Assembly: GCA_034006035.1 (NCBI GenBank)
Contig: JAVETN010000001.1
Coordinates: 280,532-344,531, forward strand
DNA length: 64,000 nt
From: Desulforegulaceae bacterium
GTDB lineage: Bacteria; Desulfobacterota; Desulfobacteria; Desulfobacterales; JACKCP01
Direction: 5' to 3'
Below are positions 1 to 64,000 of the stretch, in pieces. The stretch's first letter is position 1. Each line of letters begins with the position of its first letter. A program made the position numbers and the translations under genes. The notes under the pieces were generated by a model. It worked only from the letters and a program-made list of their open reading frames with translations. It made no database searches and was not told the origin of the DNA.

Positions 1-2
1 AC

Positions 3-2657
3 ACCTATGGTCTTAATTTTACTGAAGGCAAGGTTATGTGGAAAGGTTCATACGGTAATGACAAAGATATAACAGACAGGGTTCAATCAGGAAAGCTTGG
101 CGGCTGGCTTGATATGCGAGATGAAACAATCCCTAAATTCAGATCTGATCTTGAAGCAGTTACAAGCGAAATGATCTGGCAGATAAATCTTGTTCATAGT
201 CAGGGAGCAGGTGAAAGTTATTTTGACACAGAGCTTAAAGGAGAATACAAGGCTGATGATTTGTTATGGCTTTCAACTCTTGATTTCGGAGAAAGGATTG
301 ATTATTCAAAGGATTTTAAAATCTGGGTTGAAAATTCTTCAGTAGAACCTGCTGAATATGAAGATTATGAAGTTGATATGGGGATTTCCACAGCCGAAAT
401 TTCAAATTTCAGGGGAAGTGTTTTAGGAACACCTGACAATTATCCTCCTTTTGTTTATAAGTTTACAGTCGCTGAATCTGGAATGGTGGACAATCTTCAA
501 TCACCAGATGATCCTGTTATTTTGTGGGAAAAATATTCCAATGAAGGAATCAGGCTTAAAAGCGGGTATTCTGAAATTAATGCCGGAACTATAAATGTTG
601 ATTCATCAGCCACTCCTCATTCACCGGGTATCTCATTTGATATAGGAACCGGTTCTCTTGTTGCAGGAAATACTTTTAGTATAAATACAAATAAATTTGC
701 CCAGGTAGATTCCCTTGAAATGACGGTTGATAAAAAAGGAATTTTAAGCCAGCAAAAGTACACTTTCAAAGTTGTTCAGGCAGGAGATCCTTTAACAAAA
801 GAGATTTCAGGAGAAGTAGGTATAGATCCCATAAAAATTGAATGGTCAAATGGGGCTGGAAAAACAGGAAGTTTTACCCTGGATCCTCTTGATCCATATT
901 TTGTACCTCTTGAAACCGAAATAGATGGAATGAGGTTTCGCTTTAATTCAGGAACAATGATTAAAGGGGATTTATTTGTTGTAACTACCGATGAAAAAGG
1001 TGTTCCAACTCTTGAAGATCAAACCGATTATAAGTGGACTTTAAAAACCTTTGCAGAGGAATTCAATAAGAATGTAAAGGGGGTAAGAGCAATTGTTACT
1101 CCTGTAAATCAGCTTTCTCTTTCTCCAGACACAGCTGGTTTTGAAATTTCTGACTTAAAACGAAGTGGGAATATTCACCTTCCAGATACAAGGGTAAGTA
1201 TTCACAATCATAACTCCCTTAGGGCTTTACAGGAAGATATTGTTGTTACAAGGGATTCAAACGGCCATTGGACAATGTCTGGAATAACTGAAAAACAATA
1301 TTTGAATGCATCTATTGTTCCGTCTACCCTTGATGTTAAACAAACAGGGGGCGCAGCAGCTGCAACTGACTCAATATATAGTTTTGAAGTTACCCGGGGA
1401 GGCGTTATTGGAACAGACGAAGTTATAATAAACTGGTCAAATGCGGATAACGGAACAAATGGTACAATTACCCTGACACCTTCTTTAGATGTTCCTTCTT
1501 CACCCGGAGTTGATGGTATGGATCTTGATTTTGCAGCAGGCGGACGTTTGTATGAGGGCGATAAGTTTACCATGGAAACCGATGCTGCAGGTAATGCATC
1601 AGTCAATCAGGTTCCCCATGACAAAGGTTTTGGAATAGATCTTACAGGAAATGGAATAAAGGACATTGACATAGACTTTATAATTCCTGTTCAGGGGGAA
1701 GGTAGTTTTTCCTTTAGTCTTACTCCAGATCAATCTGAATTTAGTTATGCTTTTTCAGATAATCAGTCTTCCGGGCCGGGAATTATGGCTGCAGCAGGTA
1801 TAAATACTTTTTTTACAGGTGCAGACATAAAAACAATGAAGGTAAATTCTGTTTTATCCGATGTTAACAATATTGCCGCCTCAACTATTAACTCAGTTGA
1901 AAGGGAAGTTGTGTCTTCAGATAAAAAAGTTTATTCTCCTATTGTAATAAAAGAAGGAACAAATAACTTTATCAGCTTTTCAGAGGGTGACAGCAAAGTT
2001 CTTTCAGCCAAAATAAAGCCGTCTTTATCAGGCGGTGCTTATAAAAATGAAAAAGAACTTGATATTCTTGCCGCAGATATTGAAAAGGCCCTTGAAGATT
2101 CAAGTTATTATGGAATTGATTATAAAGTAACTTACAATAAAGAAACCCAGGTTTTTGATATAACCCAGAAAAGAGGGGCAGTTGAAAAGGAAATAACTTT
2201 TCATTGGAACCTAAGTTCCATGGGCGATATCCTTGGTTTTGATCCCGGAGATTCCCAGATCAAACCTCCTGTGGATATTGCAGAAGGGGATTTGTCAAAA
2301 AGTGACAACTCAAATGCAATGAATCTTCTTCAGGTTCAAGATCTTCAGCTTTCAATTTCACAATGGGCATATCAAAGAGGGAAAGCTGCTTTTTCAGAGC
2401 CTGTAAAGGCCTCAATAGAAGGTTATTACAGGGGAATGGTAGGCGGGCTTGGTGTAAAGGCTGCAAGCATAGAAAGAGGTTTTGATTTTTCAAAGACAAT
2501 GGTGGAAAGGCTTACCCAGGACAGAGATACTGTTTCAGGAGTTTCTCTTGATGAAGAAATGATTAGTCTTATTAAATATCAGCATGCATATACAGTTGCA
2601 TCAAAGCTTTTATCGGTATCCGATGAAATGCTTCAGACCCTTGTTAGCATGAGATAA
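3..2657 (+). CDS. flgK: Flagellar hook-associated protein 1 (FlgK), 5'-truncated by the window edge; unusually large
   Basis: The frame is open from nt 3 (TYGLNFTEGKV precedes the listed ATG at 36), so the N-terminus lies upstream. The central GKLGGWLDMRDETIPKFRSDLEAVTSEMIWQINLVHSQGAG and C-terminal EEMISLIKYQHAYTVASKLLSVSDEMLQTLVSMR are FlgK-type segments. flgL starts 9 nt downstream. Confidence 0.9.
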   Translation, partial: TYGLNFTEGKVMWKGSYGNDKDITDRVQSGKLGGWLDMRDETIPKFRSDLEAVTSEMIWQINLVHSQGAGESYFDTELKGEYKADDLLWLSTLDFGERIDYSKDFKIWVENSSVEPAEYEDYEVDMGISTAEISNFRGSVLGTPDNYPPFVYKFTVAESGMVDNLQSPDDPVILWEKYSNEGIRLKSGYSEINAGTINVDSSATPHSPGISFDIGTGSLVAGNTFSINTNKFAQVDSLEMTVDKKGILSQQKYTFKVVQAGDPLTKEISGEVGIDPIKIEWSNGAGKTGSFTLDPLDPYFVPLETEIDGMRFRFNSGTMIKGDLFVVTTDEKGVPTLEDQTDYKWTLKTFAEEFNKNVKGVRAIVTPVNQLSLSPDTAGFEISDLKRSGNIHLPDTRVSIHNHNSLRALQEDIVVTRDSNGHWTMSGITEKQYLNASIVPSTLDVKQTGGAAAATDSIYSFEVTRGGVIGTDEVIINWSNADNGTNGTITLTPSLDVPSSPGVDGMDLDFAAGGRLYEGDKFTMETDAAGNASVNQVPHDKGFGIDLTGNGIKDIDIDFIIPVQGEGSFSFSLTPDQSEFSYAFSDNQSSGPGIMAAAGINTFFTGADIKTMKVNSVLSDVNNIAASTINSVEREVVSSDKKVYSPIVIKEGTNNFISFSEGDSKVLSAKIKPSLSGGAYKNEKELDILAADIEKALEDSSYYGIDYKVTYNKETQVFDITQKRGAVEKEITFHWNLSSMGDILGFDPGDSQIKPPVDIAEGDLSKSDNSNAMNLLQVQDLQLSISQWAYQRGKAAFSEPVKASIEGYYRGMVGGLGVKAASIERGFDFSKTMVERLTQDRDTVSGVSLDEEMISLIKYQHAYTVASKLLSVSDEMLQTLVSMR
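456..1592 (+). repeat. Three copies of a ~75-80-aa protein module inside FlgK (aa 141-220, 242-322, 448-519 of the listed ORF)
   Basis: Aligned by eye: YKFTVAESG..ILWEKYS..GISFDIGTGSLVAGNTFSINT / YTFKVVQAG..KIEWSNG..GMRFRFNSGTMIKGDLFVVTT / YSFEVTRGG..IINWSNA..GMDLDFAAGGRLYEGDKFTMET. Confidence 0.7.
1944..2243 (+). repeat. Single copy in FlgK of the ~100-aa module that is tandemly repeated in FlgL
   Basis: FlgK aa 637-736, VIKEGTNNFISFSEGD..GGAYKNEKELDILAADIEKAL..GIDYKVTYNKETQVFDI..ITFHWNLSSMGDILGFD, carries the same ordered landmarks as the FlgL modules (EGxNxxIxF, Y-x3-LAxxIE, IDYxVxY-x2-T, W-N/S, LGFD). Confidence 0.7.
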
Positions 2658-2666
2658 GGGGGAGAT

Positions 2667-5321
2667 ATGAGAATAGCTTCAAAAACAATTTATGAGTTAC
2701 AAAAAAATCAGTTGGGCAGTCTTTATAAAAACCTTGCTAAAAACAATAGTATTGTTGCTACTGGTAAAAGAATAAATAAAATTTCAGACGATCCAGTGGG
2801 TCTTACCCAGGTTTTAAATTTTAAGTCAGGTGTAAGTTATCTTTCACAAATTGATACAAATATTGAAAATGGGGTAACCTGGCTGAGGTCTGGTGAAACA
2901 GCAATAAGCAGTGTGGAAGATTTGACTCTGGAAATGAAAACCCTTGCACTTAAGCTTAAAAATGATTCGGTTAATGCCGGTCAGAGAAAGGAAGCAGTAA
3001 ACCGGGTAAATGCAGTACTTGCAGAACTTGTAAATTTAGGAAACACCCAGAGCAAAGGGGAATATATATTTTCCGGGAATAAAACAAATGTTCAACCTAT
3101 TGTTCCAGATGACTTGAATAATCCTCAGAGTATCAAATATAATGGTGATGAATTTTCATATCAGGTGAAAATTTCTCAGACAGATACAGTGGAAGTAGGA
3201 CATAAAGGCTCTGAAGTTTTTTGGGATGATCAGGTTGTTGTTGACTCAACAAATAATTCAATAGATTTTAAAGAAACCATAAGAGGCGGATTTAAAGTTG
3301 GCAATATAAAAGCAGGGGAATCTCTTAAAAACGATCAGGTCAAGTTAGAGGTCAAAAATTACGAGGCCATTGACAAAGGTAGCTTTGAACTGGCTCCTCT
3401 CCAATTTGTTTGGAACAGAGATCTTAAAGAGTGGAAGGTGAATAATGATCCAGGTTATGGTCTTCCTGAAACAATTAAAGGTACAGAAGATGCCTTTGAT
3501 CTTGATCTTGATAAAGACGGATTCGCAGATATAGAAGTAAGGCTTACCCAGGGAGCTGAACATGACGAATATGTTGAGTTTTCCCTTGAGCCCCATGATA
3601 TTGAAATTAAGGCTGAAATTCCAGATGGAACCTATTCAAGGGAAAAACTTGCCCTGGCTGTTGGAAACGCCCTTACAAAAGCCTCCGAAGAAAACGGATA
3701 CAAACTTGATTATAAAGCCGTTTATAGCAAGGAAACAAAAAAGTATTCAATTAGCTATGATGAAAATTCATTTGACGGATATATAAAAACAGACTTTTTG
3801 TGGACAACAGGCGAAAATTCCGGACGCAGCATAGGAACTGACCTTGGATTTGATATTTCAGATACAAAATTTGAACCGGCAGTAAGTGATAACAGGCTTG
3901 GAAAAATAATTCAGATCGGCGTAAATGACACCATGAATTTTTCAGTTGACGGTGGCACTACATTTCAAACAATTATTGTTCCTCCAGGTAAATACAGCAA
4001 TGAAGAGCTTGCTGAAGAAATTGAAAACCAGATGAAGCTTGCTGTAGGAAACATAGACTTTAATGATAAGTTTGAAGTGAAATTTAACAGTAAAGATGTA
4101 AGGTTTGAGTTTGATGCCTCAAATACATTTCCAGGTTCAGTAGACCTTGAACTTTATTGGAATAGCGGCCCCCAGGATCTTGGCCGCACCCTTGGATTTC
4201 CTGTTTACACAGATGATACAGGAAGTCTTGAATATAAGGGTTTGAGTTTTGCTCCAAAGGCAGAAATTGAAGAAGGAGTAAATGATACAATAGATTTTGC
4301 TCTTGACGGAACACCTTACTCTGTAACCATACCAGCAGATGATTATTCTCTTGACGATCTTGCTCTTCAAATAAAAAAAACAATGATGCTTGAAACAGGA
4401 AATGAAAACCTTGATGTAGCCTTTGATTCAAATTCAGGAGAAATTAAATTTGACGCTTCAGGCAGTGGAGTAGCAGTTTTTGAACTTTTATGGAGTTCAG
4501 GCCTAAATTCTTCAAAATCTGCAGCAGAAGTTCTTGGCTTTGATCCAACTATAGACAGCACTGCTGCACTTGATTATTCAGGAACAAATCTTCCCCTTGG
4601 AGTTGAAATAATTGAAGGTGTAAATGACAGAGTTAATTTCAGGGAGTTGCCTCAAAACGGTGAGTTTTCTCCACAGCTTTCATTTACAATCAAACCTGGG
4701 AATTATACTGGAAAAGAACTGGCTGAACATGTGGAATTTCAAATGGAACAGGCATCTGCAGCAGAAGGCCACAATATTGACTATACTGTGAGTTATGATT
4801 CAAAAACCCATCAATATAAATTCAGGGAAAACGGCTCAAAGTTAAATGAAATTCAGTTTTTATGGAACTCAGGCTTGGACAGGCCGATTTCAGAAGGGGG
4901 AACAGGGCAAAGTGCTGCTGTAACCCTTGGGTTTGATCAAAACAAAAATCATAGTGCAGTTTTAACAAATACAAGTACTGAAGAAGTTTCCTGGGGACTT
5001 TTTGATACCCTTGTTGATTTTAAAGAATATCTTGAAAACAATGATATTGACGGGATAAACAGGACGCTTACAAGACTTGACTCTCATTATGAAAAACAAT
5101 TAAGTCAGGTTGCCAAAATTGGAATGAAAGAGTCAAGACTGGTAACAAGACAGTCAATTGTTTCTAATCTTTCATTCAGATATGAAGAAAACAGGGCTCA
5201 GATTGAAGAAGCCGATATTGTGAAGGCGATTTCTGATCTAATGGCTTCTGAAACTGCTTATCAGGCATCTTTGGCTTCTTCAGCAAGAGTGATGAGGTTA
5301 AGTCTTGCTGATTATATTTAA
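2667..5321 (+). CDS. flgL: Flagellar hook-associated protein 3 (FlgL), 884 aa, with a ~580-aa repetitive insert
   Basis: The N-terminus MRIASKTIYELQKNQLGSLYKNLAKNNSIVATGKRINKISDDPVG is a flagellin-N-type helix. The C-terminus KAISDLMASETAYQASLASSARVMRLSLADYI is a flagellin-C-type helix. A GGGGGAG SD lies at 2658-2664, and the gene directly follows flgK. Confidence 0.9.
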   Translation: MRIASKTIYELQKNQLGSLYKNLAKNNSIVATGKRINKISDDPVGLTQVLNFKSGVSYLSQIDTNIENGVTWLRSGETAISSVEDLTLEMKTLALKLKNDSVNAGQRKEAVNRVNAVLAELVNLGNTQSKGEYIFSGNKTNVQPIVPDDLNNPQSIKYNGDEFSYQVKISQTDTVEVGHKGSEVFWDDQVVVDSTNNSIDFKETIRGGFKVGNIKAGESLKNDQVKLEVKNYEAIDKGSFELAPLQFVWNRDLKEWKVNNDPGYGLPETIKGTEDAFDLDLDKDGFADIEVRLTQGAEHDEYVEFSLEPHDIEIKAEIPDGTYSREKLALAVGNALTKASEENGYKLDYKAVYSKETKKYSISYDENSFDGYIKTDFLWTTGENSGRSIGTDLGFDISDTKFEPAVSDNRLGKIIQIGVNDTMNFSVDGGTTFQTIIVPPGKYSNEELAEEIENQMKLAVGNIDFNDKFEVKFNSKDVRFEFDASNTFPGSVDLELYWNSGPQDLGRTLGFPVYTDDTGSLEYKGLSFAPKAEIEEGVNDTIDFALDGTPYSVTIPADDYSLDDLALQIKKTMMLETGNENLDVAFDSNSGEIKFDASGSGVAVFELLWSSGLNSSKSAAEVLGFDPTIDSTAALDYSGTNLPLGVEIIEGVNDRVNFRELPQNGEFSPQLSFTIKPGNYTGKELAEHVEFQMEQASAAEGHNIDYTVSYDSKTHQYKFRENGSKLNEIQFLWNSGLDRPISEGGTGQSAAVTLGFDQNKNHSAVLTNTSTEEVSWGLFDTLVDFKEYLENNDIDGINRTLTRLDSHYEKQLSQVAKIGMKESRLVTRQSIVSNLSFRYEENRAQIEEADIVKAISDLMASETAYQASLASSARVMRLSLADYI
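3243..4934 (+). repeat. Tandem array of ~95-110-aa modules in FlgL: four clear copies (aa 299-396, 416-511, 534-626, 647-756) plus one degenerate copy (aa 193-298)
   Basis: Recurrent ordered landmarks are GVNDTMNF/GVNDTIDF/GVNDRVNF; YSNEELAEEIENQM/YSLDDLALQIKKTM/YTGKELAEHVEFQM/YSREKLALAVGNAL; LDYKAVY/IDYTVSY; LYWNSG/LLWSSG/FLWNSG/FLWTTG. The LGF landmark recurs at aa 393, 509, 623 and 753. Confidence 0.8.
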
Positions 5322-5353
5322 ATTAATCAATGGATTTAAAATTTAAAAGCTCA

Positions 5354-5383
5354 AACCCCTTTAAAACTTAAAGGGGTTTTTTT
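5354..5383 (+). terminator. Rho-independent terminator after flgL
   Basis: A perfect 11-bp stem, aacccctttaa (5354-5364) with ttaaaggggtt (5368-5378) and a 3-nt loop, runs into T7 (5377-5383), 33 nt after the flgL stop. Confidence 0.85.
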
Positions 5384-5519
5384 ATAAGTTTTTATTTTAC
5401 AATATTGTTTCTATATTAAATCTGGTGTTTTTTAATTTATCATATTAATTTAGTTGAGTTTTTAAAGTTTTGTTGGGTTTTTTTGTTAATTTAAAATAAA
5501 AAATCAAAGGGAGATAGTT

Positions 5520-6512
5520 ATGAAGTTAAAGGGTAAGAAAGTTCTTGTAACAGGGGCTGATGGGTTCATAGGCTCCCATCTTTGCGAGCTTCTTCTTGAA
5601 AAAGGTTGTAATTTAAGGGCCTTGTCTCAGTATAATTCTTTTAATTCCTGGGGCTGGCTTGAAGATATTGACAGGTTAAGCGAAATTGAGGTTGTTTCAG
5701 GAGATATAAGAGATAATTATTTTATAAAAAAGATAACTGAAGGTATTGATGTTATTTTTCATCTTGCCGCACTTATTGCAATTCCATTTTCATATCTTGC
5801 CCCCCAGAGTTATATTGATACAAATATTACAGGAACCTTGAATATATGCCAGGCAGCTCTTGGTAACAATTGTATGAAAGTTGTTCATACTTCAACTTCT
5901 GAAGTTTACGGAACAGCTGATTATGTTCCAATTGATGAGGGCCATCCTTTAAAACCCCAGTCCCCATATTCTGCTTCAAAAATAGGAGCTGATTCAATTG
6001 CCTGGAGTTTTTATAGATCCTTTGAGCTTCCTGTTTCCATTGCCCGTCCATTCAATGCTTTTGGTCCAAGACAATCTGCAAGAGCTATTATTCCAACAAT
6101 AATAACCCAGCTTTTAAAGGGTGAAAAACAACTTATACTTGGAGACCTTTCTCCAACCAGGGATCTTAATTTTGTAAAAGATACTTGTCTTGGCCTTATT
6201 GCAGTTGCTGAATCTGATGAAACTTCAGGAGAATTCCTAAACATTGGATCAGGAAGGGAAATTTCCATAGGAGCTCTTGTTGATTTAATTCAGGAAAAAA
6301 TGGGAACAAAGGCAGAAATTGTTCAGGCAAAGGATAGGATAAGACCTAAAGGTTCTGAAGTTTACAGGCTTTGCTGTGATAATACTAAATTAAAAAAACT
6401 TACAGGATTTAGTCCAAAAACAGGGCTTGAAGAAGGGATTAAAATAACAGCAAACTGGTTTTCAAATCCAGCCAACCTTGAGAATTATAAAACTGAAATT
6501 TATAATCTGTGA
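5520..6512 (+). CDS. NAD-dependent nucleotide-sugar epimerase/4,6-dehydratase (extended SDR)
   Basis: Rossmann motif VLVTGADGFIGSHL and catalytic YSASK (YxxxK). The segment SQYNSFNSWGWLED is one I associate with the dehydratase clade found in legionaminic/nonulosonic-acid cassettes. An AGGGAG SD lies upstream. Confidence 0.8.
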   Translation: MKLKGKKVLVTGADGFIGSHLCELLLEKGCNLRALSQYNSFNSWGWLEDIDRLSEIEVVSGDIRDNYFIKKITEGIDVIFHLAALIAIPFSYLAPQSYIDTNITGTLNICQAALGNNCMKVVHTSTSEVYGTADYVPIDEGHPLKPQSPYSASKIGADSIAWSFYRSFELPVSIARPFNAFGPRQSARAIIPTIITQLLKGEKQLILGDLSPTRDLNFVKDTCLGLIAVAESDETSGEFLNIGSGREISIGALVDLIQEKMGTKAEIVQAKDRIRPKGSEVYRLCCDNTKLKKLTGFSPKTGLEEGIKITANWFSNPANLENYKTEIYNL

Positions 6513-6677
6513 AATTATTCAAGTTTTATTTCGAAAAAAATTAAAAATTTAAATAAAATCCCTATTAAGGGTTTGTTTTTTGTAAATAATCTGGAAATCT
6601 AGAAATATCAGTGGTATATCAACTAAAGAAACAATGAATTGATTTTAACTTTCAGGCATTTTACCGGGGGAGATTTA

Positions 6678-7328
6678 ATGAGAAGAACAATTTATCTTGT
6701 TGGAGGCGGGGGGCATTGCGTTTCAGCAATTGATGTAATTGAGCAGGAGGATAAGTATAAAATCGGCGGTATTTTGGATTTGCCTGAAAAAGTAGGGCAA
6801 AAGGTTCTTGGATATGAAATTATTGGAGATGATTCCCAAATAAAAAAATATGCAAGAACAGATAACTATTTTCTTATCACCATGGGTCATATCAAAACTT
6901 CTAAAAAAAGAAGACAGCTTGCTGAAATGATTTCTGCTTTTGGAGGCAGGCTTGCAACTATTATTTCTCCATCAGCTTATGTTTCAAAGCATTCACGGGT
7001 GGGTGAAGGGACAATAGTAGGACATTCATCTAATATTTCTGCTGGGGTAAGTGTTGGAATTAATTGTATAATAAACACAAAAGCCGTTATTGAGCACAAT
7101 GTGAGACTAGGAGATTATTGTCATATTTCCACAGGAGCGGTTCTTAATGGAGAATCAAGGCTTGAAAACGGAGTTTTCCTTGGAAGTAATTCAATGGTTA
7201 GACAAGATGTAAGAATTGGTGAAGGAAGTGTTATAGGTGCCGGGGTAAGTGTTTTTAATGATCTTCCCTCAAGGTCATATTTAAAATTTCCAAGGCAGAT
7301 TTTTTACCCAGAAGACAACCAAAAGTGA
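6678..7328 (+). CDS. NeuD/PglD-family sugar acyltransferase (left-handed beta-helix)
   Basis: The N-terminal YLVGGGGHCVSAIDVI domain is followed by hexapeptide repeats (GEGTIVGHSSNISAGVSVGINCIINTKAVIEHNVRLGDYCHISTGAVLNGESRL). Start moved from the listed TTG 6639 to ATG 6678, which has a GGGGGA SD 6 nt upstream. Confidence 0.8.
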   Translation: MRRTIYLVGGGGHCVSAIDVIEQEDKYKIGGILDLPEKVGQKVLGYEIIGDDSQIKKYARTDNYFLITMGHIKTSKKRRQLAEMISAFGGRLATIISPSAYVSKHSRVGEGTIVGHSSNISAGVSVGINCIINTKAVIEHNVRLGDYCHISTGAVLNGESRLENGVFLGSNSMVRQDVRIGEGSVIGAGVSVFNDLPSRSYLKFPRQIFYPEDNQK

Positions 7329-7343
7329 GCTAAGATTAAATTT

Positions 7344-7377
7344 GCCGGTTACCATGGTTTTTAAACCGGCTTTTTTT
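7344..7377. terminator. Hairpin terminator between convergent genes
   Basis: gccggtt (7344-7350) pairs with aaccggc (7364-7370), followed by T7 (7371-7377). It sits between the acyltransferase stop (7328) and the minus-strand hydrolase stop (7376). Confidence 0.6.
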
Positions 7378-8272
7378 ATTTAAACTGGTCTTTTATTTTA
7401 ATTAAAAAACTATCAATCCCAATAAAAGTTTTTTTGGTAATTTCACCTAAAACAATTCCATGTTCATTAAAATTAACTTCATGATAAAGTTTAAAAGGGT
7501 TTTTTATTCTTGAATAAATTTTCATTCCGCTTTTTCCATCCACTTTTGGATCTTTGTCAGCCTGAATTATCAAGGAGGGAAGGGAAAGATAAGGAAGTTT
7601 TCTATAAACTTTTCTCATCATTTTTCTAACCTCTGCAATTGAGCTTATAGGGCATCTTTTGTAATTTATATGGGGATTGTCAGGATGGTTTTTAACAAAG
7701 ATTTTTTTAAATTTATCCAGGTTTTTATCAGGTATTTTATTGAAAAAATCTGCTATTTCAGTAAAGTTGGCTGAAAAACTTTTAAATTTTAAAGGAGCAC
7801 TTATTGAAATAACAGCCTTATATCTATCAGGATAGTTAAGAGCCTGGAAAAGTGCAATTCCTGCTCCTGTTGAAAAACCTGCAACAATTACATTGTCACA
7901 AAGGTTTTTTATAATTTCATAGCCCCGGTTAACAGACTCAATCCATTCATTGTATTTTCTGGATGATAAATCTTCAGGTGAGGTCCCGTGGCCAGCAAGT
8001 CTTGGGGCATATACGCTAAATCCTTTTGAAAAGAAAAACTCCCCAAGTTCTTTTACTTCCTCAGGAGCGGCCATTAACCCGTGAATAAGAAGAACTCCTG
8101 TTTTAGCATCTTTGTTTTTTAAAAGAAAAGGCTGACCTATTTTTTTAGGCTTGGATTCATTGGGTTTAAAATAGGATTTATATTCTTTACTAAAAAGTAG
8201 AACTTCATTTTTAATCAGTTTTTTATAGTTTTTTATGCCGGCTTTATTTTGAGAATTCATTTTAATTTCCAT
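7376..8272 (-). CDS. Alpha/beta-hydrolase (esterase/lysophospholipase-like)
   Basis: Oxyanion-region LLIHGLMAAP and nucleophile elbow GFSTGAG (GxSxG), in a ~300-aa fold-typical length. The start is uncertain: listed TTG 8278, or ATGs at 8272 and 8260. Confidence 0.7.
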   Translation of the reverse strand: MEIKMNSQNKAGIKNYKKLIKNEVLLFSKEYKSYFKPNESKPKKIGQPFLLKNKDAKTGVLLIHGLMAAPEEVKELGEFFFSKGFSVYAPRLAGHGTSPEDLSSRKYNEWIESVNRGYEIIKNLCDNVIVAGFSTGAGIALFQALNYPDRYKAVISISAPLKFKSFSANFTEIADFFNKIPDKNLDKFKKIFVKNHPDNPHINYKRCPISSIAEVRKMMRKVYRKLPYLSLPSLIIQADKDPKVDGKSGMKIYSRIKNPFKLYHEVNFNEHGIVLGEITKKTFIGIDSFLIKIKDQFK

Positions 8273-8315
8273 TTTCAAGATTTATTTGCGGCCAGCATAC
8301 TAAATTTTTTGTGAT

Positions 8316-8972
8316 TTACAAGAGCAGGCTATAATTTGCAAAAAGATTATAAATCATTATGTAATGAAAAACTGCTCCTAAAAGAACCATAAAATGGAAA
8401 AGCTCATGAAATCCAAAGACACCTGGGAAAAAACTGGGTTTTTTGACAGCATAAATTATTCCTCCGGCTGTAAATGCAGCAGCTCCTGCAAAAAGAAGGC
8501 TTTGCTGGGGGGTTGTCATATTGGAAAGAATTTGTTTTATTGGGAAAATTGCTGACCATCCCATGGCAAGATAAACGCTTGCGTAAAACACTCTTGGAGC
8601 TCTTGGAAAAAATATCTGGGAAATTAATCCAAAGCCTACAAGTCCCCATTGGATTCCAATCATTGCCCATCTCCAGGCACCTTCAAGGCAAAAATAACAA
8701 ACAGGGGTATATGTTCCAGCTATCATGAAAAAAATTGCAACCCTATCCATTTTTCTCCAGAAAGAAAGCTCGTTTTCCTCTTTTTTGAAAGCATGATAAA
8801 GGGTGCTTGCTGAAAAAAGAAAGATCACAGATAAAATATAAGCAAGGCATACTAAAAGAGAAGATGGAGAAGAGTCTGTTTGTTTAATAAGCAGGACTGC
8901 TCCTGCTGCAGCTGCAATAATTCCACCAAGGTGGGAATAAAAATTAACCCTTTCTGTTGACTTAAAAACCAT
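8316..8972 (-). CDS. Hemolysin-III / PAQR family 7-TM channel protein
   Basis: Family motifs STLYHAF, DRVAIFFMIAGTYTP and ELFHFMVLLGAVFHY. Start moved to ATG 8972, which is preceded by GGAGGA; the listed TTG 8984 overlaps that SD. Confidence 0.85.
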   Translation of the reverse strand: MVFKSTERVNFYSHLGGIIAAAAGAVLLIKQTDSSPSSLLVCLAYILSVIFLFSASTLYHAFKKEENELSFWRKMDRVAIFFMIAGTYTPVCYFCLEGAWRWAMIGIQWGLVGFGLISQIFFPRAPRVFYASVYLAMGWSAIFPIKQILSNMTTPQQSLLFAGAAAFTAGGIIYAVKKPSFFPGVFGFHELFHFMVLLGAVFHYIMIYNLFANYSLLL

Positions 8973-9422
8973 TTTTTCCTCCAAACTAATGACAAGCGAT
9001 CAAAATTATATATAATTCGCTGTTAAAATAAAAAGCAAAATAAAAAAATCAGAATTATAAACCTTAAGGATATAAACAAATAAGGTATTCTTTGGGGAAA
9101 ATACAGGGCAAAATTTAATATTACAATTGTTTTACAAAGCTTTGTTTTATTTGGTTTTAAAAAAATAATTAGAAATGCTCAAAAGGGCAGTGGTCTTATT
9201 TAATAAAAAACCCCTTAATTCAGGCTGAAATTTTATTAATTCATAAAAGATATATTTTTTCATGGCAAATCTTTTATAAATTTTTTATTATTTAAAGTTT
9301 TGAAAATTATGGCTTTTAAAATTGTGAGCTTAAGTATTTCCTGGATATAATTTTATTTATGAATTCAGGAGTTGTTTTTTTAATAAAGAATTAATCTTTT
9401 AGATCAGGAGAATTTTTTTACA

Positions 9423-10529
9423 ATGTTAAACTGCGGTATTGTGGGGCTTCCCAATGTTGGTAAATCAACTATTTTTTCAGCTTTGACTTCAGCCCCTGCC
9501 GAGGCGGCAAATTATCCTTTCTGCACCATAGAGCCTAATATAGGCATAGTTAATCTCCCGGACCCAAGGCTTGAAAAAATAAGCAAAATCTTTAAACCTG
9601 AAGCCACTATTCCTGCCAGTGTGGAGTTTGTGGATATTGCAGGGCTTGTAAAGGGAGCATCAAAAGGCGAAGGACTTGGAAATCAGTTTCTTGGAAACAT
9701 AAGGCAGGTAGGTGCAATTTTGCATGTTGTTAGATGTTTTGAAGATGATGATGTTACCCATGTTCATGGAAAAGTTGATCCAGCTGATGATATAGAGGTT
9801 ATAAATACAGAGCTTGCCCTTGCAGATTTGGAAACTGTTGAAAAACGAGTGTTTAACCTTCCCAGAATGAAAAAAAATCACGATAAAAAAATATCTGAAA
9901 AGGCAAAATTTCTTGAACCGATTCTTGAAAAAGTTTCTGAAGCACTTGAAAGGGGTTTTCCTGCCAGATCAGTAGATTTGGAGGAAAAAGAGCTGGAAGC
10001 TTTGAAAGATCTTCATCTCATTACAATGAAGCCGGTATTGTATTGTTGTAATGTGGATGAATCAGGGCTTGAAAAAGAACCCTTGTCAGTACAAAAAGTA
10101 AGAGAACTTGCAAAAGAGGAAAATTCTGAAATTGTAGTTATCAGTGGAAAAATTGAAGCTGAAATAGCATCTCTTGGTGATCTTGAAGAAAGAAAAGAGT
10201 TTTTAAAAGAAATGGGGCTTTCAGAATCAGGGCTTTCAAAAATGATAAGAAGTACTTTTAATCTTCTTGGACTTTCAACATATTTTACAGCTGGAGAAAA
10301 ACAAGTAAAAGCATGGACATTTAAAACAGGAATCAGGGCTCCCCAGGCTGCAGGAATTATTCACAGTGATTTTGAAAGGGGATTTATCAAGGCGGAAGTG
10401 TATTCCTGCGATGATCTTTTTAAATTTGGCTCTGAAGCAAAAATTAAGGAAGTGGGCAAAATGAGGATTGAGGGAAAGGAATATATAGTAAAAGACGGGG
10501 ATCTTGTTCACTTCAGATTTAATGTTTAG
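9423..10529 (+). CDS. ychF: Ribosome-binding ATPase YchF
   Basis: P-loop GIVGLPNVGKST, FCTIEPN, DIAGLVKGASKGEGLGNQFL, and the C-terminal IHSDFERGFIKAEV TGS-like end. 368 aa. Confidence 0.95.
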   Translation: MLNCGIVGLPNVGKSTIFSALTSAPAEAANYPFCTIEPNIGIVNLPDPRLEKISKIFKPEATIPASVEFVDIAGLVKGASKGEGLGNQFLGNIRQVGAILHVVRCFEDDDVTHVHGKVDPADDIEVINTELALADLETVEKRVFNLPRMKKNHDKKISEKAKFLEPILEKVSEALERGFPARSVDLEEKELEALKDLHLITMKPVLYCCNVDESGLEKEPLSVQKVRELAKEENSEIVVISGKIEAEIASLGDLEERKEFLKEMGLSESGLSKMIRSTFNLLGLSTYFTAGEKQVKAWTFKTGIRAPQAAGIIHSDFERGFIKAEVYSCDDLFKFGSEAKIKEVGKMRIEGKEYIVKDGDLVHFRFNV

Positions 10530-10591
10530 GTTTTATTATGTTAAAATTTATATGTTAAGAATTTAATTCTAAATTACAGGAGGTCTTTTTA

Positions 10592-11857
10592 ATGTCAAAA
10601 GAAAATTTAAATCCACTGGATAATGCCAAGGCACAAGTTAAAAAAGCTTGTGATGCATTGAGCCTGGGACCAGACGTTTACGAATTATTTCAAGAACCAA
10701 TGAGAATGATCGAGGTTTCAATTCCAGTTAGAATGGATGATGGGAAATTAAAAGTGTTTAAGGGGTACAGAGCATTGCACAATGATGCTATTGGGCCTGG
10801 AAAAGGCGGAATAAGATTTCACCCGGGAGTTAATCCAGATGAAGTTAAAGCCTTGTCTGTATGGATGACATTTAAATGCGGAGTTATGGACGTTCCTTAT
10901 GGTGGAGGAAAAGGAGGAGTAACTGTTGATGCTCTTAAATTATCCCAGGGTGAACTTGAAAGATTAGCCAGAGGTTATATCCGTGGAGTTTATAAATATT
11001 TAGGAGAAAAAATAGATATTCCTGCTCCAGATGTTGGTACCAACGGGCAGGTAATGGCCTGGATGGTAGACGAGTATATCAAGCTTACCGGAGAAAACAA
11101 TATGGGTGTGCTAACTGGAAAGCCGGTACCTTGGGGTGGATCTTTAGGAAGAAACGAAGCTACAGGATTTGGAGTAAGCGTTATTGCAAGAGAAGCAGCT
11201 AAAAAAATTGGTGTCGATATTACCAAAGCTAAAGTTTCAATCCAGGGTTTTGGTAATGTAGGCAGATATTCAGCTAAAAACATAGAGCGGCAGGGAGCTA
11301 AGATCGTTGCTATAGCTGAATGGGCTCCCTCAGTTGGAACTTACGCTATTTACAATGAAAATGGACTGGATTTCCAGGATATGGCTGACTATATTGACCA
11401 AAATAAAAATTTAGCAGACTATCCAAAAGCAAAAATGATTTCTTTGGATGAATTCTGGAATTTAGAAGTTGATATATGTTTACCCTCAGCCCTTGAAAAT
11501 GCAATTACAGAAAAAGAAGCAAAATCAATAAAAGCTAAATTGGTATGTGAAGCTGCAAATGGACCGGTTACTTCAGAAGCAGATTCAATACTTAAGGAAA
11601 AAGGAGTTGTAGTTACTCCAGATATATTAACAAATGCAGGTGGAGTAACAGTATCATATTTTGAATGGGTACAGAACAGATACGGCTATTACTGGTCAGA
11701 AAAAGAAGTAGAAGAAAAACAGGAAGAAAAAATGGTCAGTGCATTTAACGATATTTGGGCTTTAAGCGAAGAATATAAAGTTTCAATAAGAGATGCAGCT
11801 TACATGATTTCAGTTAAAAAAGTTGCAGATGTAATGAAATTAAGAGGCTGGTACTAG
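10592..11857 (+). CDS. gdh: Glutamate dehydrogenase (Glu/Leu/Phe/Val dehydrogenase family, ~420-aa type)
   Basis: Catalytic-lysine motif GPGKGGIRFHP, then PYGGGKGG and the Rossmann motif IQGFGNVG. An AGGAGG SD lies upstream. Confidence 0.93.
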   Translation: MSKENLNPLDNAKAQVKKACDALSLGPDVYELFQEPMRMIEVSIPVRMDDGKLKVFKGYRALHNDAIGPGKGGIRFHPGVNPDEVKALSVWMTFKCGVMDVPYGGGKGGVTVDALKLSQGELERLARGYIRGVYKYLGEKIDIPAPDVGTNGQVMAWMVDEYIKLTGENNMGVLTGKPVPWGGSLGRNEATGFGVSVIAREAAKKIGVDITKAKVSIQGFGNVGRYSAKNIERQGAKIVAIAEWAPSVGTYAIYNENGLDFQDMADYIDQNKNLADYPKAKMISLDEFWNLEVDICLPSALENAITEKEAKSIKAKLVCEAANGPVTSEADSILKEKGVVVTPDILTNAGGVTVSYFEWVQNRYGYYWSEKEVEEKQEEKMVSAFNDIWALSEEYKVSIRDAAYMISVKKVADVMKLRGWY

Positions 11858-12018
11858 ATAAAAAAAGATAATAAAAAACTGGTGCTATCCAAATAAATGG
11901 TCAGTTAATAGTAAATCAAAGTAATCTGGAGAAATTCAGTGGAAATCAACCATGGTTTCCCCTGACTGATTAAGCTCTAATCTTAATTGAGCCTGAAAAA
12001 TACTGGTTTAATATAAAA

Positions 12019-12052
12019 CCCGGCTTTTAATTTATAAAGCCGGGCTTTTATT
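12019..12052. terminator. Bidirectional hairpin terminator between gdh and the convergent NMO-like gene
   Basis: cccggcttt (12019-12027) pairs with aaagccggg (12036-12044). It is flanked by an A-run on the left and a T-rich run on the right. Confidence 0.7.
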
Positions 12053-12053
12053 T

Positions 12054-13031
12054 TTACCCCTGATTTTCAACTATTCCCATAAGCCGTGTTTTTATTATAT
12101 TTTCAGCATCAGCAATGATTCGTTTAATAAGTTCATCAACCAAAGGGATATCATTGATGATTCCAGCAACCATTCCTGCTGTCCATACTCCGTAATCAAG
12201 ATCTCCTGTTTCAAAAACTTTTTTACCTCTTATTCCGCTTACAAGAGGTGCAAGCTCTTCTATAGAGGCATTTCTTTTTTCCATTTCAATAATTTCTTTT
12301 GCAATTTTATTTTTATAAATTCTTGTTGTATTGTTAAGGGTGCGAAAAATTAGCTTGGTCTGGTTTTCATCTGCATTTACAAGGGCTTTTTTAACATTTT
12401 CGTGGACAGGGGCTTCTTTTGTAGCAAGAAATCTTGTTCCCATGTTTATTGCTTCAGCTCCAAGACTAAGTGCTGCAACAAGGCCTCTCCCATCGCCAAA
12501 ACCACCAGATGCAATTATTGGAATACTTAACTGATCTTTTGCCCTTGGAATCTGGATAAGGCCCGGAATATCATTTTCACCGGGATGTCCTGCACATTCA
12601 AATCCATTAAGGGTTACTGCACAGCAGCCAATTTTTTCTGCTTTTTTTGCGTGCTGAATTGTTGTGCATTTATGAATAACTTTTATGCCGGCTTCTTTGA
12701 AAATTGGCATTAACTCTTCAGGATTTTTTCCTGCTGTTTCAACAATTTTAACTCCTGATTTGGCAATTGCTTTTGCATATTCATTGTATGGAACTGGTTT
12801 TAAAGTAGGCAGGATTGTTAAATTAGCACCAATTGGCTTGTCTGTCATATCAAGGGCTCTTTTAATTTCTTTTAAAGCCTCTTCAGGTGTGGGGCTTATA
12901 AGGGTTGTTACAATTCCAAGTCCTCCTGCATTTGAAACAGCAGATGCAAGCTCAGGTGTTCCAACCCACTGCATCCCCCCCTGGATTATGGGATGTTTTA
13001 TCCCAAGCAATTTTGTAATTTTTGTTTGCAT
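12054..13031 (-). CDS. Nitronate monooxygenase / FabK-like FMN oxidoreductase (NMO family)
   Basis: LLGIKHPIIQGGMQWVG at the N-terminus and IIASGGFGDGRG FMN-phosphate segment, in a 325-aa TIM-barrel-typical layout. Confidence 0.8.
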   Translation of the reverse strand: MQTKITKLLGIKHPIIQGGMQWVGTPELASAVSNAGGLGIVTTLISPTPEEALKEIKRALDMTDKPIGANLTILPTLKPVPYNEYAKAIAKSGVKIVETAGKNPEELMPIFKEAGIKVIHKCTTIQHAKKAEKIGCCAVTLNGFECAGHPGENDIPGLIQIPRAKDQLSIPIIASGGFGDGRGLVAALSLGAEAINMGTRFLATKEAPVHENVKKALVNADENQTKLIFRTLNNTTRIYKNKIAKEIIEMEKRNASIEELAPLVSGIRGKKVFETGDLDYGVWTAGMVAGIINDIPLVDELIKRIIADAENIIKTRLMGIVENQG

Positions 13032-13470
13032 TTCTGTCTCCCTGATTTTAAGAAGGTTTGTTTTTGTTTCAAGATTTTAAGTTTTTGGTTTTTATTTTGT
13101 TGAGTTTTTTAATAAAATCTTTGTGGAATTAAAGCGTTTTTTGTTCAAATTTGTATTTTAAAGTTTTTTTAATTGCTAAACCATTAACAATCAATCTATA
13201 GCAGAAAAACACAGTCATTGCAGGTGTTTTTTCAGGCGGCTTCCATGAAAACTCTTGATATCCCCGGGATCAAATCATATAAAAAGATGACAAAAAATAT
13301 TGATAAAGGGATTTTTTCTAAATCCTGGGAAGCCTGTTCCAATACAAAGTTCAATCTTTTTGGTTAAAATTTAAAAAGATTAGTTCCAGCTTAAGGGAGC
13401 TTATTAAAATAACTCAGTTGGTTTTAGCAAAACAAAATGCTAAAAGGATTTAAAAAAATGGAGGAAGAAT

Positions 13471-14847
13471 TTGTCAGATCAGAAGTCAGATCCAAAAACA
13501 ACACTTTTAATAGTTTCCATAGCCCAGTTTTTTACCCCATATATGACATCTGCTGTTGGTGTGGCTATTCCTGCAATAGGAATGGAATTTAAAGCATCAG
13601 CTTTTGAGCTTGGCCTTATTCAAACAGCTTATATGCTCGGGATTTCACTTTTTTTAGTTCCTTCCGGAAGAATGGCAGATATTAAAGGAAGAAAAAAAGT
13701 TTATACTCTTGGAATCCTTCTTTTTACAATTACAACAGCTATAATTCTTTTTTCCAAAACCATGGTGTTTTTTATTGCACTTAGATTTTTGCAGGGTGCA
13801 GGTGCATCTTTAATAATGTCAACAAGTATTGCAATTTTGACTTCTGTTTTTCCTGCAAATAAACGAGGAAAGGCCATGGGAATAGTTGTTGCCTGTGTTT
13901 ATCTGGGGCTTTCAGCCGGCCCGGGCCTTGGAGGACTTCTTGTAACAGGAATAGGGTGGAGGTTTGTTTTTGTTCTTGTAATTCCTTTTCAGCTTATTGC
14001 CCTTTATCTTACTTTTTTTAAATTAAAAGGAGAATGGAAAGAAGCAGAAAATGAAAGGTTTGACTGGGGCGGAACCATAATTTATATGGCAGCTCTTTTT
14101 CTCCTTATTCTTGGTGCTACAAGACTTGATACCTCAGCCTGGGGAGTTTATCTTTTTATAGCAGGACTTCTTGGAGTTGTTGGTTTTGTTGTATTTGAAT
14201 CCTATGTTAAGTTTCCCATATTAAATGTTTTACTTCTTAGAAATAATAGAGTCTTTGCTCTGAGTAACCTTGCAACAATGATAAACTATGCCTCTTCTTT
14301 TGGGATCACTTTTCTTTTTGCTATTTATCTTCAAGTGATCAAAGGTTTTTCTGCCAGGGATGCCGGATTTATTCTCATAGCCCAGCCTGTTATCCAGGCA
14401 GTTTTTTCTCCTGTTATAGGAAGACTTTCAGATAGGTTTTCCTCTTCAAAACTTGCTACTTTGGGAATGGCAGTTTGTGCTGTTTCTTTATTTTTATGTT
14501 CTTTTGTCACTGAAACCACTTCCATAGTAAATATTTATTTGATTTTAATTATAATGGGAACAGGGTTTGCAATTTTTTCTTCTCCGAATATGAATGCGGT
14601 AATGAGCTCTGTTGAATCAAAATATTATGGATTTGCTGCAAGTTTTGTTGCAACAATGCGAACAATTGGAATGCTTGTAAGCATGACTTTTATTACTTTT
14701 CTTTTTTCTGTTTTAATGGGAGAGCTTGAAGTTTCCTATGAAACAAAGGATTTGTTTCTTGCTACCATGAAAATTTCTTTTATTCTTTTTTCAGGTTTAA
14801 GTGTTTTAGGAGTGTTTTGTTCCATGGGGCGGATTAGTAAAAACTAA
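13471..14847 (+). CDS. MFS transporter (drug:H+ antiporter-like)
   Basis: The protein is highly hydrophobic with about 12-14 predicted helices. It has the MFS motif-A-like GRMADIKGRKKV after TM2. TTG start with a GGAGGA SD at 13459-13464. Confidence 0.8.
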   Translation: MSDQKSDPKTTLLIVSIAQFFTPYMTSAVGVAIPAIGMEFKASAFELGLIQTAYMLGISLFLVPSGRMADIKGRKKVYTLGILLFTITTAIILFSKTMVFFIALRFLQGAGASLIMSTSIAILTSVFPANKRGKAMGIVVACVYLGLSAGPGLGGLLVTGIGWRFVFVLVIPFQLIALYLTFFKLKGEWKEAENERFDWGGTIIYMAALFLLILGATRLDTSAWGVYLFIAGLLGVVGFVVFESYVKFPILNVLLLRNNRVFALSNLATMINYASSFGITFLFAIYLQVIKGFSARDAGFILIAQPVIQAVFSPVIGRLSDRFSSSKLATLGMAVCAVSLFLCSFVTETTSIVNIYLILIIMGTGFAIFSSPNMNAVMSSVESKYYGFAASFVATMRTIGMLVSMTFITFLFSVLMGELEVSYETKDLFLATMKISFILFSGLSVLGVFCSMGRISKN

Positions 14848-14887
14848 AACTAGTTGCTTGGAAATAATATAAGTTTCAAGTTATTGA

Positions 14888-15355
14888 TTAAAATGCAAAT
14901 TCTTCAACTTTGTTTTTGTAAATCAGGGAAATTTTTTTATTGAAATCAATAATTATCTTTTCAGGGTTTTTAAGATTTTCAGGATAAATAAGTTTGGGAG
15001 ATTTTATTGATATTTTTTTTAAGTCCATTGAGAAATAGCCATTTTGAGCTTTAAATGAAAGCTTTGTTTCTTTGTTTTTTTTAAAATCAACATAAACTTT
15101 GTCTGCTTTAAGTTTTTTTATCAAAGCGGTTTTAAAAAATCCAATTTTTTGTTTTTCAAAATAAACAGAATCTGCCTTAATTAAAAAAACATAATCTTTA
15201 TGGGTGGTAAATCTTTTAACCCTGGTAAGCACAGGGCCGTTCATCAGTTTTTCTTTTTCTGAAATATAATTTGTTTTGTAATAAAATTGGGAGCCAAAAA
15301 CTGGGGATATAATTAAAAAAATATAAAAAATTGAAAAGGATAGGATTTTTTTCAT
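14888..15355 (-). CDS. Hypothetical exported protein (signal peptide)
   Basis: MKKILSFSIFYIFLIISPVFGS looks like a Sec signal peptide. The rest is K-rich with no recognisable motif, and no SD precedes the ATG. Confidence 0.5.
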   Translation of the reverse strand: MKKILSFSIFYIFLIISPVFGSQFYYKTNYISEKEKLMNGPVLTRVKRFTTHKDYVFLIKADSVYFEKQKIGFFKTALIKKLKADKVYVDFKKNKETKLSFKAQNGYFSMDLKKISIKSPKLIYPENLKNPEKIIIDFNKKISLIYKNKVEEFAF

Positions 15356-15364
15356 GGTTAGTTT

Positions 15365-15391
15365 GGGGGGAGAATTTTCCCCCCTTTTTTT
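15365..15391 (+). terminator. Strong G6/C6 hairpin + T7 (terminator-shaped on the + strand) lying between two minus-strand genes
   Basis: gggggga (15365-15371) pairs with tcccccc (15378-15384), then T7 (15385-15391). On the minus strand the hairpin is followed by AAAC, not a U-run. Confidence 0.4.
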
Positions 15392-15397
15392 CTTTAT

Positions 15398-17794
15398 TTA
15401 ATAGAGTTTGAATTCAGCATAGCCATAGTTATTTAAATTATGTTCTAGATCCCAAAGGTCCATCACAACGTTTGTAACCATTTTGTCTTCTAGAAAATTC
15501 CAGTTGTTAATGTTAATAGCAAATTCTAATGATTTTCCAGAACTTTTTAATTCATAAGGTTTATCACTTAGGAATGAGTTCTTTTCATCAATTGATAATT
15601 TAGAATCATCATATGACCCGTCTACATGAAGATCTAAGTCTTTAGGGTCATCATATTGATAATTGTAATCAAAAGGTTTGTAGTAGTCTATATTTATATA
15701 AAAATTTGGGGAAACTTCCTTTTCATCATAAACATTAATTAAAAAGTTTAATTTGCTAGGTTCTAAGCTTTTAGCCATTTTTATTTCAATACCAAAATCT
15801 TTGAATACTGGAGAAATTTCTTTCCAGTCGTCAATTTTGCCGTCAATTGTTATTGAAGCTTTTTTTAGCTCTTTTGCAGGTATTTTCCACTCATAATCAA
15901 TTTCTTCTAAAGAATCTTTGGTAAGCTCAGGTGTTCCTGGTTCATATAAATCGGTTTCATTGTTAATTAGCTTTCTTAAATCAGTTTTTCCTTTAAAAAA
16001 ATCTGCAATAGTAAGTTCTTTTTCTCTAGCAAATGGATTTGGTTTGAACTCTGTCTCATATAATTCATGGGTAGCTGTGTAATATGCATAATCACCTATT
16101 ACTTTATATTTTTGTGAGTCTTTTTTTCTTTTATTGTCTACAAGAGTAAAAGATGCACTAGAATCAGACAGCACAGTTTCAAGATTTGATAATGTTACCC
16201 CTGCCAATTGTTTAAGCATTTCAATTTCAAGAGTGTTTGTTATATCAAAGGCATGCTGTGCTCTTGAATTTTTTGAAGGATCTGCGGGTAGTTCAATTCT
16301 ATTAATTGCTTCTTTAAATAACTTTGAAGCATTTAAAATATTTGTTTCTAAACTTGCTAGTTCATCATTTTTAGATTCTGAAAATGTTAGTAATTTTGGA
16401 TTGTTGTTGAAAAAAAGTTTATCTGCTAAATCTGAATCAATTAAATAATCATCATAGGTTAGATAATCATATTTTTCACCGTTTAATTCAAACTCCCAGT
16501 TTTCTACTTCAAGATTATGTGCTTGTAATAGATTTACACAAGCAAGTCCGCCTTCAACAAAAGCATGGATTAATAAAACATCTGTTTTATCAAACCTTAT
16601 AGTGTCAAATCCTGTAAGACTTAAAGTGAAAAATTCATCATCTGAAATTTTTATTTGATTAAGCTCATCTTTAAGAAGCTCAAGTTTTTTTTCAATGCTT
16701 TTAATTAAACTTTCGATGTTTTCTTTTCCTGAAGCTGTAAAAAGTGTTTTGACAAACTCTGAAATTTTTTCATTGATTCCCTCATCATTTAGATCAAAAA
16801 TGTCAAATTCCTTTTTTATCTTATCAACAAAAGGGTCATTATAAAGATTCAGAATAATAGCTATGGAGTTTATTAGGTGGGCTTCAGGTTCATCAGGCAT
16901 AGTATTCATAAAGTGTAGAAACTCATCAAGACTGCTTTCTATGTCTTCAAGCCTTAAATCGGTTTCATCTTTTTCAAATACTTTAATAAAATCTATTAAA
17001 GCCTTTTTTGCATCTGCAAGTGAGCCTGTTGGTTTAAAGCCTTTTTCAGCTGCAGTGATAGCTTCTGACAATGAATCTTTAGTCTTTTTAGCCCAGTCTT
17101 TGCTAGACTTATTGTTAGTTGTATATTCTTCTACTGCTGAATTAAGAGACTTTGCCTTATTGTTGAGTTGGCCGTTTTTTATGTCTTCAGACATCTCAGC
17201 CATTAACTTTCCCAGATCTTCAACTTCTTTAAGCATTTGAGAAATTCCGGCAAGAAGAAGGGTGTATTTTTTTTCAATCTCAGTTTTGGCCGTACCCTCA
17301 TCTTCTGGATCAAAAGGCATGACTGAAGTAATATCAGTAGTGTCATCTCCGACAAGCTGGCCTATTTTTTTATTTGAGGCTTTAATAATTTCAGGTTTTA
17401 GACCACCTGAATTTATAGCATCTTGTACAGCAATTTCTGTAAGCGGAGTGATTGAAGCTTTGGTTGTAGTTGAAGCATCTGCAATTGCAGCTCTTAGTTC
17501 AGTTTTTAGCTCAACTTTTTCGCCTGTTGCTTCATCTTTGTATTTTCCGCCTTTAGCTATTACAAGTACAGGCCCTGAATATGCTAAGTCAATTTTATAA
17601 TTACCACTTAAATCTGTAGTTGTGCTGCCAAGTTTTTCACCTGGTTTACCTTCATTGGTTATTTTGTAAAATGTTATTTCTGAGCCACTTAAAGGTCCTT
17701 TAGAGGCAACTCCTGATACTGAGGAAGATGAGGAGTCAGAACTGCTGCTAGAAGAGCACCCCAAAACCCAGGCTAGAAGAATTGCAATAATCAA
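15398..17794 (-). CDS. Large putative surface lipoprotein; N-terminus disrupted or phase-shifted relative to the upstream ATGs
   Basis: A lipobox (LLAWVLG-C) is followed by a poly-Ser linker. The beta-sandwich-like segment KGPLSGSEITFYKITNEG..STTTDLSGNYKIDL follows, then a long helical middle. The C-terminal ITIDGKIDDWKE is a CBM9/glucodextranase-like motif. Only a TTG start (17794) is in frame; see findings. Confidence 0.65.
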   Translation of the reverse strand: MIIAILLAWVLGCSSSSSSDSSSSSVSGVASKGPLSGSEITFYKITNEGKPGEKLGSTTTDLSGNYKIDLAYSGPVLVIAKGGKYKDEATGEKVELKTELRAAIADASTTTKASITPLTEIAVQDAINSGGLKPEIIKASNKKIGQLVGDDTTDITSVMPFDPEDEGTAKTEIEKKYTLLLAGISQMLKEVEDLGKLMAEMSEDIKNGQLNNKAKSLNSAVEEYTTNNKSSKDWAKKTKDSLSEAITAAEKGFKPTGSLADAKKALIDFIKVFEKDETDLRLEDIESSLDEFLHFMNTMPDEPEAHLINSIAIILNLYNDPFVDKIKKEFDIFDLNDEGINEKISEFVKTLFTASGKENIESLIKSIEKKLELLKDELNQIKISDDEFFTLSLTGFDTIRFDKTDVLLIHAFVEGGLACVNLLQAHNLEVENWEFELNGEKYDYLTYDDYLIDSDLADKLFFNNNPKLLTFSESKNDELASLETNILNASKLFKEAINRIELPADPSKNSRAQHAFDITNTLEIEMLKQLAGVTLSNLETVLSDSSASFTLVDNKRKKDSQKYKVIGDYAYYTATHELYETEFKPNPFAREKELTIADFFKGKTDLRKLINNETDLYEPGTPELTKDSLEEIDYEWKIPAKELKKASITIDGKIDDWKEISPVFKDFGIEIKMAKSLEPSKLNFLINVYDEKEVSPNFYINIDYYKPFDYNYQYDDPKDLDLHVDGSYDDSKLSIDEKNSFLSDKPYELKSSGKSLEFAININNWNFLEDKMVTNVVMDLWDLEHNLNNYGYAEFKLY

Positions 17795-17816
17795 AAGGTA
17801 AAAACAATTTTTTTTT

Positions 17817-17862
17817 CATTTTAATTCCTTTCATTTTAATTCCTTTCATTTTTAATTCCTTA
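17817..17862 (-). repeat. Three tandem 15/16-bp units, each a Shine-Dalgarno + ATG
   Basis: The minus strand reads TAAGGAATTAAAAATG / AAAGGAATTAAAATG / AAAGGAATTAAAATG, with ATGs at 17849, 17834 and 17819. An A9 tract (17816-17808) follows immediately. Confidence 0.9.
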
Positions 17863-18016
17863 TAAATTAAAGTTGAACAAAGTTTTTTTATTCAACTTTT
17901 TGTTTCAGGCTTAAATTTAAATTAATGAAACATTTTCAATGTTTTGAAGACCAAACTTTTTAACTTACTTTTTACCTTTGCTAAATGAAATAAAGTCCTA
18001 GTTTTCTGATGATTAC

Positions 18017-18025
18017 TGATATAAT
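18017..18025 (+). promoter_or_regulatory. Candidate extended -10 promoter element for the osmoprotectant ABC operon
   Basis: TGATATAAT (TGnTATAAT) lies 90 nt upstream of the ATG at 18115. No good -35 element is present. Confidence 0.3.
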
Positions 18026-18114
18026 AGAAAGCATAAAGCTGGTTTGTTTTCAACTATTGTTTTGTATTTGTTTTTATCTGTAAACACTTTTAATGATTTA
18101 TATCAGGTGTAAAA

Positions 18115-19017
18115 ATGAAAAAAGTTTTTATTTGTTTTTTATTTGTATTTTTTGTTGCTTCTGACTTATGGGCAAAGGGTTTAATAAGGGTTTCGTCCAA
18201 AATAGACAGTGAAGGTTTGCTTTTAGGCAACTTAATTAAATATTCGCTTATAGATCAAGGTTTTGAAGTTGAAGATAAAATTCAGCTTGGAGCCACCAGT
18301 ATTTTAAGAACTGCAATTAAATCAGATCAAATAGATATTTATCCTGAATATACAGGAAACGGGCCTTTTTTCTTTGATATAAAAGACAGGACTTTATTCA
18401 ATGATTTTAAAAAAGGTTATGAAACAATAAAAAAGCTTGATTTTGAAAAAAACAACCTTGTCTGGCTTGAACCTGCTCCTGCAAGCAATGGCTGGGCTAT
18501 AGCCGGAAGAAAAGATTTTTGCAAAAAAAACAATTTAAAAACCATGGAAGATTTTGCAGAATTTGTAAGAAAAGGAAACCAGGTAAAACTTGCAGCTTCA
18601 GATTCTTTTATAACAAGATTTGATGCTTTGCCTGCATTTGAGGAGGTATACGGATTTAAGCTGAAAAACTCCCAGCTTGTTTCACTTTCTTCAACAAATA
18701 CATCTGTTACTTTAAAAGCAGCAGCTCTTAACACAGACGGGGTAAATTTTTCCATGACTTATTCAACAGATGGGGCTCTTTCAGCCCTTGGACTTTATGT
18801 TCTTGAAGATACAAAAAGTGTTCAGCCAATTTATTCTCCCTGTCCTGTGATAAGGAAGGAAGTTCTTATAAAACACCCTGAAATTGAAAAAATACTTTCA
18901 CCTGTGTTTTTAAGCCTTGACCTTGAAACCCTTCAAAGTCTTAATTCAAAAATAGCTGTAATGGGTTATCCTCCATCACAAGTGGCAAAAAACTATCTTG
19001 AAAGTTTGAAAAAATAA
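18115..19017 (+). CDS. yehZ: Osmoprotectant (glycine betaine/choline-type) ABC transporter substrate-binding protein
   Basis: Signal peptide MKKVFICFLFVFFVASDLWA. OpuAC-type segments are present (IDIYPEYTGN, WAIAGRKDF). Size and operon order (SBP, long permease, ATPase, short permease) match E. coli yehZYXW/osmF. Confidence 0.75.
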   Translation: MKKVFICFLFVFFVASDLWAKGLIRVSSKIDSEGLLLGNLIKYSLIDQGFEVEDKIQLGATSILRTAIKSDQIDIYPEYTGNGPFFFDIKDRTLFNDFKKGYETIKKLDFEKNNLVWLEPAPASNGWAIAGRKDFCKKNNLKTMEDFAEFVRKGNQVKLAASDSFITRFDALPAFEEVYGFKLKNSQLVSLSSTNTSVTLKAAALNTDGVNFSMTYSTDGALSALGLYVLEDTKSVQPIYSPCPVIRKEVLIKHPEIEKILSPVFLSLDLETLQSLNSKIAVMGYPPSQVAKNYLESLKK

Positions 19018-19019
19018 AA

Positions 19020-20189
19020 TTGGTTTTTTTAAAAAAGATTGTAAATAAAATTGATTTTGTGGATTTTACAGCCGTTTTAATTATGATTTCAGGGCTTTTG
19101 AATCCTTGTTTTTTTTCTTTGTCTCCAAACAGGATAGTTTCTGGGACCCCTTTGTTTATACAAGATATTTCAGGCAGGTCTTGCTTTGTTTTTTTTCTTA
19201 TTTTAGGGCTTGTAATTTTAAGAGCTGAAAAAAGATTAATAAAAATATTAAAGTTTTTTTTTGTGTGGGCTCTTTTTTATTTTCTTCTTTTTATCCTGGG
19301 TAAATTTGGTTCAGAAGAGGTAATTAAAAATCCTTCAGCAAGGTTTTCTCCTTCTTATGGGTTTTGGATATTTTTTGCAGGTGTGAGTTTTTTTTATGCT
19401 TCATATTTTGGAAGGGAAAAACAGTTTTTTAAAAAATTGATTTTTAGGTTTGTGTTAATTTTTCCTTTTTTTGTTTTTCTTTTTTTGGGAGTGTTTTCAG
19501 ACTTTGCCCTGGGCCGGGAGTTTGTTTTTAATTCGGAAAGATTTTTTATGGAAGTTAAAACCCATATTTTTATTTCCTATGGTTCTGTTTTAGCTGGATG
19601 CTTAATTGGAATTCCCCTTGGAGTTTATACATTTAAATTTGCCAATCAAGGTGAGAAAGTTTTTTATTTTCTCAATATAATTCAGACAATTCCAGGGATT
19701 GCATTTTTTGGACTTATAATGGTTCCTTTGTCAATTTTAAGCAGTAATTTGTCTTTTTTGGCAAAGGCAGGGATTTCAGGTACAGGAACAGCTCCTGCTG
19801 TGATTGTTCTTTTTGGATATTCCCTTCTTCCAATTGTGAAAAACACCCTTGAAGGCCTTAAAATTATAGACAGGGCAGTGATTGAATCGGGTAAAGGAAT
19901 GGGAATGGGTAAATTTGATATTTTCTGGAAAATAGAGTTTCCTTTAAGTCTTCCTGTTATTTTAAATGGAATAAGAACAGCTCTTGTTCATTGTGTTGGA
20001 AGCACAGCCATTGCAGCCCTTATTGGGGCAGGAGGACTTGGTGTTTTTATTTTTCAGGGAATTGGACAGGGAGCTACAGATCTTATCTTGCTTGGAACTT
20101 TTCCCCTTATTATTATTGCCATAATCACAGATAAAATTATGGAGTTTTTCACTGAGATTTCCAAAGGACCGGAGGCATTGGGCAAATGA
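19020..20189 (+). CDS. yehY: ABC permease with ~170-aa N-terminal membrane extension (YehY-like)
   Basis: The C-terminal half carries BPD-transporter segments (IIQTIPGIAFFGLIMVPL, ESGKGMGMGKFDIFWKIEFPLSLP). At 389 aa it is comparable to E. coli YehY (385 aa). The TTG start is uncertain. Confidence 0.7.
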   Translation: MVFLKKIVNKIDFVDFTAVLIMISGLLNPCFFSLSPNRIVSGTPLFIQDISGRSCFVFFLILGLVILRAEKRLIKILKFFFVWALFYFLLFILGKFGSEEVIKNPSARFSPSYGFWIFFAGVSFFYASYFGREKQFFKKLIFRFVLIFPFFVFLFLGVFSDFALGREFVFNSERFFMEVKTHIFISYGSVLAGCLIGIPLGVYTFKFANQGEKVFYFLNIIQTIPGIAFFGLIMVPLSILSSNLSFLAKAGISGTGTAPAVIVLFGYSLLPIVKNTLEGLKIIDRAVIESGKGMGMGKFDIFWKIEFPLSLPVILNGIRTALVHCVGSTAIAALIGAGGLGVFIFQGIGQGATDLILLGTFPLIIIAIITDKIMEFFTEISKGPEALGK

Positions 20190-21262
20190 TAAAAATCAAA
20201 TCGGTCTTTAAAACATTTGACGGGGTAAAAGCTGTTGATAATATTTCAATGAGAATTGAAAAAAGTGAAATCTGTGTTCTTATAGGTCCTTCAGGAGCAG
20301 GTAAATCAACTCTTTTAAAAATGATTAATAAAATGGTTATCCCAGATTCCGGTGAAATAAAAATAAATAATAAATCAGTTAAGGATATAAGATCTTATAA
20401 ATTAAGGCGTAAAATAGGCTATGTTATCCAGGGAACCGGCCTTTTTCCCCATATGACAGTTTCAGGCAATATAAAAGTTGTTCCAAAGCTTTTGGGCTGG
20501 GATAAAAATAAAATCAAAAAAAGGGTGGGTGAACTTTTAGAAATTTTTAAAATGGAGCCAGGACTTTATCTTGACAAATATCCCCATGAACTTTCCGGAG
20601 GTGAAGCTCAAAGAGTTGGAGTTGCAAGGGCTTTGGCTGCTGATCCTGAAATACTTTTAATGGACGAACCTTTTGCTTCTTTAGATCCTTTAACTAGAAA
20701 AAAACTTCAGTCAGAACTTATTAGAATTCAAAAAGTTCTTGATAAAACAATTGTTTTTGTTACCCATGATCTTGAAGAAGCCATAAAAATAGCTTCAAAA
20801 ACTGCTCTTCTTAAAAACGGGAAATTAATTCGATATGAAACCCCGTTTGATTTTTTAACAAACCCCGATGAATTTTCAGAAAAATTTATGGGTTCCAGCC
20901 TTTTAAAGCTTAGTGGAATAAAAATAAAAACCATTTTAAAACCTGCTTTTTCTGTTTTCTACTCAGAAAATCTTAAATCTTTTAAATCTGAAACTCAAAC
21001 CTGGGTTGTGGATCAAGAAAACAAGTTTATGGGTTATTTGAATCCAGATAAAAATTTAAGGGGAGAAAATATAAAAGTTTTGGAAAAGATGGTAAAAAAT
21101 AAAGACCTTTTTGGAATAAATTATAATTTTTCTTTAAAGGAAGCCCTTGAAATTATTTTAAAAACCGGTCTTGATAAGCTTCCTATTGTTGATTTTTCAG
21201 GAGTTTTAATTGGAGAAGTAAAAGGGCTTAATATTTTGAGAATTAAAAATGAATTTAAATAG
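20186..21262 (+). CDS. yehX: ABC transporter ATP-binding protein with C-terminal CBS-like region (YehX/OpuCA-like)
   Basis: Walker A GPSGAGKST, signature LSGGEAQRV and Walker B ILLMDEPF. Overlaps the upstream permease gene by 4 nt. Confidence 0.88.
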   Translation: MIKIKSVFKTFDGVKAVDNISMRIEKSEICVLIGPSGAGKSTLLKMINKMVIPDSGEIKINNKSVKDIRSYKLRRKIGYVIQGTGLFPHMTVSGNIKVVPKLLGWDKNKIKKRVGELLEIFKMEPGLYLDKYPHELSGGEAQRVGVARALAADPEILLMDEPFASLDPLTRKKLQSELIRIQKVLDKTIVFVTHDLEEAIKIASKTALLKNGKLIRYETPFDFLTNPDEFSEKFMGSSLLKLSGIKIKTILKPAFSVFYSENLKSFKSETQTWVVDQENKFMGYLNPDKNLRGENIKVLEKMVKNKDLFGINYNFSLKEALEIILKTGLDKLPIVDFSGVLIGEVKGLNILRIKNEFK

Positions 21263-21986
21263 ATTAAATAAAATTGATAAAAGAGAAATTATCACCCTGA
21301 TTTTTGTTTTGGCTGTAATAATCTTGTCTTTATTAAAATCTTTTTCAGGGGATTTGTTTTACAATTATATTTATCTTAGAACTTCAACTTTAAAACTTGT
21401 GTTTGATCATCTTTTTTTAGTAATTTTTTCTTCATTTGTTTCAGGAAGTTTGGGGTTTTTTCTTGGAGTTTTGTTTACACGAAAAAAACTCAGGGCTTTT
21501 CTTCCGGGAATTAATGCTTTTTCTTCTGCTGCCCAGACGTTTCCTCCCATTGCTGTTCTTGCTCTTTGTGTTCCGGTTTTGGGGTTTGGAGCAAAGCCAA
21601 CAATTACAGCTCTTGTTATTTATGGTTTTTTCCCTGTTTTAAGAAGCACAGTTTCAGGACTGGAATCGGTTCCCAAAGAAATTGTTGAAACTGCAAAAGC
21701 CATGGGAATGAAAAGCCGGCAGATTTTATTTAAAATAGAAATTCCTCTTTCTTCAGGAGTTATAGCCGGAGGGCTTAGAGTTTCTGTTATTATTGGAACT
21801 GGGACAGCTGCCCTTGGAGCTGCTGTAGGTGCTGGAGGGCTTGGGGTTCCTTTAATTTCAGGTCTTATAAATGAAAATTACTTTCATCTTCTCCATGGAG
21901 GCATACTTGCAGCACTTTTAGCAGTAATTCTTGATGCTTATCTTGAAAAAATCCAGAAATATTTGAAAAATAAGTTTAAAACCTAG
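21249..21986 (+). CDS. yehW: ABC permease (YehW-like)
   Basis: BPD-transporter EAA-like loop ETAKAMGMKSRQILFKIEIPLSSG. 245 aa, and it overlaps the ATPase gene by 14 nt. Confidence 0.8.
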   Translation: MNLNRLNKIDKREIITLIFVLAVIILSLLKSFSGDLFYNYIYLRTSTLKLVFDHLFLVIFSSFVSGSLGFFLGVLFTRKKLRAFLPGINAFSSAAQTFPPIAVLALCVPVLGFGAKPTITALVIYGFFPVLRSTVSGLESVPKEIVETAKAMGMKSRQILFKIEIPLSSGVIAGGLRVSVIIGTGTAALGAAVGAGGLGVPLISGLINENYFHLLHGGILAALLAVILDAYLEKIQKYLKNKFKT

Positions 21987-22103
21987 ATTAAGTTTTATCA
22001 GCTTTTGAATCTTGCTTTATTCTTTTTTTTGAAATATTGACACAGAGTAGAATAAGCATTTAAAAATATATAAGTTAAAAATATATTGAAATTGTGAGGC
22101 AAA

Positions 22104-23357
22104 ATGAAATTATCAGCATTTGGTAAGAAATTTACTTCAGAAAGCGGAATTTTAAAATTAATGGATGATCTTGGCAATGCACTTGCCGGAGATAAAGACA
22201 TGATAATGATGGGCGGAGGAAATCCCGGCCATGTTCCTGAAATTGAAAAAGTCCTTAAAAAAAGACTTGAAACAATTTTTTTAGATCAAAATCAATTTAG
22301 AAGGCTTATTGGAATTTATGATCCTCCCCAGGGTGAAAAGGAATTTGTAAAAGAGCTTGCTAAAATGCTTAATAATGATTTTGGCTGGAATTTAACCGAA
22401 AAAAACATTGCAGTCACAAACGGAAGCCAATCATCTTTTTTCCTTTTATTTAATATGTTTGCCGGAGTAATGGATGATAATACAAAAAAGAAAATCCTTC
22501 TTCCCCTGGCACCTGAATATATAGGATATGCTGATTCAGGTCTTTGCGATGATTTTTTTGTTTCCTTTAAACCTAAAATAGATTTTTTAGATAATAGGAT
22601 TTTCAAATACAGGGTTGATTTTGATTCCCTTAAAATTACAGATGATGTTGGTGCAATTTGTGTTTCCAGACCTACAAATCCCACAGGCAATGTAATTACC
22701 GATCAAGAGGTGAAAAAACTTTCTGAACTTGCACAAAAACATGATCTTCCATTTATTCTTGATTCTGCCTATGGAACCCCTTTTCCTGATATAATTTTTA
22801 CTGAAGCAAAGCCTTTTTATGAAAAAAATATGATTTTGTGTATGAGCCTTTCAAAGTTTGGGCTTCCTGCGGCAAGAACAGGAATTGTAATTGGAGATGA
22901 AGACATTATAAGGGCTGTTTCAGGGATAAATGCTATTGTTAATCTTGCACCGGGATCATTTGGGCCAATGATGGCTCTTGAATTGATAAAAAACAATGAA
23001 ATCAACTCCATTTCTTCGGAAATAGTAAAACCCTATTATCGTAATAAAGCAGAAATTGCAGTTGAGCTTTTTCATAAAGAACTTGAAGGAACAAATTATT
23101 ATATTCACAAACCCGAAGGTGCAATCTTTTTATGGCTTTGGTTCAAAGATTTGAAAATTACCACTTATGAACTTTATGAAAGACTTAAAAAAAGAGGGGT
23201 GATTGTTGTTCCGGGAAAGTATTTTTTTCCAGGAATTGATGATGAGGCCTGGGTACATAGAAATGAATGTATAAGAGTTACATATTCCCAGGAAAGTGAA
23301 AAAGTAACAAGGGGGATAGAAATTATAGGCCAAGAGGTGAAAAAAGCTTATAAATAA
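22104..23357 (+). CDS. avtA: Valine-pyruvate (alanine-forming) aminotransferase, AvtA-like
   Basis: The N-terminus MKLSAFGKKFTSESGILKLMDDLGNAL..MMGGGNPGHVPE parallels E. coli AvtA. LSKFGLPAARTG is the PLP-lysine region. 417 aa. Confidence 0.8.
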   Translation: MKLSAFGKKFTSESGILKLMDDLGNALAGDKDMIMMGGGNPGHVPEIEKVLKKRLETIFLDQNQFRRLIGIYDPPQGEKEFVKELAKMLNNDFGWNLTEKNIAVTNGSQSSFFLLFNMFAGVMDDNTKKKILLPLAPEYIGYADSGLCDDFFVSFKPKIDFLDNRIFKYRVDFDSLKITDDVGAICVSRPTNPTGNVITDQEVKKLSELAQKHDLPFILDSAYGTPFPDIIFTEAKPFYEKNMILCMSLSKFGLPAARTGIVIGDEDIIRAVSGINAIVNLAPGSFGPMMALELIKNNEINSISSEIVKPYYRNKAEIAVELFHKELEGTNYYIHKPEGAIFLWLWFKDLKITTYELYERLKKRGVIVVPGKYFFPGIDDEAWVHRNECIRVTYSQESEKVTRGIEIIGQEVKKAYK

Positions 23358-23416
23358 GTTTTTTTGATTTGAATAAGTGATTTTTAATTTGTTTTGATTC
23401 AATTGAAAGTTTGTAT

Positions 23417-23493
23417 TGGTGTGCCCGGCGGGATTCGAACCCACGATTTCCGGCTTCGGAGGCCAGCGCCCTATCCAACTGGGCCACGGGCAC
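23417..23493 (-). tRNA. tRNA-Arg (anticodon CCG), CCA encoded
   Basis: A cloverleaf folds by hand: acceptor GTGCCCG/CGGGCAC, D-arm GCCC/GGGC, anticodon stem CTGGC/GCCGG with loop CT-CCG-AA, and T-arm GTGGG-TTCGAAT-CCCGC, ending ACCA. Confidence 0.93.
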
Positions 23494-23668
23494 ACAAGTT
23501 AATCAACTAAGTTATGGGATGGTAAAAGTCAAGTAAATGTTTTTGTTTTTAATATCCCTATCTGCTGGATTTTATTTCAAAGGTTTCATTTGCTTAAATG
23601 TGAAATTTTGTTGCAAACTGAATGAATTTGATTAATTTATAGTTTTGTAAAAATCTAAGGAGTTTTTT

Positions 23669-24409
23669 ATGTCTGGATTTAATAATGGTTTTTCAAACAA
23701 TCCATTTGAAGACTACAGGCATGAATTGGCAGGGCTTGTAAAAAAAAAGAAAAAAGTTTTGCCCTGGCAGTCAAGGGAATTTAAAAAGATTAAAAAATCA
23801 GTTCAAAAAGATGAAAATCTTTTTTTAAAAGAAATGTCTGATGTTATCCCTGTAAAAGGAAAGAAAAAAGTCAGGGCTGTTTTAAATAAAAGGGCTGTAA
23901 AGCCCATTCCTCAAACTTGTTGTGAAAACAACGATGTTTTAAAAAAGCTTGAAGAGCTTCTTGACTCAGGAGATGGTTTTGAAGTATCAAAAACTCCTGA
24001 ATATAGTGAGTTAATTGGTGCTGGAGTGTGCGAAGAAGTAGCAAGAAAGCTCCATGAAGGACAGTTTTCAGTCCAGGATTATATAGATCTCCATGGTTTT
24101 TCAAGAATAGATGCTGATGAAGAGGTAAGAAGTTTTCTTGAAAAAAGTTTTAGAGAAAACAAAAATGCAGTTTTAATTGTCCATGGAAGAGGGCTTTCTT
24201 CAAAAAAAGAGCCAGTGCTTAAACCCCTTGTAAAAGAAATTTTATCCTCAAATTATTGGAGAAGAAGGATCTTTGCCTGTGCAAGTGCAAAGAGCACAGA
24301 CGGCGGAGCAGGGGGAACTTATGTCCTTTTTAGAAAAAAAGCCCTTACTAAAAACCAGGAAAAGCAGCTTATGAAGCGCTTGTCCATTGTAAATAGCAGG
24401 AGTTTGTAA
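23669..24409 (+). CDS. Smr-domain protein (SmrB/YdaL-like endonuclease)
   Basis: The C-terminal Smr domain reads DLHGFSRIDADEEVRSFLEKSFRENKNAVLIVHGRGLSS. The N-terminal region is K-rich. An AAGGAG SD lies upstream. Confidence 0.8.
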   Translation: MSGFNNGFSNNPFEDYRHELAGLVKKKKKVLPWQSREFKKIKKSVQKDENLFLKEMSDVIPVKGKKKVRAVLNKRAVKPIPQTCCENNDVLKKLEELLDSGDGFEVSKTPEYSELIGAGVCEEVARKLHEGQFSVQDYIDLHGFSRIDADEEVRSFLEKSFRENKNAVLIVHGRGLSSKKEPVLKPLVKEILSSNYWRRRIFACASAKSTDGGAGGTYVLFRKKALTKNQEKQLMKRLSIVNSRSL

Positions 24410-24696
24410 TGTTTATAGCCTCTGGAATTTTAAAATATAAAATACATGAGTGTTTTTCTCTTAAAGAAAAACGCTCCTATGTAAAACCAATAATTGCCAA
24501 AATTCAAAGGGAATTTAATGCTTCTGTTTGTGAATCAGGAAGCCTTGATAAATTTCAAATCACTGAAATTGGATTTTCCATGGTTGGAAATGATAAAACC
24601 GTTTTAAACTCCAAAGTTGATAAACTTTTCAATCTTGCTGAAACATCATCTTTAGCTGAACTTATTGACTCTCAATACGATATTTACAGGTTTTAA
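24409..24696 (+). CDS. DUF503 (YlxP-like) small protein
   Basis: GILKYKIHECFSLKEKRSYVKPIIAKIQREFNASVCE matches the DUF503 pattern (..H.p...SLKEKR.v.k.l..r....FNvsvaE). Its ATG overlaps the smr stop (TAATG). Confidence 0.7.
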   Translation: MFIASGILKYKIHECFSLKEKRSYVKPIIAKIQREFNASVCESGSLDKFQITEIGFSMVGNDKTVLNSKVDKLFNLAETSSLAELIDSQYDIYRF

Positions 24697-24738
24697 AGGT
24701 TTAGCTGTTAATTTAAAAAACTGATTTTTTATGTAAAA

Positions 24739-25722
24739 TTACCATTTTATATAATGATCTTCCAGCCATCCCCAAAATTCAACATCTTTAAACTTGCTAT
24801 CTTCAAGTTTTATTTTTCCTTTAAATATCCCCAGGTACTGAATAAAATTTGAAGCTGTAAATATAAAGTTTACTTTTTCTGTTTTTGTTTTTTTGGGGTA
24901 GAATTTTAAATCAATAATTTTATCATTGGATTTAATTGACCAGGTATCATTGTCTTCTTTTTCAAAATTTACCTGATTTATTTTAATAAACTTTTCATCA
25001 TAAAACACAAAGTTTTCTGTTTCACCTGTTTGATTTATTCCCCATGAAAGATTCATTCCAAATTCTTTAAAATCAAGAAGAAAGGCTGTGGAAGCCCAGT
25101 TCCACCAGACTTCTCTTCCTGGATAACCAAGGCTTCTATCTGTAATACTTCGTGAGGTTTCACTAAAAACTTCTATTTTATTATTTTTTTCAAATATTTT
25201 TCCCCTGGATTTTATTGGGGTTTGTTTTTTTGTAAAAAACCACCTGTTATATGAGGTTTTAGAGCAAATTCTTAAGGGAGGGGGCGGTTTTTCTTTTAAA
25301 AATTCAAGATCCATTTTTAAATTTTTTGAGTCCACCAAAAGATTGGTTGGAGAAAGCTTGATTTCAAGGTCTTTTGCTTTAAAATAAGCTTTTGTATTTT
25401 CTGTTCTGGGGTTTATTGTTTTTTTAAAAAAAGGAAAAATAAGGGATGATTTTTCAGTAAAACTATTTGTTTCAAGATTGTGGAGATATACAAACCCTTT
25501 TGATGCATAGCCAAGATCTGCAATTGCGGCTCCTGCAATATGAGTTTTTGTTATAATTCCAGCAAAAACAAATTGTTTGAAAAAAAGGGGCTTTAAAAAA
25601 CCTGGAACTTTTTTACCTAATTTTGTGGTAAGCTTAAAGTCTTCAATGTTTATTAAAGGCTTTGAGTTGAAAAGTTTAAAATAGGGCTGATTTTTACTTG
25701 GGCTGATAAGCTTTGTTTTCAT
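24739..25722 (-). CDS. Conserved hypothetical protein, possibly DUF2804 family
   Basis: 327 aa and beta-rich. The segments AGAAIADLGYASKGFVYLHN, GREVWWNWAS and the C-terminal FWGWLEDHYIKW resemble what I remember of DUF2804. This is memory-based only. Confidence 0.35.
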   Translation of the reverse strand: MKTKLISPSKNQPYFKLFNSKPLINIEDFKLTTKLGKKVPGFLKPLFFKQFVFAGIITKTHIAGAAIADLGYASKGFVYLHNLETNSFTEKSSLIFPFFKKTINPRTENTKAYFKAKDLEIKLSPTNLLVDSKNLKMDLEFLKEKPPPPLRICSKTSYNRWFFTKKQTPIKSRGKIFEKNNKIEVFSETSRSITDRSLGYPGREVWWNWASTAFLLDFKEFGMNLSWGINQTGETENFVFYDEKFIKINQVNFEKEDNDTWSIKSNDKIIDLKFYPKKTKTEKVNFIFTASNFIQYLGIFKGKIKLEDSKFKDVEFWGWLEDHYIKW

Positions 25723-25866
25723 AAATTAATTTCTTTTTTAATTGTTTTCTATTTCCAGGTTATCAGAAATATGATTTAAAATAAATAGTTGCTGAGCTAA
25801 ATTGTAATTTAATTCTTGCTCATTAATAAATGTTTTAGAAAAATTTAATTTTTGTGGAGAATTTTT

Positions 25867-28068
25867 ATGGCAAACAATGCTTTTGATATAAAAAATGAAC
25901 TTTTAGCCCTTTCAGGTGAACTTAATGAAGTTTATTCAACCTATCTTAAATCAGAAGACAAATCAGGGCTTGAAGAGTTTGAAAAGATTAATGAATTTTT
26001 TAGTTTAATAAATAAAAATATCAAAGATCAGGTTTTAAAAATTGCTGTTGTTGGTGCAATAAAGTCTGGAAAAAGTACTTTTATAAACTCCTTTTTGAAA
26101 TCAGATTTTTTGAAAAGGGGAGCAGGAGTAATGACTTCTGTTGTAACTAGAGTAATGGCTGGAGAGAAAAAAAGAGCTGTTGTTTCTTTTAAAACCATTG
26201 ATGAAATAAATAATGATATAAAAAAATCTGTTGTCCTTCTTCCTGAATTTGAAAACAATGGAAATTTTGATGATTTCGATATAAGAGACAGTGATTCAAG
26301 AGCAAGGCTTGACAGGGTTTTGCTTGAACTTAAAAATGAACACCTTGTAACCAAAGATTCACGGGAAGCAAAAAGTGTTTATCTTCAGTCCTATCTTCAA
26401 GGTTATGAAAAACTTAAAAATATTCTTGAAAAGGGTGATTTTGAGTTTTTTGGGGAAAACTTTGACGAATACAAGAATTTTGCAAGTCAGGAACCTTTGG
26501 CTGTTTATGTTAAGGATATTTATGTTGAAATACCAGGGAATGCAATTGAAGAAAAAACTGAAATAGCAGATTGTCAGGGAAGTGATTCTACCAATCCTCA
26601 CCATATAGCACGTATTCAGGATTATCTTTTAAAGACAAATTTTATAATTTATCTTGTAAGCACAAGAACAGGCTTAAGACAGGCTGATATAATATTTTTG
26701 AATATGTTGAAAAAAATGGGGCTTACAGGGCAATCTGTTTTTGTATTAAATGCTGATTTGTCAGAACATGAAAATCTTGAAGATCTTAAAAGGGTTGAGA
26801 AAAAAACTGCTGAAGAAATTTATCTTTTAAAGCCTGGAGCCAAATATTTTACAATTTCAGCTCTTTACGAGCTTTTTAATGAAAATGAATCAAAGCTTTC
26901 TGAAAAAGACAGGTTAAGGCTTGAACAATGGAGGCTTGATCAAGCTTCTTTGCAGTTTTTAATTAAGGGGTTTAAAGATTTTAATAGTTATTTTAAAAAT
27001 GAGCTTATTCTTAAAAAGCAGTTTTTGTTTTATTCAAGTATTTCAGGAAAAATTAATGATAAAATAAAAGAATTAATTGAGCGTCTTGAAATTAAAATAA
27101 AAATTCTTGATTCAGATGCTGATTATGGTGAAAAAGACCTTATTGGGCAGACAAAAAAATTTAAGGAAGTTAAAAACATAATAATAAATACAATGGACGG
27201 TGCAAAGTCCAGGTCTGATAGAAATTTAAAAAACGAAATTGATTCCTTTTTTTCTCCTGGATCTAAAATAACAAAGATGATCTTTGATTTCATTAGATCA
27301 TACAGGGGAGATCTAAATAAATATATTGTTAAAACCGGAGAAAATTCTGTTAAAGTAAATTATTTTGCCTTGTATCAGGATTTCAGGCTAAGCCTTGATA
27401 ACTTTGTAACAAGGGAGATAAATCCTTATGTAATATCTTTTATAAAAGAAAAGGAAAAAGAAATTGTTTCATACTATTATGAGCTTTCAAAATCCTATGA
27501 GTATATGGTTTATGAAACAAGAAGTAATTTTCAAAAAGCCATAGGAAAAGAGCCTGGGAAGTTTGGAACCAATATTGTTTCACCAGAAAATTTTACTTTT
27601 GAGCAATTCTTTGAAATTCCTTCTGCCTTTGATTCTTTAAATTATAATGTTGCCTTAAGAAGCAATGCTATGGCTGGCTCTGGAATGGTTTTTTTGAAAA
27701 ACTTAATGAGCAGATTTTTTAAGCCAAAAACCTCTCTAAAAGATCAAACTCTTAAAATAATTGAAAAAAGCCTTGTAAAAATAAAAAAAGAAACAGAGTC
27801 ATCTCTTAAAGATCATTTTTTAAATTACAGGGAAAATTTAAAATTTCAGTATATTCTTAAATTTTCCAGGCAGGTAATGGAATTTTACTCTAAAAACCTT
27901 ATTCAATCTCTAGATTCCTATGTAAGTGATTTCTCAGATATTTTAGATATGATGGAAGAAAACAAAGAAGCAAGAGAGGCTTTCCTGGAGGAGCTGAGGA
28001 TAATTGAAGCTAGATGTGTGAGTTTGGGTAAAAAGGCGGAAGATATTAATAAGCGGCTGAATTTTTAG
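25867..28068 (+). CDS. Dynamin-family large GTPase (bacterial dynamin-like protein)
   Basis: P-loop GAIKSGKST, switch-like GVMTSVVT, DxxG (ADCQGSDS) and VLNAD, followed by ~450 aa of K/E-rich helical stalk. Start moved to ATG 25867; the listed TTG 25852 adds MWRIF. Confidence 0.7.
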   Translation: MANNAFDIKNELLALSGELNEVYSTYLKSEDKSGLEEFEKINEFFSLINKNIKDQVLKIAVVGAIKSGKSTFINSFLKSDFLKRGAGVMTSVVTRVMAGEKKRAVVSFKTIDEINNDIKKSVVLLPEFENNGNFDDFDIRDSDSRARLDRVLLELKNEHLVTKDSREAKSVYLQSYLQGYEKLKNILEKGDFEFFGENFDEYKNFASQEPLAVYVKDIYVEIPGNAIEEKTEIADCQGSDSTNPHHIARIQDYLLKTNFIIYLVSTRTGLRQADIIFLNMLKKMGLTGQSVFVLNADLSEHENLEDLKRVEKKTAEEIYLLKPGAKYFTISALYELFNENESKLSEKDRLRLEQWRLDQASLQFLIKGFKDFNSYFKNELILKKQFLFYSSISGKINDKIKELIERLEIKIKILDSDADYGEKDLIGQTKKFKEVKNIIINTMDGAKSRSDRNLKNEIDSFFSPGSKITKMIFDFIRSYRGDLNKYIVKTGENSVKVNYFALYQDFRLSLDNFVTREINPYVISFIKEKEKEIVSYYYELSKSYEYMVYETRSNFQKAIGKEPGKFGTNIVSPENFTFEQFFEIPSAFDSLNYNVALRSNAMAGSGMVFLKNLMSRFFKPKTSLKDQTLKIIEKSLVKIKKETESSLKDHFLNYRENLKFQYILKFSRQVMEFYSKNLIQSLDSYVSDFSDILDMMEENKEAREAFLEELRIIEARCVSLGKKAEDINKRLNF

Positions 28069-28100
28069 GGTTTGCTGACTGCTTGATTTTAGCATCAGGT

Positions 28101-28739
28101 TTAGACAGCTATGTTTAAAAATTTCCCTGGCTTGCTGGAATTATCATCATGATTTAAGTAAGTTTTTGCAATTTCTGATGGAACTTTTTCATCGTTTTTT
28201 TCAAGGCCAGATTTTTCAAGCTGGATTTTTATTAATTCTTCACTGGCCTTGATCCTGGTTGAAGATGCTCTTGATGCTATTGCCCTGTCAGAGCCTGAAG
28301 GGTTGGCCGGAGCAAGGGCAGCACTTCTTACTGTATCCATTTTTCTTATGGTGGCTTCTGGGTTTCCGGGTATGGGGGAGGTGTCTATTAACACATCGCC
28401 GCCTATGGCATATAAAATTCCGTCGGGCCCTTTTTGATATTCATAGTTTGCCCCGCGTTTTATATATGGCCCGCCTGCTGCAACATGAGCCATTTCATGG
28501 TCTCTTACTTCCTGATCCCTTGATTTCAGCTCTTCTATAATTTTTTGTTCATAGGGAGTAAAATCATCTTTTGATGTTTTAATTTTTTTTTCTGGAGAGC
28601 TGTCTTTTGTATTGGTTGAAGACTTGGAAAGTTTGGAGTTGTTTTCAGATGAAACAGATTTGTTGTCACTGTATTTTTCAGTGTTTAAGCAAGGGGTAAA
28701 ATTTTGGGATAAAGAAGTATTTATATTCATTTTATTCAC
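28101..28739 (-). CDS. SprA-related family protein (putative HExxH-like metalloprotein)
   Basis: The core QEVRDHEMAHVAAGGPYIKRGANYEYQKGPDGILYAIGGDVLIDTSPIPGNPEATIRKMDTVRSAALAPANPSGSD matches the SprA-related (PF12118-type) pattern as I recall it. The N-terminus is low-complexity and S/K-rich. Confidence 0.6.
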   Translation of the reverse strand: MNKMNINTSLSQNFTPCLNTEKYSDNKSVSSENNSKLSKSSTNTKDSSPEKKIKTSKDDFTPYEQKIIEELKSRDQEVRDHEMAHVAAGGPYIKRGANYEYQKGPDGILYAIGGDVLIDTSPIPGNPEATIRKMDTVRSAALAPANPSGSDRAIASRASSTRIKASEELIKIQLEKSGLEKNDEKVPSEIAKTYLNHDDNSSKPGKFLNIAV

Positions 28740-28933
28740 CTTTACAAACTATATAAGTTTTTTGATAATAAGTAAATAAAAACTGATAAACTTGGGAACT
28801 CATTGTTTTTTATTGATGTTTTTGGGATTAAACTTTAAATTTTATGATTCCCTGTAAATTTAATTCCCCTGTTTTTAAGCACTTAAATGTGGTAATTAGT
28901 AAAAAATAAAAATAAATAAAATGGTGTATCTAA

Positions 28934-29449
28934 ATGAATAAAGAAGTAAATAATTCAATGGAAAATCAAATTGCAAATTCTCTTTTTTCATATTCTGTTT
29001 CAAGGGATGATTTGAAAACTCTTGCAAAGGAAATCATTGAAAATACAGATGCAGAAGAGCAAACCCTTTTATATGAGCTTCAGATTTTAAAAATCATAAC
29101 CACAGGAGTGTCAATAAATTATCTTATTAAATCCTTGGAAAAAAAGAATGAAATATCAAAGTTTTACTGGGAGTATATTCTTGAATTTTCAAAAAGTGTG
29201 ACAGAGGCTGCAAAATCATATTCAAATGTTGACATTGACTATTTTAAAGTAATCAAAGATAAACTTGATTATTATTTGGAAAAATTATCAGAAAATAAAA
29301 ATGCCCCTGAACCTGCTTCTGTAATAGGCCCGGCTTTTGCTACCCAGTGCTCAATGGAAGAAAATGTGTTTACAATTCTTGGAGGAGCAAAGCTTTACAA
29401 GGGAGTTATGGCTGGACTTAAAGCCTATTATGAAAAAGAGGGGATATGA
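28934..29449 (+). CDS. Hypothetical protein (171 aa, predicted helical)
   Basis: The ORF has plausible codon usage and a clear intergenic context, but no recognisable motif. Confidence 0.4.
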   Translation: MNKEVNNSMENQIANSLFSYSVSRDDLKTLAKEIIENTDAEEQTLLYELQILKIITTGVSINYLIKSLEKKNEISKFYWEYILEFSKSVTEAAKSYSNVDIDYFKVIKDKLDYYLEKLSENKNAPEPASVIGPAFATQCSMEENVFTILGGAKLYKGVMAGLKAYYEKEGI

Positions 29450-29530
29450 AATAGTTTATATTAAAAACTTTTAGTTTAGGTCTTGTTTAGATAAATATTT
29501 ATTTAATTTGAAAGAATATAGGAATTTTTT

Positions 29531-30112
29531 ATGGAAAGAAAAGCAGAAATAAAAAGAACAACCAATGAAACAGATATTCACATTGTTTTTGGGCTTGGGG
29601 GTAAAGTAAATTCGGAAATTTCAACAGGAATTCCTTTTTTTGATCATATGCTGAATCTTTTTACTGTTCATGGAGGTTTTGATCTTAAAATAAAGGCAAA
29701 AGGCGATATTGAAATTGATAATCACCATACTGTGGAAGATATTGGAATAGCTTTGGGTGAAGCTTTTAAAAAAGCAATTGGAGATAAAAAGGGAATAGCA
29801 AGGTATGGTAATTTCTTTATTCCCATGGATGAAACTTTGGCAAATATTGCCTTGGATATTTCAAACAGGCCTTATCTGGTTTTTAATATTCCAGAGGTCA
29901 TTCGTGCAAAAGGCCCTTTTTCGCCATATCTTGCCAAGGAGTTTTTCAGGGCATTTGCTGTTCACTCTGGAATCACTCTTCATATAAATGTTCCTTATGG
30001 TGAAAATGAGCATCATATCCTGGAAGCAATTTTTAAAGGGTTTGGAAAAAGCCTTTCCATGGCTTGTAAAATAGAGTCTGATATTATTCCTTCAACCAAA
30101 GGGGTTTTATAG
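29531..30112 (+). CDS. hisB: Imidazoleglycerol-phosphate dehydratase
   Basis: RKAEIKRTTNETDI, FFDHML, DNHHTVEDIGIALG and HHILEAIFKGFG are the canonical IGPD metal-binding motifs. 193 aa. Confidence 0.95.
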   Translation: MERKAEIKRTTNETDIHIVFGLGGKVNSEISTGIPFFDHMLNLFTVHGGFDLKIKAKGDIEIDNHHTVEDIGIALGEAFKKAIGDKKGIARYGNFFIPMDETLANIALDISNRPYLVFNIPEVIRAKGPFSPYLAKEFFRAFAVHSGITLHINVPYGENEHHILEAIFKGFGKSLSMACKIESDIIPSTKGVL

Positions 30113-30220
30113 TAAGCTGAAAACTTCAGGTTCTTTAATTAAAAAAGCCTGATTTTTGGTGGTAGGTTTAATTGTTTGACAAAAAATGATTAACTTAAAC
30201 TGAGCCTAATTATTAAAAAT

Positions 30221-30264
30221 AAGCCCTGAGGCAATTATCTTGTTGTTTCAGGGTTTTAATTTTG
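30221..30264 (+). terminator. Candidate terminator downstream of hisB
   Basis: aagccctga (30221-30229) pairs with tcagggttt (30248-30256) across an 18-nt loop, followed by ttttaatttt. Confidence 0.45.
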
Positions 30265-30419
30265 TTGTCTAATTTAAAGTTTGACTTTAAGTCAGCGTGT
30301 ATGATTAAATATAAAGGTTTATGCAGATTTTTTAAGTTTGGATAACCAAACTTAAGTAATCTAAGGTTTTAATTTTTTATTTTAAATTTTTAATAGGCCG
30401 AAGAAGTGGGGTTTGAATC

Positions 30420-32066
30420 TTGTTTATTCCTGAAACGGTCATTTCCGAAATTTTAAACTCAGTAAATATTGTAGATTTTATATCCCAATACCTAAATCTG
30501 AAAAAATCGGGCAGAAATTATCTTGGTCTCTGCCCTTTTCATTCGGAAAAAACACCTTCATTTTCAGTTTCTCCGGAAAAAAATATTTTTTATTGTTTTG
30601 GCTGCGGAGAAGGGGGAAATGTTTTTTCATTTTTAATGAAGTATGAAAATCTGTCTTTTCCTGAAGCTGCAAGAGCAATTGCAGAGCAATACAATATTGC
30701 TATACCAGAAACTTCTTCAGGTTCAAAAAGTGTAAAAGCTAAAAGTTTAAGGCAGGATATTTTAAAAACAAATAAAAAGACAGCTGGTTATTATCACCAT
30801 ATTTTAAAAAAATCTTTGGCTGGTAATTCAGGGCTTGAATATTTAAAAAAAAGAAAAATTCCAGATGAAGTAATAGACTTGTTCATGCTTGGAATGGCAC
30901 CTGAGGGCTGGGGTAATCTTAATTCTTTTTTAAGGCAGGAAAAAATTTCCGAGGAAGTTCAAAAAGCTGCAGGCCTTATAATAGAAAAAAAATCAGGCAA
31001 TGGCTGTTACGACAGGTTCAGGGAAAGAATAATTTTTCCCATTTCGGATCAAAGAGGAAATATTGTCGGTTTTGGAGGAAGAACTCTTGGAGATGGGCTG
31101 CCTAAATATCTTAATTCACCTGAAACTGTTGTTTATAATAAGAGCAGCTCCTTATACGGGCTTTATCAGGCAAGGGAAGATTGCAGGAAAGAAAATCTGA
31201 TTTATATTGTTGAAGGCTATCTTGATGTTTTAGCCCTTAATAAATCAGGAATCAAAAATTGTGCTGCATCCCTTGGAACTTCCTTGACTTCCAACCATGT
31301 GAAAACACTCAAAGGATATGTTGAGAAAATGGTTCTTGTTTATGACGGTGACGAGGCAGGGGTAAGAGCTGCTGCAAGAAGTCTTGAGGTTTTTGCAAAC
31401 GAGGAGGCGGATGTTTCAGTACTTATTCTTCCAGATAAAATGGATCCTGATGATTTTATAAACACTTATGGCCCTGAAAAATTCAGAGAAGCTGCTTTGG
31501 AGTCTAAGGAAGCCATAGATTTTATAACAGGATACTATCTTAAAATTCATGGGAGTACAATTGAGGGAAAAATAAAGGTTGTTTCAGCAATTGAAGATTT
31601 CATGAAAAAAATAAAAGATCCTGTTACCAAAGCTCTTTATACAAAAAGAGTTTCTCAGGTTCTTGGTATTGAGGAAAGAGCTCTTTTGGAAAGATTTGAA
31701 CCAAAGGATTTGAAGGCTGGATTTACCCAGGATTTATCGGTTTCTACCAATATAAGTTCTGAATATTTGAGAATGGAAGTTTCTCTTTTGGCTGCTTTAG
31801 TTGATCTTCCTCAATTAAAAAATGTTTTTATTAAAAAAAAAATTGCCGATAAAATTACCAATGAATCAGTTAAGCAATCAATTCTTAAAATTTTAGACAG
31901 GGGAGAAAATCTTAATTCAATGACTGATATTGAAAGTGAAATTGAACCTGTGCTGGCTAAATTCCGGATTGAACAGGGGGAGTGGAGTGAAAGGTCAGCA
32001 AAAATGCTTTTAGCCCAGTTTGAGCATCTGTGTAAAAGGAAAAAAGTTGGATTGAGCGTTTTTTGA
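30420..32066 (+). CDS. dnaG: DNA primase
   Basis: Zinc finger CPFHSEKTPSFSVSPEKNIFYCFGCGEGGN and TOPRIM motifs EGYLDVL and YDGDEAG. TTG start. The gene precedes rpoD, as in the classical dnaG-rpoD arrangement. Confidence 0.95.
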   Translation: MFIPETVISEILNSVNIVDFISQYLNLKKSGRNYLGLCPFHSEKTPSFSVSPEKNIFYCFGCGEGGNVFSFLMKYENLSFPEAARAIAEQYNIAIPETSSGSKSVKAKSLRQDILKTNKKTAGYYHHILKKSLAGNSGLEYLKKRKIPDEVIDLFMLGMAPEGWGNLNSFLRQEKISEEVQKAAGLIIEKKSGNGCYDRFRERIIFPISDQRGNIVGFGGRTLGDGLPKYLNSPETVVYNKSSSLYGLYQAREDCRKENLIYIVEGYLDVLALNKSGIKNCAASLGTSLTSNHVKTLKGYVEKMVLVYDGDEAGVRAAARSLEVFANEEADVSVLILPDKMDPDDFINTYGPEKFREAALESKEAIDFITGYYLKIHGSTIEGKIKVVSAIEDFMKKIKDPVTKALYTKRVSQVLGIEERALLERFEPKDLKAGFTQDLSVSTNISSEYLRMEVSLLAALVDLPQLKNVFIKKKIADKITNESVKQSILKILDRGENLNSMTDIESEIEPVLAKFRIEQGEWSERSAKMLLAQFEHLCKRKKVGLSVF

Positions 32067-32215
32067 TGTTGATTTAAGGTTAAAAGTTCTTATTTTATCT
32101 TATTAATCTTTAAATTAAAGCTGGAGGCTATGGATAAATCCGTCTTTATTTTATTAAAATATAAATTTTGCAAATTAAACCGGGCTTATGGTAAACGACG
32201 AGCAGGAGGATATAA

Positions 32216-34048
32216 ATGACCCAAAAAAATGATAAATCAAAAGCATCTAAAAAAAAGGAGCTTCGGGAGCTTATTGACAAAGGCAGAGAAGAGGGGCTTT
32301 TGACCTATGATGATATTTATGAAGTTCTTCCAGAAGATACTATTACTCCTGAACAGATGGAGTCTATTCTCGAGACGTTTACCGAATTAAAAATTGAGAT
32401 AGTTGATAATAAAAAAGTTAAGGCTGATTCAAAAAAAACAGGAGCAAAGTCAGGTTCCTTAAAAAGCAGTAAAAGCTCTGATAAAAAATCTAAAGAAGCA
32501 GAAGAAATACTTAAGCTTGCAAGGGCTAATTTTAATCCTGATGATACAGATAAAAATTTTGGTGCAGTTACAGATCCTGTGAAGATGTATTTAAGGGAAA
32601 TGGGGCTTGTAACTCTTTTAAGCCGTGAAGGTGAAATAGAAATAGCCAAAAAAATAGAAAGTGGTGAGTGTGAGGTTTTAAAAGCTATGCTTGCTACAAC
32701 CATGGGCATTGATATGTTTTTGTCCTATGCTAAAAGGGTTAAAAACGGAGAGCTTAGAGCTAAAAATATTTTAAGGGATGTAGATGAGGGCGATATTGAA
32801 GGCGATGAAAATGAGAATATCACTTCATTTATCGCTATGATTGAAGAAGTTTTGACTGTTTATGACGAAAACGAAAAGCTCAAGGAGTCTCTTTTTGTAG
32901 AAGGAATTGAAAGAGACGAAAAAAAGAAGATAAGAAGAAATATATCAAGAAGAAATGAAAAAATTTATGAACTTGTAAAGGATTGGCGTCTGGAAGGTTC
33001 AATCCTTGATAAAATGGAAAGCAGTATCAGGCATCAGATTAAATGGTATGAAAATATGAATCAGGTCTTAAGTGATTGTGCCGGTGTTCTTGGTGTAAAT
33101 ATAACTGATTTTAGAGAGATGATTGGGAAAGGTGAAAAAAAGTTTGTCAGCTGGGGTAAGGATAGATCCAGGTTTGCAGAAGATGAGCTTGAAATGCTGT
33201 ATAGAGATTGTGTAATGCTTCAGGAAGGCATCGGCTTGAGGGAATATAAAATCAAGGCAAGTTCAAGGCAGCTGAAAAAAGTTCTTTCCGAGGTTGATTT
33301 GGGAAGAATTTTTGCCAGAAAAGCTAAAAGTGAACTTGTAAGAGCAAACCTAAGACTTGTTGTGAGTATAGCAAAAAAATATACAAACAGAGGTCTTCAG
33401 TTTCTTGATCTTATTCAGGAAGGCAATATCGGTCTTATGAAGGCTGTTGATAAGTTTGAGTATAGAAGGGGCTACAAGTTCAGCACTTATGCAACCTGGT
33501 GGATAAGACAGGCTATAACAAGAGCCATTGCAGATCAGGCCAGGACAATAAGAATCCCTGTTCATATGATAGAAACAATAAATAAGCTTATAAGAACCTC
33601 AAGATATCTTGTTCAGGAACTTGGAAGAGAACCCACTCCTGATGAAATTGCAGAAAAAATGGAAATTCCTGTGGTCAAGGTAAGAAAAGTACTCAAAATT
33701 GCAAGGGAACCTATTTCTCTTGAAACTCCAATAGGTGAAGAGGAAGATAGTCATCTTGGAGACTTTATTGAGGACAAGAAGTTTGTTCTTCCTTCTGATG
33801 CTGCAATTAACATGAATTTGTCAGATCAGACAAGAAAAGTGCTTGCCACTCTTACTCCAAGGGAAGAAAAAGTTTTAAGAATGAGATTTGGAATAGGTGA
33901 AAAAGCTGATCATACCCTTGAAGAAGTTGGAAAAGATTTTTCAGTGACAAGGGAAAGAATAAGGCAGATAGAAGCTAAGGCTTTGAGGAAATTAAGACAT
34001 CCCACAAGAAGTAAAAAACTTAAAAGCTTTATTGAAATCGGGGAATAA
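32216..34048 (+). CDS. rpoD: RNA polymerase primary sigma factor
   Basis: Region 2 is [71 protein letters not shown]. Region 4 is [30 protein letters not shown]. 610 aa. Confidence 0.97.
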
Positions 34049-34099
34049 ATTTCTTGACATCAAAGCTTACAAAAGCTATATAGCTAGAGTTTTCATTTG

Positions 34100-34175
34100 G
34101 GGCCCATAGCTCAGCTGGAAGAGCCATCGGCTCATAACCGATAGGTCCCTGGTTCGAACCCAGGTGGGCCCACCA
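34100..34175 (+). tRNA. tRNA with CAT anticodon (elongator Met or lysidine-type Ile2), CCA encoded
   Basis: Acceptor GGGCCCA/TGGGCCC, D-arm GCTC/GAGC, anticodon stem ATCGG/CCGAT with loop CT-CAT-AA, and T-arm CCTGG-TTCGAAC-CCAGG. The G1-C72 pair and weak anticodon stem argue against an initiator. Confidence 0.9.
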
Positions 34176-34264
34176 AAATTTGAAAATAAAGGAGTGCATT
34201 AAAGGTTTGATAAATTTGAGTAAAGAAGATTTAAAACAAATATCAAACAAGCTCTGAAATATAA

Positions 34265-34294
34265 AGCGTGGCAGATTTCTGCCACGCTTTTTTT
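34265..34294 (+). terminator. Rho-independent terminator after rpoD-tRNA
   Basis: A perfect 10-bp stem, agcgtggcag (34265-34274) with ctgccacgct (34279-34288) and a 4-nt loop, is followed by T7. Confidence 0.9.
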
Positions 34295-34312
34295 GTTTAT
34301 GGGAGTAGATTA

Positions 34313-35113
34313 ATGGGAAGTCTTAATGAAATAATGAATTTAATGGAAGAAATTGCACCTCTGGGTTTAGCCCAATCATGGGATAATTGCGGTCTTCAGG
34401 TGGGAGATCCTTTTCAGGAAATAAAGAAAATCACCATTTCTCTGGATCCTGATTGGGATTCTGTTAATAAGTCGGTTTCAAATGGTTCCAACCTTCTTAT
34501 AACCCATCATCCTCTTTTTTTTTCAAAGCTTAAATCTTTTGATTTTTCAACTGTTTTTGGAAAGCTGGTAAGAAAAGCTGTAAAAAATGATCTGGCAGTT
34601 TATTCAGCCCATACAAATCTTGACAGCGTAAGACCGGGGCTTAATGATTTCTTTTTAAAAAAATTAGGGTTTGAAGCTGGCCCTCCTATTCTTCCTTTTT
34701 CAGGTAAAGATGAAATAAATGGACTGGGACGAATTTCATATCTTGAAAATGAAGTTTTTTGTCTTGATTTTGCAGCTGAAGTTAAAAAAAAACTTAATAT
34801 TGAAACCTTAAGGATTTCAGGGTGCAATAATCTTTCTTCAAATCTAATAGGGGTTTGTACTGGAAGTGGTGCTTCTCTTATGGAAGAAGCAGCCAGGATG
34901 GGTGTAAAAATCTTTATCACCGGAGATGTCAAATACCATGAAGCTCAGCTTGCCTCAGAAATAGGTATTTGTCTTATTGATGCAGGTCATTATGGGACAG
35001 AAAAAATTGTTTGTGAGCTTTTAAAAGAAAGATTGGATATTTCCATGAAAAATTCAGGTTTAAATGTTGAAACCGAGATTTTTTATAATCAGGATGTTTT
35101 TTTTAATTTTTAA
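34313..35113 (+). CDS. Nif3-like dinuclear metal-centre protein (YbgI/GTP cyclohydrolase 1 type 2 family)
   Basis: LAQSWDNCGLQVGD, LLITHHPLFF, AHTNLD and DAGHYGTE are the NIF3 metal-ligand segments. Start moved to ATG 34313 (GGGAG SD) because the listed GTG 34268 lies inside the terminator hairpin. Confidence 0.88.
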   Translation: MGSLNEIMNLMEEIAPLGLAQSWDNCGLQVGDPFQEIKKITISLDPDWDSVNKSVSNGSNLLITHHPLFFSKLKSFDFSTVFGKLVRKAVKNDLAVYSAHTNLDSVRPGLNDFFLKKLGFEAGPPILPFSGKDEINGLGRISYLENEVFCLDFAAEVKKKLNIETLRISGCNNLSSNLIGVCTGSGASLMEEAARMGVKIFITGDVKYHEAQLASEIGICLIDAGHYGTEKIVCELLKERLDISMKNSGLNVETEIFYNQDVFFNF

Positions 35114-35133
35114 TATTTAAACAGGGTCTTATT

Positions 35134-35862
35134 ATGAATAATTCAGTGCTAGAGCAGCGCGAGCTTATGATTAAGCTTCAGAGTTATGATAAAAAAATCA
35201 TTGAGCTTGAAAAGGTCCTTGAAAAAGTCGAGGATGAAACAGGAAAGCTGGATCAAAACTTAAGAAATGAAGAATTAAAGCTTGAAGCGTTAAAGGAAGC
35301 CCGTAAGGAAAAAAAGAAGCTATACAATATGCATGAAGCTGATTTTGAATCAAATAATCAAAGAGTTGAAAAATATGAACAGCATTTGAGAAAGCTTGCA
35401 AGTCCCAAAGATTACAGAGTTCTTCAAAGGGAAGTTGATGAAACTAGAAAGCTTAATGAAGAAATTCAGGAAACTCTTTTTGCCTTGCTTGAAAAAACAG
35501 AAGAGCTTGATTTAAATATCAAGGAAAAGGAAGCTGGTTTTTCTCAGTTGAAATCTCTTATAGAATCTCAAAAAAAAGATATTGTAAAAAAGGCAGATTC
35601 TGAAGCAAAAGAAAAGCAAGATCTTGAATTAAAAAAAGCAGAAGTCTCAAAAAGTTTGAATTCAAAAATTAAAGAGATTTATTATAATACTATTCAAAAG
35701 TCAGGAGGAGTTGCAATTGTCCCTGTGGTAAATCAGGTTTGCACTGGATGTTTTTTAAGAATTCCTCCTCAGATCCTTATTGAAATCAAAAAGGCAGATG
35801 ATTTTATATATTGCCCAAGATGCCATAGAATTGTTTACCTTGAAGAAGACAGACCTATATGA
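35134..35862 (+). CDS. Coiled-coil protein with C-terminal C4 zinc ribbon (COG1579/DUF164-type)
   Basis: A long heptad-rich K/E region is followed by VCTGCFLRIPPQ..YCPRCHRIVY (CxxC..CxxC). Its position after nif3 is typical. Confidence 0.8.
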   Translation: MNNSVLEQRELMIKLQSYDKKIIELEKVLEKVEDETGKLDQNLRNEELKLEALKEARKEKKKLYNMHEADFESNNQRVEKYEQHLRKLASPKDYRVLQREVDETRKLNEEIQETLFALLEKTEELDLNIKEKEAGFSQLKSLIESQKKDIVKKADSEAKEKQDLELKKAEVSKSLNSKIKEIYYNTIQKSGGVAIVPVVNQVCTGCFLRIPPQILIEIKKADDFIYCPRCHRIVYLEEDRPI

Positions 35863-35901
35863 GCTTGATATTTTTTTTGTATTTTGATTAAATGAAATTT
35901 G

Positions 35902-36260
<359 letters not shown>

Positions 36261-36292
36261 TTTTTTTAACAATCAGGAATCAGGGGAAAAAT

Positions 36293-37606
36293 TTGGCTAA
36301 CAAATATTCTGAAATCACATTTGAGGAAAAAGTAAGAATTTATTCTGAAGATTTTCTTAAATGCTGCCTTTATATCAGCAAATACGAAGAACCTCATATA
36401 TTTTTTACTAAAAGGCTTTATTCAAAGCTTATTGCCACTTCTCAACTTCTTGAAGATCTCCTTGATTTTCATGGTGCAAAAAGCAACAAACAATGGTTTT
36501 ATTACAGAGAACTTACAGCCACCGTAAGACATATAAGCCTTTCAGCCTATGTTCAGCAACATATAATAAACAGGCTGGGATATTATATGCTTCCTGATAT
36601 AGATGCTTTTCCTAGCCAGGCTTTAAATACTCTTAAATATTTCAACTTAGTTCTTAAAAGAATAGCTCCTGCTGTTTTGGACGAGGCTGAAAATCTTGAA
36701 ATCATTATTCCTGATGAATACTTTGATCCCGCTGATTTCCCCGGAGTTGTAACTTCAGAAATACTTCCTGCTGATATTGATGAGAATGAAAGATCAGAAG
36801 TCCATTCTAAATACATTGCAAAAATTACCTCAGAATACCTGTCTGTTGCCGGAAAGTTTGAACAGCTTTTTGGTTTTTATGCTCCTTATTCTACCGGGGA
36901 AATAAAAGAGCTGATTCCCGAGAAAGTAAGCAAGGCCGAAATCAGCAGGTACAATATTCTTGTTCACAATCTTCAGTCCTCATACGATTCTTATGTTGCC
37001 CACGGCGGTTACAGGGGTGATAGTGAAAATCTTGTGCGTTTAAGAGCCCATATTTCTGTTTGTCTTCATCTTCTTCAAATATTGGAAAGACTTCTTCATT
37101 ATTATGAACGTCATCTTCAGGAAAGAGGGTATAAGGATACATACAAAAAAGTAATGGAACAGCTTTCTTGCATAGTTGATACAGATTCATTGTTGGATAG
37201 AACCATAAATTATGCTCTTTATTATTCAAATTATTTTCTTTCCTCAGGTAAGGATATTGCTGAAACCCTTTTAAATGAAAATATGGAAAGGGGAAAAGTT
37301 GTTGTTGGAATTCCCCAGAAATTGGGTTTTCATAGTCGTCCAAGCCTTATGGTTGCAAAAGTTGTTCAGCATTATGGCGGGGAGGTTGAGATGCATGTTG
37401 GAGACTCACGCTTTGATGCAAGCAGCGTTTTGGATATTCAGTGGGCTGGAGGCAAAATTCAAAAGGAAAATATAAAAAAAGTTACTTTTATAGGAGATCT
37501 CAGAGCTTTAAGCGATCTTGAAATTCTTGCTAGTGTAAATTATGGAGAAGATTCCATGGGCAAGGGAGTTCCTTTGCCAAAAGAACTTGAGTATTTAAAA
37601 GAATAA
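36293..37606 (+). CDS. Fusion protein: uncharacterised ~330-aa helical N-terminal domain + C-terminal HPr (PTS phosphocarrier) domain
   Basis: aa 334-418, GKVVVGIPQKLGFHSRPSLMVAKVVQHYGGEVEMHVGDSRFDASSVLDIQWAGGKIQ, matches the HPr pattern (G(L/F)H(A/S)RP active-site His at 37331-37333, Ser46-like DASSVL). TTG start with an AGGGGA SD. Confidence 0.7.
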   Translation: MANKYSEITFEEKVRIYSEDFLKCCLYISKYEEPHIFFTKRLYSKLIATSQLLEDLLDFHGAKSNKQWFYYRELTATVRHISLSAYVQQHIINRLGYYMLPDIDAFPSQALNTLKYFNLVLKRIAPAVLDEAENLEIIIPDEYFDPADFPGVVTSEILPADIDENERSEVHSKYIAKITSEYLSVAGKFEQLFGFYAPYSTGEIKELIPEKVSKAEISRYNILVHNLQSSYDSYVAHGGYRGDSENLVRLRAHISVCLHLLQILERLLHYYERHLQERGYKDTYKKVMEQLSCIVDTDSLLDRTINYALYYSNYFLSSGKDIAETLLNENMERGKVVVGIPQKLGFHSRPSLMVAKVVQHYGGEVEMHVGDSRFDASSVLDIQWAGGKIQKENIKKVTFIGDLRALSDLEILASVNYGEDSMGKGVPLPKELEYLKE

Positions 37607-37610
37607 CTCC

Positions 37611-38294
37611 ATGGATATTATAAGTGTTGTTATAGTTGCAGGAGGAAGCGGCTCAAGAATGGGGGCAGCCATACCCAAGCAGTTTCTTGAAATAAAAGGT
37701 CTTCCAATTTTATTTCATACATTAATCTTATTTGATTCTATAATTGAAATTAATGAGATTATAATTGTTGTTCCTAAAGATTTAAAAAATTCTTTTATGG
37801 AAAAGCTCGAAAATCTTGGCTTACAAAAAAAATACAAGGTTAAGTCAGGGGGGAAAACACGGCAGGAGTCTGTTAAAAACGGTCTTTCAGTTATAGATCC
37901 ACTCAGTAAAAAAGTTCTTATCCATGACGGTGTAAGGCCCTTTGTAAAAGAAGAAGAAATTAAGGCTGTTATAAGTGAATTGGATTTTTTTGACGGAGCT
38001 GTTTTGGGTATTCCTGTTGTTGAAACAATAAAAAAAACTGATTCTCAAAACTTGGTAAGTGAAACAATTTCAAGGGAAAATGTTTTTCTTGCCCAGACTC
38101 CCCAAGGGTTTAAAACTTCTATTTTAAAAAAAGTCCACCAGTGGGCCCTTGAAGACGGGCTTGTTCTTACTGATGACTCAGCTCTTATGGAAAATTTTGG
38201 ATTTGGGGTTAAAATTGTTGAAGGAAGCAGGGAAAATATTAAAATAACCACCCCGGCTGATCTTGAGTTTGGAGAAAAATTATTAAGCTTCTAA
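37611..38294 (+). CDS. ispD: 2-C-methyl-D-erythritol 4-phosphate cytidylyltransferase
   Basis: VVIVAGGSGSRMG..PKQFLEIKGLPIL at the N-terminus, then GGKTRQESV, IHDGVRPF and TPQGF. Confidence 0.93.
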   Translation: MDIISVVIVAGGSGSRMGAAIPKQFLEIKGLPILFHTLILFDSIIEINEIIIVVPKDLKNSFMEKLENLGLQKKYKVKSGGKTRQESVKNGLSVIDPLSKKVLIHDGVRPFVKEEEIKAVISELDFFDGAVLGIPVVETIKKTDSQNLVSETISRENVFLAQTPQGFKTSILKKVHQWALEDGLVLTDDSALMENFGFGVKIVEGSRENIKITTPADLEFGEKLLSF

Positions 38295-38313
38295 TTTGAG
38301 TGGTTTCTTGATT

Positions 38314-38811
38314 TTATTTTAAAAGTTTTTTTATCTTTTCAATAGCTTCTTCTGAATTTTTTACCATAAAAACTGTTTTATTAATAAATTCATCAACAAA
38401 TCTTCCTGGATAAAAATCAATCAGGATAATTTTTTTATCAAATTTCAATGCAAATGCAATTTCAGAAATTGTTCCTGAACCGCCTTTAAAAACTGCAACA
38501 ATATTACTGGAAAGAATATTTATCTGGTTTCTTGCGTTTCCTATTCCAGTTATTATTGGAATTTTAATATAATCTGAAATATTGTCGGAGTTTTCTCCAG
38601 GCAAAATCCCTATTGTTGTTCCTCCTGAGTCAAAGGCTCCTTTGGCAGAAGCTTCCATTATACCTGAGTTTCTGCCTCCGTTTAAAAGAATATAATTGTT
38701 TTCAGCTATATGTTTTCCAAGTTCATAAGCTCTTTTATAATCTTTGGGAGAAGACGAACCTCCTCCCATTACTCCTATTATAAATTGCTTGTTAATTTTT
38801 GAAGGGACCAT
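38314..38811 (-). CDS. TIGR00725/LOG-like Rossmann-fold protein
   Basis: IGVMGGGSS, NGGRNSGIMEA and the LOG-type motif KGGSGTISE (PGGxGTxxE-like). ATG 38811 overlaps the upstream thioesterase gene by 20 nt. Confidence 0.7.
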   Translation of the reverse strand: MVPSKINKQFIIGVMGGGSSSPKDYKRAYELGKHIAENNYILLNGGRNSGIMEASAKGAFDSGGTTIGILPGENSDNISDYIKIPIITGIGNARNQINILSSNIVAVFKGGSGTISEIAFALKFDKKIILIDFYPGRFVDEFINKTVFMVKNSEEAIEKIKKLLK

Positions 38812-39220
38812 TTTCAAAGGCTTTTTTAAGAGACTCTGGTATTGATGCCGCTTTGAATCTTTTGTCTATACACACCATTATAAATTTTGATTCATTGGCA
38901 ACTACCTTCATTTCTTTTGTGTAAATTTTCTGATTGAAAATAATGCTTCTTGTTCCTATTTTTTCAACTTTTGAAACAATAGTTGTTTCTTCATCGTAAA
39001 ATACAGGTTTCCTAAACTTGATATTTGATTCAACAACAGCAAGGTGTTTTTCATGTTTGATGTTAAAACTTGAATATGAAAAGCCAATGTCTCTCATATA
39101 CTCATCTCTTGCATAGTTGTATATGTCTGCATATCTTCCATTGTATACAACTCTTCCAATATCAATATAGCTTAGAGGGGGACGATAAAATAACTTATGT
39201 TCAGGGTAATTGATTGGCAT
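38792..39220 (-). CDS. Acyl-CoA thioesterase (YbgC/4HBT hot-dog fold)
   Basis: LSYIDIGRVVYNGRYADIYNYARDEYMRDIGFSY matches the 4HBT N-terminal catalytic region (D..g.V.n..Y..y...AR.e..r..G). 142 aa. Confidence 0.75.
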   Translation of the reverse strand: MPINYPEHKLFYRPPLSYIDIGRVVYNGRYADIYNYARDEYMRDIGFSYSSFNIKHEKHLAVVESNIKFRKPVFYDEETTIVSKVEKIGTRSIIFNQKIYTKEMKVVANESKFIMVCIDKRFKAASIPESLKKAFENGPFKN

Positions 39221-39224
39221 AATT

Positions 39225-39746
39225 TTAAGCTTTAAACTTTCCTATAATTGTTCTCATAAATGCTGGAAGATCATCTGGTGTTCTGCTGGTGATTAAATTG
39301 CTGTCTACAACTACTGATTCATCAACCCAATTGGCACCGGCATTTACCATATCATCTTTTATTGCAAAAAATGATGTTGCTTTTTTATTTTTTAAAATTT
39401 TTGCTGAAACAAGCATCCAGCCTCCGTGGCAGATGGATGCTATTATTTTATTTTTAAGATTCATTTCTGACACAAAACTTACCATTTCTTTACTCCTTCT
39501 CATAAAATCAGGAGCAAATCCCCCGGGAATTATTAGGAGGTCATAATCACTGGCATTCAGTGTTGATGCATCTGTGTCAGCAGTTACCTGGGTGCCTGCT
39601 TTTCCGGTAAAGACAGAAGTTCTTCCACTTCCGCAGATAACAACATCAGAACCTGCTTCAAGAAGTCTATAATATGGATACCAGAATTCTTGATCATTGA
39701 ATTGTTCTTCTACAAAAATTATGCTTTTTTTTCCTGTGAGTTCCAT
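39225..39746 (-). CDS. DJ-1/PfpI family protein
   Basis: Nucleophile-elbow ASICHGGWML and DLLIIPGGFAP. 173 aa. First gene of a tightly packed 3-gene minus-strand operon. Confidence 0.88.
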   Translation of the reverse strand: MELTGKKSIIFVEEQFNDQEFWYPYYRLLEAGSDVVICGSGRTSVFTGKAGTQVTADTDASTLNASDYDLLIIPGGFAPDFMRRSKEMVSFVSEMNLKNKIIASICHGGWMLVSAKILKNKKATSFFAIKDDMVNAGANWVDESVVVDSNLITSRTPDDLPAFMRTIIGKFKA

Positions 39747-39849
39747 GGCTTCTCCATAATTAATTATTATATTTGATTGACTTGAAAATTATATAGGGAT
39801 ATTTTCATAAAGTAAAAAAGTAACAGATAATAAGAAAAAAAGAAAGATA

Positions 39850-40743
39850 TTGATTTTGACTAGAGACAAAAAGAAAAAAACAGGAAGAAACGACCCATGT
39901 CCCTGTGGTAGCGGTCTTAAATACAAGAAGTGCTGTATAAGAAGAATTAACCCAAAGACAAACATAAAATCATATTATATGAAAAAATATGGTATCCGAA
40001 TTAAGACCTTGGAAGAAATTGAGGGAATAAGGAAAGCCGGTGACCTTGTCATGGCAACCCATCGTGAAGTTGAGAAATTTTTAAAACCCGGAATGACTAC
40101 AGATGAGATAAACACTATTGTCCATGAATTTACCCTTAAAAACGGAGGAATTCCTGCTCCGCTTAATTATAGGGGATTTCCTAAAAGTGTATGTGTTTCT
40201 GTAAATGAGGTAGTTTGCCACGGAATTCCAGGACCCCTCATTATAAAAGACGGAGATATTGTTAATGTTGATATTACAACAATTCTTGACGGTTTTTATG
40301 CTGACGCAAATTATAGTTATTTTTCAGGAACTCCTTCCCCTGAAGCAAAAGAGCTTGTTATGAATTGCCGTGAGGCATTGAAAAGAGCTCTTGAAGTGGT
40401 TGCACCAGGAGCTACAATAGGAGATATAGGCCATGCTATCCAGTCCTATGCTGAAAAAAAAGGCTATTCAGTTGTAAGAGAGTTTGTTGGCCACGGGGTC
40501 GGATTAGACTTTCATGAACCCCCACAGGTTATGCATTTTGGTAGAAAAGGTTATGGGATTCCCCTTGTTGAAAACATGACTTTTACAATTGAACCCATGA
40601 TTAATATTGGCAAAAAGGATGTTGAAATTTTAGATGATGGATGGACGGCTATAACAAAAGATGGGTCACTTTCAGCTCAGTTTGAGCAGACAATAGTTGT
40701 AACTGAAAACGGATATGAAAGTCTTACTCCTTTTGACTTGTAA
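39850..40743 (+). CDS. map: Type I methionine aminopeptidase with N-terminal SEC-C zinc motif
   Basis: GRNDPCPCGSGLKYKKCC occupies aa 12-29. The MetAP core follows (VCHGIP, DIVNVDIT, DANYSYF, VREFVGHGVG, FTIEPM, AQFEQT metal ligands). The TTG start is uncertain. Confidence 0.9.
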   Translation: MILTRDKKKKTGRNDPCPCGSGLKYKKCCIRRINPKTNIKSYYMKKYGIRIKTLEEIEGIRKAGDLVMATHREVEKFLKPGMTTDEINTIVHEFTLKNGGIPAPLNYRGFPKSVCVSVNEVVCHGIPGPLIIKDGDIVNVDITTILDGFYADANYSYFSGTPSPEAKELVMNCREALKRALEVVAPGATIGDIGHAIQSYAEKKGYSVVREFVGHGVGLDFHEPPQVMHFGRKGYGIPLVENMTFTIEPMINIGKKDVEILDDGWTAITKDGSLSAQFEQTIVVTENGYESLTPFDL

Positions 40744-40782
40744 AATTATAAAAAACTAGAAATTACCAGGAGAGTGGAAGAA

Positions 40783-41271
40783 ATGGCAAATTGCCCTTGT
40801 AACAGTGGCCTTGATTATTCACAATGTTGTCAACCTTATATTAAGGGTGAAGTACAGTCTGAAACCTGTGAAGCACTTTTGAGGTCAAGATATACAGCCT
40901 ATACCTTAGGTGAACTTGATTATATTTATGATACTATTCATCCGGAACAGAAACAAGAGCACGATAAAAAAGCTACAAAAAAATGGTCAGAAGAATCGAC
41001 TTGGCAGGGCTTTGAAATTATAAATATAAAAAACGGCCTTAAAGATAATGAAGAGGGGGTTGTTGAGTTTAAAGTTAAGTATAGGCAGAAGTTTGAAATA
41101 ATTACCCATCATGAAAAGGCTTTGTTTAAGAAAGAAGAAGGACGTTGGTATTTTTTTGACGGAGAGCCAGTTGTTCCTGAGACATTTATGAGAGAAGATA
41201 AAAAAATTGGCCGTAATGAGCCGTGTCCATGCGGAAGCGGTAAAAAATACAAGAAATGTTGTATGGCTTAA
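40783..41271 (+). CDS. ychJ: YchJ-family (UPF0225) protein with SEC-C motifs at both termini
   Basis: The N-terminal [13 protein letters not shown] and C-terminal [18 protein letters not shown] flank an NTF2-like middle. Start moved to ATG 40783, 9 nt after the AGGAGA SD; the listed GTG 40774 abuts the SD. Confidence 0.85.
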
Positions 41272-41399
41272 ATTTGGAAATATCCGATATTATAAATTTA
41301 AATATATAGAGTGGTTGGTTTTATTCTTCAATAAATAAAAAATGGAGAATGCCTAGATTAACAAGGTATCTCCATTAAACTTTTATTGAGCCAGGTAAG

Positions 41400-41927
41400 T
41401 TATTTGGTTTGTGGGGCAGCAGTTTTGTTTATTTTTTCTGCGGCAAGCTCATTTTCAAGGTCTTTTTTATTTGTTTTTTCTGCGGCAAGCTCATTTTCAA
41501 GATCTTTAATTTTCTTTTCAAAATCCTTAATGTCTTTTTCAACTGCCTTAAGTTTCTTTTCTTGAGTCTTGATTGTTGATTCTTTTTGTGAAACCTTTTT
41601 TTTCTGTTCGCTGATTTCTTCTTGAATTTTATTGTACTTTTCTACAAGCTCATCATAGGCTTCTTTTGAAATAAAACCCATGATTTCGAGGTAGCCTGAA
41701 TAGGAAGAAGTTATAAATCCAGTTGAGTTTTCAAAAAAAGAAACAAAATCGGAATAATCAAAACCTTTTAGCATAAAATCTTTTGAAATTTGTGATGCCT
41801 CTTCAAAAATTTTCATGCTTGAATTGATAATTTCATTGTAATCTGTAACAGGAAATAAAGAAAAACTTTCAGGCTTCATAAAATCAAATCCTGAAAAAAA
41901 ATTATTAAAACTATTTTTTTTACTCAT
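41400..41927 (-). CDS. Hypothetical coiled-coil protein (possibly PHA-granule/PhaE-like), with internal 14-aa duplication
   Basis: The N-terminal F/S-rich region is followed by a K/E coiled coil that ends KDLENELAAEKTNK-KDLENELAAEKINK. Last gene of a 3-gene minus-strand cluster. Confidence 0.4.
   Translation of the reverse strand: MSKKNSFNNFFSGFDFMKPESFSLFPVTDYNEIINSSMKIFEEASQISKDFMLKGFDYSDFVSFFENSTGFITSSYSGYLEIMGFISKEAYDELVEKYNKIQEEISEQKKKVSQKESTIKTQEKKLKAVEKDIKDFEKKIKDLENELAAEKTNKKDLENELAAEKINKTAAPQTK
41434..41501 (-). repeat. Direct 42-bp-period duplication within the coiled-coil gene
   Basis: ttttctgcggcaagctcattttcaag occurs at 41434-41459 and again at 41476-41501, an identical 26-mer. 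Confidence 0.9.
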
Positions 41928-41948
41928 GATAAACCTCTTTAAATAAAT

Positions 41949-42218
41949 TTAGTCTTTGGGAACAAGGGAGATAATATAAGTTTCAAGCTGTTTTAAGCCT
42001 GTTTCCATAGACTCTTTAAAGTCTGCCTGGCTTTGATTTATGAATTTAAACCACTCTTCTATAACTTTTTTAGAATCTTCAGGCAGATTGGAGTTGGTAA
42101 TAAAAGATTTTGTCATATTTTCAGCCTGAACCTGGTAAAGGTTGACAGCATTTAAGGTGTTTTGAAGTGAGCTTGAGTACCAGTTCAAAATGTTTTTGAC
42201 CATTTCTTTTTGATCCAT
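41949..42218 (-). CDS. Phasin-like small helical protein (paralog of the next gene)
   Basis: MDQKEMVKNILNWYSS..LPEDSKKVIEEWFKFINQSQADFKESMETGLKQLE parallels MDPTKMIQQMIDFQKT..LPEEGQKMINEWILAVKKSREDFKKSVDENFAKME. Start moved to ATG 42218 (AGGGGA SD). Confidence 0.5.
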   Translation of the reverse strand: MDQKEMVKNILNWYSSSLQNTLNAVNLYQVQAENMTKSFITNSNLPEDSKKVIEEWFKFINQSQADFKESMETGLKQLETYIISLVPKD

Positions 42219-42302
42219 TTGGATTCCCCTGAGATATTTTATTGGTGAATAAATATTGAAAGATATGAGTTCGCTGGGCGAACTCATATCTACTAAGTAA
42301 AA

Positions 42303-42608
42303 TTATTTTTCGTTTTTGGCAGCTGACTTTGCTGTTTTAGTCGCTGAGACGAAATACTCTTCCATCTTAGCAAAATTTTCATCAACTGATTTTTTGAAAT
42401 CTTCCCTACTTTTTTTAACAGCGAGTATCCATTCGTTTATCATTTTTTGACCTTCTTCAGGAAGAATAGAATTTTTTGATAAAAGGGATTCAGCCATTTT
42501 TTCAGTTTGAGACTGCATCATTATTATTGCATTGTAACTATTTTCAAAAACAGTTTTTTGAAAATCGATCATTTGTTGAATCATTTTTGTTGGGTCCATT
42601 GTCTTCAT
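42303..42608 (-). CDS. Phasin-like small helical protein
   Basis: 101 aa and all-helical, with an AAGGAG SD 7 nt upstream. It is a paralog of the 41949-42218 gene. The phasin assignment is memory-based and tentative. Confidence 0.5.
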   Translation of the reverse strand: MKTMDPTKMIQQMIDFQKTVFENSYNAIIMMQSQTEKMAESLLSKNSILPEEGQKMINEWILAVKKSREDFKKSVDENFAKMEEYFVSATKTAKSAAKNEK

Positions 42609-42663
42609 TTAAAATTCTCCTTAATTTTTATATTGTTTTCCAATGACTTCTGAATATGAAATA

Positions 42664-42692
42664 ATTTTAATCAAAAAAAAGAGTTGTGTCAA
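42664..42692 (-). promoter_or_regulatory. Sigma70-type promoter for the phasin-like cluster
   Basis: The minus strand reads TTGACA (42692-42687), a 17-nt spacer, then TAAAAT (42669-42664). This leaves a ~50-nt leader to the ATG at 42608. Confidence 0.55.
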
Positions 42693-43151
42693 GGTGTTTT
42701 TTTGCAGTGCACCAAAGTATTGGGTGTTGATATTTTTTGTAAAATAATAGTTATTGTTTGTATTTAAAGTTGTTATTGTCTATTAAATCTAGATTGTTAG
42801 CTTTGCATCCTCAGAAAAAGTTTCTTTTCTTGGTTTAAAAAGCATTTTGGATTTTACTTAGCTTTTGCACAAAAAAATGTCCTCTCGATTAAATTTTTTT
42901 TAAAAGAAAATTTCGACCAGTTATTTTATGAGAAATTTACCTTTATTCCTGGATTTCGTTGTGCTTAGATGTCTTTAGATATCCAGGATGAATTGAGTGA
43001 TTTTTTTAGTTCAAGGTTGATAGTAAGTTTATTTATAAAGAATATCAGAATTAATTAAAAAGATAAAACCTGTTTTTAATCTTTTTCTTTTTTGGTATAG
43101 GGAAAAGGGTTGAATGTTTTATTTAAAATTTAAATTTTGGAGAATTCTTTA

Positions 43152-44189
43152 ATGATAAGGGCAGGTATTATTGGAGGAACAGGCTATACTGGAGCTGAGC
43201 TGGTAAGACTTTTAAGTTTTCACCCTGAGGTGGAAATTAGTTGTATTACCTCAAGGCAATATTCGGGACAAATTTTTTCCAGTCTTTATCCTGGTTTGAG
43301 AACTATTGCTGACATTGAAATTGAAAAGTTTAGTCCAGAGGAAACAGTTGATAAATGCGATATTATTTTTACAGCCCTTCCCCATAAAATTCCCATGGAA
43401 ATTATTCCGGAATTTTTGGAGGCAAATGTTAAGGTAATAGATCTTTCCGCTGATTTCAGATTTAAATCTCAGAAGGCATACGAAGAATATTATTGTGTGC
43501 ATAAAGCACCTGAATATCTTGATAAAGCAGTATACGGTCTTTCTGAGATAAACTATAATGAGATTAAAAATGCCAGTCTTGTGGGTAATCCGGGGTGCTA
43601 TCCCACCTGCAGTCTTCTGGGAATACTTCCCCTTGTTAAGGCCGGCAAAATAAACTGTAAAGATATAGTTATTGATGCCAAATCAGGAGTCAGCGGTGCA
43701 GGAAGAGGGCTTTCAATTGGAACTCATTTTTGTGAAGTTGATGAGGGTTTTAAGGCATACAAAGTGATGTCTCACAGACATAGGCCTGAAATTGAAGAAA
43801 AAATAGAGGAGATTTCAGGTTTTAAAGCAGAGGTCTGTTTTACTCCCCATCTAATTCCTGTTGTAAGAGGAATGCTTTCCACAATTTATCTAAAAACAGA
43901 TAAAAGTGTTTCTGAATCAGAATTAAGAAAAATTTTATTTGATTTTTATAAAGACTCAAGGTTTGTCAGGATTTTACCTGAAGGAGAATTTCCAAATATT
44001 AATGATGTTGCAGGCACAAATTTTTGTGATATAGGTTTGAAGCTTGATTTTGACTCAGGCCGTCTTGTTCTTGTGTCTGTTATTGATAATCTTGTAAAAG
44101 GGGCTTCAGGCCAGGCAGTTCAAAACATGAATCTTATGTTTGGACTTGATGAAAGCCTTGGGCTTTTGATTCCGCCCAGGCCTGTTTAA
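43152..44189 (+). CDS. argC: N-acetyl-gamma-glutamyl-phosphate reductase
   Basis: AGIIGGTGYTGAELVRLL, the catalytic-Cys segment GNPGCYPT, and DNLVKGASGQAVQNMN. Start moved to ATG 43152 (MIRAG..); the listed TTG is at 43137. Confidence 0.93.
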   Translation: MIRAGIIGGTGYTGAELVRLLSFHPEVEISCITSRQYSGQIFSSLYPGLRTIADIEIEKFSPEETVDKCDIIFTALPHKIPMEIIPEFLEANVKVIDLSADFRFKSQKAYEEYYCVHKAPEYLDKAVYGLSEINYNEIKNASLVGNPGCYPTCSLLGILPLVKAGKINCKDIVIDAKSGVSGAGRGLSIGTHFCEVDEGFKAYKVMSHRHRPEIEEKIEEISGFKAEVCFTPHLIPVVRGMLSTIYLKTDKSVSESELRKILFDFYKDSRFVRILPEGEFPNINDVAGTNFCDIGLKLDFDSGRLVLVSVIDNLVKGASGQAVQNMNLMFGLDESLGLLIPPRPV

Positions 44190-44221
44190 AAATAATTTAA
44201 AATTTTAAGGGTATAATTTTT

Positions 44222-45133
44222 ATGGAAGCAAAAATAATCAGCGGAACAAAACTGCGTGAAGATATTTTAAGTGAGATTACAAAAAAATCTGTCAAGCTTA
44301 AGGAAGAATTTGGTCGTGTTCCCGGTCTTGTAACAATTTTGATTGGTAATAACCCTGCCTCTATTTCTTATGTGTCATTAAAAATCAAAACAGCAGAAAA
44401 AGTTGGCTTTAAAGAAGTTCAGGAAAATTTGAATGAAGATGTTTCTGAAACGGAGCTCCTTGATCTAATAGAAAGATATAATGAGGATGATACTATTGAC
44501 GGTATTCTTATTCAGCTGCCCTTACCTAAGCATATTAATGAAGAAAAAGTTATAAATGCAATTGATCCAGATAAAGATGTGGACGGTTTTCATCCTGTTA
44601 ATGTGGGAAGGCTTGTAATTGGAAAAAATGTTGTTTTTCCACCTTGCACTCCAGCAGGAATAATTGAGATGATAAAAAGGTCTGAGATAGAAACAAGCGG
44701 TGCTGAAGTTGTTATAGTTGGAAGATCAAATATTGTAGGAAAACCCATTGCCAATATGATGCTTCAGAAAAATAAAGGAGCAAATTCAACTGTTACAATT
44801 GTTCATACAGGAACTAAAGATTTGAAATCACATTGTTTAAGAGCTGATATTCTTATTGTTGCTGCAGGTGTTCCAGGACTTGTAAAACCAGAATGGGTAA
44901 AGCCCGGTGCTTGTGTAATTGATGTGGGAGTTAATAGGGTTGGAGAAAAAATAAGTAAAAAAACAGGTAAAAAAATTTCAGTTCTCAAAGGTGATGTTGA
45001 TTTTGATGAGATAAAAAAAATAGCAGGGTGGATTACCCCTGTTCCCGGAGGAGTGGGGCCTATGACAATTGCAATGTTGATGGAAAATACTTTAAACTCA
45101 ATGATTGCAAAAGTAGGAAAAGAGATTGTTTAA
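44222..45133 (+). CDS. folD: Bifunctional methylenetetrahydrofolate dehydrogenase/cyclohydrolase
   Basis: PGLVTILIGNNPASISYV, LIQLPLP, DVDGFHP, VVIVGRSNIVGKP and TPVPGGVGPMT. Confidence 0.95.
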   Translation: MEAKIISGTKLREDILSEITKKSVKLKEEFGRVPGLVTILIGNNPASISYVSLKIKTAEKVGFKEVQENLNEDVSETELLDLIERYNEDDTIDGILIQLPLPKHINEEKVINAIDPDKDVDGFHPVNVGRLVIGKNVVFPPCTPAGIIEMIKRSEIETSGAEVVIVGRSNIVGKPIANMMLQKNKGANSTVTIVHTGTKDLKSHCLRADILIVAAGVPGLVKPEWVKPGACVIDVGVNRVGEKISKKTGKKISVLKGDVDFDEIKKIAGWITPVPGGVGPMTIAMLMENTLNSMIAKVGKEIV

Positions 45134-45204
45134 ATTGACTTTTTACAAAAGTTCATGTTAAATTTTTTGTATCTGAAAACATCAACACCAAATAAAGATG
45201 GAAT

Positions 45205-46137
45205 ATGACTGTTAAATATATAGTAAATATAATAAACGGCGGTAAAGTCAGAACTTTGTCGTTTTCGCGTTTTTTTGCTGTTATAGGACTTTTTATTTTT
45301 GCTCTTTTTGTTTCAGGCTCAATGCTTTTATTTTATGATTATATTTCTGTAAAAAAATCAGATTTAGAGCTTTTAAAAACACAAAAAGAACTTGAAAGAA
45401 AAAATGAGCTTATCCAAGCCCAGAGAAACAGGCTTCATTTTTTTGCAGAAGAAATAAACTTAATAAGAAACAATCTCGCAGAGCTTGGCAAGCTTGAAGA
45501 AAAAATAAGAATTATCGCAGATCTGGGCAAAAAAAACTCTGAGAATAATGAAGATAAAAGTATTTTTGGAATTGGCGGGGTAATGCCAGAACCCCTTGAC
45601 TCCAGGATAGGTTTGGAAAATTCTCACAGCTCCCTTGTCAGAGGGATCACAGACAATGCTGATTTACTGAAAAACATATCCTCAGTTAAAATTGAAAATT
45701 TGGAAGACCTTTTAGGTTCTCTTGAAACCAAGAGAAGTATGCTTGCTTCAACTCCTTCCATACGACCTGCAAAGGGCTGGGTAACCTCTCCTTTTGGCTA
45801 CAGAGAATCTCCTTTTACTGGAAAAAAAGAATTTCATGAAGGCTATGATATAGCAAACAGACATGGAACTCCTATTGTTGCTCCTGCTGACGGAATAGTT
45901 TCGTTTGCCGGGAAAAGAGGACTTCTTGGTACTGCAATTCTAATAGATCATGGACATGGAATTCTTACAAAATACGGCCATCTTTCCCAAACTCTTGTTC
46001 AATCAGGGCAGAAAGTTAAAAGAGGGCAGGAAATAGGCAAAATGGGAAATACAGGCAGAAGCACGGGCCCTCATCTTCATTATGTGGTTTATATGAACGG
46101 CAGGCCGGTAAATCCTGAAAAATACATTCTTGACTGA
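45205..46137 (+). CDS. M23-family peptidoglycan metalloendopeptidase with N-terminal TM + coiled coil
   Basis: LytM-type ligands are HEGYDIA (HxxxD) and GPHLHYVV (HxH). There is an N-terminal membrane anchor and a coiled-coil segment. Confidence 0.88.
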   Translation: MTVKYIVNIINGGKVRTLSFSRFFAVIGLFIFALFVSGSMLLFYDYISVKKSDLELLKTQKELERKNELIQAQRNRLHFFAEEINLIRNNLAELGKLEEKIRIIADLGKKNSENNEDKSIFGIGGVMPEPLDSRIGLENSHSSLVRGITDNADLLKNISSVKIENLEDLLGSLETKRSMLASTPSIRPAKGWVTSPFGYRESPFTGKKEFHEGYDIANRHGTPIVAPADGIVSFAGKRGLLGTAILIDHGHGILTKYGHLSQTLVQSGQKVKRGQEIGKMGNTGRSTGPHLHYVVYMNGRPVNPEKYILD

Positions 46138-46263
46138 TGGTTCAATATGAATCCGAATAAAACTTTTCCAGATTTTTCATCATTTTTCATCTTGTTGATT
46201 TTTACAAATTGATAAAAATTAAGAACTCATATTTGCTTTATTCAAAATATTTAATTAACTTAC

Positions 46264-46296
46264 AACCCTCCCTTCAAATTTAAGGAGGGTTTTTTG
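46264..46296 (+). terminator. Rho-independent terminator 127 nt downstream of the M23 gene
   Basis: aaccctcc (46264-46271) pairs with ggagggtt (46284-46291), followed by a T-run to 46295. Confidence 0.7.
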
Positions 46297-46609
46297 ATTT
46301 TGATATTTTGACATATTTGGTTTATAAGCAATTTCATTTAAAGCTTGGTGTTGATTTTGGTTTTCAAATATAAAAAACTTTGTTTAATTCAAAAAATGAT
46401 TGTTCAAAATTAAAGTTTTCTATCAAAATTAATAATAGAGAACAGACTGAACACAATAAATAAACCTTATTTCAGGGTTAAATTTTGAAGATGACTTGGA
46501 AGTGGACAAAGAATATGTTTTTATTTGTTATTTATATTAATACTAAGGCTTAACAATAATATATCTCTAGTCTGCAACAGTTTACAAAACAAACTTATAA
46601 GGAATTAAA

Positions 46610-49156
46610 ATGATAATAAACCTTTTAAAAGCTTTATTTGGAACAAGAAATGAAAGACAGCTTAAAAGAATATCAAAAATAGTTGAAGATGTTAATAATT
46701 TTGAGTCTTCTGTCAGTGAACTTTCAGATGAGGAGCTCAAAGAAAAAACCAGCGAATTTAAGAAAAGATATTCTGAAGGGGAAAGTCTTGAATCGATTCT
46801 GCCTGAAGCTTTTGCCGTAGTAAGAGAAACGTCTGTAAGAATACTTGAAATGAGACATTTTGATTGCCAGATAGTCGGCGGGGTAGTTCTTCATGAAGGT
46901 AATATTGCTGAAATGAAAACAGGTGAAGGTAAAACTCTTGTTGCAACCCTTCCTGCATATCTTAACGCAATAACAGGAAAAGGTGTGCACATAATCACAG
47001 TAAACGATTATCTTGCAAAAAGAGACTCTGAATGGATGGGCAAGCTTTTCATTTTCCTGGGTCTTTCTGTTGGAGTAATCACCCATGGACTCAATGACAG
47101 GGAAAGGCAAGATGCTTATAATTGCGATATAGTTTATGGAACTAACAATGAGTTTGGTTTTGACTATTTGCGTGACAATATGAAATTCAGGAAAGAAGAT
47201 CTTGTGCAAAGGGAGCTTAACTTTGCAATTGTTGACGAGGTTGATTCAATCTTAATAGATGAAGCAAGAACTCCTCTTATAATTTCAGGGCCGGCAGAAA
47301 AATCTACAGAGCTTTATAATATGGCTGATTTGGTTGTAAGAAAACTTGATAATGAAATTCATTATACAGTTGATGAAAAAGACAAGAACTCTCTTTTAAC
47401 AGATGAAGGTATACTTAAAATACAAAAAGAACTTGATATAAAAAACATCTACGACCCTTCACATATTGAAACCCTTCATCATGTCAATCAGTCGTTGAAA
47501 GCTCATACTATATTTAAAAGAGATGTGGATTATATAGTAAATGAGGGTCAGGTTGTCATAGTTGATGAGTTTACAGGAAGGCTTATGCCAGGAAGAAGAT
47601 TCAGTGAAGGTCTTCACCAGGCACTGGAAGCCAAAGAAAATGTAAAAATTGAAAATGAAAACCAAACTCTTGCTTCTATCACTTTCCAAAATTATTTTAG
47701 AATGTACAACGTGCTTAGCGGGATGACAGGTACTGCTGAAACAGAAGCAAAGGAGTTTGCTGAAATTTACGGCCTTGAAGTTGTTGTGGTTCCAACAAAC
47801 AAACCCCTTGTAAGAAAGGATTTTCCTGATGTAATTTTTAAGACTAAGCAGGAAAAATATGAAGCTGCAATAAAAGAAATTTCTGATTGCTATAAAAAAG
47901 GTCAGCCTGTTCTTGTGGGTACAGTATCCATTGATGTTTCTGAATATTTCAGCAAAATGCTGAAAAAAAGAGGGGTGCCCCATGAAGTTTTAAACGCAAA
48001 ACATCACGAAAAAGAAGCTGAGATTGTTGCCCTTGCAGGCCAGAAAAAGTCGGTGACTATTTCAACAAATATGGCAGGTCGAGGAACTGATATTGTTCTT
48101 GGAGAAGGTGTGGTTGAACTTGGTGGACTTCATATTATAGGAACGGGAAGACATGAGTCAAGAAGGATTGATAATCAGCTGAGGGGGCGTTCAGGCCGTC
48201 AGGGAGATCCAGGTTCTTCAAGGTTTTATCTTTCACTGGAAGATGAACTTTTAAGAATTTTTGGTGGTGAAAAAATTACAAGAGTAATGGATCGTCTTGG
48301 AATGAAAGAAGGGGAAACAATTGAACACGGGATTATTTCAAGAGCCATTGAAAATGCTCAGAAAAAAGTAGAAGGACATAACTTTGACATAAGAAAGCAT
48401 CTCCTTGAATACGATGATGTCATGAATGCTCAAAGAGAAGTGATTTACAGGGAAAGAAAAGAAGCTTTAACCAATGAAGACCTTAAGGGAAAAATAACTG
48501 ATATTATTGAAAACAAGTCTTTTGTTGTTGTATCAGAATTTTTGAGTTCTAAAGCCGAAGACAAAACCCGTGATTATGGATGGGAAGCTTTTAAAGCCAA
48601 GGTAAAAAAAGAAGTCAGCTTTGAACTTGATATATTATCTGATAAAGATATTGAAGAGCTGAGTCAGGAAGAGCTTATAGAAATTGTTTATTCTCAGGCT
48701 ATGGAGGAATACAGCAGGAAAGAAGAGCTTATAGGTTCTTCAAGCATGAGGGAACTTGAGCATTTTATCATTCTTCAGACTGTGGACACCCTGTGGAAAG
48801 ATCATCTTCTTAATATGGATCACTTAAAAGAAGGCATTGGGCTGAGAGGCTATGCCCAGCAAAACCCTCTGATTATTTACAAAAAAGAAGGTTTTGATAT
48901 GTTTCAGTCGATGATTGAAAAAATTCAGGACGAAATAGTAAATATTCTTATGCGTATAGAAATACAAAACGGATATGAAGAGGAAAAAAAACCTTTATTC
49001 TCAGAAGTTGAAGAGGATAAAATGGTTTTCTCAAGGGGGGATGATGATTCCCAGCCAAATAGAAAAACAATAAAAAGACAGCAACGAAAAATAGGCAGAA
49101 ATGAGCTTTGTCCCTGTGGAAGCGGTAAGAAATATAAAAGATGTTGCGGGGCATAA
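46610..49156 (+). CDS. secA: Preprotein translocase ATPase SecA (with C-terminal SEC-C zinc motif)
   Basis: [14 protein letters not shown] Walker [30 protein letters not shown] and the C-terminal [18 protein letters not shown]. 848 aa. Confidence 0.98.
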
Positions 49157-49221
49157 CTTGATTTAAATTGATTTAATGTTTACGATTAATAAAAAAGAAA
49201 GGTTTGAGGAGGGAGGAAAGT

Positions 49222-49536
49222 ATGGCTTTAAACCATCCGGGTACTCAAGATCAAACTAGATCCAAGAACTCGGAAAAAATAAAGGAGCCTCCTTTATATA
49301 AGGTGCTTTTACATAACGATGACTATACTACCATGGAATTTGTTGTTGACGTTCTTATCAGTGTTTTTCACAAGTCAGAATCAGAAGCTGAACAAATAAT
49401 GCTCAATGTTCATAAAAAAGGTATTGGTATTTGCGGAGTGTATCCTTATGAATTAGCCGAAACCAAAGTGGAAACAGTAACTGCTCTAGCTAAAAACAGT
49501 GGGTTTCCATTAAAAAGTACAATGGAGAAGGCCTGA
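49222..49536 (+). CDS. clpS: ATP-dependent Clp protease adaptor ClpS
   Basis: PPLYKVLLHNDDYTTMEFVVDVL..AEQIMLNVHKKGIGICGVY. Start moved to ATG 49222 (GAGGGAGG SD); the listed TTG is at 49204. Confidence 0.93.
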   Translation: MALNHPGTQDQTRSKNSEKIKEPPLYKVLLHNDDYTTMEFVVDVLISVFHKSESEAEQIMLNVHKKGIGICGVYPYELAETKVETVTALAKNSGFPLKSTMEKA

Positions 49537-49539
49537 CAT

Positions 49540-51783
49540 ATGATAAGCAAGGAATTAAGTGCAACCTTGGGTTTTGCTGTAAGAGAAGCTAAGAAAAGAA
49601 GGCATGAATATGTTTGCGTGGAGCATGTTCTTTTTGCAATCCTTCATGACGCACACGGAGTTGAGATAATTGAATCCTGTGGCGGCAATATTCACATTTT
49701 AAAAACAGATCTTAAAACATACTTTGATGAACATCTTGAAGTCATGCCTGAAGAATCAAACTATGTTCTTCAGCAGACCGTGGGTTTTCAAAGGGTGATT
49801 CAAAGGGCGGTTAACCATGCAAGAGCAGCTGAAAAACGGATAATTAATGTTGGAGATATTCTTGTATCAATTTTTGAAGAAGAGTATTCTCACTCAGCTT
49901 TTTTTCTGAAAAAAGAAAAAATTCAAAGGATTGATATCTTAAATTATATTTCCCATGGTTCCGGTTTTGAAAAAGGAGGAAGGCAAAAGGCAGCTTTTGA
50001 TTCAGAGTCTTCCGAAGAACGGCCTGGAAAAGATAATTCCGCACTTTCTCTTTATACAATAGATATGCTTGAAAAAGCAGCTGCAGGCAAAATTGACCCG
50101 CTTATTGGCCGGGAAGATGAATTAAAAAGAACAATGCAGGTTTTATGCCGGAGGAGAAAAAACAACCCTGTTTACGTAGGGGATCCCGGGGTAGGTAAAA
50201 CTGCAATAGCAGAAGGGCTTGCTAGAAAAATTTTTGAAGGTGATGTTCCAGATAAGCTTGTCAATTCAAGTGTTTATTCTCTTGACTTAAGTGCATTGCT
50301 TGCCGGAACAAAGTTCAGAGGTGACTTTGAACAAAGATTGAAAAAAGTTTTGAGTGAGCTTGAAGAAACTGAAGATGCCATACTTTTTATTGATGAAATC
50401 CATACCATAGTAGGTGCAGGTGCTACAAATTCAGGTTCTATGGATGCTTCAAACATTTTAAAGCCCTCTTTAACAAGCGGAAGTTTCAGGTGTGTTGGTT
50501 CAACAACCCATGAAGAGTTTAAAAATCATTTTGAAAAGGACAGAGCTTTGTCCAGAAGATTTGAAAAAATTGACATTTCAGAGCCTTCAGAAGAGGAAAC
50601 CATTGAAATTTTGAACGGTCTTAAGTCAACCTATGAGCTTTTTCATGGGATAGAGTATTCAAAAGAGGCCATTGAATCTGCAGTAAAGCTTTCTTTGAGG
50701 CATTTGAATGAAAGATATCTTCCTGATAAAGCAATAGACGTAATCGATGAAGTTGGAGCAATGACCGCTCTTTCAGATAAAAAGATAGAAGTTGTCAGTG
50801 AAAAAGAAATCATTGATGTTATTTCCAAAATGGCAAAAGTTCCTCTTCAGCAGATGAGTGGAAATGATAAAAATAAACTTGCAAAACTAGGGGATGAAAT
50901 AAAAAAATATCTCTTTGGTCAGGATAGTGCAGTTGATTCTGTTGTTTCAGCAATAAAAAGATCAAAAGCAGGTCTTGGTTCAATTGAAAAGCCAATAGGT
51001 TCTTTTCTTTTCACAGGCCCTACTGGAGTTGGAAAAACTGAACTTGCAAAACAGGTAGCTAAAACTCTTGGAATAAGTTTTTTAAGATTTGATATGTCGG
51101 AATATATGGAAAAACATTCAGTTTCAAGGCTGATAGGCTCTCCTCCCGGATATGTTGGTTTTGATCAGGGTGGGCTCCTAACAGACTCAATTAGAAAAAA
51201 CCCCCATTGCGTTCTTCTTTTAGATGAAATTGAAAAAGCCCATCTGGATATTTATAATATTTTGCTCCAGGTAATGGATTATGGTCAGCTCACAGATAAC
51301 AACGGAAGATTTGCTGACTTTAAAAATGTTATTCTTATGATGACTTCCAATGCAGGTGCAAGAGAAATGGCTTCAAAGTCAATAGGTTTTGGAAACCAGG
51401 GCTCTGATTCCAGGTTTAAGGGAAAGAGTGCCTTAAACCAGATATTTTCTCCGGAATTTAGAAACAGACTTGATGAAATAGTTTATTTTAATCAGCTTGA
51501 CCAGGATATTATATTCAAAGTAGTGGAAAAGTTTATTGATGAAATGAGAGCACAGCTTAAAGAAAAGAAAGTCAATATAAAAGTTACAAAAAAGGCAAAG
51601 GAATATCTTTCAGAAAAAGGTTATGATCAAGTATACGGGGCAAGACCCCTTGAAAGACTTATTCAGACTGAGATAAAGGATAAACTGGTTGACGAACTTC
51701 TTTTTGGCAGACTTTCAGAGGGTGGTAAACTAACTATAGGATCCAGAAATAACAGTTTGACCTTTAACTATAAAAAGAACTGA
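49540..51783 (+). CDS. clpA: ATP-dependent Clp protease ATP-binding subunit ClpA
   Basis: A Clp-N domain is followed by two AAA+ modules (GDPGVGKTAIAEGLA; GPTGVGKTELAKQ). There is no long ClpB-type middle domain. It follows clpS directly. Confidence 0.93.
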   Translation: MISKELSATLGFAVREAKKRRHEYVCVEHVLFAILHDAHGVEIIESCGGNIHILKTDLKTYFDEHLEVMPEESNYVLQQTVGFQRVIQRAVNHARAAEKRIINVGDILVSIFEEEYSHSAFFLKKEKIQRIDILNYISHGSGFEKGGRQKAAFDSESSEERPGKDNSALSLYTIDMLEKAAAGKIDPLIGREDELKRTMQVLCRRRKNNPVYVGDPGVGKTAIAEGLARKIFEGDVPDKLVNSSVYSLDLSALLAGTKFRGDFEQRLKKVLSELEETEDAILFIDEIHTIVGAGATNSGSMDASNILKPSLTSGSFRCVGSTTHEEFKNHFEKDRALSRRFEKIDISEPSEEETIEILNGLKSTYELFHGIEYSKEAIESAVKLSLRHLNERYLPDKAIDVIDEVGAMTALSDKKIEVVSEKEIIDVISKMAKVPLQQMSGNDKNKLAKLGDEIKKYLFGQDSAVDSVVSAIKRSKAGLGSIEKPIGSFLFTGPTGVGKTELAKQVAKTLGISFLRFDMSEYMEKHSVSRLIGSPPGYVGFDQGGLLTDSIRKNPHCVLLLDEIEKAHLDIYNILLQVMDYGQLTDNNGRFADFKNVILMMTSNAGAREMASKSIGFGNQGSDSRFKGKSALNQIFSPEFRNRLDEIVYFNQLDQDIIFKVVEKFIDEMRAQLKEKKVNIKVTKKAKEYLSEKGYDQVYGARPLERLIQTEIKDKLVDELLFGRLSEGGKLTIGSRNNSLTFNYKKN

Positions 51784-52487
51784 TGCCTGTATTTCAACTT
51801 ACTTCAAGAGTTTCTTTTCCTCCTCCTGAATATGCGGATAAATCAGGCCTTCTTGCCATGGGAGGAGATCTTAAGCCCGAAAGAATATTAGCGGCCTATA
51901 AAATGGGCATTTTCCCCTGGTTTGATGATTCGTCTCCATATTTGTGGTGGTCGCCTGACCCAAGGGCTGTTTTGTTTATAAAAGATTTTCATATTCCCAA
52001 ATCTCTTAAAAAAACAATAAAAAAACAAAAGTTTTCTGTTTCCCTGGATAGAGATTTTGAGCTAGTTATAAGAATGTGTGCTGATGTTAGAATAAAAAAC
52101 AACCAGGAAACATGGATTACTGAGGAAATGGCAGAAGCATATATAAAACTTTACAAAGCAGGTTATGCCCATTCTGTTGAGGTTTGGAATAATAATAAGA
52201 TCGCAGGAGGTCTTTACGGGGTATCCATTGGCAATGTTTTTTATGGAGAATCCATGTTTACACTTGAATCCGATGCCTCAAAAACAGGGTTTGTCTATCT
52301 TGTAAAACAGCTGGAAAAATGGGAGTTTCCCATGATTGATTGCCAGGTGAAAACTGATAATCTTAAAAGGTTTGGAGCAAAAGAAATTCCAAGAAGATTT
52401 TTTTTAACCTACCTTGAAGAACTTGCTGATGAAGGTAATTTACCCCCTGGAAGATGGACTTTTGACAAAAGCCTTGAGGTGATTTGA
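51783..52487 (+). CDS. aat: Leucyl/phenylalanyl-tRNA-protein transferase
   Basis: GLLAMGGDL, AYKMGIFPWF, WWSPDPRAV, GGLYGVSIGNVFYGESMF and IDCQ parallel E. coli Aat. The ATG overlaps the clpA stop (TGATG). Confidence 0.93.
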   Translation: MPVFQLTSRVSFPPPEYADKSGLLAMGGDLKPERILAAYKMGIFPWFDDSSPYLWWSPDPRAVLFIKDFHIPKSLKKTIKKQKFSVSLDRDFELVIRMCADVRIKNNQETWITEEMAEAYIKLYKAGYAHSVEVWNNNKIAGGLYGVSIGNVFYGESMFTLESDASKTGFVYLVKQLEKWEFPMIDCQVKTDNLKRFGAKEIPRRFFLTYLEELADEGNLPPGRWTFDKSLEVI

Positions 52488-52491
52488 GCAA

Positions 52492-53910
52492 ATGAAAAAT
52501 ACCTACCTTTTTTATGATATTGAAACAAGCGGGTTAAGCAAATGTTTTGATCAAATTGTTCAGTTTGCGGCCATAAGAACCGATCTTGAATTTAATCGGC
52601 TTGAAACCCATAATTTTAAAATTAAGTTAAGAGATGACATTGTTATTTCCCCTGAAGCCCTTTTGGTTCACAAGATGGGGCCAAAGCAGTTAAAAGACGG
52701 AGTTTCAGAATTAGACGGGGTTTTAGAAATTCACAGACTTTTAAATACTCCAGGAACAATTTCCCTTGGATACAATACTTTGGGTTTTGATGATGAATTT
52801 TTAAGGTTTTCTTTTTATAGGAATCTTTTACCCCCATACACTCATCAGTTTAAAAACAATTGTTCCAGAATGGATATCTATCCAATGGCAGTCTTTTTTT
52901 ATCTTTTTTCGAAAAATTCAATTTCATGGCCGTTTTTGGAAGACAAGGTTTCCCTTAAACTTGAAAATCTTATTTCATTTAACAATCTTACAAAGGGAAC
53001 TGCCCATGATGCCTTGGCCGATGTTGAAGCAACACTTAATCTTTCCAGGCTTTTTTCAAAGGAGGAAAAGGTTTTCAAGTATATAAAAGATTTTTATTTG
53101 AAAAAAAATGATCAAAAAAGGAGTGAGTCCCTTGATGAGGCTTTTCAAAGTGTATTCGGGATTCATAGGGCTGGAATTTTTATTCATGGAAAACTAGGAG
53201 CTGACAATGAGTTTATGGCTCCTTATCTTTGCCTGGGAAATTCTATCCCATATTCCAATCAAACAGTCTGGCTTAGATTGGATTCTGAAGAAATCTTGAC
53301 AATTACCAAGGAAACCATCGAGGAAAAAACTTTTGTAACAAGAAAAAAATATGGTGAACCTCCATTTGTTCTTCCTTTTTATCAAAGATTTAGATCAAAA
53401 ATATCTGAGGACAGACTGAGGATCTTTGAGGAAAATCTTAAATTTTTTAAAAAAAATCAGAATCTTTTTAAAGAAGTTTGTAATTATCATCTAAACTATA
53501 GATACCCTGTAATTGAAGGAGTTGATGAAGATGCTCTTTTGTATGTAAGGGGTTTTTTAAACAATTATGAAGTTGAAAAATGCAGGCGTTTTTTAGAAGC
53601 AGACCTTGATGATAAAATTAAGACTGTTAATGGACTTGATGAAATAAATAAAAAGCTTGGGAAAAGAATTCTTTTTAGAAACTATGATCTTAGAGATTTT
53701 AAGGAGATTGAAGAGGAAAAAAGAAAGTATTTTGAAAAGATAAATCCAGAGGATCCAGGCAGTGCTCTAATTGACTATATGGGCAATAAAAGAATTTTGC
53801 CAAAGGAAGCTGTTTTTACAATAAATGAGTTTTTAAAATCAGATATAAATGAATCTGACAAACAGCTTTTGCTTGATTTAAAGGCAGATATTGATCAAAA
53901 TTTTTATTAA
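52492..53910 (+). CDS. sbcB: Exodeoxyribonuclease I
   Basis: YLFYDIETSGL (Exo I), QFAAIRTD, LGYNTLGFDDEFLRFSFYRN and AHDALADVEAT parallel E. coli SbcB. 472 aa. Confidence 0.9.
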   Translation: MKNTYLFYDIETSGLSKCFDQIVQFAAIRTDLEFNRLETHNFKIKLRDDIVISPEALLVHKMGPKQLKDGVSELDGVLEIHRLLNTPGTISLGYNTLGFDDEFLRFSFYRNLLPPYTHQFKNNCSRMDIYPMAVFFYLFSKNSISWPFLEDKVSLKLENLISFNNLTKGTAHDALADVEATLNLSRLFSKEEKVFKYIKDFYLKKNDQKRSESLDEAFQSVFGIHRAGIFIHGKLGADNEFMAPYLCLGNSIPYSNQTVWLRLDSEEILTITKETIEEKTFVTRKKYGEPPFVLPFYQRFRSKISEDRLRIFEENLKFFKKNQNLFKEVCNYHLNYRYPVIEGVDEDALLYVRGFLNNYEVEKCRRFLEADLDDKIKTVNGLDEINKKLGKRILFRNYDLRDFKEIEEEKRKYFEKINPEDPGSALIDYMGNKRILPKEAVFTINEFLKSDINESDKQLLLDLKADIDQNFY

Positions 53911-53924
53911 TATTTGAATAGCCT

Positions 53925-54650
53925 ATGGTTCAGGTTATGAAAAGGATAATTAAAATGGCAGAAAAAACTTATGAATTTTATCTTGAACCTAGTTTTTTCA
54001 TAGACTCTGAACATCCTGTAATTAAAGATTTTGTAAAAAAAAATTTATCAATGGAAATGAGTGAAAAAGAAAAGGCAATAGCCCTTTTCTATACTGTAAG
54101 GGATCAGGTTTTTTACAATCCCTATGAGATTGACTTTACACACAAAGGCATGAAGGCAAGCTCGATAATCAAGAAAGGAAAAGGTTATTGTGTTGCCAAA
54201 GCTGTGGCTCTTTGTGCTGTTTTAAGAGCTGCAAAAATCCCCTCAAGGCTTGGTCTTGCAGATGTTAAAAATCATCTTACCACAAAAAGGCTCAGGGAAA
54301 TAATGGGGACAGATATCTTTTATTATCATGGGTATACAGAAATTTATCTAAATGGAAACTGGATTAAGGCAACCCCTACATTCAATAAGGAATTGTGCGA
54401 AAAATTTAAGGTAAAACCCCTTGATTTTGATGGAGAAAAGGACTCCCTTTTCCATGAATTCGATGATAAGGGCAGAAAACATATGTCCTATATAAAAGAT
54501 TTTGGGCATTATGATGAACTTCCGTTTGACGAGATTTTAAGAAGATCCATTGATGTATATAAAAATATTTTTACAAAGTTTAATAAAACAGTCTCCGGAG
54601 ATTTTGGAAAGGAAGCAGAGGAAGATTTTAAGGGCGGCCTTAAAAAATAA
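53925..54650 (+). CDS. Transglutaminase-like cysteine protease-fold protein
   Basis: GKGYCVAKAVALCAVLRAAKIPSRL is the catalytic-Cys region. YHGYTEIYLNGNWIKATPT is the His region. The start is uncertain among several Met codons. Confidence 0.75.
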   Translation: MVQVMKRIIKMAEKTYEFYLEPSFFIDSEHPVIKDFVKKNLSMEMSEKEKAIALFYTVRDQVFYNPYEIDFTHKGMKASSIIKKGKGYCVAKAVALCAVLRAAKIPSRLGLADVKNHLTTKRLREIMGTDIFYYHGYTEIYLNGNWIKATPTFNKELCEKFKVKPLDFDGEKDSLFHEFDDKGRKHMSYIKDFGHYDELPFDEILRRSIDVYKNIFTKFNKTVSGDFGKEAEEDFKGGLKK

Positions 54651-54686
54651 TCAGAGCGGAAATTAATTCCGCCCTGTAAATTTTGA

Positions 54687-55241
54687 CTAAAGCATATCTT
54701 TTTTTAAGCCTTTATCTATTGGATTATCACCAAGCCAGATTCCAATAAGAGCTTTTTTAAAATCAAGACCTTCAATAATTCCTTTTTCAGTCCCGTTTTT
54801 TGAAACAACAACCCCAGTTCCAGGAAGATATGCCATCATAAATTCATCTCCTTTGACGATTTCGTCATTGAAGCAATTGTTGAAAAGATCTATGCTATCC
54901 TGAATGGTAGCCTGATTACCATTGGTTGAGGCTTCAAAACCCTCTGTCATTGCTTCCTGCATTTTTTCTTTTGTAACCAGACCTGTAGTGATAACAAGTT
55001 TTACAGCCATGGGTTCATCAGCACTGATAATTGCTTTTGAATCACTGTTTTTTTCTTTAAGGTAAAGGCCGCATGCATAAACTTTGATAAAAGCTTTTTT
55101 CCTTAGTCCTGCTCCGTTAAGAACCATATTTTTACCCGAAATTTTCATTTGCTCAAGAAAATTAACTCCAGAAACTTCCTTGGCAGAAACTGCCGGTGTG
55201 AACATAAAAGCAACAATTAAAACAGCTAATAATTTTTTCAT
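54687..55241 (-). CDS. Chalcone-isomerase-like family exported protein
   Basis: MVLNGAGLRKKAFIKVYACGLYL is the signature of bacterial CHI-like proteins. Signal peptide MKKLLAVLIVAFMFTPAVSA. Start moved to ATG 55241 (AAGGAG SD) from the listed 55346. Confidence 0.7.
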   Translation of the reverse strand: MKKLLAVLIVAFMFTPAVSAKEVSGVNFLEQMKISGKNMVLNGAGLRKKAFIKVYACGLYLKEKNSDSKAIISADEPMAVKLVITTGLVTKEKMQEAMTEGFEASTNGNQATIQDSIDLFNNCFNDEIVKGDEFMMAYLPGTGVVVSKNGTEKGIIEGLDFKKALIGIWLGDNPIDKGLKKDML

Positions 55242-55360
55242 AGTTCTGCTCCTTTTGATTTTTAATTCTTTTAGGTTTGAATTAGTATGATTTTTATTAA
55301 AATAACGATGTTGTTGGTTATTAACGTAAAATTTAATCAGATTCAAGTGTTAACAATACT

Positions 55361-56296
55361 TCAGCCAATCTGAGTTTTAGTTAAATCAATTGAGCCTTTA
55401 AGTTCATCAATAGAAAAGAGTTTATTTTTATTCATGAATTTTGAAATTCCTTTGATAATTTTTTCACAGGTTTTTGGATCAATGAAATTTCCTGTACCTA
55501 CCTGAACAGCAGATGCACCTGCAATAATAAATGAAAGGGCGTCTTCATAATTTGTTATTCCGCCTATTCCTATCACAGGTATTTTAACACAGGAGGAGGC
55601 TTCATAAACCATTCTTAAAGCAACGGGCCTTATGGCAGGACCTGAAAGACCTCCTGTTATATTTGCAAGCATGGGTTTTCTTGTATTTATATCTATGGCC
55701 ATTCCTGTGATAGTATTGATAAGTGAAAGTGCGTCAGCTCCAGAATCTTCTGCACTTTTGGCTATAGGCCTTATATCTGTAACATTTGGTGTTAGTTTGA
55801 CAATCAGGGTTTTTTTTGTTTTTTTTCTTATTTTTGAGACAAGACTTGAGCAGACTTCTGGAGACGTTCCAAAGGCAAGCCCCCCTTTTTTTACATTAGG
55901 ACATGAAATATTTACTTCAATAGCAGAAATTCTTTCTTCTTTTTCAATTATTTCAGTTAATTCTTCATAGTCAGCTTCGGTTTGGCCGTATATATTGGCA
56001 ATAATTGGAGTGGTGAATTTTGATAATAGAGGAAGTCTTGATTTAATAAATTTATTTATTCCTATATTTTCAAGTCCAACTGCATTTAAAAGACCCGAAG
56101 GGGTTTCAACAACCCTTGGGTGAGGGTTTCCTGAAGAAGGCTTTAGAGAAAGTCCTTTTACAATGATTGCTCCAAGGCTTTCAGGATTTATTTGATCAAA
56201 ATATTCTACCCCGTATCCAAAGGTTCCTGATGCTGGCATCACAGGATTTTTCAGTTCAAGAGTTCCGATTTTTACTTTAAGATTAAGTTTTTTCAT
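55361..56296 (-). CDS. pyrD: Dihydroorotate dehydrogenase, class 1 (1B-type catalytic subunit)
   Basis: NPVMPASGTFGYG, the active-site Cys segment EVNISCPNVK, GGLSGPAIRP and VIGIGGI. No pyrK partner is visible next to it. Confidence 0.92.
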   Translation of the reverse strand: MKKLNLKVKIGTLELKNPVMPASGTFGYGVEYFDQINPESLGAIIVKGLSLKPSSGNPHPRVVETPSGLLNAVGLENIGINKFIKSRLPLLSKFTTPIIANIYGQTEADYEELTEIIEKEERISAIEVNISCPNVKKGGLAFGTSPEVCSSLVSKIRKKTKKTLIVKLTPNVTDIRPIAKSAEDSGADALSLINTITGMAIDINTRKPMLANITGGLSGPAIRPVALRMVYEASSCVKIPVIGIGGITNYEDALSFIIAGASAVQVGTGNFIDPKTCEKIIKGISKFMNKNKLFSIDELKGSIDLTKTQIG

Positions 56297-56554
56297 TTAT
56301 CACCGTTTTTATTTGAAAAATATGAAATTAGAAGTTTAGTTAAAATATTATTTAACCAGGATAAACTCAATCTAAAAAGTGAAATTAAAGTTTTGTTTGA
56401 ATTCTTCTAAGGTTTATCGGTACTTTTGGACTGAAATTTTTACCTTAAATGAATTGAAGTGAAAACTTGGTTTTTGGTTAACTGGTTTTAATTATTCTTG
56501 TTGCAAGGCCGGTGATTTTTAAGTAAGTTTAAAGATATTTAAGGAGATTAAGTT

Positions 56555-57148
56555 ATGTTAAATTCCGGGATAAAATACCCCTTTGGAAAAAGAATAAGAA
56601 AAATAAGAGAAAAGAAAAAACTTACCTTAAAAACAGTGGCCTCAAGTGCGGGGGTAAGTGAAAGTCTTATCTCTCAGATTGAAAGGGACAAGGTGTCTCC
56701 TTCGATAGATACTTTGTTTGGGATAGTAGATGTTTTAGATATTGATCTTGAATATATTTTTAAAGATTTTAAAAAAAAGAGGATGGTCAATATAGTAAAA
56801 TCAGCTCAAAGAAATATCAGGACAATTGGGGATATAACCTATCATCAGCTTTCTTCAATCAGCTCTCCTGAAGGAGATAAGACAAAAGATGTGGAAGCTT
56901 ATCTCATAGAAATTCCAGCGGACAATGAAAAAGGTAGCAGTGAATATGGTCATGCTGGAAAAGAGATGGGTTTTATCCTTGAGGGAAGTGGAATCCTTGA
57001 GTATGGAGGTGTAAATTACAAGTTGGAAAAAGGGGACAGCGTTTCTTTTGAATCAGATATTCCACACAAGCTTAAAAATAATGGAAGTGAAACTTTAAAG
57101 GCTTTTTGGGTTACCACTCCTCCAAGGCTTTTTATCCACAATACTTAA
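56555..57148 (+). CDS. XRE-family HTH transcriptional regulator with C-terminal cupin domain
   Basis: HTH_3 segment LTLKTVASSAGVSESLISQIERDKVSPSIDTL, and cupin segment HAGKEMGFILEGSGILEYGG..GDSVSFESDIPHKLKN. Confidence 0.85.
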   Translation: MLNSGIKYPFGKRIRKIREKKKLTLKTVASSAGVSESLISQIERDKVSPSIDTLFGIVDVLDIDLEYIFKDFKKKRMVNIVKSAQRNIRTIGDITYHQLSSISSPEGDKTKDVEAYLIEIPADNEKGSSEYGHAGKEMGFILEGSGILEYGGVNYKLEKGDSVSFESDIPHKLKNNGSETLKAFWVTTPPRLFIHNT

Positions 57149-57163
57149 TTGTAAAAAATAAAA

Positions 57164-57190
57164 AAACCGGCAAGTTGCCGGGTTTGATTT
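57164..57190 (+). terminator. Candidate terminator after the XRE-cupin gene
   Basis: ccggc (57167-57171) pairs with gccgg (57177-57181) within aaaccggcaagttgccgggtttgattt. The stem is short and the T-run interrupted. Confidence 0.45.
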
Positions 57191-57237
57191 GTATAGAAAA
57201 TAAATAAAAATTTTAAATACAGGAGATTTTTTTAGAG

Positions 57238-58524
57238 ATGGGAAAAACAATAGCAGAAAAAATATTTGATGCTCATCTTGTTGATACCCCTGGAAAAGGT
57301 ATAAATGTCCTTAGACTTGATTCGGTATTTTGCCACGAGATTACAACTCCGGTGGCAATTAATGACCTTAAAAAAAGAGGTAAGGACAGGGTCTTTGATC
57401 CTGACAAGATAAAAGTTGTAATAGATCATGTAACACCTGCCAAGGATTCAAAAACAGCACTTCAGGGAAAGATATTAAGGGATTGGGCAAAGGAAAATAA
57501 AATTAAGGATTTTTTTGATATAGGAAGAAATGGAGTTTGCCACGCAATTTTTCCAGAGAAAGGTTTTGTAAGGCCCGGGGCAACAATTATTATGGGTGAT
57601 TCTCATACTTGTACACACGGGGCTTTTGGAGCCTTTGCCGCAGGTGTTGGTACTACAGATTTAGAAGTGGGAATTTTAAAAGGAGTTTGTGCTTTTAAAT
57701 ATCCTGAAACAATAAAAATTGAAGTTGAAGGAAGTCTTAAGCAAGGTGTGTTTGCAAAGGATCTTATTTTGCACATCATCGGTATGCTTGGGGTTAATGG
57801 GGCCACTGACAAGGTTATTGAATTTACCGGTCCTGTTATTTCAGAAATGAATATGGAAGAAAGAATGACCCTTTGCAATATGGCCATAGAAGCAGGAGGA
57901 ACAAGCGGTATTTGTTATCCTGATGAAAAAACAGTGGATTATCTTTGGGAATTTATAAAATCAGACTTTGATTCAAAAGAAGAAGCTTTAAATGATTATT
58001 CAAAATGGATTTCAGACAAAGATGCCAAGTATTCAGAAACAATCAAAATAGATGCTTCTCAAGTTGTTCCTGTTTCAACTTTTGGATTTAAGCCAGATCT
58101 GGTAAAGCCTGTGGCTGAGTTTGAAAATGTAGTTGTAGATCAAGTGTATATAGGCTCATGTACCAATGGAAGGCTCTCAGATCTTGAAGTTGCAGCCAAG
58201 GTTTTGGAAGGCAAAAGGATTTCTGATAATGTCAGAGGAATAGTATCTCCTGCTACTCCTGAAGTTTTTAGCCAGGCTCTTGATAAGGGAATAATCAAAA
58301 TTTTTATGGATTCCGGATTTTGTGTTACAAATCCCACTTGCGGAGCCTGTCTTGGAATGAGTAATGGAGTTTTGGCAGAAGGAGAGGTTTGTGCTTCAAC
58401 AACAAACAGGAATTTTAACGGTCGAATGGGAAAAGGCGGGATGGTTCATCTTATGAGCCCTGCCACAGCAGCTCAGACAGCTATAAAAGGTTATATAGAA
58501 AACTCACCTTTGTTTAAGGGTTAG
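57238..58524 (+). CDS. leuC: Aconitase-family dehydratase large subunit (3-isopropylmalate dehydratase/homoaconitase type, ~420 aa)
   Basis: MGKTIAEKIFDAH, DHVTP, GDSHTCTHGAFGAFA, GSCTNGR and NRNFNGRMG are Fe-S ligand regions. The specificity (LeuC versus HacA) is not resolvable by eye. Confidence 0.85.
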   Translation: MGKTIAEKIFDAHLVDTPGKGINVLRLDSVFCHEITTPVAINDLKKRGKDRVFDPDKIKVVIDHVTPAKDSKTALQGKILRDWAKENKIKDFFDIGRNGVCHAIFPEKGFVRPGATIIMGDSHTCTHGAFGAFAAGVGTTDLEVGILKGVCAFKYPETIKIEVEGSLKQGVFAKDLILHIIGMLGVNGATDKVIEFTGPVISEMNMEERMTLCNMAIEAGGTSGICYPDEKTVDYLWEFIKSDFDSKEEALNDYSKWISDKDAKYSETIKIDASQVVPVSTFGFKPDLVKPVAEFENVVVDQVYIGSCTNGRLSDLEVAAKVLEGKRISDNVRGIVSPATPEVFSQALDKGIIKIFMDSGFCVTNPTCGACLGMSNGVLAEGEVCASTTNRNFNGRMGKGGMVHLMSPATAAQTAIKGYIENSPLFKG

Positions 58525-58534
58525 GAAGGATAAA

Positions 58535-59059
58535 ATGAAAAACTTTAATGGGAAAGTCCTTTTTCTTGATAGAGATGATATTAATACAGATGAAATAATA
58601 CCTGCAAGATATCTCACTGAAATTTCAAAAGAGGCCTTAAAACCATATCTTTTAGAAGATCTCAAGCTTGAAGGATTGGATTTGAAAGATATTGAAGATG
58701 CTTCTGTTATTATTACAAAAGGAAACTTTGGCTGTGGCTCTTCTAGAGAGCATGCTCCTTGGGCTTTTGAAGTAAACGGAATCAATCTTGTTATAGCAAA
58801 ATCCTTTGCAAGAATTTTTCGTCAGAATATGTTTAATTGTGGGATGATGGCTGTAACCCTTGAAAGCGATGAAATTGAAATGATTTTCAGTGAGTTTTTA
58901 AATGTAAAAGACGTTTATATTGAAACTGATTTTGATAACAAAAAATTTACCATAAGAGGATCTGGTAAAAGAAAAGAAGTTCCTTTTTCAATTTCAGAGT
59001 TTGATTCAAAGCTTGTAAAATCAGGCGGATGGGTTGATTTTGCTGATAAAAACTATTAA
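58535..59059 (+). CDS. leuD: Aconitase-family dehydratase small subunit (LeuD/HacB type)
   Basis: DINTDEIIPARYL and NFGCGSSREHAPWA swivel-domain motifs. It follows the large subunit by 10 nt. Confidence 0.85.
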   Translation: MKNFNGKVLFLDRDDINTDEIIPARYLTEISKEALKPYLLEDLKLEGLDLKDIEDASVIITKGNFGCGSSREHAPWAFEVNGINLVIAKSFARIFRQNMFNCGMMAVTLESDEIEMIFSEFLNVKDVYIETDFDNKKFTIRGSGKRKEVPFSISEFDSKLVKSGGWVDFADKNY

Positions 59060-59085
59060 GGTACAATTATAGTTTAATATAGAAG

Positions 59086-59109
59086 AGGCCGGAATTTCGG
59101 CCTTTTTTT
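59086..59109 (+). terminator. Rho-independent terminator after leuD
   Basis: aggccg (59086-59091) pairs with cggcct (59098-59103) across a 6-nt loop, followed by T7. Confidence 0.8.
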
Positions 59110-59236
59110 CTAAATGTAAGAAAGCTTTATTTTGATTCAATTAATTTAACTAAAGATGAATTTCATTTTTTAAAAGCCTGTGTTAACTTTTATTATAGAT
59201 TTGTAAATTTAAAAAAGACAAAAGGAATTATTAAAT

Positions 59237-59848
59237 TTGGATATAAAACTTGTTTTATTGGATTTTGGGGGAGTAATAGCAGAAGAAGGTTTTAAAAAAG
59301 GAATAACAGACCTTGCCTTAAAAAATGATCTTGATGTTGATTCCTTAAAAAAAACAGGATTTGATCTTGTATATGATAGCGGATTTACCAGGGGTAAGAC
59401 TGACTCGGATAAATTTTGGAACCTTTTTAAGGAAAAAACAGGTATAAATGAAGAAAACGACAAACTTACAGAATTTATTCTTGATAGATTTATCTTAAGA
59501 CCTGAAATGATTAACTTTATCAAATGGCTTAGAAAAAACAATCTCAGAACTGCCATTTTAAGTGATCAAACCAATTGGCTTGAAAAGCTTGACAGGAAAA
59601 ATGACTTTTTTAAGTATTTTGACAGGGTTTTTAATTCCTATCATCTTAAAATAACTAAAAAAGAGCCTGAAATCTTTGATTATGTTTTAAAAGAAATGAA
59701 CGAACTTCCTGAAAACACTTTATTTGTTGATGATCATAATCCCCATATTAAACGTGCTTTGAATAAAAAAATTAACTCAATTTTGTTTAAAGATTTGAAT
59801 GATTTTAAAAAGCAGATAAAAACATATTTTAAAGACGCAGAGTTTTAG
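59237..59848 (+). CDS. HAD-superfamily hydrolase (subfamily IA-like)
   Basis: Motif I-like LLDFGGVI, motif II ILSDQT and motif IV-like FVDDH. TTG start. Confidence 0.7.
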   Translation: MDIKLVLLDFGGVIAEEGFKKGITDLALKNDLDVDSLKKTGFDLVYDSGFTRGKTDSDKFWNLFKEKTGINEENDKLTEFILDRFILRPEMINFIKWLRKNNLRTAILSDQTNWLEKLDRKNDFFKYFDRVFNSYHLKITKKEPEIFDYVLKEMNELPENTLFVDDHNPHIKRALNKKINSILFKDLNDFKKQIKTYFKDAEF

Positions 59849-59949
59849 TTTTTTTACAGATCCATTTACCGGATTTTTAAGTCAGAATTTAGAAAATTAA
59901 AATATATTTTTAGTCTTATAATTAATTTATAAATTTTTAGGTATGAATA

Positions 59950-60213
59950 ATGAAAAGTTTTGAAGAATTGTTTGAAGAGCTTAAAATGAAAAAAGATTCA
60001 AATGACCCCAACTCAGGAACTGTAAAAGAACTTAAGAGCGGCATCCATGAAATAGGGAAAAAGATTCTTGAAGAAGCAGGGGAAGTCTGGATTGCTTCGG
60101 AATATGAAGGTAAGGAAAAAACAGCTGAAGAAATTTCCCAGCTTCTATATCATATTCAGGTAATGATGCTTGCCTGTGATTTGACACTTGAAGATGTTTA
60201 CAAATATTTATAG
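59950..60213 (+). CDS. hisE: Phosphoribosyl-ATP pyrophosphatase
   Basis: 87 aa. [45 protein letters not shown] is the MazG-like HisE pattern. It lies immediately upstream of hisG. Confidence 0.88.
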
Positions 60214-60256
60214 ATTTTCAATAAGTTTTAAAAAAAGTTCAGGAGAAAATTGCCAA

Positions 60257-61105
60257 ATGTTAAAAATAGCTCTTCCTAATAAGGGAAGTTTGTCTGAAGA
60301 TGCAGTAAAGCTTGTAAAAGCTGCTGGATACTCATCAAGGCGTATAGGCAAAGAACTCATGGTTTCAGATTTAGAAAACATGATAGATTTTGTTTTTCTA
60401 AGACCAAGGGATATTGCTGTTTATGTGAGCAGAGGGATTTTGGATCTTGGAATAACAGGACGAGATCTTGCCCTTGACAGTAAAACCAATGTAAACGAAG
60501 TTTTTAAACTTGGGTTTGGAAAGTCTTATTTTTCCTATGCTTGTAAAAAAGGGGCTTTTGAATCAGTGGAGGAGCTGGATCATAAGCGGATTGCAACTTC
60601 ATATCCGGAAATAGTTCGTTCAGACTTTAACAAAAGAGGGTTAAAAGCTGATATAGTAAAGCTTGACGGAGCTGTTGAAATATCAATCGAGCTTGGAGTG
60701 GCAGATGCAATTGCAGATGTGGTGGAAACGGGCAGAACTTTAAAAGATGCAGGTCTTGAAACTCTTGGAGATCCTGTTTTAAATTCAGAGGCTGTTTTGA
60801 TTTCAAGGAATTTAAAAACACTTGAAAACAAGGAAGCTTATATTTTTACTGAAAGAATCAAAGGAATTTTAACTGCAAGAGAATATGTTATAATTGAGTA
60901 TGATGTTGAAGAAAAACTCCTTGAAAAGGCAGCTGCTATAACTCCTGGGATTGAGTCTCCCACTGTTTCTCCTTTAAGCAAAAAAGGATGGATTGCAATA
61001 AAGTCCATGGTAAGAAAAAAAGAAGTTAATTTTATGATGGATAAACTTGTGGAGCTTGGAGCAAGGGGAGTTATTGTAATTGATATAAGAACATGCAGAA
61101 TATAG
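60257..61105 (+). CDS. hisG: ATP phosphoribosyltransferase, long form
   Basis: MLKIALPNKGSLSEDAVKLVKAAGY, DLGITGRD and DVVETGRTLK, plus a C-terminal regulatory domain. Start moved to ATG 60257 (AGGAG SD); the listed ATG 60188 overlaps hisE. Confidence 0.92.
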   Translation: MLKIALPNKGSLSEDAVKLVKAAGYSSRRIGKELMVSDLENMIDFVFLRPRDIAVYVSRGILDLGITGRDLALDSKTNVNEVFKLGFGKSYFSYACKKGAFESVEELDHKRIATSYPEIVRSDFNKRGLKADIVKLDGAVEISIELGVADAIADVVETGRTLKDAGLETLGDPVLNSEAVLISRNLKTLENKEAYIFTERIKGILTAREYVIIEYDVEEKLLEKAAAITPGIESPTVSPLSKKGWIAIKSMVRKKEVNFMMDKLVELGARGVIVIDIRTCRI

Positions 61106-61185
61106 TTTTTTTTAATTTAATTAGGTTAAGTCTGCTAAGCTTAAAATAAATTATAAGTTATAAATCAATTAAAAAAGAGTTTGCC

Positions 61186-62598
61186 ATGATAAATTCAAAA
61201 GCTTTTATTTCAGGCCATACGAAAAAGCCTTCCAATTTTTGTCTTGCAGCAGCAAGAATTTCAACCACTAAAGGCAGTGCCCTTGAAATTTATAAAGATA
61301 GCATGGAAAAAGAAGACACCTCATTAATAGAAAAAGTGCTCTCCATGGGCCATCATTCTGTAAGTGAGCATATTTATTTCAATATAATTTTTGATAATGT
61401 ATCTGTAATTACCGAACAATTTATGATTGAGTTTAGACTTGCATCTTTTACTGTAAAGTCAAGAAGATATGTTGATTATAAGAAGATGGGCTTTGTTTTT
61501 CCGGAATTAAGATTCAAGGATGATCTTTCTGAAGATGAAAAAAAAGAGCTTGAAAAAGAATATAATCAAGGAATGGAAGCTCTTTTCAAAGCTTATTCAG
61601 AGTTAACTGAAAATGAGGTTCCAAGGGAAGATGCAAGATTTATTCTGCCATATAGTTTCAGGAGTAATTTTTATTGCACTGTGAATGCCAGGGAATTGAT
61701 GAAAATAATTTATTCTGCTTGCTATGGAAGAGGTTCAAAATATCCTGAGATAAAAAAATTAGGCAAGATGCTTTTGGAACAGGCAAGAGAAGTTTTTAAA
61801 GAACCTTTTTCCATGATAGAAAAAATTGCAGGTTTTAAAGATAATCTTCCTTTATTTACAAATTCTCTTTTAAATTCTCAGGTTCAAAGTAGCTGTCTTT
61901 CTGAAAAAAAAGTTGAGCTTTTGTCTTCAACAGAAAATGCTTCATATAAAATGGTTGTTTCACAAATTATTGGGCAAACAGGTATCTCAACTGAAAATGC
62001 CCAAAAAACAATTAAAGAAAACCCGAAAGTTTACAATGATATTATTTCTGAAACCATAGCAGACGGAAGGGCAAGAGCTTTAGAAAATATCAGCTTTGGA
62101 TTTAGGATAAACAGAATAAGCCTTGCAGGGCTTACTCATCTTGTAAGGCATAGAATTCAGTCAATTATTGTTCCTGATCTTTCAACTGGGGTAAGGTTTG
62201 ATGATTTTATTTTACCTGAAAGCATTAAAAACAATCCCAAGCTTAATGAAGTTTACAACAATTCTTATGAAAAGCATTTGGATTTATATAAAAAATTTAA
62301 AGAAAAGCTTAAATTTAAAGAAGATCTTGTTTATTTTGCTTTGGCAGGAATGAGACTTGATGTGGTTACTTCAATGAATGCCAGAGAACTTTTTCATTTT
62401 TTACGTTTGAGGACATGTATGAGAGCCCAATGGGAAATAAGGGAGTTTGCCTATGAAATGCTTTCATTGTTAAGAGCAAAAGAGCCCGATCTTTTTAAGA
62501 AAGTAGGGCCTGGTTGCTTTATGGACGGAGTTTGTCCAGAAGGTAAATTTACCTGTAAAAAAATGGATGAGGTTAGGCAATTAATTTCTAGACTATAA
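61186..62598 (+). CDS. thyX: ThyX-like flavin-dependent thymidylate synthase with two tandem ThyX-type domains (470 aa)
   Basis: Domain 1 has GHHSVSEH, EFRLASFTVKSRRYV and EDARFILP..NAREL. Domain 2 has ALENISFGFRINRISLAGLTHLVRHRIQS and NARELFHFLRLRTCMRAQWEIREFA. The C-terminal tail carries three Cys. Confidence 0.75.
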   Translation: MINSKAFISGHTKKPSNFCLAAARISTTKGSALEIYKDSMEKEDTSLIEKVLSMGHHSVSEHIYFNIIFDNVSVITEQFMIEFRLASFTVKSRRYVDYKKMGFVFPELRFKDDLSEDEKKELEKEYNQGMEALFKAYSELTENEVPREDARFILPYSFRSNFYCTVNARELMKIIYSACYGRGSKYPEIKKLGKMLLEQAREVFKEPFSMIEKIAGFKDNLPLFTNSLLNSQVQSSCLSEKKVELLSSTENASYKMVVSQIIGQTGISTENAQKTIKENPKVYNDIISETIADGRARALENISFGFRINRISLAGLTHLVRHRIQSIIVPDLSTGVRFDDFILPESIKNNPKLNEVYNNSYEKHLDLYKKFKEKLKFKEDLVYFALAGMRLDVVTSMNARELFHFLRLRTCMRAQWEIREFAYEMLSLLRAKEPDLFKKVGPGCFMDGVCPEGKFTCKKMDEVRQLISRL

Positions 62599-62797
62599 TT
62601 ATATTTTTTTTGGGCTTTGGCTTACCTGTATTTTTTGGAGAGTAAAATTTGCATTTTGTTCCCGAGCTTTGAAAAACTACAAGGGAGGGCACAATTGAAC
62701 TTTTAAAGCCTAAAGCTTTGCACCCATGCGGATTTTTTTTCTCCCATGTAACATAATAATATTTACATCTATGACAGTTTATACGGTTGCTTGCCAT
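62588..62797 (-). CDS. Small Cys-rich conserved-looking hypothetical protein (69 aa)
   Basis: NCHRCKYYYVTWEKKNPHGCKALGFKS..SGTKCKFY has a CxxC..C..C pattern and a basic tail. It overlaps the thyX 3' end by 11 nt, and its ATG overlaps the cyaA ATG by 2 nt. Its reality is unproven. Confidence 0.4.
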   Translation of the reverse strand: MASNRINCHRCKYYYVTWEKKNPHGCKALGFKSSIVPSLVVFQSSGTKCKFYSPKNTGKPKPKKNIIIV

Positions 62798-64000
62798 GTC
62801 TATAATGGGCCTAGAAAAATTAATAAGAAGAAATAGTCATATATTTAGTTTATATAATGACAAAAGGAAAGCTCTTTTTAAAGAAATCGCCCCTAAAGAG
62901 AGTACTCAGATATTATATCTTTTGCCCTGGCTTCTCAGTGTTAATCATAAAAAATGCCCTGGTTATCTGCCTGATTTTAAAGGGGAATTTAAAATATTCG
63001 GGTTAGAGTCTGTTCCCTGGATGAAAAAAAAAGAAAAGTTGTTTAAAAAAAAGTTCAAAGTTGAAGATTTGAGACAGCCCTATGGGCAGAGCAGGGAAAT
63101 TTGTGTTATTGATGGTGTTTATACCATAGGAAGTATAGGAACCCTTGCCCATACAGCATATTCCGATTGTGATATTTGGGTTTGTGTAGATTTTGAGAAG
63201 CTTGGAAACAAAAACAGGAGATTTTTAACCCAGAAAATAAATCTTATCAAAGACTGGTATGATGAAAACTGTAGAATTCCCATATATTTTTTTATTTCAG
63301 ACATAGATAATATCAAAAAAGGTTATTTTGGGAAAGTTGATAATGTAAGTTCAGGCTCTGCCCAGAAAAATATTTTAATAGAGGAGTTCTATAGAACAAC
63401 CATAGTTATTGCAGGAAAAATTCCTTTTTGGTGGCTTTGTGTAGATTCAGGGGAAAGCCTTGATTATGAATCAACCTTTGCTTCTGTTGAAAAGAGTCTT
63501 GGGGGAGGAAGTGAGTATGCAGATTTTGGTGCCCTCCCACCTGTAAACCCGGAAGAGTATTTAGGAGCTTCTTTGTGGCAGCTTCAGAAAGCATTTGCAA
63601 GTCCACTAAAGTCAGTAATTAAAATGGCTCTTTTGAAAAGGCAGATTGATGATCCAGGTAGAAGGCTTGCGGCAGACCTTTTCAGGCAAAAAGTTTTGCT
63701 TTCAAAATCAGAAGATTTTGTTGAGCCAATGACTTTTACCATGGAGCTCTTAATTCATAGTTTTGATACAGGAGTAAAGCCGGAAAGGCTCTCATTTTTA
63801 AAAGAATGTTTTTTTTTAAGATGCAATATAAATGTTTCAGAAAAAAATCCGCTAAAGAAAAAACTTGTCAGCTCTTTTTTAAAGAGTTCAAAGATTCCTA
63901 AAACAGTTGTTCGTGATCTTCAAAATTTTAAAAACTGGGATATGTCGTCTCAAATAAAACTTGGGAAACGTTTGGTCCAGGAGCTTTTTTCTTTTTATAA
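62796..64000 (+). CDS. cyaA: Class I adenylate cyclase (CyaA-type), 3'-truncated by the window edge; not in the supplied ORF track
   Basis: The frame is open from 62775 to the window end. LLPWLLSVNHKKCPGYLPD, VYTIGSIGTLAHTAYSDCDIWVCV, ILIEEFYRTTIVIAGKIPFWW and EEYLGASLWQLQKAFASPLKSVIKMALL parallel E. coli CyaA catalytic-domain segments. The start may be ATG 62796, ATG 62805 or TTG 62787. Confidence 0.8.
   Translation, partial: MSIMGLEKLIRRNSHIFSLYNDKRKALFKEIAPKESTQILYLLPWLLSVNHKKCPGYLPDFKGEFKIFGLESVPWMKKKEKLFKKKFKVEDLRQPYGQSREICVIDGVYTIGSIGTLAHTAYSDCDIWVCVDFEKLGNKNRRFLTQKINLIKDWYDENCRIPIYFFISDIDNIKKGYFGKVDNVSSGSAQKNILIEEFYRTTIVIAGKIPFWWLCVDSGESLDYESTFASVEKSLGGGSEYADFGALPPVNPEEYLGASLWQLQKAFASPLKSVIKMALLKRQIDDPGRRLAADLFRQKVLLSKSEDFVEPMTFTMELLIHSFDTGVKPERLSFLKECFFLRCNINVSEKNPLKKKLVSSFLKSSKIPKTVVRDLQNFKNWDMSSQIKLGKRLVQELFSFY

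Follow-up and report, generated by a model that had tools for sequence, protein, structure and literature searches.

FlgL (HAP3) of this Desulforegulaceae bacterium, encoded in the 64,000-nucleotide stretch of DNA analysed here (the window), carries between its helical ends an insert of 579 residues that consists mostly of tandem copies of one ≈110-aa module, here called M. The reading we favor, with a probability of roughly 60%, is that this FlgL bears a structural outer collar that reinforces or shields the hook-filament junction.

FlgL and the position of its insert

The 884-aa open reading frame is a bona fide FlgL. The FlgL model TIGR02550 matches it with E 1.8e-63 and 215.2 bits, passing the curated equivalog cutoff of 127.2, and a second stretch of this match falls in the C-terminal region (aa 765–884). 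All flagellin models fall far under their own cutoffs. Pfam Flagellin_N matches aa 13–140 (56 bits, above the cutoff of 26.6), and Flagellin_C matches aa 812–879 at a sub-threshold level (18.5 bits, cutoff 23). The gene starts at 2667, directly downstream of flgK, which ends at 2657. The operon upstream of flgK was read from a relative (L004) whose FlgL is 78% identical, and the gene order there is flgF-flgG-flgA-flgH-flgI-flgJ-flgN-flgK-flgL. Downstream of flgL there are two conserved sugar-modification genes, which make glycosylation of the protein conceivable. Foldseek analysis of the full-length AF2 model returned FlgL structures of Campylobacter jejuni, Xanthomonas campestris, Legionella pneumophila and Salmonella, with alignments to Salmonella FlgL (9go6) of 181–197 columns and an rmsd of 2.3–3.7. 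The identification as FlgL thus follows from the TIGR02550 score, the position after flgK and the matches to solved FlgL structures. With 884 aa the protein is almost three times as long as Salmonella FlgL (317 aa).

2667..5321, + strand: flgL, 884 aa, coordinates including the stop codon (ORF call, TIGR02550)
2667..3221, + strand: N-terminal D0/D1 region, aa 1–185, long helices followed by beta hairpins (Flagellin_N, AF2, phmmer)
4959..5318, + strand: C-terminal D1/D0 helices, aa 765–884, AF2 helices H778–790 and H794–875 (Flagellin_C sub-threshold)
36..2657, + strand: flgK, N-terminus cut by the window start (TIGR02492, Pfam Flg_bbr_C, FlgK_D1)

The protein is 100% identical to the NCBI protein ‘MAG: FlgL [Desulforegulaceae bacterium]’. 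The source organism is known from a metagenome-assembled genome (MAG) alone, and the same FlgL is also found on one 6.2-kb contig. Full-length FlgL proteins that are identical or 52–79% identical are present on independent contigs and MAGs, a locus search with the whole FlgL matched two Desulfobacteraceae MAG loci, and the cultured Desulforegula conservatrix has a full-length homolog of 878 aa (39% sequence identity).

An earlier note on this DNA had described a FlgL whose conserved helical ends bracket an insert of ≈580 aa, and TIGR02550, Flagellin_N and the terminal helices of the AF2 model (H3–32, H43–97 and H104–125 at the N-terminal end) all agree with that description; its nucleotides 3243–4934 correspond exactly to aa 193–756. 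According to phmmer, the N-terminal region aligns to the FlgL proteins of L. pneumophila and Salmonella, and the insert departs from D1 at the same point where the outer region of L. pneumophila FlgL begins. Junction structures solved for Salmonella and C. jejuni show the D2 domain of FlgL exposed to solvent (PMC12221982), as also described for solved junction structures in PMC6155364. From the topology of the exit from D1 and from these structures we infer that the insert faces outward on the junction, consistent with the suggestion of the note that it decorates the junction surface.

The insert is highly acidic (net charge -53, pI 4.3) and has no Cys residues. The pI and the lack of Cys make it seem compatible with passage through the type III channel of the flagellum in the unfolded state. 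The full-length AF2 model has a pLDDT of 85.3 and a pTM of 0.60, and the relative arrangement of the FlgL domains is accordingly predicted with low confidence.

Module M and domain X

Four copies of M follow one another in FlgL:

3555..3875, + strand: module copy M1, aa ~297–403, HMM 102.9 bits, independent HMM i-E 2.3e-20, helix H325–343
3888..4223, + strand: module copy M2, aa 408–519, HMM 91.1 bits, independent HMM i-E 1.3e-11, helix H445–460
4245..4565, + strand: module copy M3, aa 527–633, HMM 91.6 bits, independent HMM i-E 9.7e-17, helix H562–577
4587..4958, + strand: module copy M4, aa 641–764, HMM 120.7 bits, independent HMM i-E 2.1e-32, the best-conserved of the four

Smith-Waterman comparisons among M1–M4 gave z = 9.9–21.9, and the observed score was reached in 0 of 300 shuffles. 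The independent HMM, a non-circular test, had as its only input 30 modules from distant FlgLs outside this clade; run on the six-frame segments of the whole window, it found exactly four full copies in the flgL reading frame. In the AF2 model all four share the same order of secondary structure, i.e., strands, one helix of 16–19 residues and three further strands. M4 folded alone by AF2 reached a pLDDT of 95.2 and a pTM of 0.87, and M is with high confidence predicted to be an independent strands-helix-strands fold. The four clear copies that had been proposed from the letters are therefore found by alignment, profile and model alike. The landmark motifs described with them are also present in every copy, with (L/F)(L/Y)W(N/S/T)(S/T)G at aa 377, 496, 607, and 731 and LGF at aa 393, 509, 623, and 754, the last of these having been placed at 753. 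Y, G, F, L, W, G, and F make up the columns that are invariant or nearly so across 56 modules; all are core-type residues, and there is no conserved polar pocket among the conserved columns, which are hydrophobic or glycine core positions.

The proposal that aa 193–298 (m0) form a fifth, degenerate copy did not hold, and we rejected it in favor of four copies preceded by a short module-like stretch and a separate beta domain, X:

3225..3293, + strand: module-like first strands, aa 187–209, DDQVVVDSTNNSIDFKETIRGGF (hhalign; HMM profile positions 3–26 only)
3294..3554, + strand: domain X, aa ~210–296, all-beta, with a DxDxDG-type loop, DLDKDGFAD, at aa 280–288

Only the ≈22 first residues of m0 resemble the first strands of M. 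When 15 orthologous m0 regions were compared with the 56 modules by hhalign, aa 188–209 alone were aligned (22 columns, probability 79%, E 1.5e-5), and the Smith-Waterman z of m0 against M1–M4 was only -0.2 to 3.5. AF2 predicts m0 to be all-beta without the helix of M; in the model, aa 189–293 comprise eight strands and lack any long helix. The body of m0 is also a domain of its own, seen again in other FlgLs: the X profile found it in 51 of 197 retrieved proteins, in two arrangements, and all 46 that could be classified or are annotated are FlgL or FlgL-like, the other five being unclassified. The PDB sequences contained no match to the X profile. Fifteen orthologs invariably have the first and last Asp of the DLDKDGFAD loop as well as its Asp-Gly pair; among more distant X domains the loop is variable. 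It is a putative Ca2+-binding loop.

The copies of M share 47–76% identity with the copy at the same position in orthologs vs. 32–39% with their sister copies, and M1 is the best match for the first module of shorter FlgLs. By these identities, the duplications of M in FlgL are old and the copies positionally orthologous. When identity to 14 orthologs was determined by region, M1 and M4 were as high as D0/D1; within the clade M4 is 41–86% identical and the N-terminal D0/D1 region 43–81%. Conservation of M1 and M4 equal to that of D0/D1 argues for functional constraint on the modules and against a hypervariable region that drifts freely. In the group around D. conservatrix, M2 and M3 have given way to other sequence (22% identity) and a second X domain is present; the exact M array is therefore not indispensable.

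Relation of M to known families and flagellar proteins

The earlier note did not recognize the module as a named flagellin or HAP domain, and the searches bear this out. No match to M was obtained at threshold in Pfam-A or NCBIfam, none in the PDB sequences with the M profile, and none at E ≤ 1e-3 when a single M was compared with the PDB by Foldseek. The flagellin outer domains Flagellin_IN (PF07196), Flagellin_D3 and Ig-like D2/D3 were matched neither by profile nor by fold, and the profile and Foldseek searches found no lectin or CBM family. The possibility that M is the central part of the TIGR02550 model was rejected, as isolated modules match no NCBIfam model at E ≤ 1. A link to the ‘foldit3-like’ flagellin domains (PMC11532411) was likewise rejected, a single M being unmatched by Foldseek to the EHEC, EPEC, and Achromobacter flagellin structures.

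Two sequence families gave matches to M: DUF3383 (PF11863), which is found in phage structural proteins, and PHROG 19400 of unknown function. Weak DUF3383 matches were seen for 10 of the 56 M copies and for two M-rich proteins, at profile positions ~121–192 of 493. They are sub-threshold and cover ≈70 of the 493 positions; the best single module has E 4.8e-4, and the best M-rich protein 30.9 bits, under the gathering cutoff of 34.9. Two FlgL homologs carry a precomputed PF11863 match, and Eckhard et al. rank DUF3383 seventh by frequency among the CDD domains of flagellin hypervariable regions (PMC5595980). The link to DUF3383 or phages is weak, since the M consensus gave no tblastn match in 50,697 phage genomes, and by these profiles M may at most be related to a sub-domain of DUF3383 proteins. 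PHROG 19400 was matched by 12 of the 56 modules (best E 2.9e-6).

The best fold match of M is BFVD A0A1V0CPH4 (E 1.4e-4, TM 0.70, 22% identity), followed by the PBCV-1 DUF5901 protein Q98583 (E 2e-3, TM 0.62) and the PBCV-1 capsid chain 8h2i_bG (E 9.2e-3). The last belongs to a virus capsid and is thus also a component of a large assembly, but these giant-virus matches are of borderline significance, without detectable sequence homology, and viral rather than flagellar. The likeness may come from a simple alpha/beta sandwich topology.

M is not specific to FlgL. The window FlgK contains one M copy plus other repeats:

1926..2264, + strand: single M copy in FlgK, aa ~631–743 of the partial ORF, HMM 73.5 bits, independent HMM i-E 9.5e-18

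This copy has Smith-Waterman z = 11.4 vs. M1 and 11.9 vs. M4 and is kept in the FlgK of two relatives (L001 and L002); the full-length FlgK of L004 has ≈1126 aa. M is widespread: at least 3,323 protein clusters (50% identity) contain it, among them FlgL, with 1–6 copies, FlgK, FliD and large proteins without flagellar ends. These last are 1.8–5.4 kaa long, and Big, CHB_HEX_C, Laminin_G, or FG-GAP domains are present in some of them. Giant flagellins of ≈1500–1700 aa gave partial M matches only.

Large FlgL proteins are known from other bacteria. Those of C. jejuni and Helicobacter pylori have 747–828 aa (PRK14692, PRK08412; PDB 9gsx) and, as is predicted for the present protein, a bulky exposed region inserted in D1; the C. 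jejuni protein is described as having a ‘bulky D2’ (PMC12221982), and NCBIfam holds FlgL models of 749 and 827 positions. The array of modules does enlarge this FlgL, as had been claimed, but given these examples its size alone is not novel. The chains 9gsx_A and 9gsx_B were the second and third Foldseek matches of the full FlgL model (E 2.2e-11 and 1.3e-10), but 9gsx was not among the best 50 matches of a single M. PRK08412 matches the window FlgL only at aa 1–186 and PRK14692 only at aa 1–145. These N-terminal matches, and the lack of a PDB or 9gsx match for M, indicate that the outer domains of the C. jejuni and H. pylori proteins are of a different kind, and we came across no account of one module repeated in tandem in them.

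The D2 domains of X. campestris FlgL and Burkholderia FlgK (5ziz, 4ut1; PMC6155364) are each one exposed beta-sandwich domain in D1. Hong et al. found FlgL D2 and FlgK D2 to be alike and proposed that D2 reinforces the junction (PMC6155364). FlgK and FlgL share a kind of D2 in those systems, as they share M here. M itself has a 16–19-residue helix and was not retrieved as similar to these D2 domains by Foldseek, and there are five domains here instead of one. X takes the D2 position and is predicted to be all-beta, with about eight strands and no long helix; the D2 of xcFlgL and bpFlgK is a 5+3 eight-stranded beta-sandwich inserted in D1. The top Foldseek match of the full FlgL model was the G. 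thiophilus flagellin (9au6), whose D2–D5 follow the same principle of a D0/D1 core plus a chain of globular domains. The 9au6 domains were absent from the top matches of a single M, and this flagellin and the giant flagellins are filament subunits in thousands of copies, whereas here the expansion is in junction proteins of 11 copies.

Possible role of the insert

In our reading, the D0/D1 core of FlgL would form the distal layer, of 11 subunits, in the junction between hook and filament, and the 579-residue insert would have grown at the place of the small exposed D2 found in other FlgLs. The insert is a string of five globular domains, X first and then the four anciently duplicated M copies. 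With five extra domains per FlgL, and M and other repeats in FlgK, the junction is predicted to bear a large acidic outer collar of 11 × 5 FlgL domains plus the FlgK domains. These might pack laterally, possibly via M–M contacts between FlgL and FlgK, and the collar would strengthen or shield the junction, the point at which the flexible hook passes torque on to the rigid filament. Both the formation of the collar and its reinforcing role are what we infer; that it is ordered, rather than a set of floppy arms, is conjecture from the predicted folds. The invariant M columns, being core-type residues, point to a structural rather than a catalytic role, and enzymatic activity of the insert is not expected.

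The M array could also be explained as a device for binding or adhesion, with polysaccharides, minerals or cell surfaces as ligands, instead of a mechanical collar. Giant proteins that lack flagellar termini contain M, some of them together with Big, CHB_HEX_C, Laminin_G, or FG-GAP domains, and this pattern suits a generic binding or spacer domain no less than a packing domain. FliD at the filament tip, a site that mediates adhesion in other bacteria, is decorated with M too. The acidity of the insert points the same way, the strongly negative outer surface of the G. thiophilus flagellin having been proposed to aid mineral adhesion (PMC11532411). Yet with about 11 FlgL subunits per flagellum, next to the hook, both number and place are ill suited to adhesion, and the conserved hydrophobic and glycine core positions with no polar pocket, together with the absence of lectin or CBM matches, make this explanation rather unlikely. 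We regard it as still more improbable that the insert is neutral filler, or an antigenic or phage-shielding hypervariable surface, expanded by duplication without a specific role. The outer domains of flagellins are generally their most variable parts (PMC5595980, PMC11532411), and the M copy number of 1–6 and the exchange of M2 and M3 in one subgroup would fit, but M4 is as conserved within the clade as the assembly core, positional orthology has been retained since the old duplication, and 579 extra residues per subunit are costly to make and to export by type III secretion.

The source being a metagenome-assembled genome, and Flagellin_N being common to FlgL and flagellins, we also considered that the repeats are an assembly or frame artefact or that the ORF encodes a filament-forming flagellin. 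No DNA-level or tandem repeat was found under the M array, which speaks against an assembly artefact; with the positional orthology of the copies it also led us to reject a recent DNA duplication. The full-length relatives on independent contigs and MAGs and in cultured D. conservatrix argue against an artefact as well, and the FlgL equivalog score, the low flagellin scores and the canonical operon position after flgN-flgK against a flagellin, so this explanation is effectively refuted already.

The collar reading can be extended: M and its partner X would be an undescribed, widespread family of flagellar outer domains, common to FlgK, FlgL, FliD, flagellin (in part) and the giant proteins without flagellar ends, which in Desulfobacterales builds an ordered, possibly Ca2+-stabilized collar by M–M contacts between the FlgK and FlgL layers, a substructure not seen in model organisms. 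We offer this extension tentatively and consider it doubtful as a whole.

The usual view of junction proteins is that of small adaptors that do not vary. Here the FlgL/FlgK pair is roughly doubled or tripled in size by modular outer domains, which purifying selection apparently maintains. If these were floppy filler, the finding would be a cataloguing item only. M has no Pfam or NCBIfam name despite its wide occurrence, and with a defined family and a high-confidence model it becomes a building block that can be annotated in FlgL, FlgK, FliD, and giant flagellins. The M array also offers a concrete target for studying junction reinforcement, so far a proposal only for FlgD2-type domains.

The flgL gene and its neighbourhood

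The repeat region described in the earlier note (window positions 3243–4934) is exactly aa 193–756 of an 884-aa open reading frame, which matches the FlgL equivalog model TIGR02550 with 215 bits (cutoff 127) and scores far under the cutoffs of all flagellin models. Pfam Flagellin_N covers aa 13–140, and a sub-threshold Flagellin_C match covers aa 812–879. At NCBI a 100% identical protein of a Desulforegulaceae MAG is entered as FlgL. Full-length orthologues (52–79% identity) were found in several Desulfobacteraceae and Thermodesulfobacteriota MAGs, and the cultured Desulforegula conservatrix has a version of 878 aa (39% identity). The gene order in a syntenic relative is fliK-flhB-flgF-flgG-flgA-flgH-flgI-flgJ-flgN-flgK(1126 aa)-flgL(884 aa).

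Genes around flgL and RNA genes in the window
36–2657, flgK (FlgK by Pfam and NCBIfam), upstream of flgL, 5' part lost at the window start
2667–5321, + strand, flgL, 884 aa
5520–6512, + strand, NAD-dependent sugar epimerase/dehydratase, directly 3' of flgL
6639–7328, + strand, PglD-like hexapeptide N-acetyltransferase, after the epimerase/dehydratase gene
23417–23493, − strand, tRNA-Arg(CCG), ordinary housekeeping RNA
34100–34175, + strand, tRNA-Met(CAT), ordinary housekeeping RNA
35905–36261, + strand, bacterial RNase P class A RNA (316 bits), ordinary housekeeping RNA

An AT-rich gap (GC 0.29) separates flgL from the two sugar-modification genes. The same pair lies 3' of flgL in two relatives with 78% identical FlgL (loci L004 and L005), and these genes may be linked with glycosylation of flagellar proteins. 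Further along the window, a 798-aa open reading frame (15398–17794, − strand) between genes for an MFS transporter and a glycine-betaine-type ABC substrate-binding protein gave no Pfam-A match with E ≤ 1e-5.

A full-length AF2 model of FlgL, with 49 FlgLs in the alignment, had a pLDDT of 85.3 and a pTM of 0.60. Foldseek with this model retrieved G. thiophilus flagellin, C. jejuni junction FlgL and the FlgLs of X. campestris, L. pneumophila and Salmonella. With phmmer, aa 1–217 align with L. pneumophila FlgL, and the insert thus starts where the latter leaves D1.

Four modules and a second domain in the FlgL insert

Four clear copies of one module had been claimed for the insert, and these are borne out as copies of a ≈110-aa module, M (M1–M4, aa ~297–403, 408–519, 527–633 and 641–764). 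They are mutually alike (Smith-Waterman z 9.9–21.9, observed score reached by 0 of 300 shuffles), and the landmarks LGF (aa 393, 509, 623, 754) and (L/F)(L/Y)W(N/S/T)(S/T)G (aa 377, 496, 607, 731) are present in each. To avoid circularity, an independent HMM was built from 30 modules of distant FlgLs only. Among the 523 six-frame segments of the window, all of which were searched, it found four full copies in the FlgL reading frame (i-E 2.1e-32 to 1.3e-11) and one copy in the upstream reading frame; the only other match was a fragment of 23 positions where the m0 region (aa 193–298, the proposed fifth copy) begins. The DNA has neither tandem repeats nor long direct ones, which rules out recent duplication or an assembly artefact as the origin of the array; DNA-level likeness between copies is confined to ≈20-nt matches at the GVND and LLWNSG codons.

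In the AF2 model each of M1–M4 consists of strands, a helix of 16–19 residues (aa 325–343, 445–460, 562–577 and 682–699) and then three strands. M4 folded alone with 56 non-redundant modules gave a pLDDT of 95.2 and a pTM of 0.87. The invariant or near-invariant positions (Y, G, F, L, W, G, F) are core-type residues and not a catalytic constellation. No Pfam-A or NCBIfam family was found for M, no PDB relative by profile search, and no Foldseek match in the PDB with E ≤ 1e-3; the best there were a PBCV-1 capsid chain (E 9.2e-3) and C. jejuni FlgK (0.17). The best BFVD matches were A0A1V0CPH4 (E 1.4e-4, TM 0.70) and a PBCV-1 DUF5901 protein (E 2e-3). Sub-threshold matches to positions ~121–192 of Pfam DUF3383, a family that receives a brief mention as one of the domains in flagellin hypervariable regions (PMC5595980), came from 10 of the 56 modules.

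The fifth, degenerate copy proposed for aa 193–298 did not hold up. Its pairwise z against the other modules is −0.2 to 3.5, and hhalign of 15 orthologous m0 regions against the 56 modules (probability 79%, E 1.5e-5) aligns only aa 188–209 (QVVVDSTNNSIDFKETIRGGF) with the first strands of the module. Unlike M1–M4, aa 189–293 lack a long helix in the model and form eight strands. According to a profile of m0, the body of this region (aa ~210–296) is a recurrent domain in its own right, domain X. It is present in 51 of 197 retrieved proteins, and all 46 of these that were classified or annotated are FlgL-type. In the window's clade X comes after D1 and the module-like strand of 22 aa, while in many other FlgLs it interrupts the first module, after 'LLWxSG' and before the closing 'SIGxDLGF' strand. 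Some FlgL homologues have two X domains (P0014–P0016, P0053, P0056, P0081). Domain X contains the following feature:

3504–3530, + strand, DxDxDG-type loop DLDKDGFAD, FlgL aa 280–288

All 15 orthologues keep its first and last Asp and the Asp-Gly pair unchanged, and distant X domains have variants such as DLDKDGISD and DVNDDGASD. This motif, which we take to be of a calcium-binding type, suggests a putative structural Ca2+ site.

Distribution and evolution of the module

When 1.84 billion cluster representatives were searched exhaustively with a profile of M, 3,323 proteins matched with E ≤ 1e-3, 832 with E ≤ 1e-10 and 105 with E ≤ 1e-30. The flagellar host classes were consistent with Pfam and NCBIfam spot checks.

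Host classes of the best 146 new representatives
FlgL-like, 55
Without detectable flagellar terminus, 61
Giant flagellin-like (~1500–1700 aa, partial matches), 14
FlgK, 10
FliD, 6

FlgLs have one (422–443 aa), two (533–540 aa), three, four or 5–6 copies (908–1653 aa). Hosts without flagellar termini include fragments and proteins of 1.8–5.4 kaa, some with Big, CHB_HEX_C, Laminin_G or FG-GAP domains. Giant proteins among them carry 3 to >16 copies: P0079 (5374 aa), P0072 (2236 aa) and a 1.8–2.1-kaa family (P0100/P0115/P0119/P0120/P0123–P0126) with regular spacing of ~300–430 aa. As a Pfam scan of P0072, P0100, P0120 and P0144 gave a match for none of the four, the giants may be an uncharacterised large-protein family using M.

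Modules of the window FlgL share 47–76% identity with same-position modules in orthologues and only 32–39% with paralogues, and the first module of shorter FlgLs matches M1 best. From this positional orthology, the duplications long predate the window's clade. M2 and M3 have given way to other sequence in the D. conservatrix subgroup, in part to a second X domain (aa ~506–579). Since this X sits where the window protein has M2 and M3, lineages appear to have exchanged outer-domain cassettes.

FlgK and the junction surface

The window FlgK has one copy of M (z about 11, independent HMM 9.5e-18), which is conserved in relatives. FlgK also has its own ≈90-aa internal repeat, distinct from M, with the pattern Y.F.V...G....I.WSN..G..G..TL ... 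G..F.F..G....GD.F...TD:

741–1025 and 1386–1670, two clear copies (partial-ORF aa ~236–330 and ~451–545)
~441–710, weaker third copy

The two clear copies are alike with z = 13.4 (0 of 300 shuffles) and the third is marginal (z about 3–4). Like FlgL, FlgK is thus a mosaic in which outer domains are repeated.

In solved junctions 11 FlgL subunits lie over 11 FlgK subunits with their D2 domains exposed (PMC12221982), and Hong et al. (PMC6155364) put forward a reinforcing role of FlgL D2 at the junction and the use of similar D2 domains by FlgL and FlgK. The insert of the window FlgL (aa 186–764) lacks cysteine and carries a net charge of −53 (pI 4.3). By analogy, the outer domains of FlgL and FlgK most likely form an acidic outer collar, made of five extra domains per FlgL and an enlarged, M-sharing FlgK; this collar would shield the junction or make it stiffer. 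A binding or adhesive role of the array is unlikely, and a largely neutral surface filler slightly more so; the low inter-domain confidence (pTM 0.60) and the occurrence of M in non-flagellar giant proteins leave room for both. Compared region by region with 14 orthologues, M1 and M4 reach the same level of identity as the D0/D1 core, and this conservation supports a constrained role.

Enlarged FlgLs are already known from Campylobacter and Helicobacter, as are multi-domain outer regions in flagellins. The window FlgL differs from these in that its domain is an unnamed α/β module of FlgK, FlgL and FliD, matched partially by giant flagellins, and in that this module forms a tandem array of lineage-specific copy number combined with a second recurrent β domain. 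The main value of the finding is that it defines two undescribed families of flagellar outer domains and provides a junction-collar hypothesis that is open to testing.
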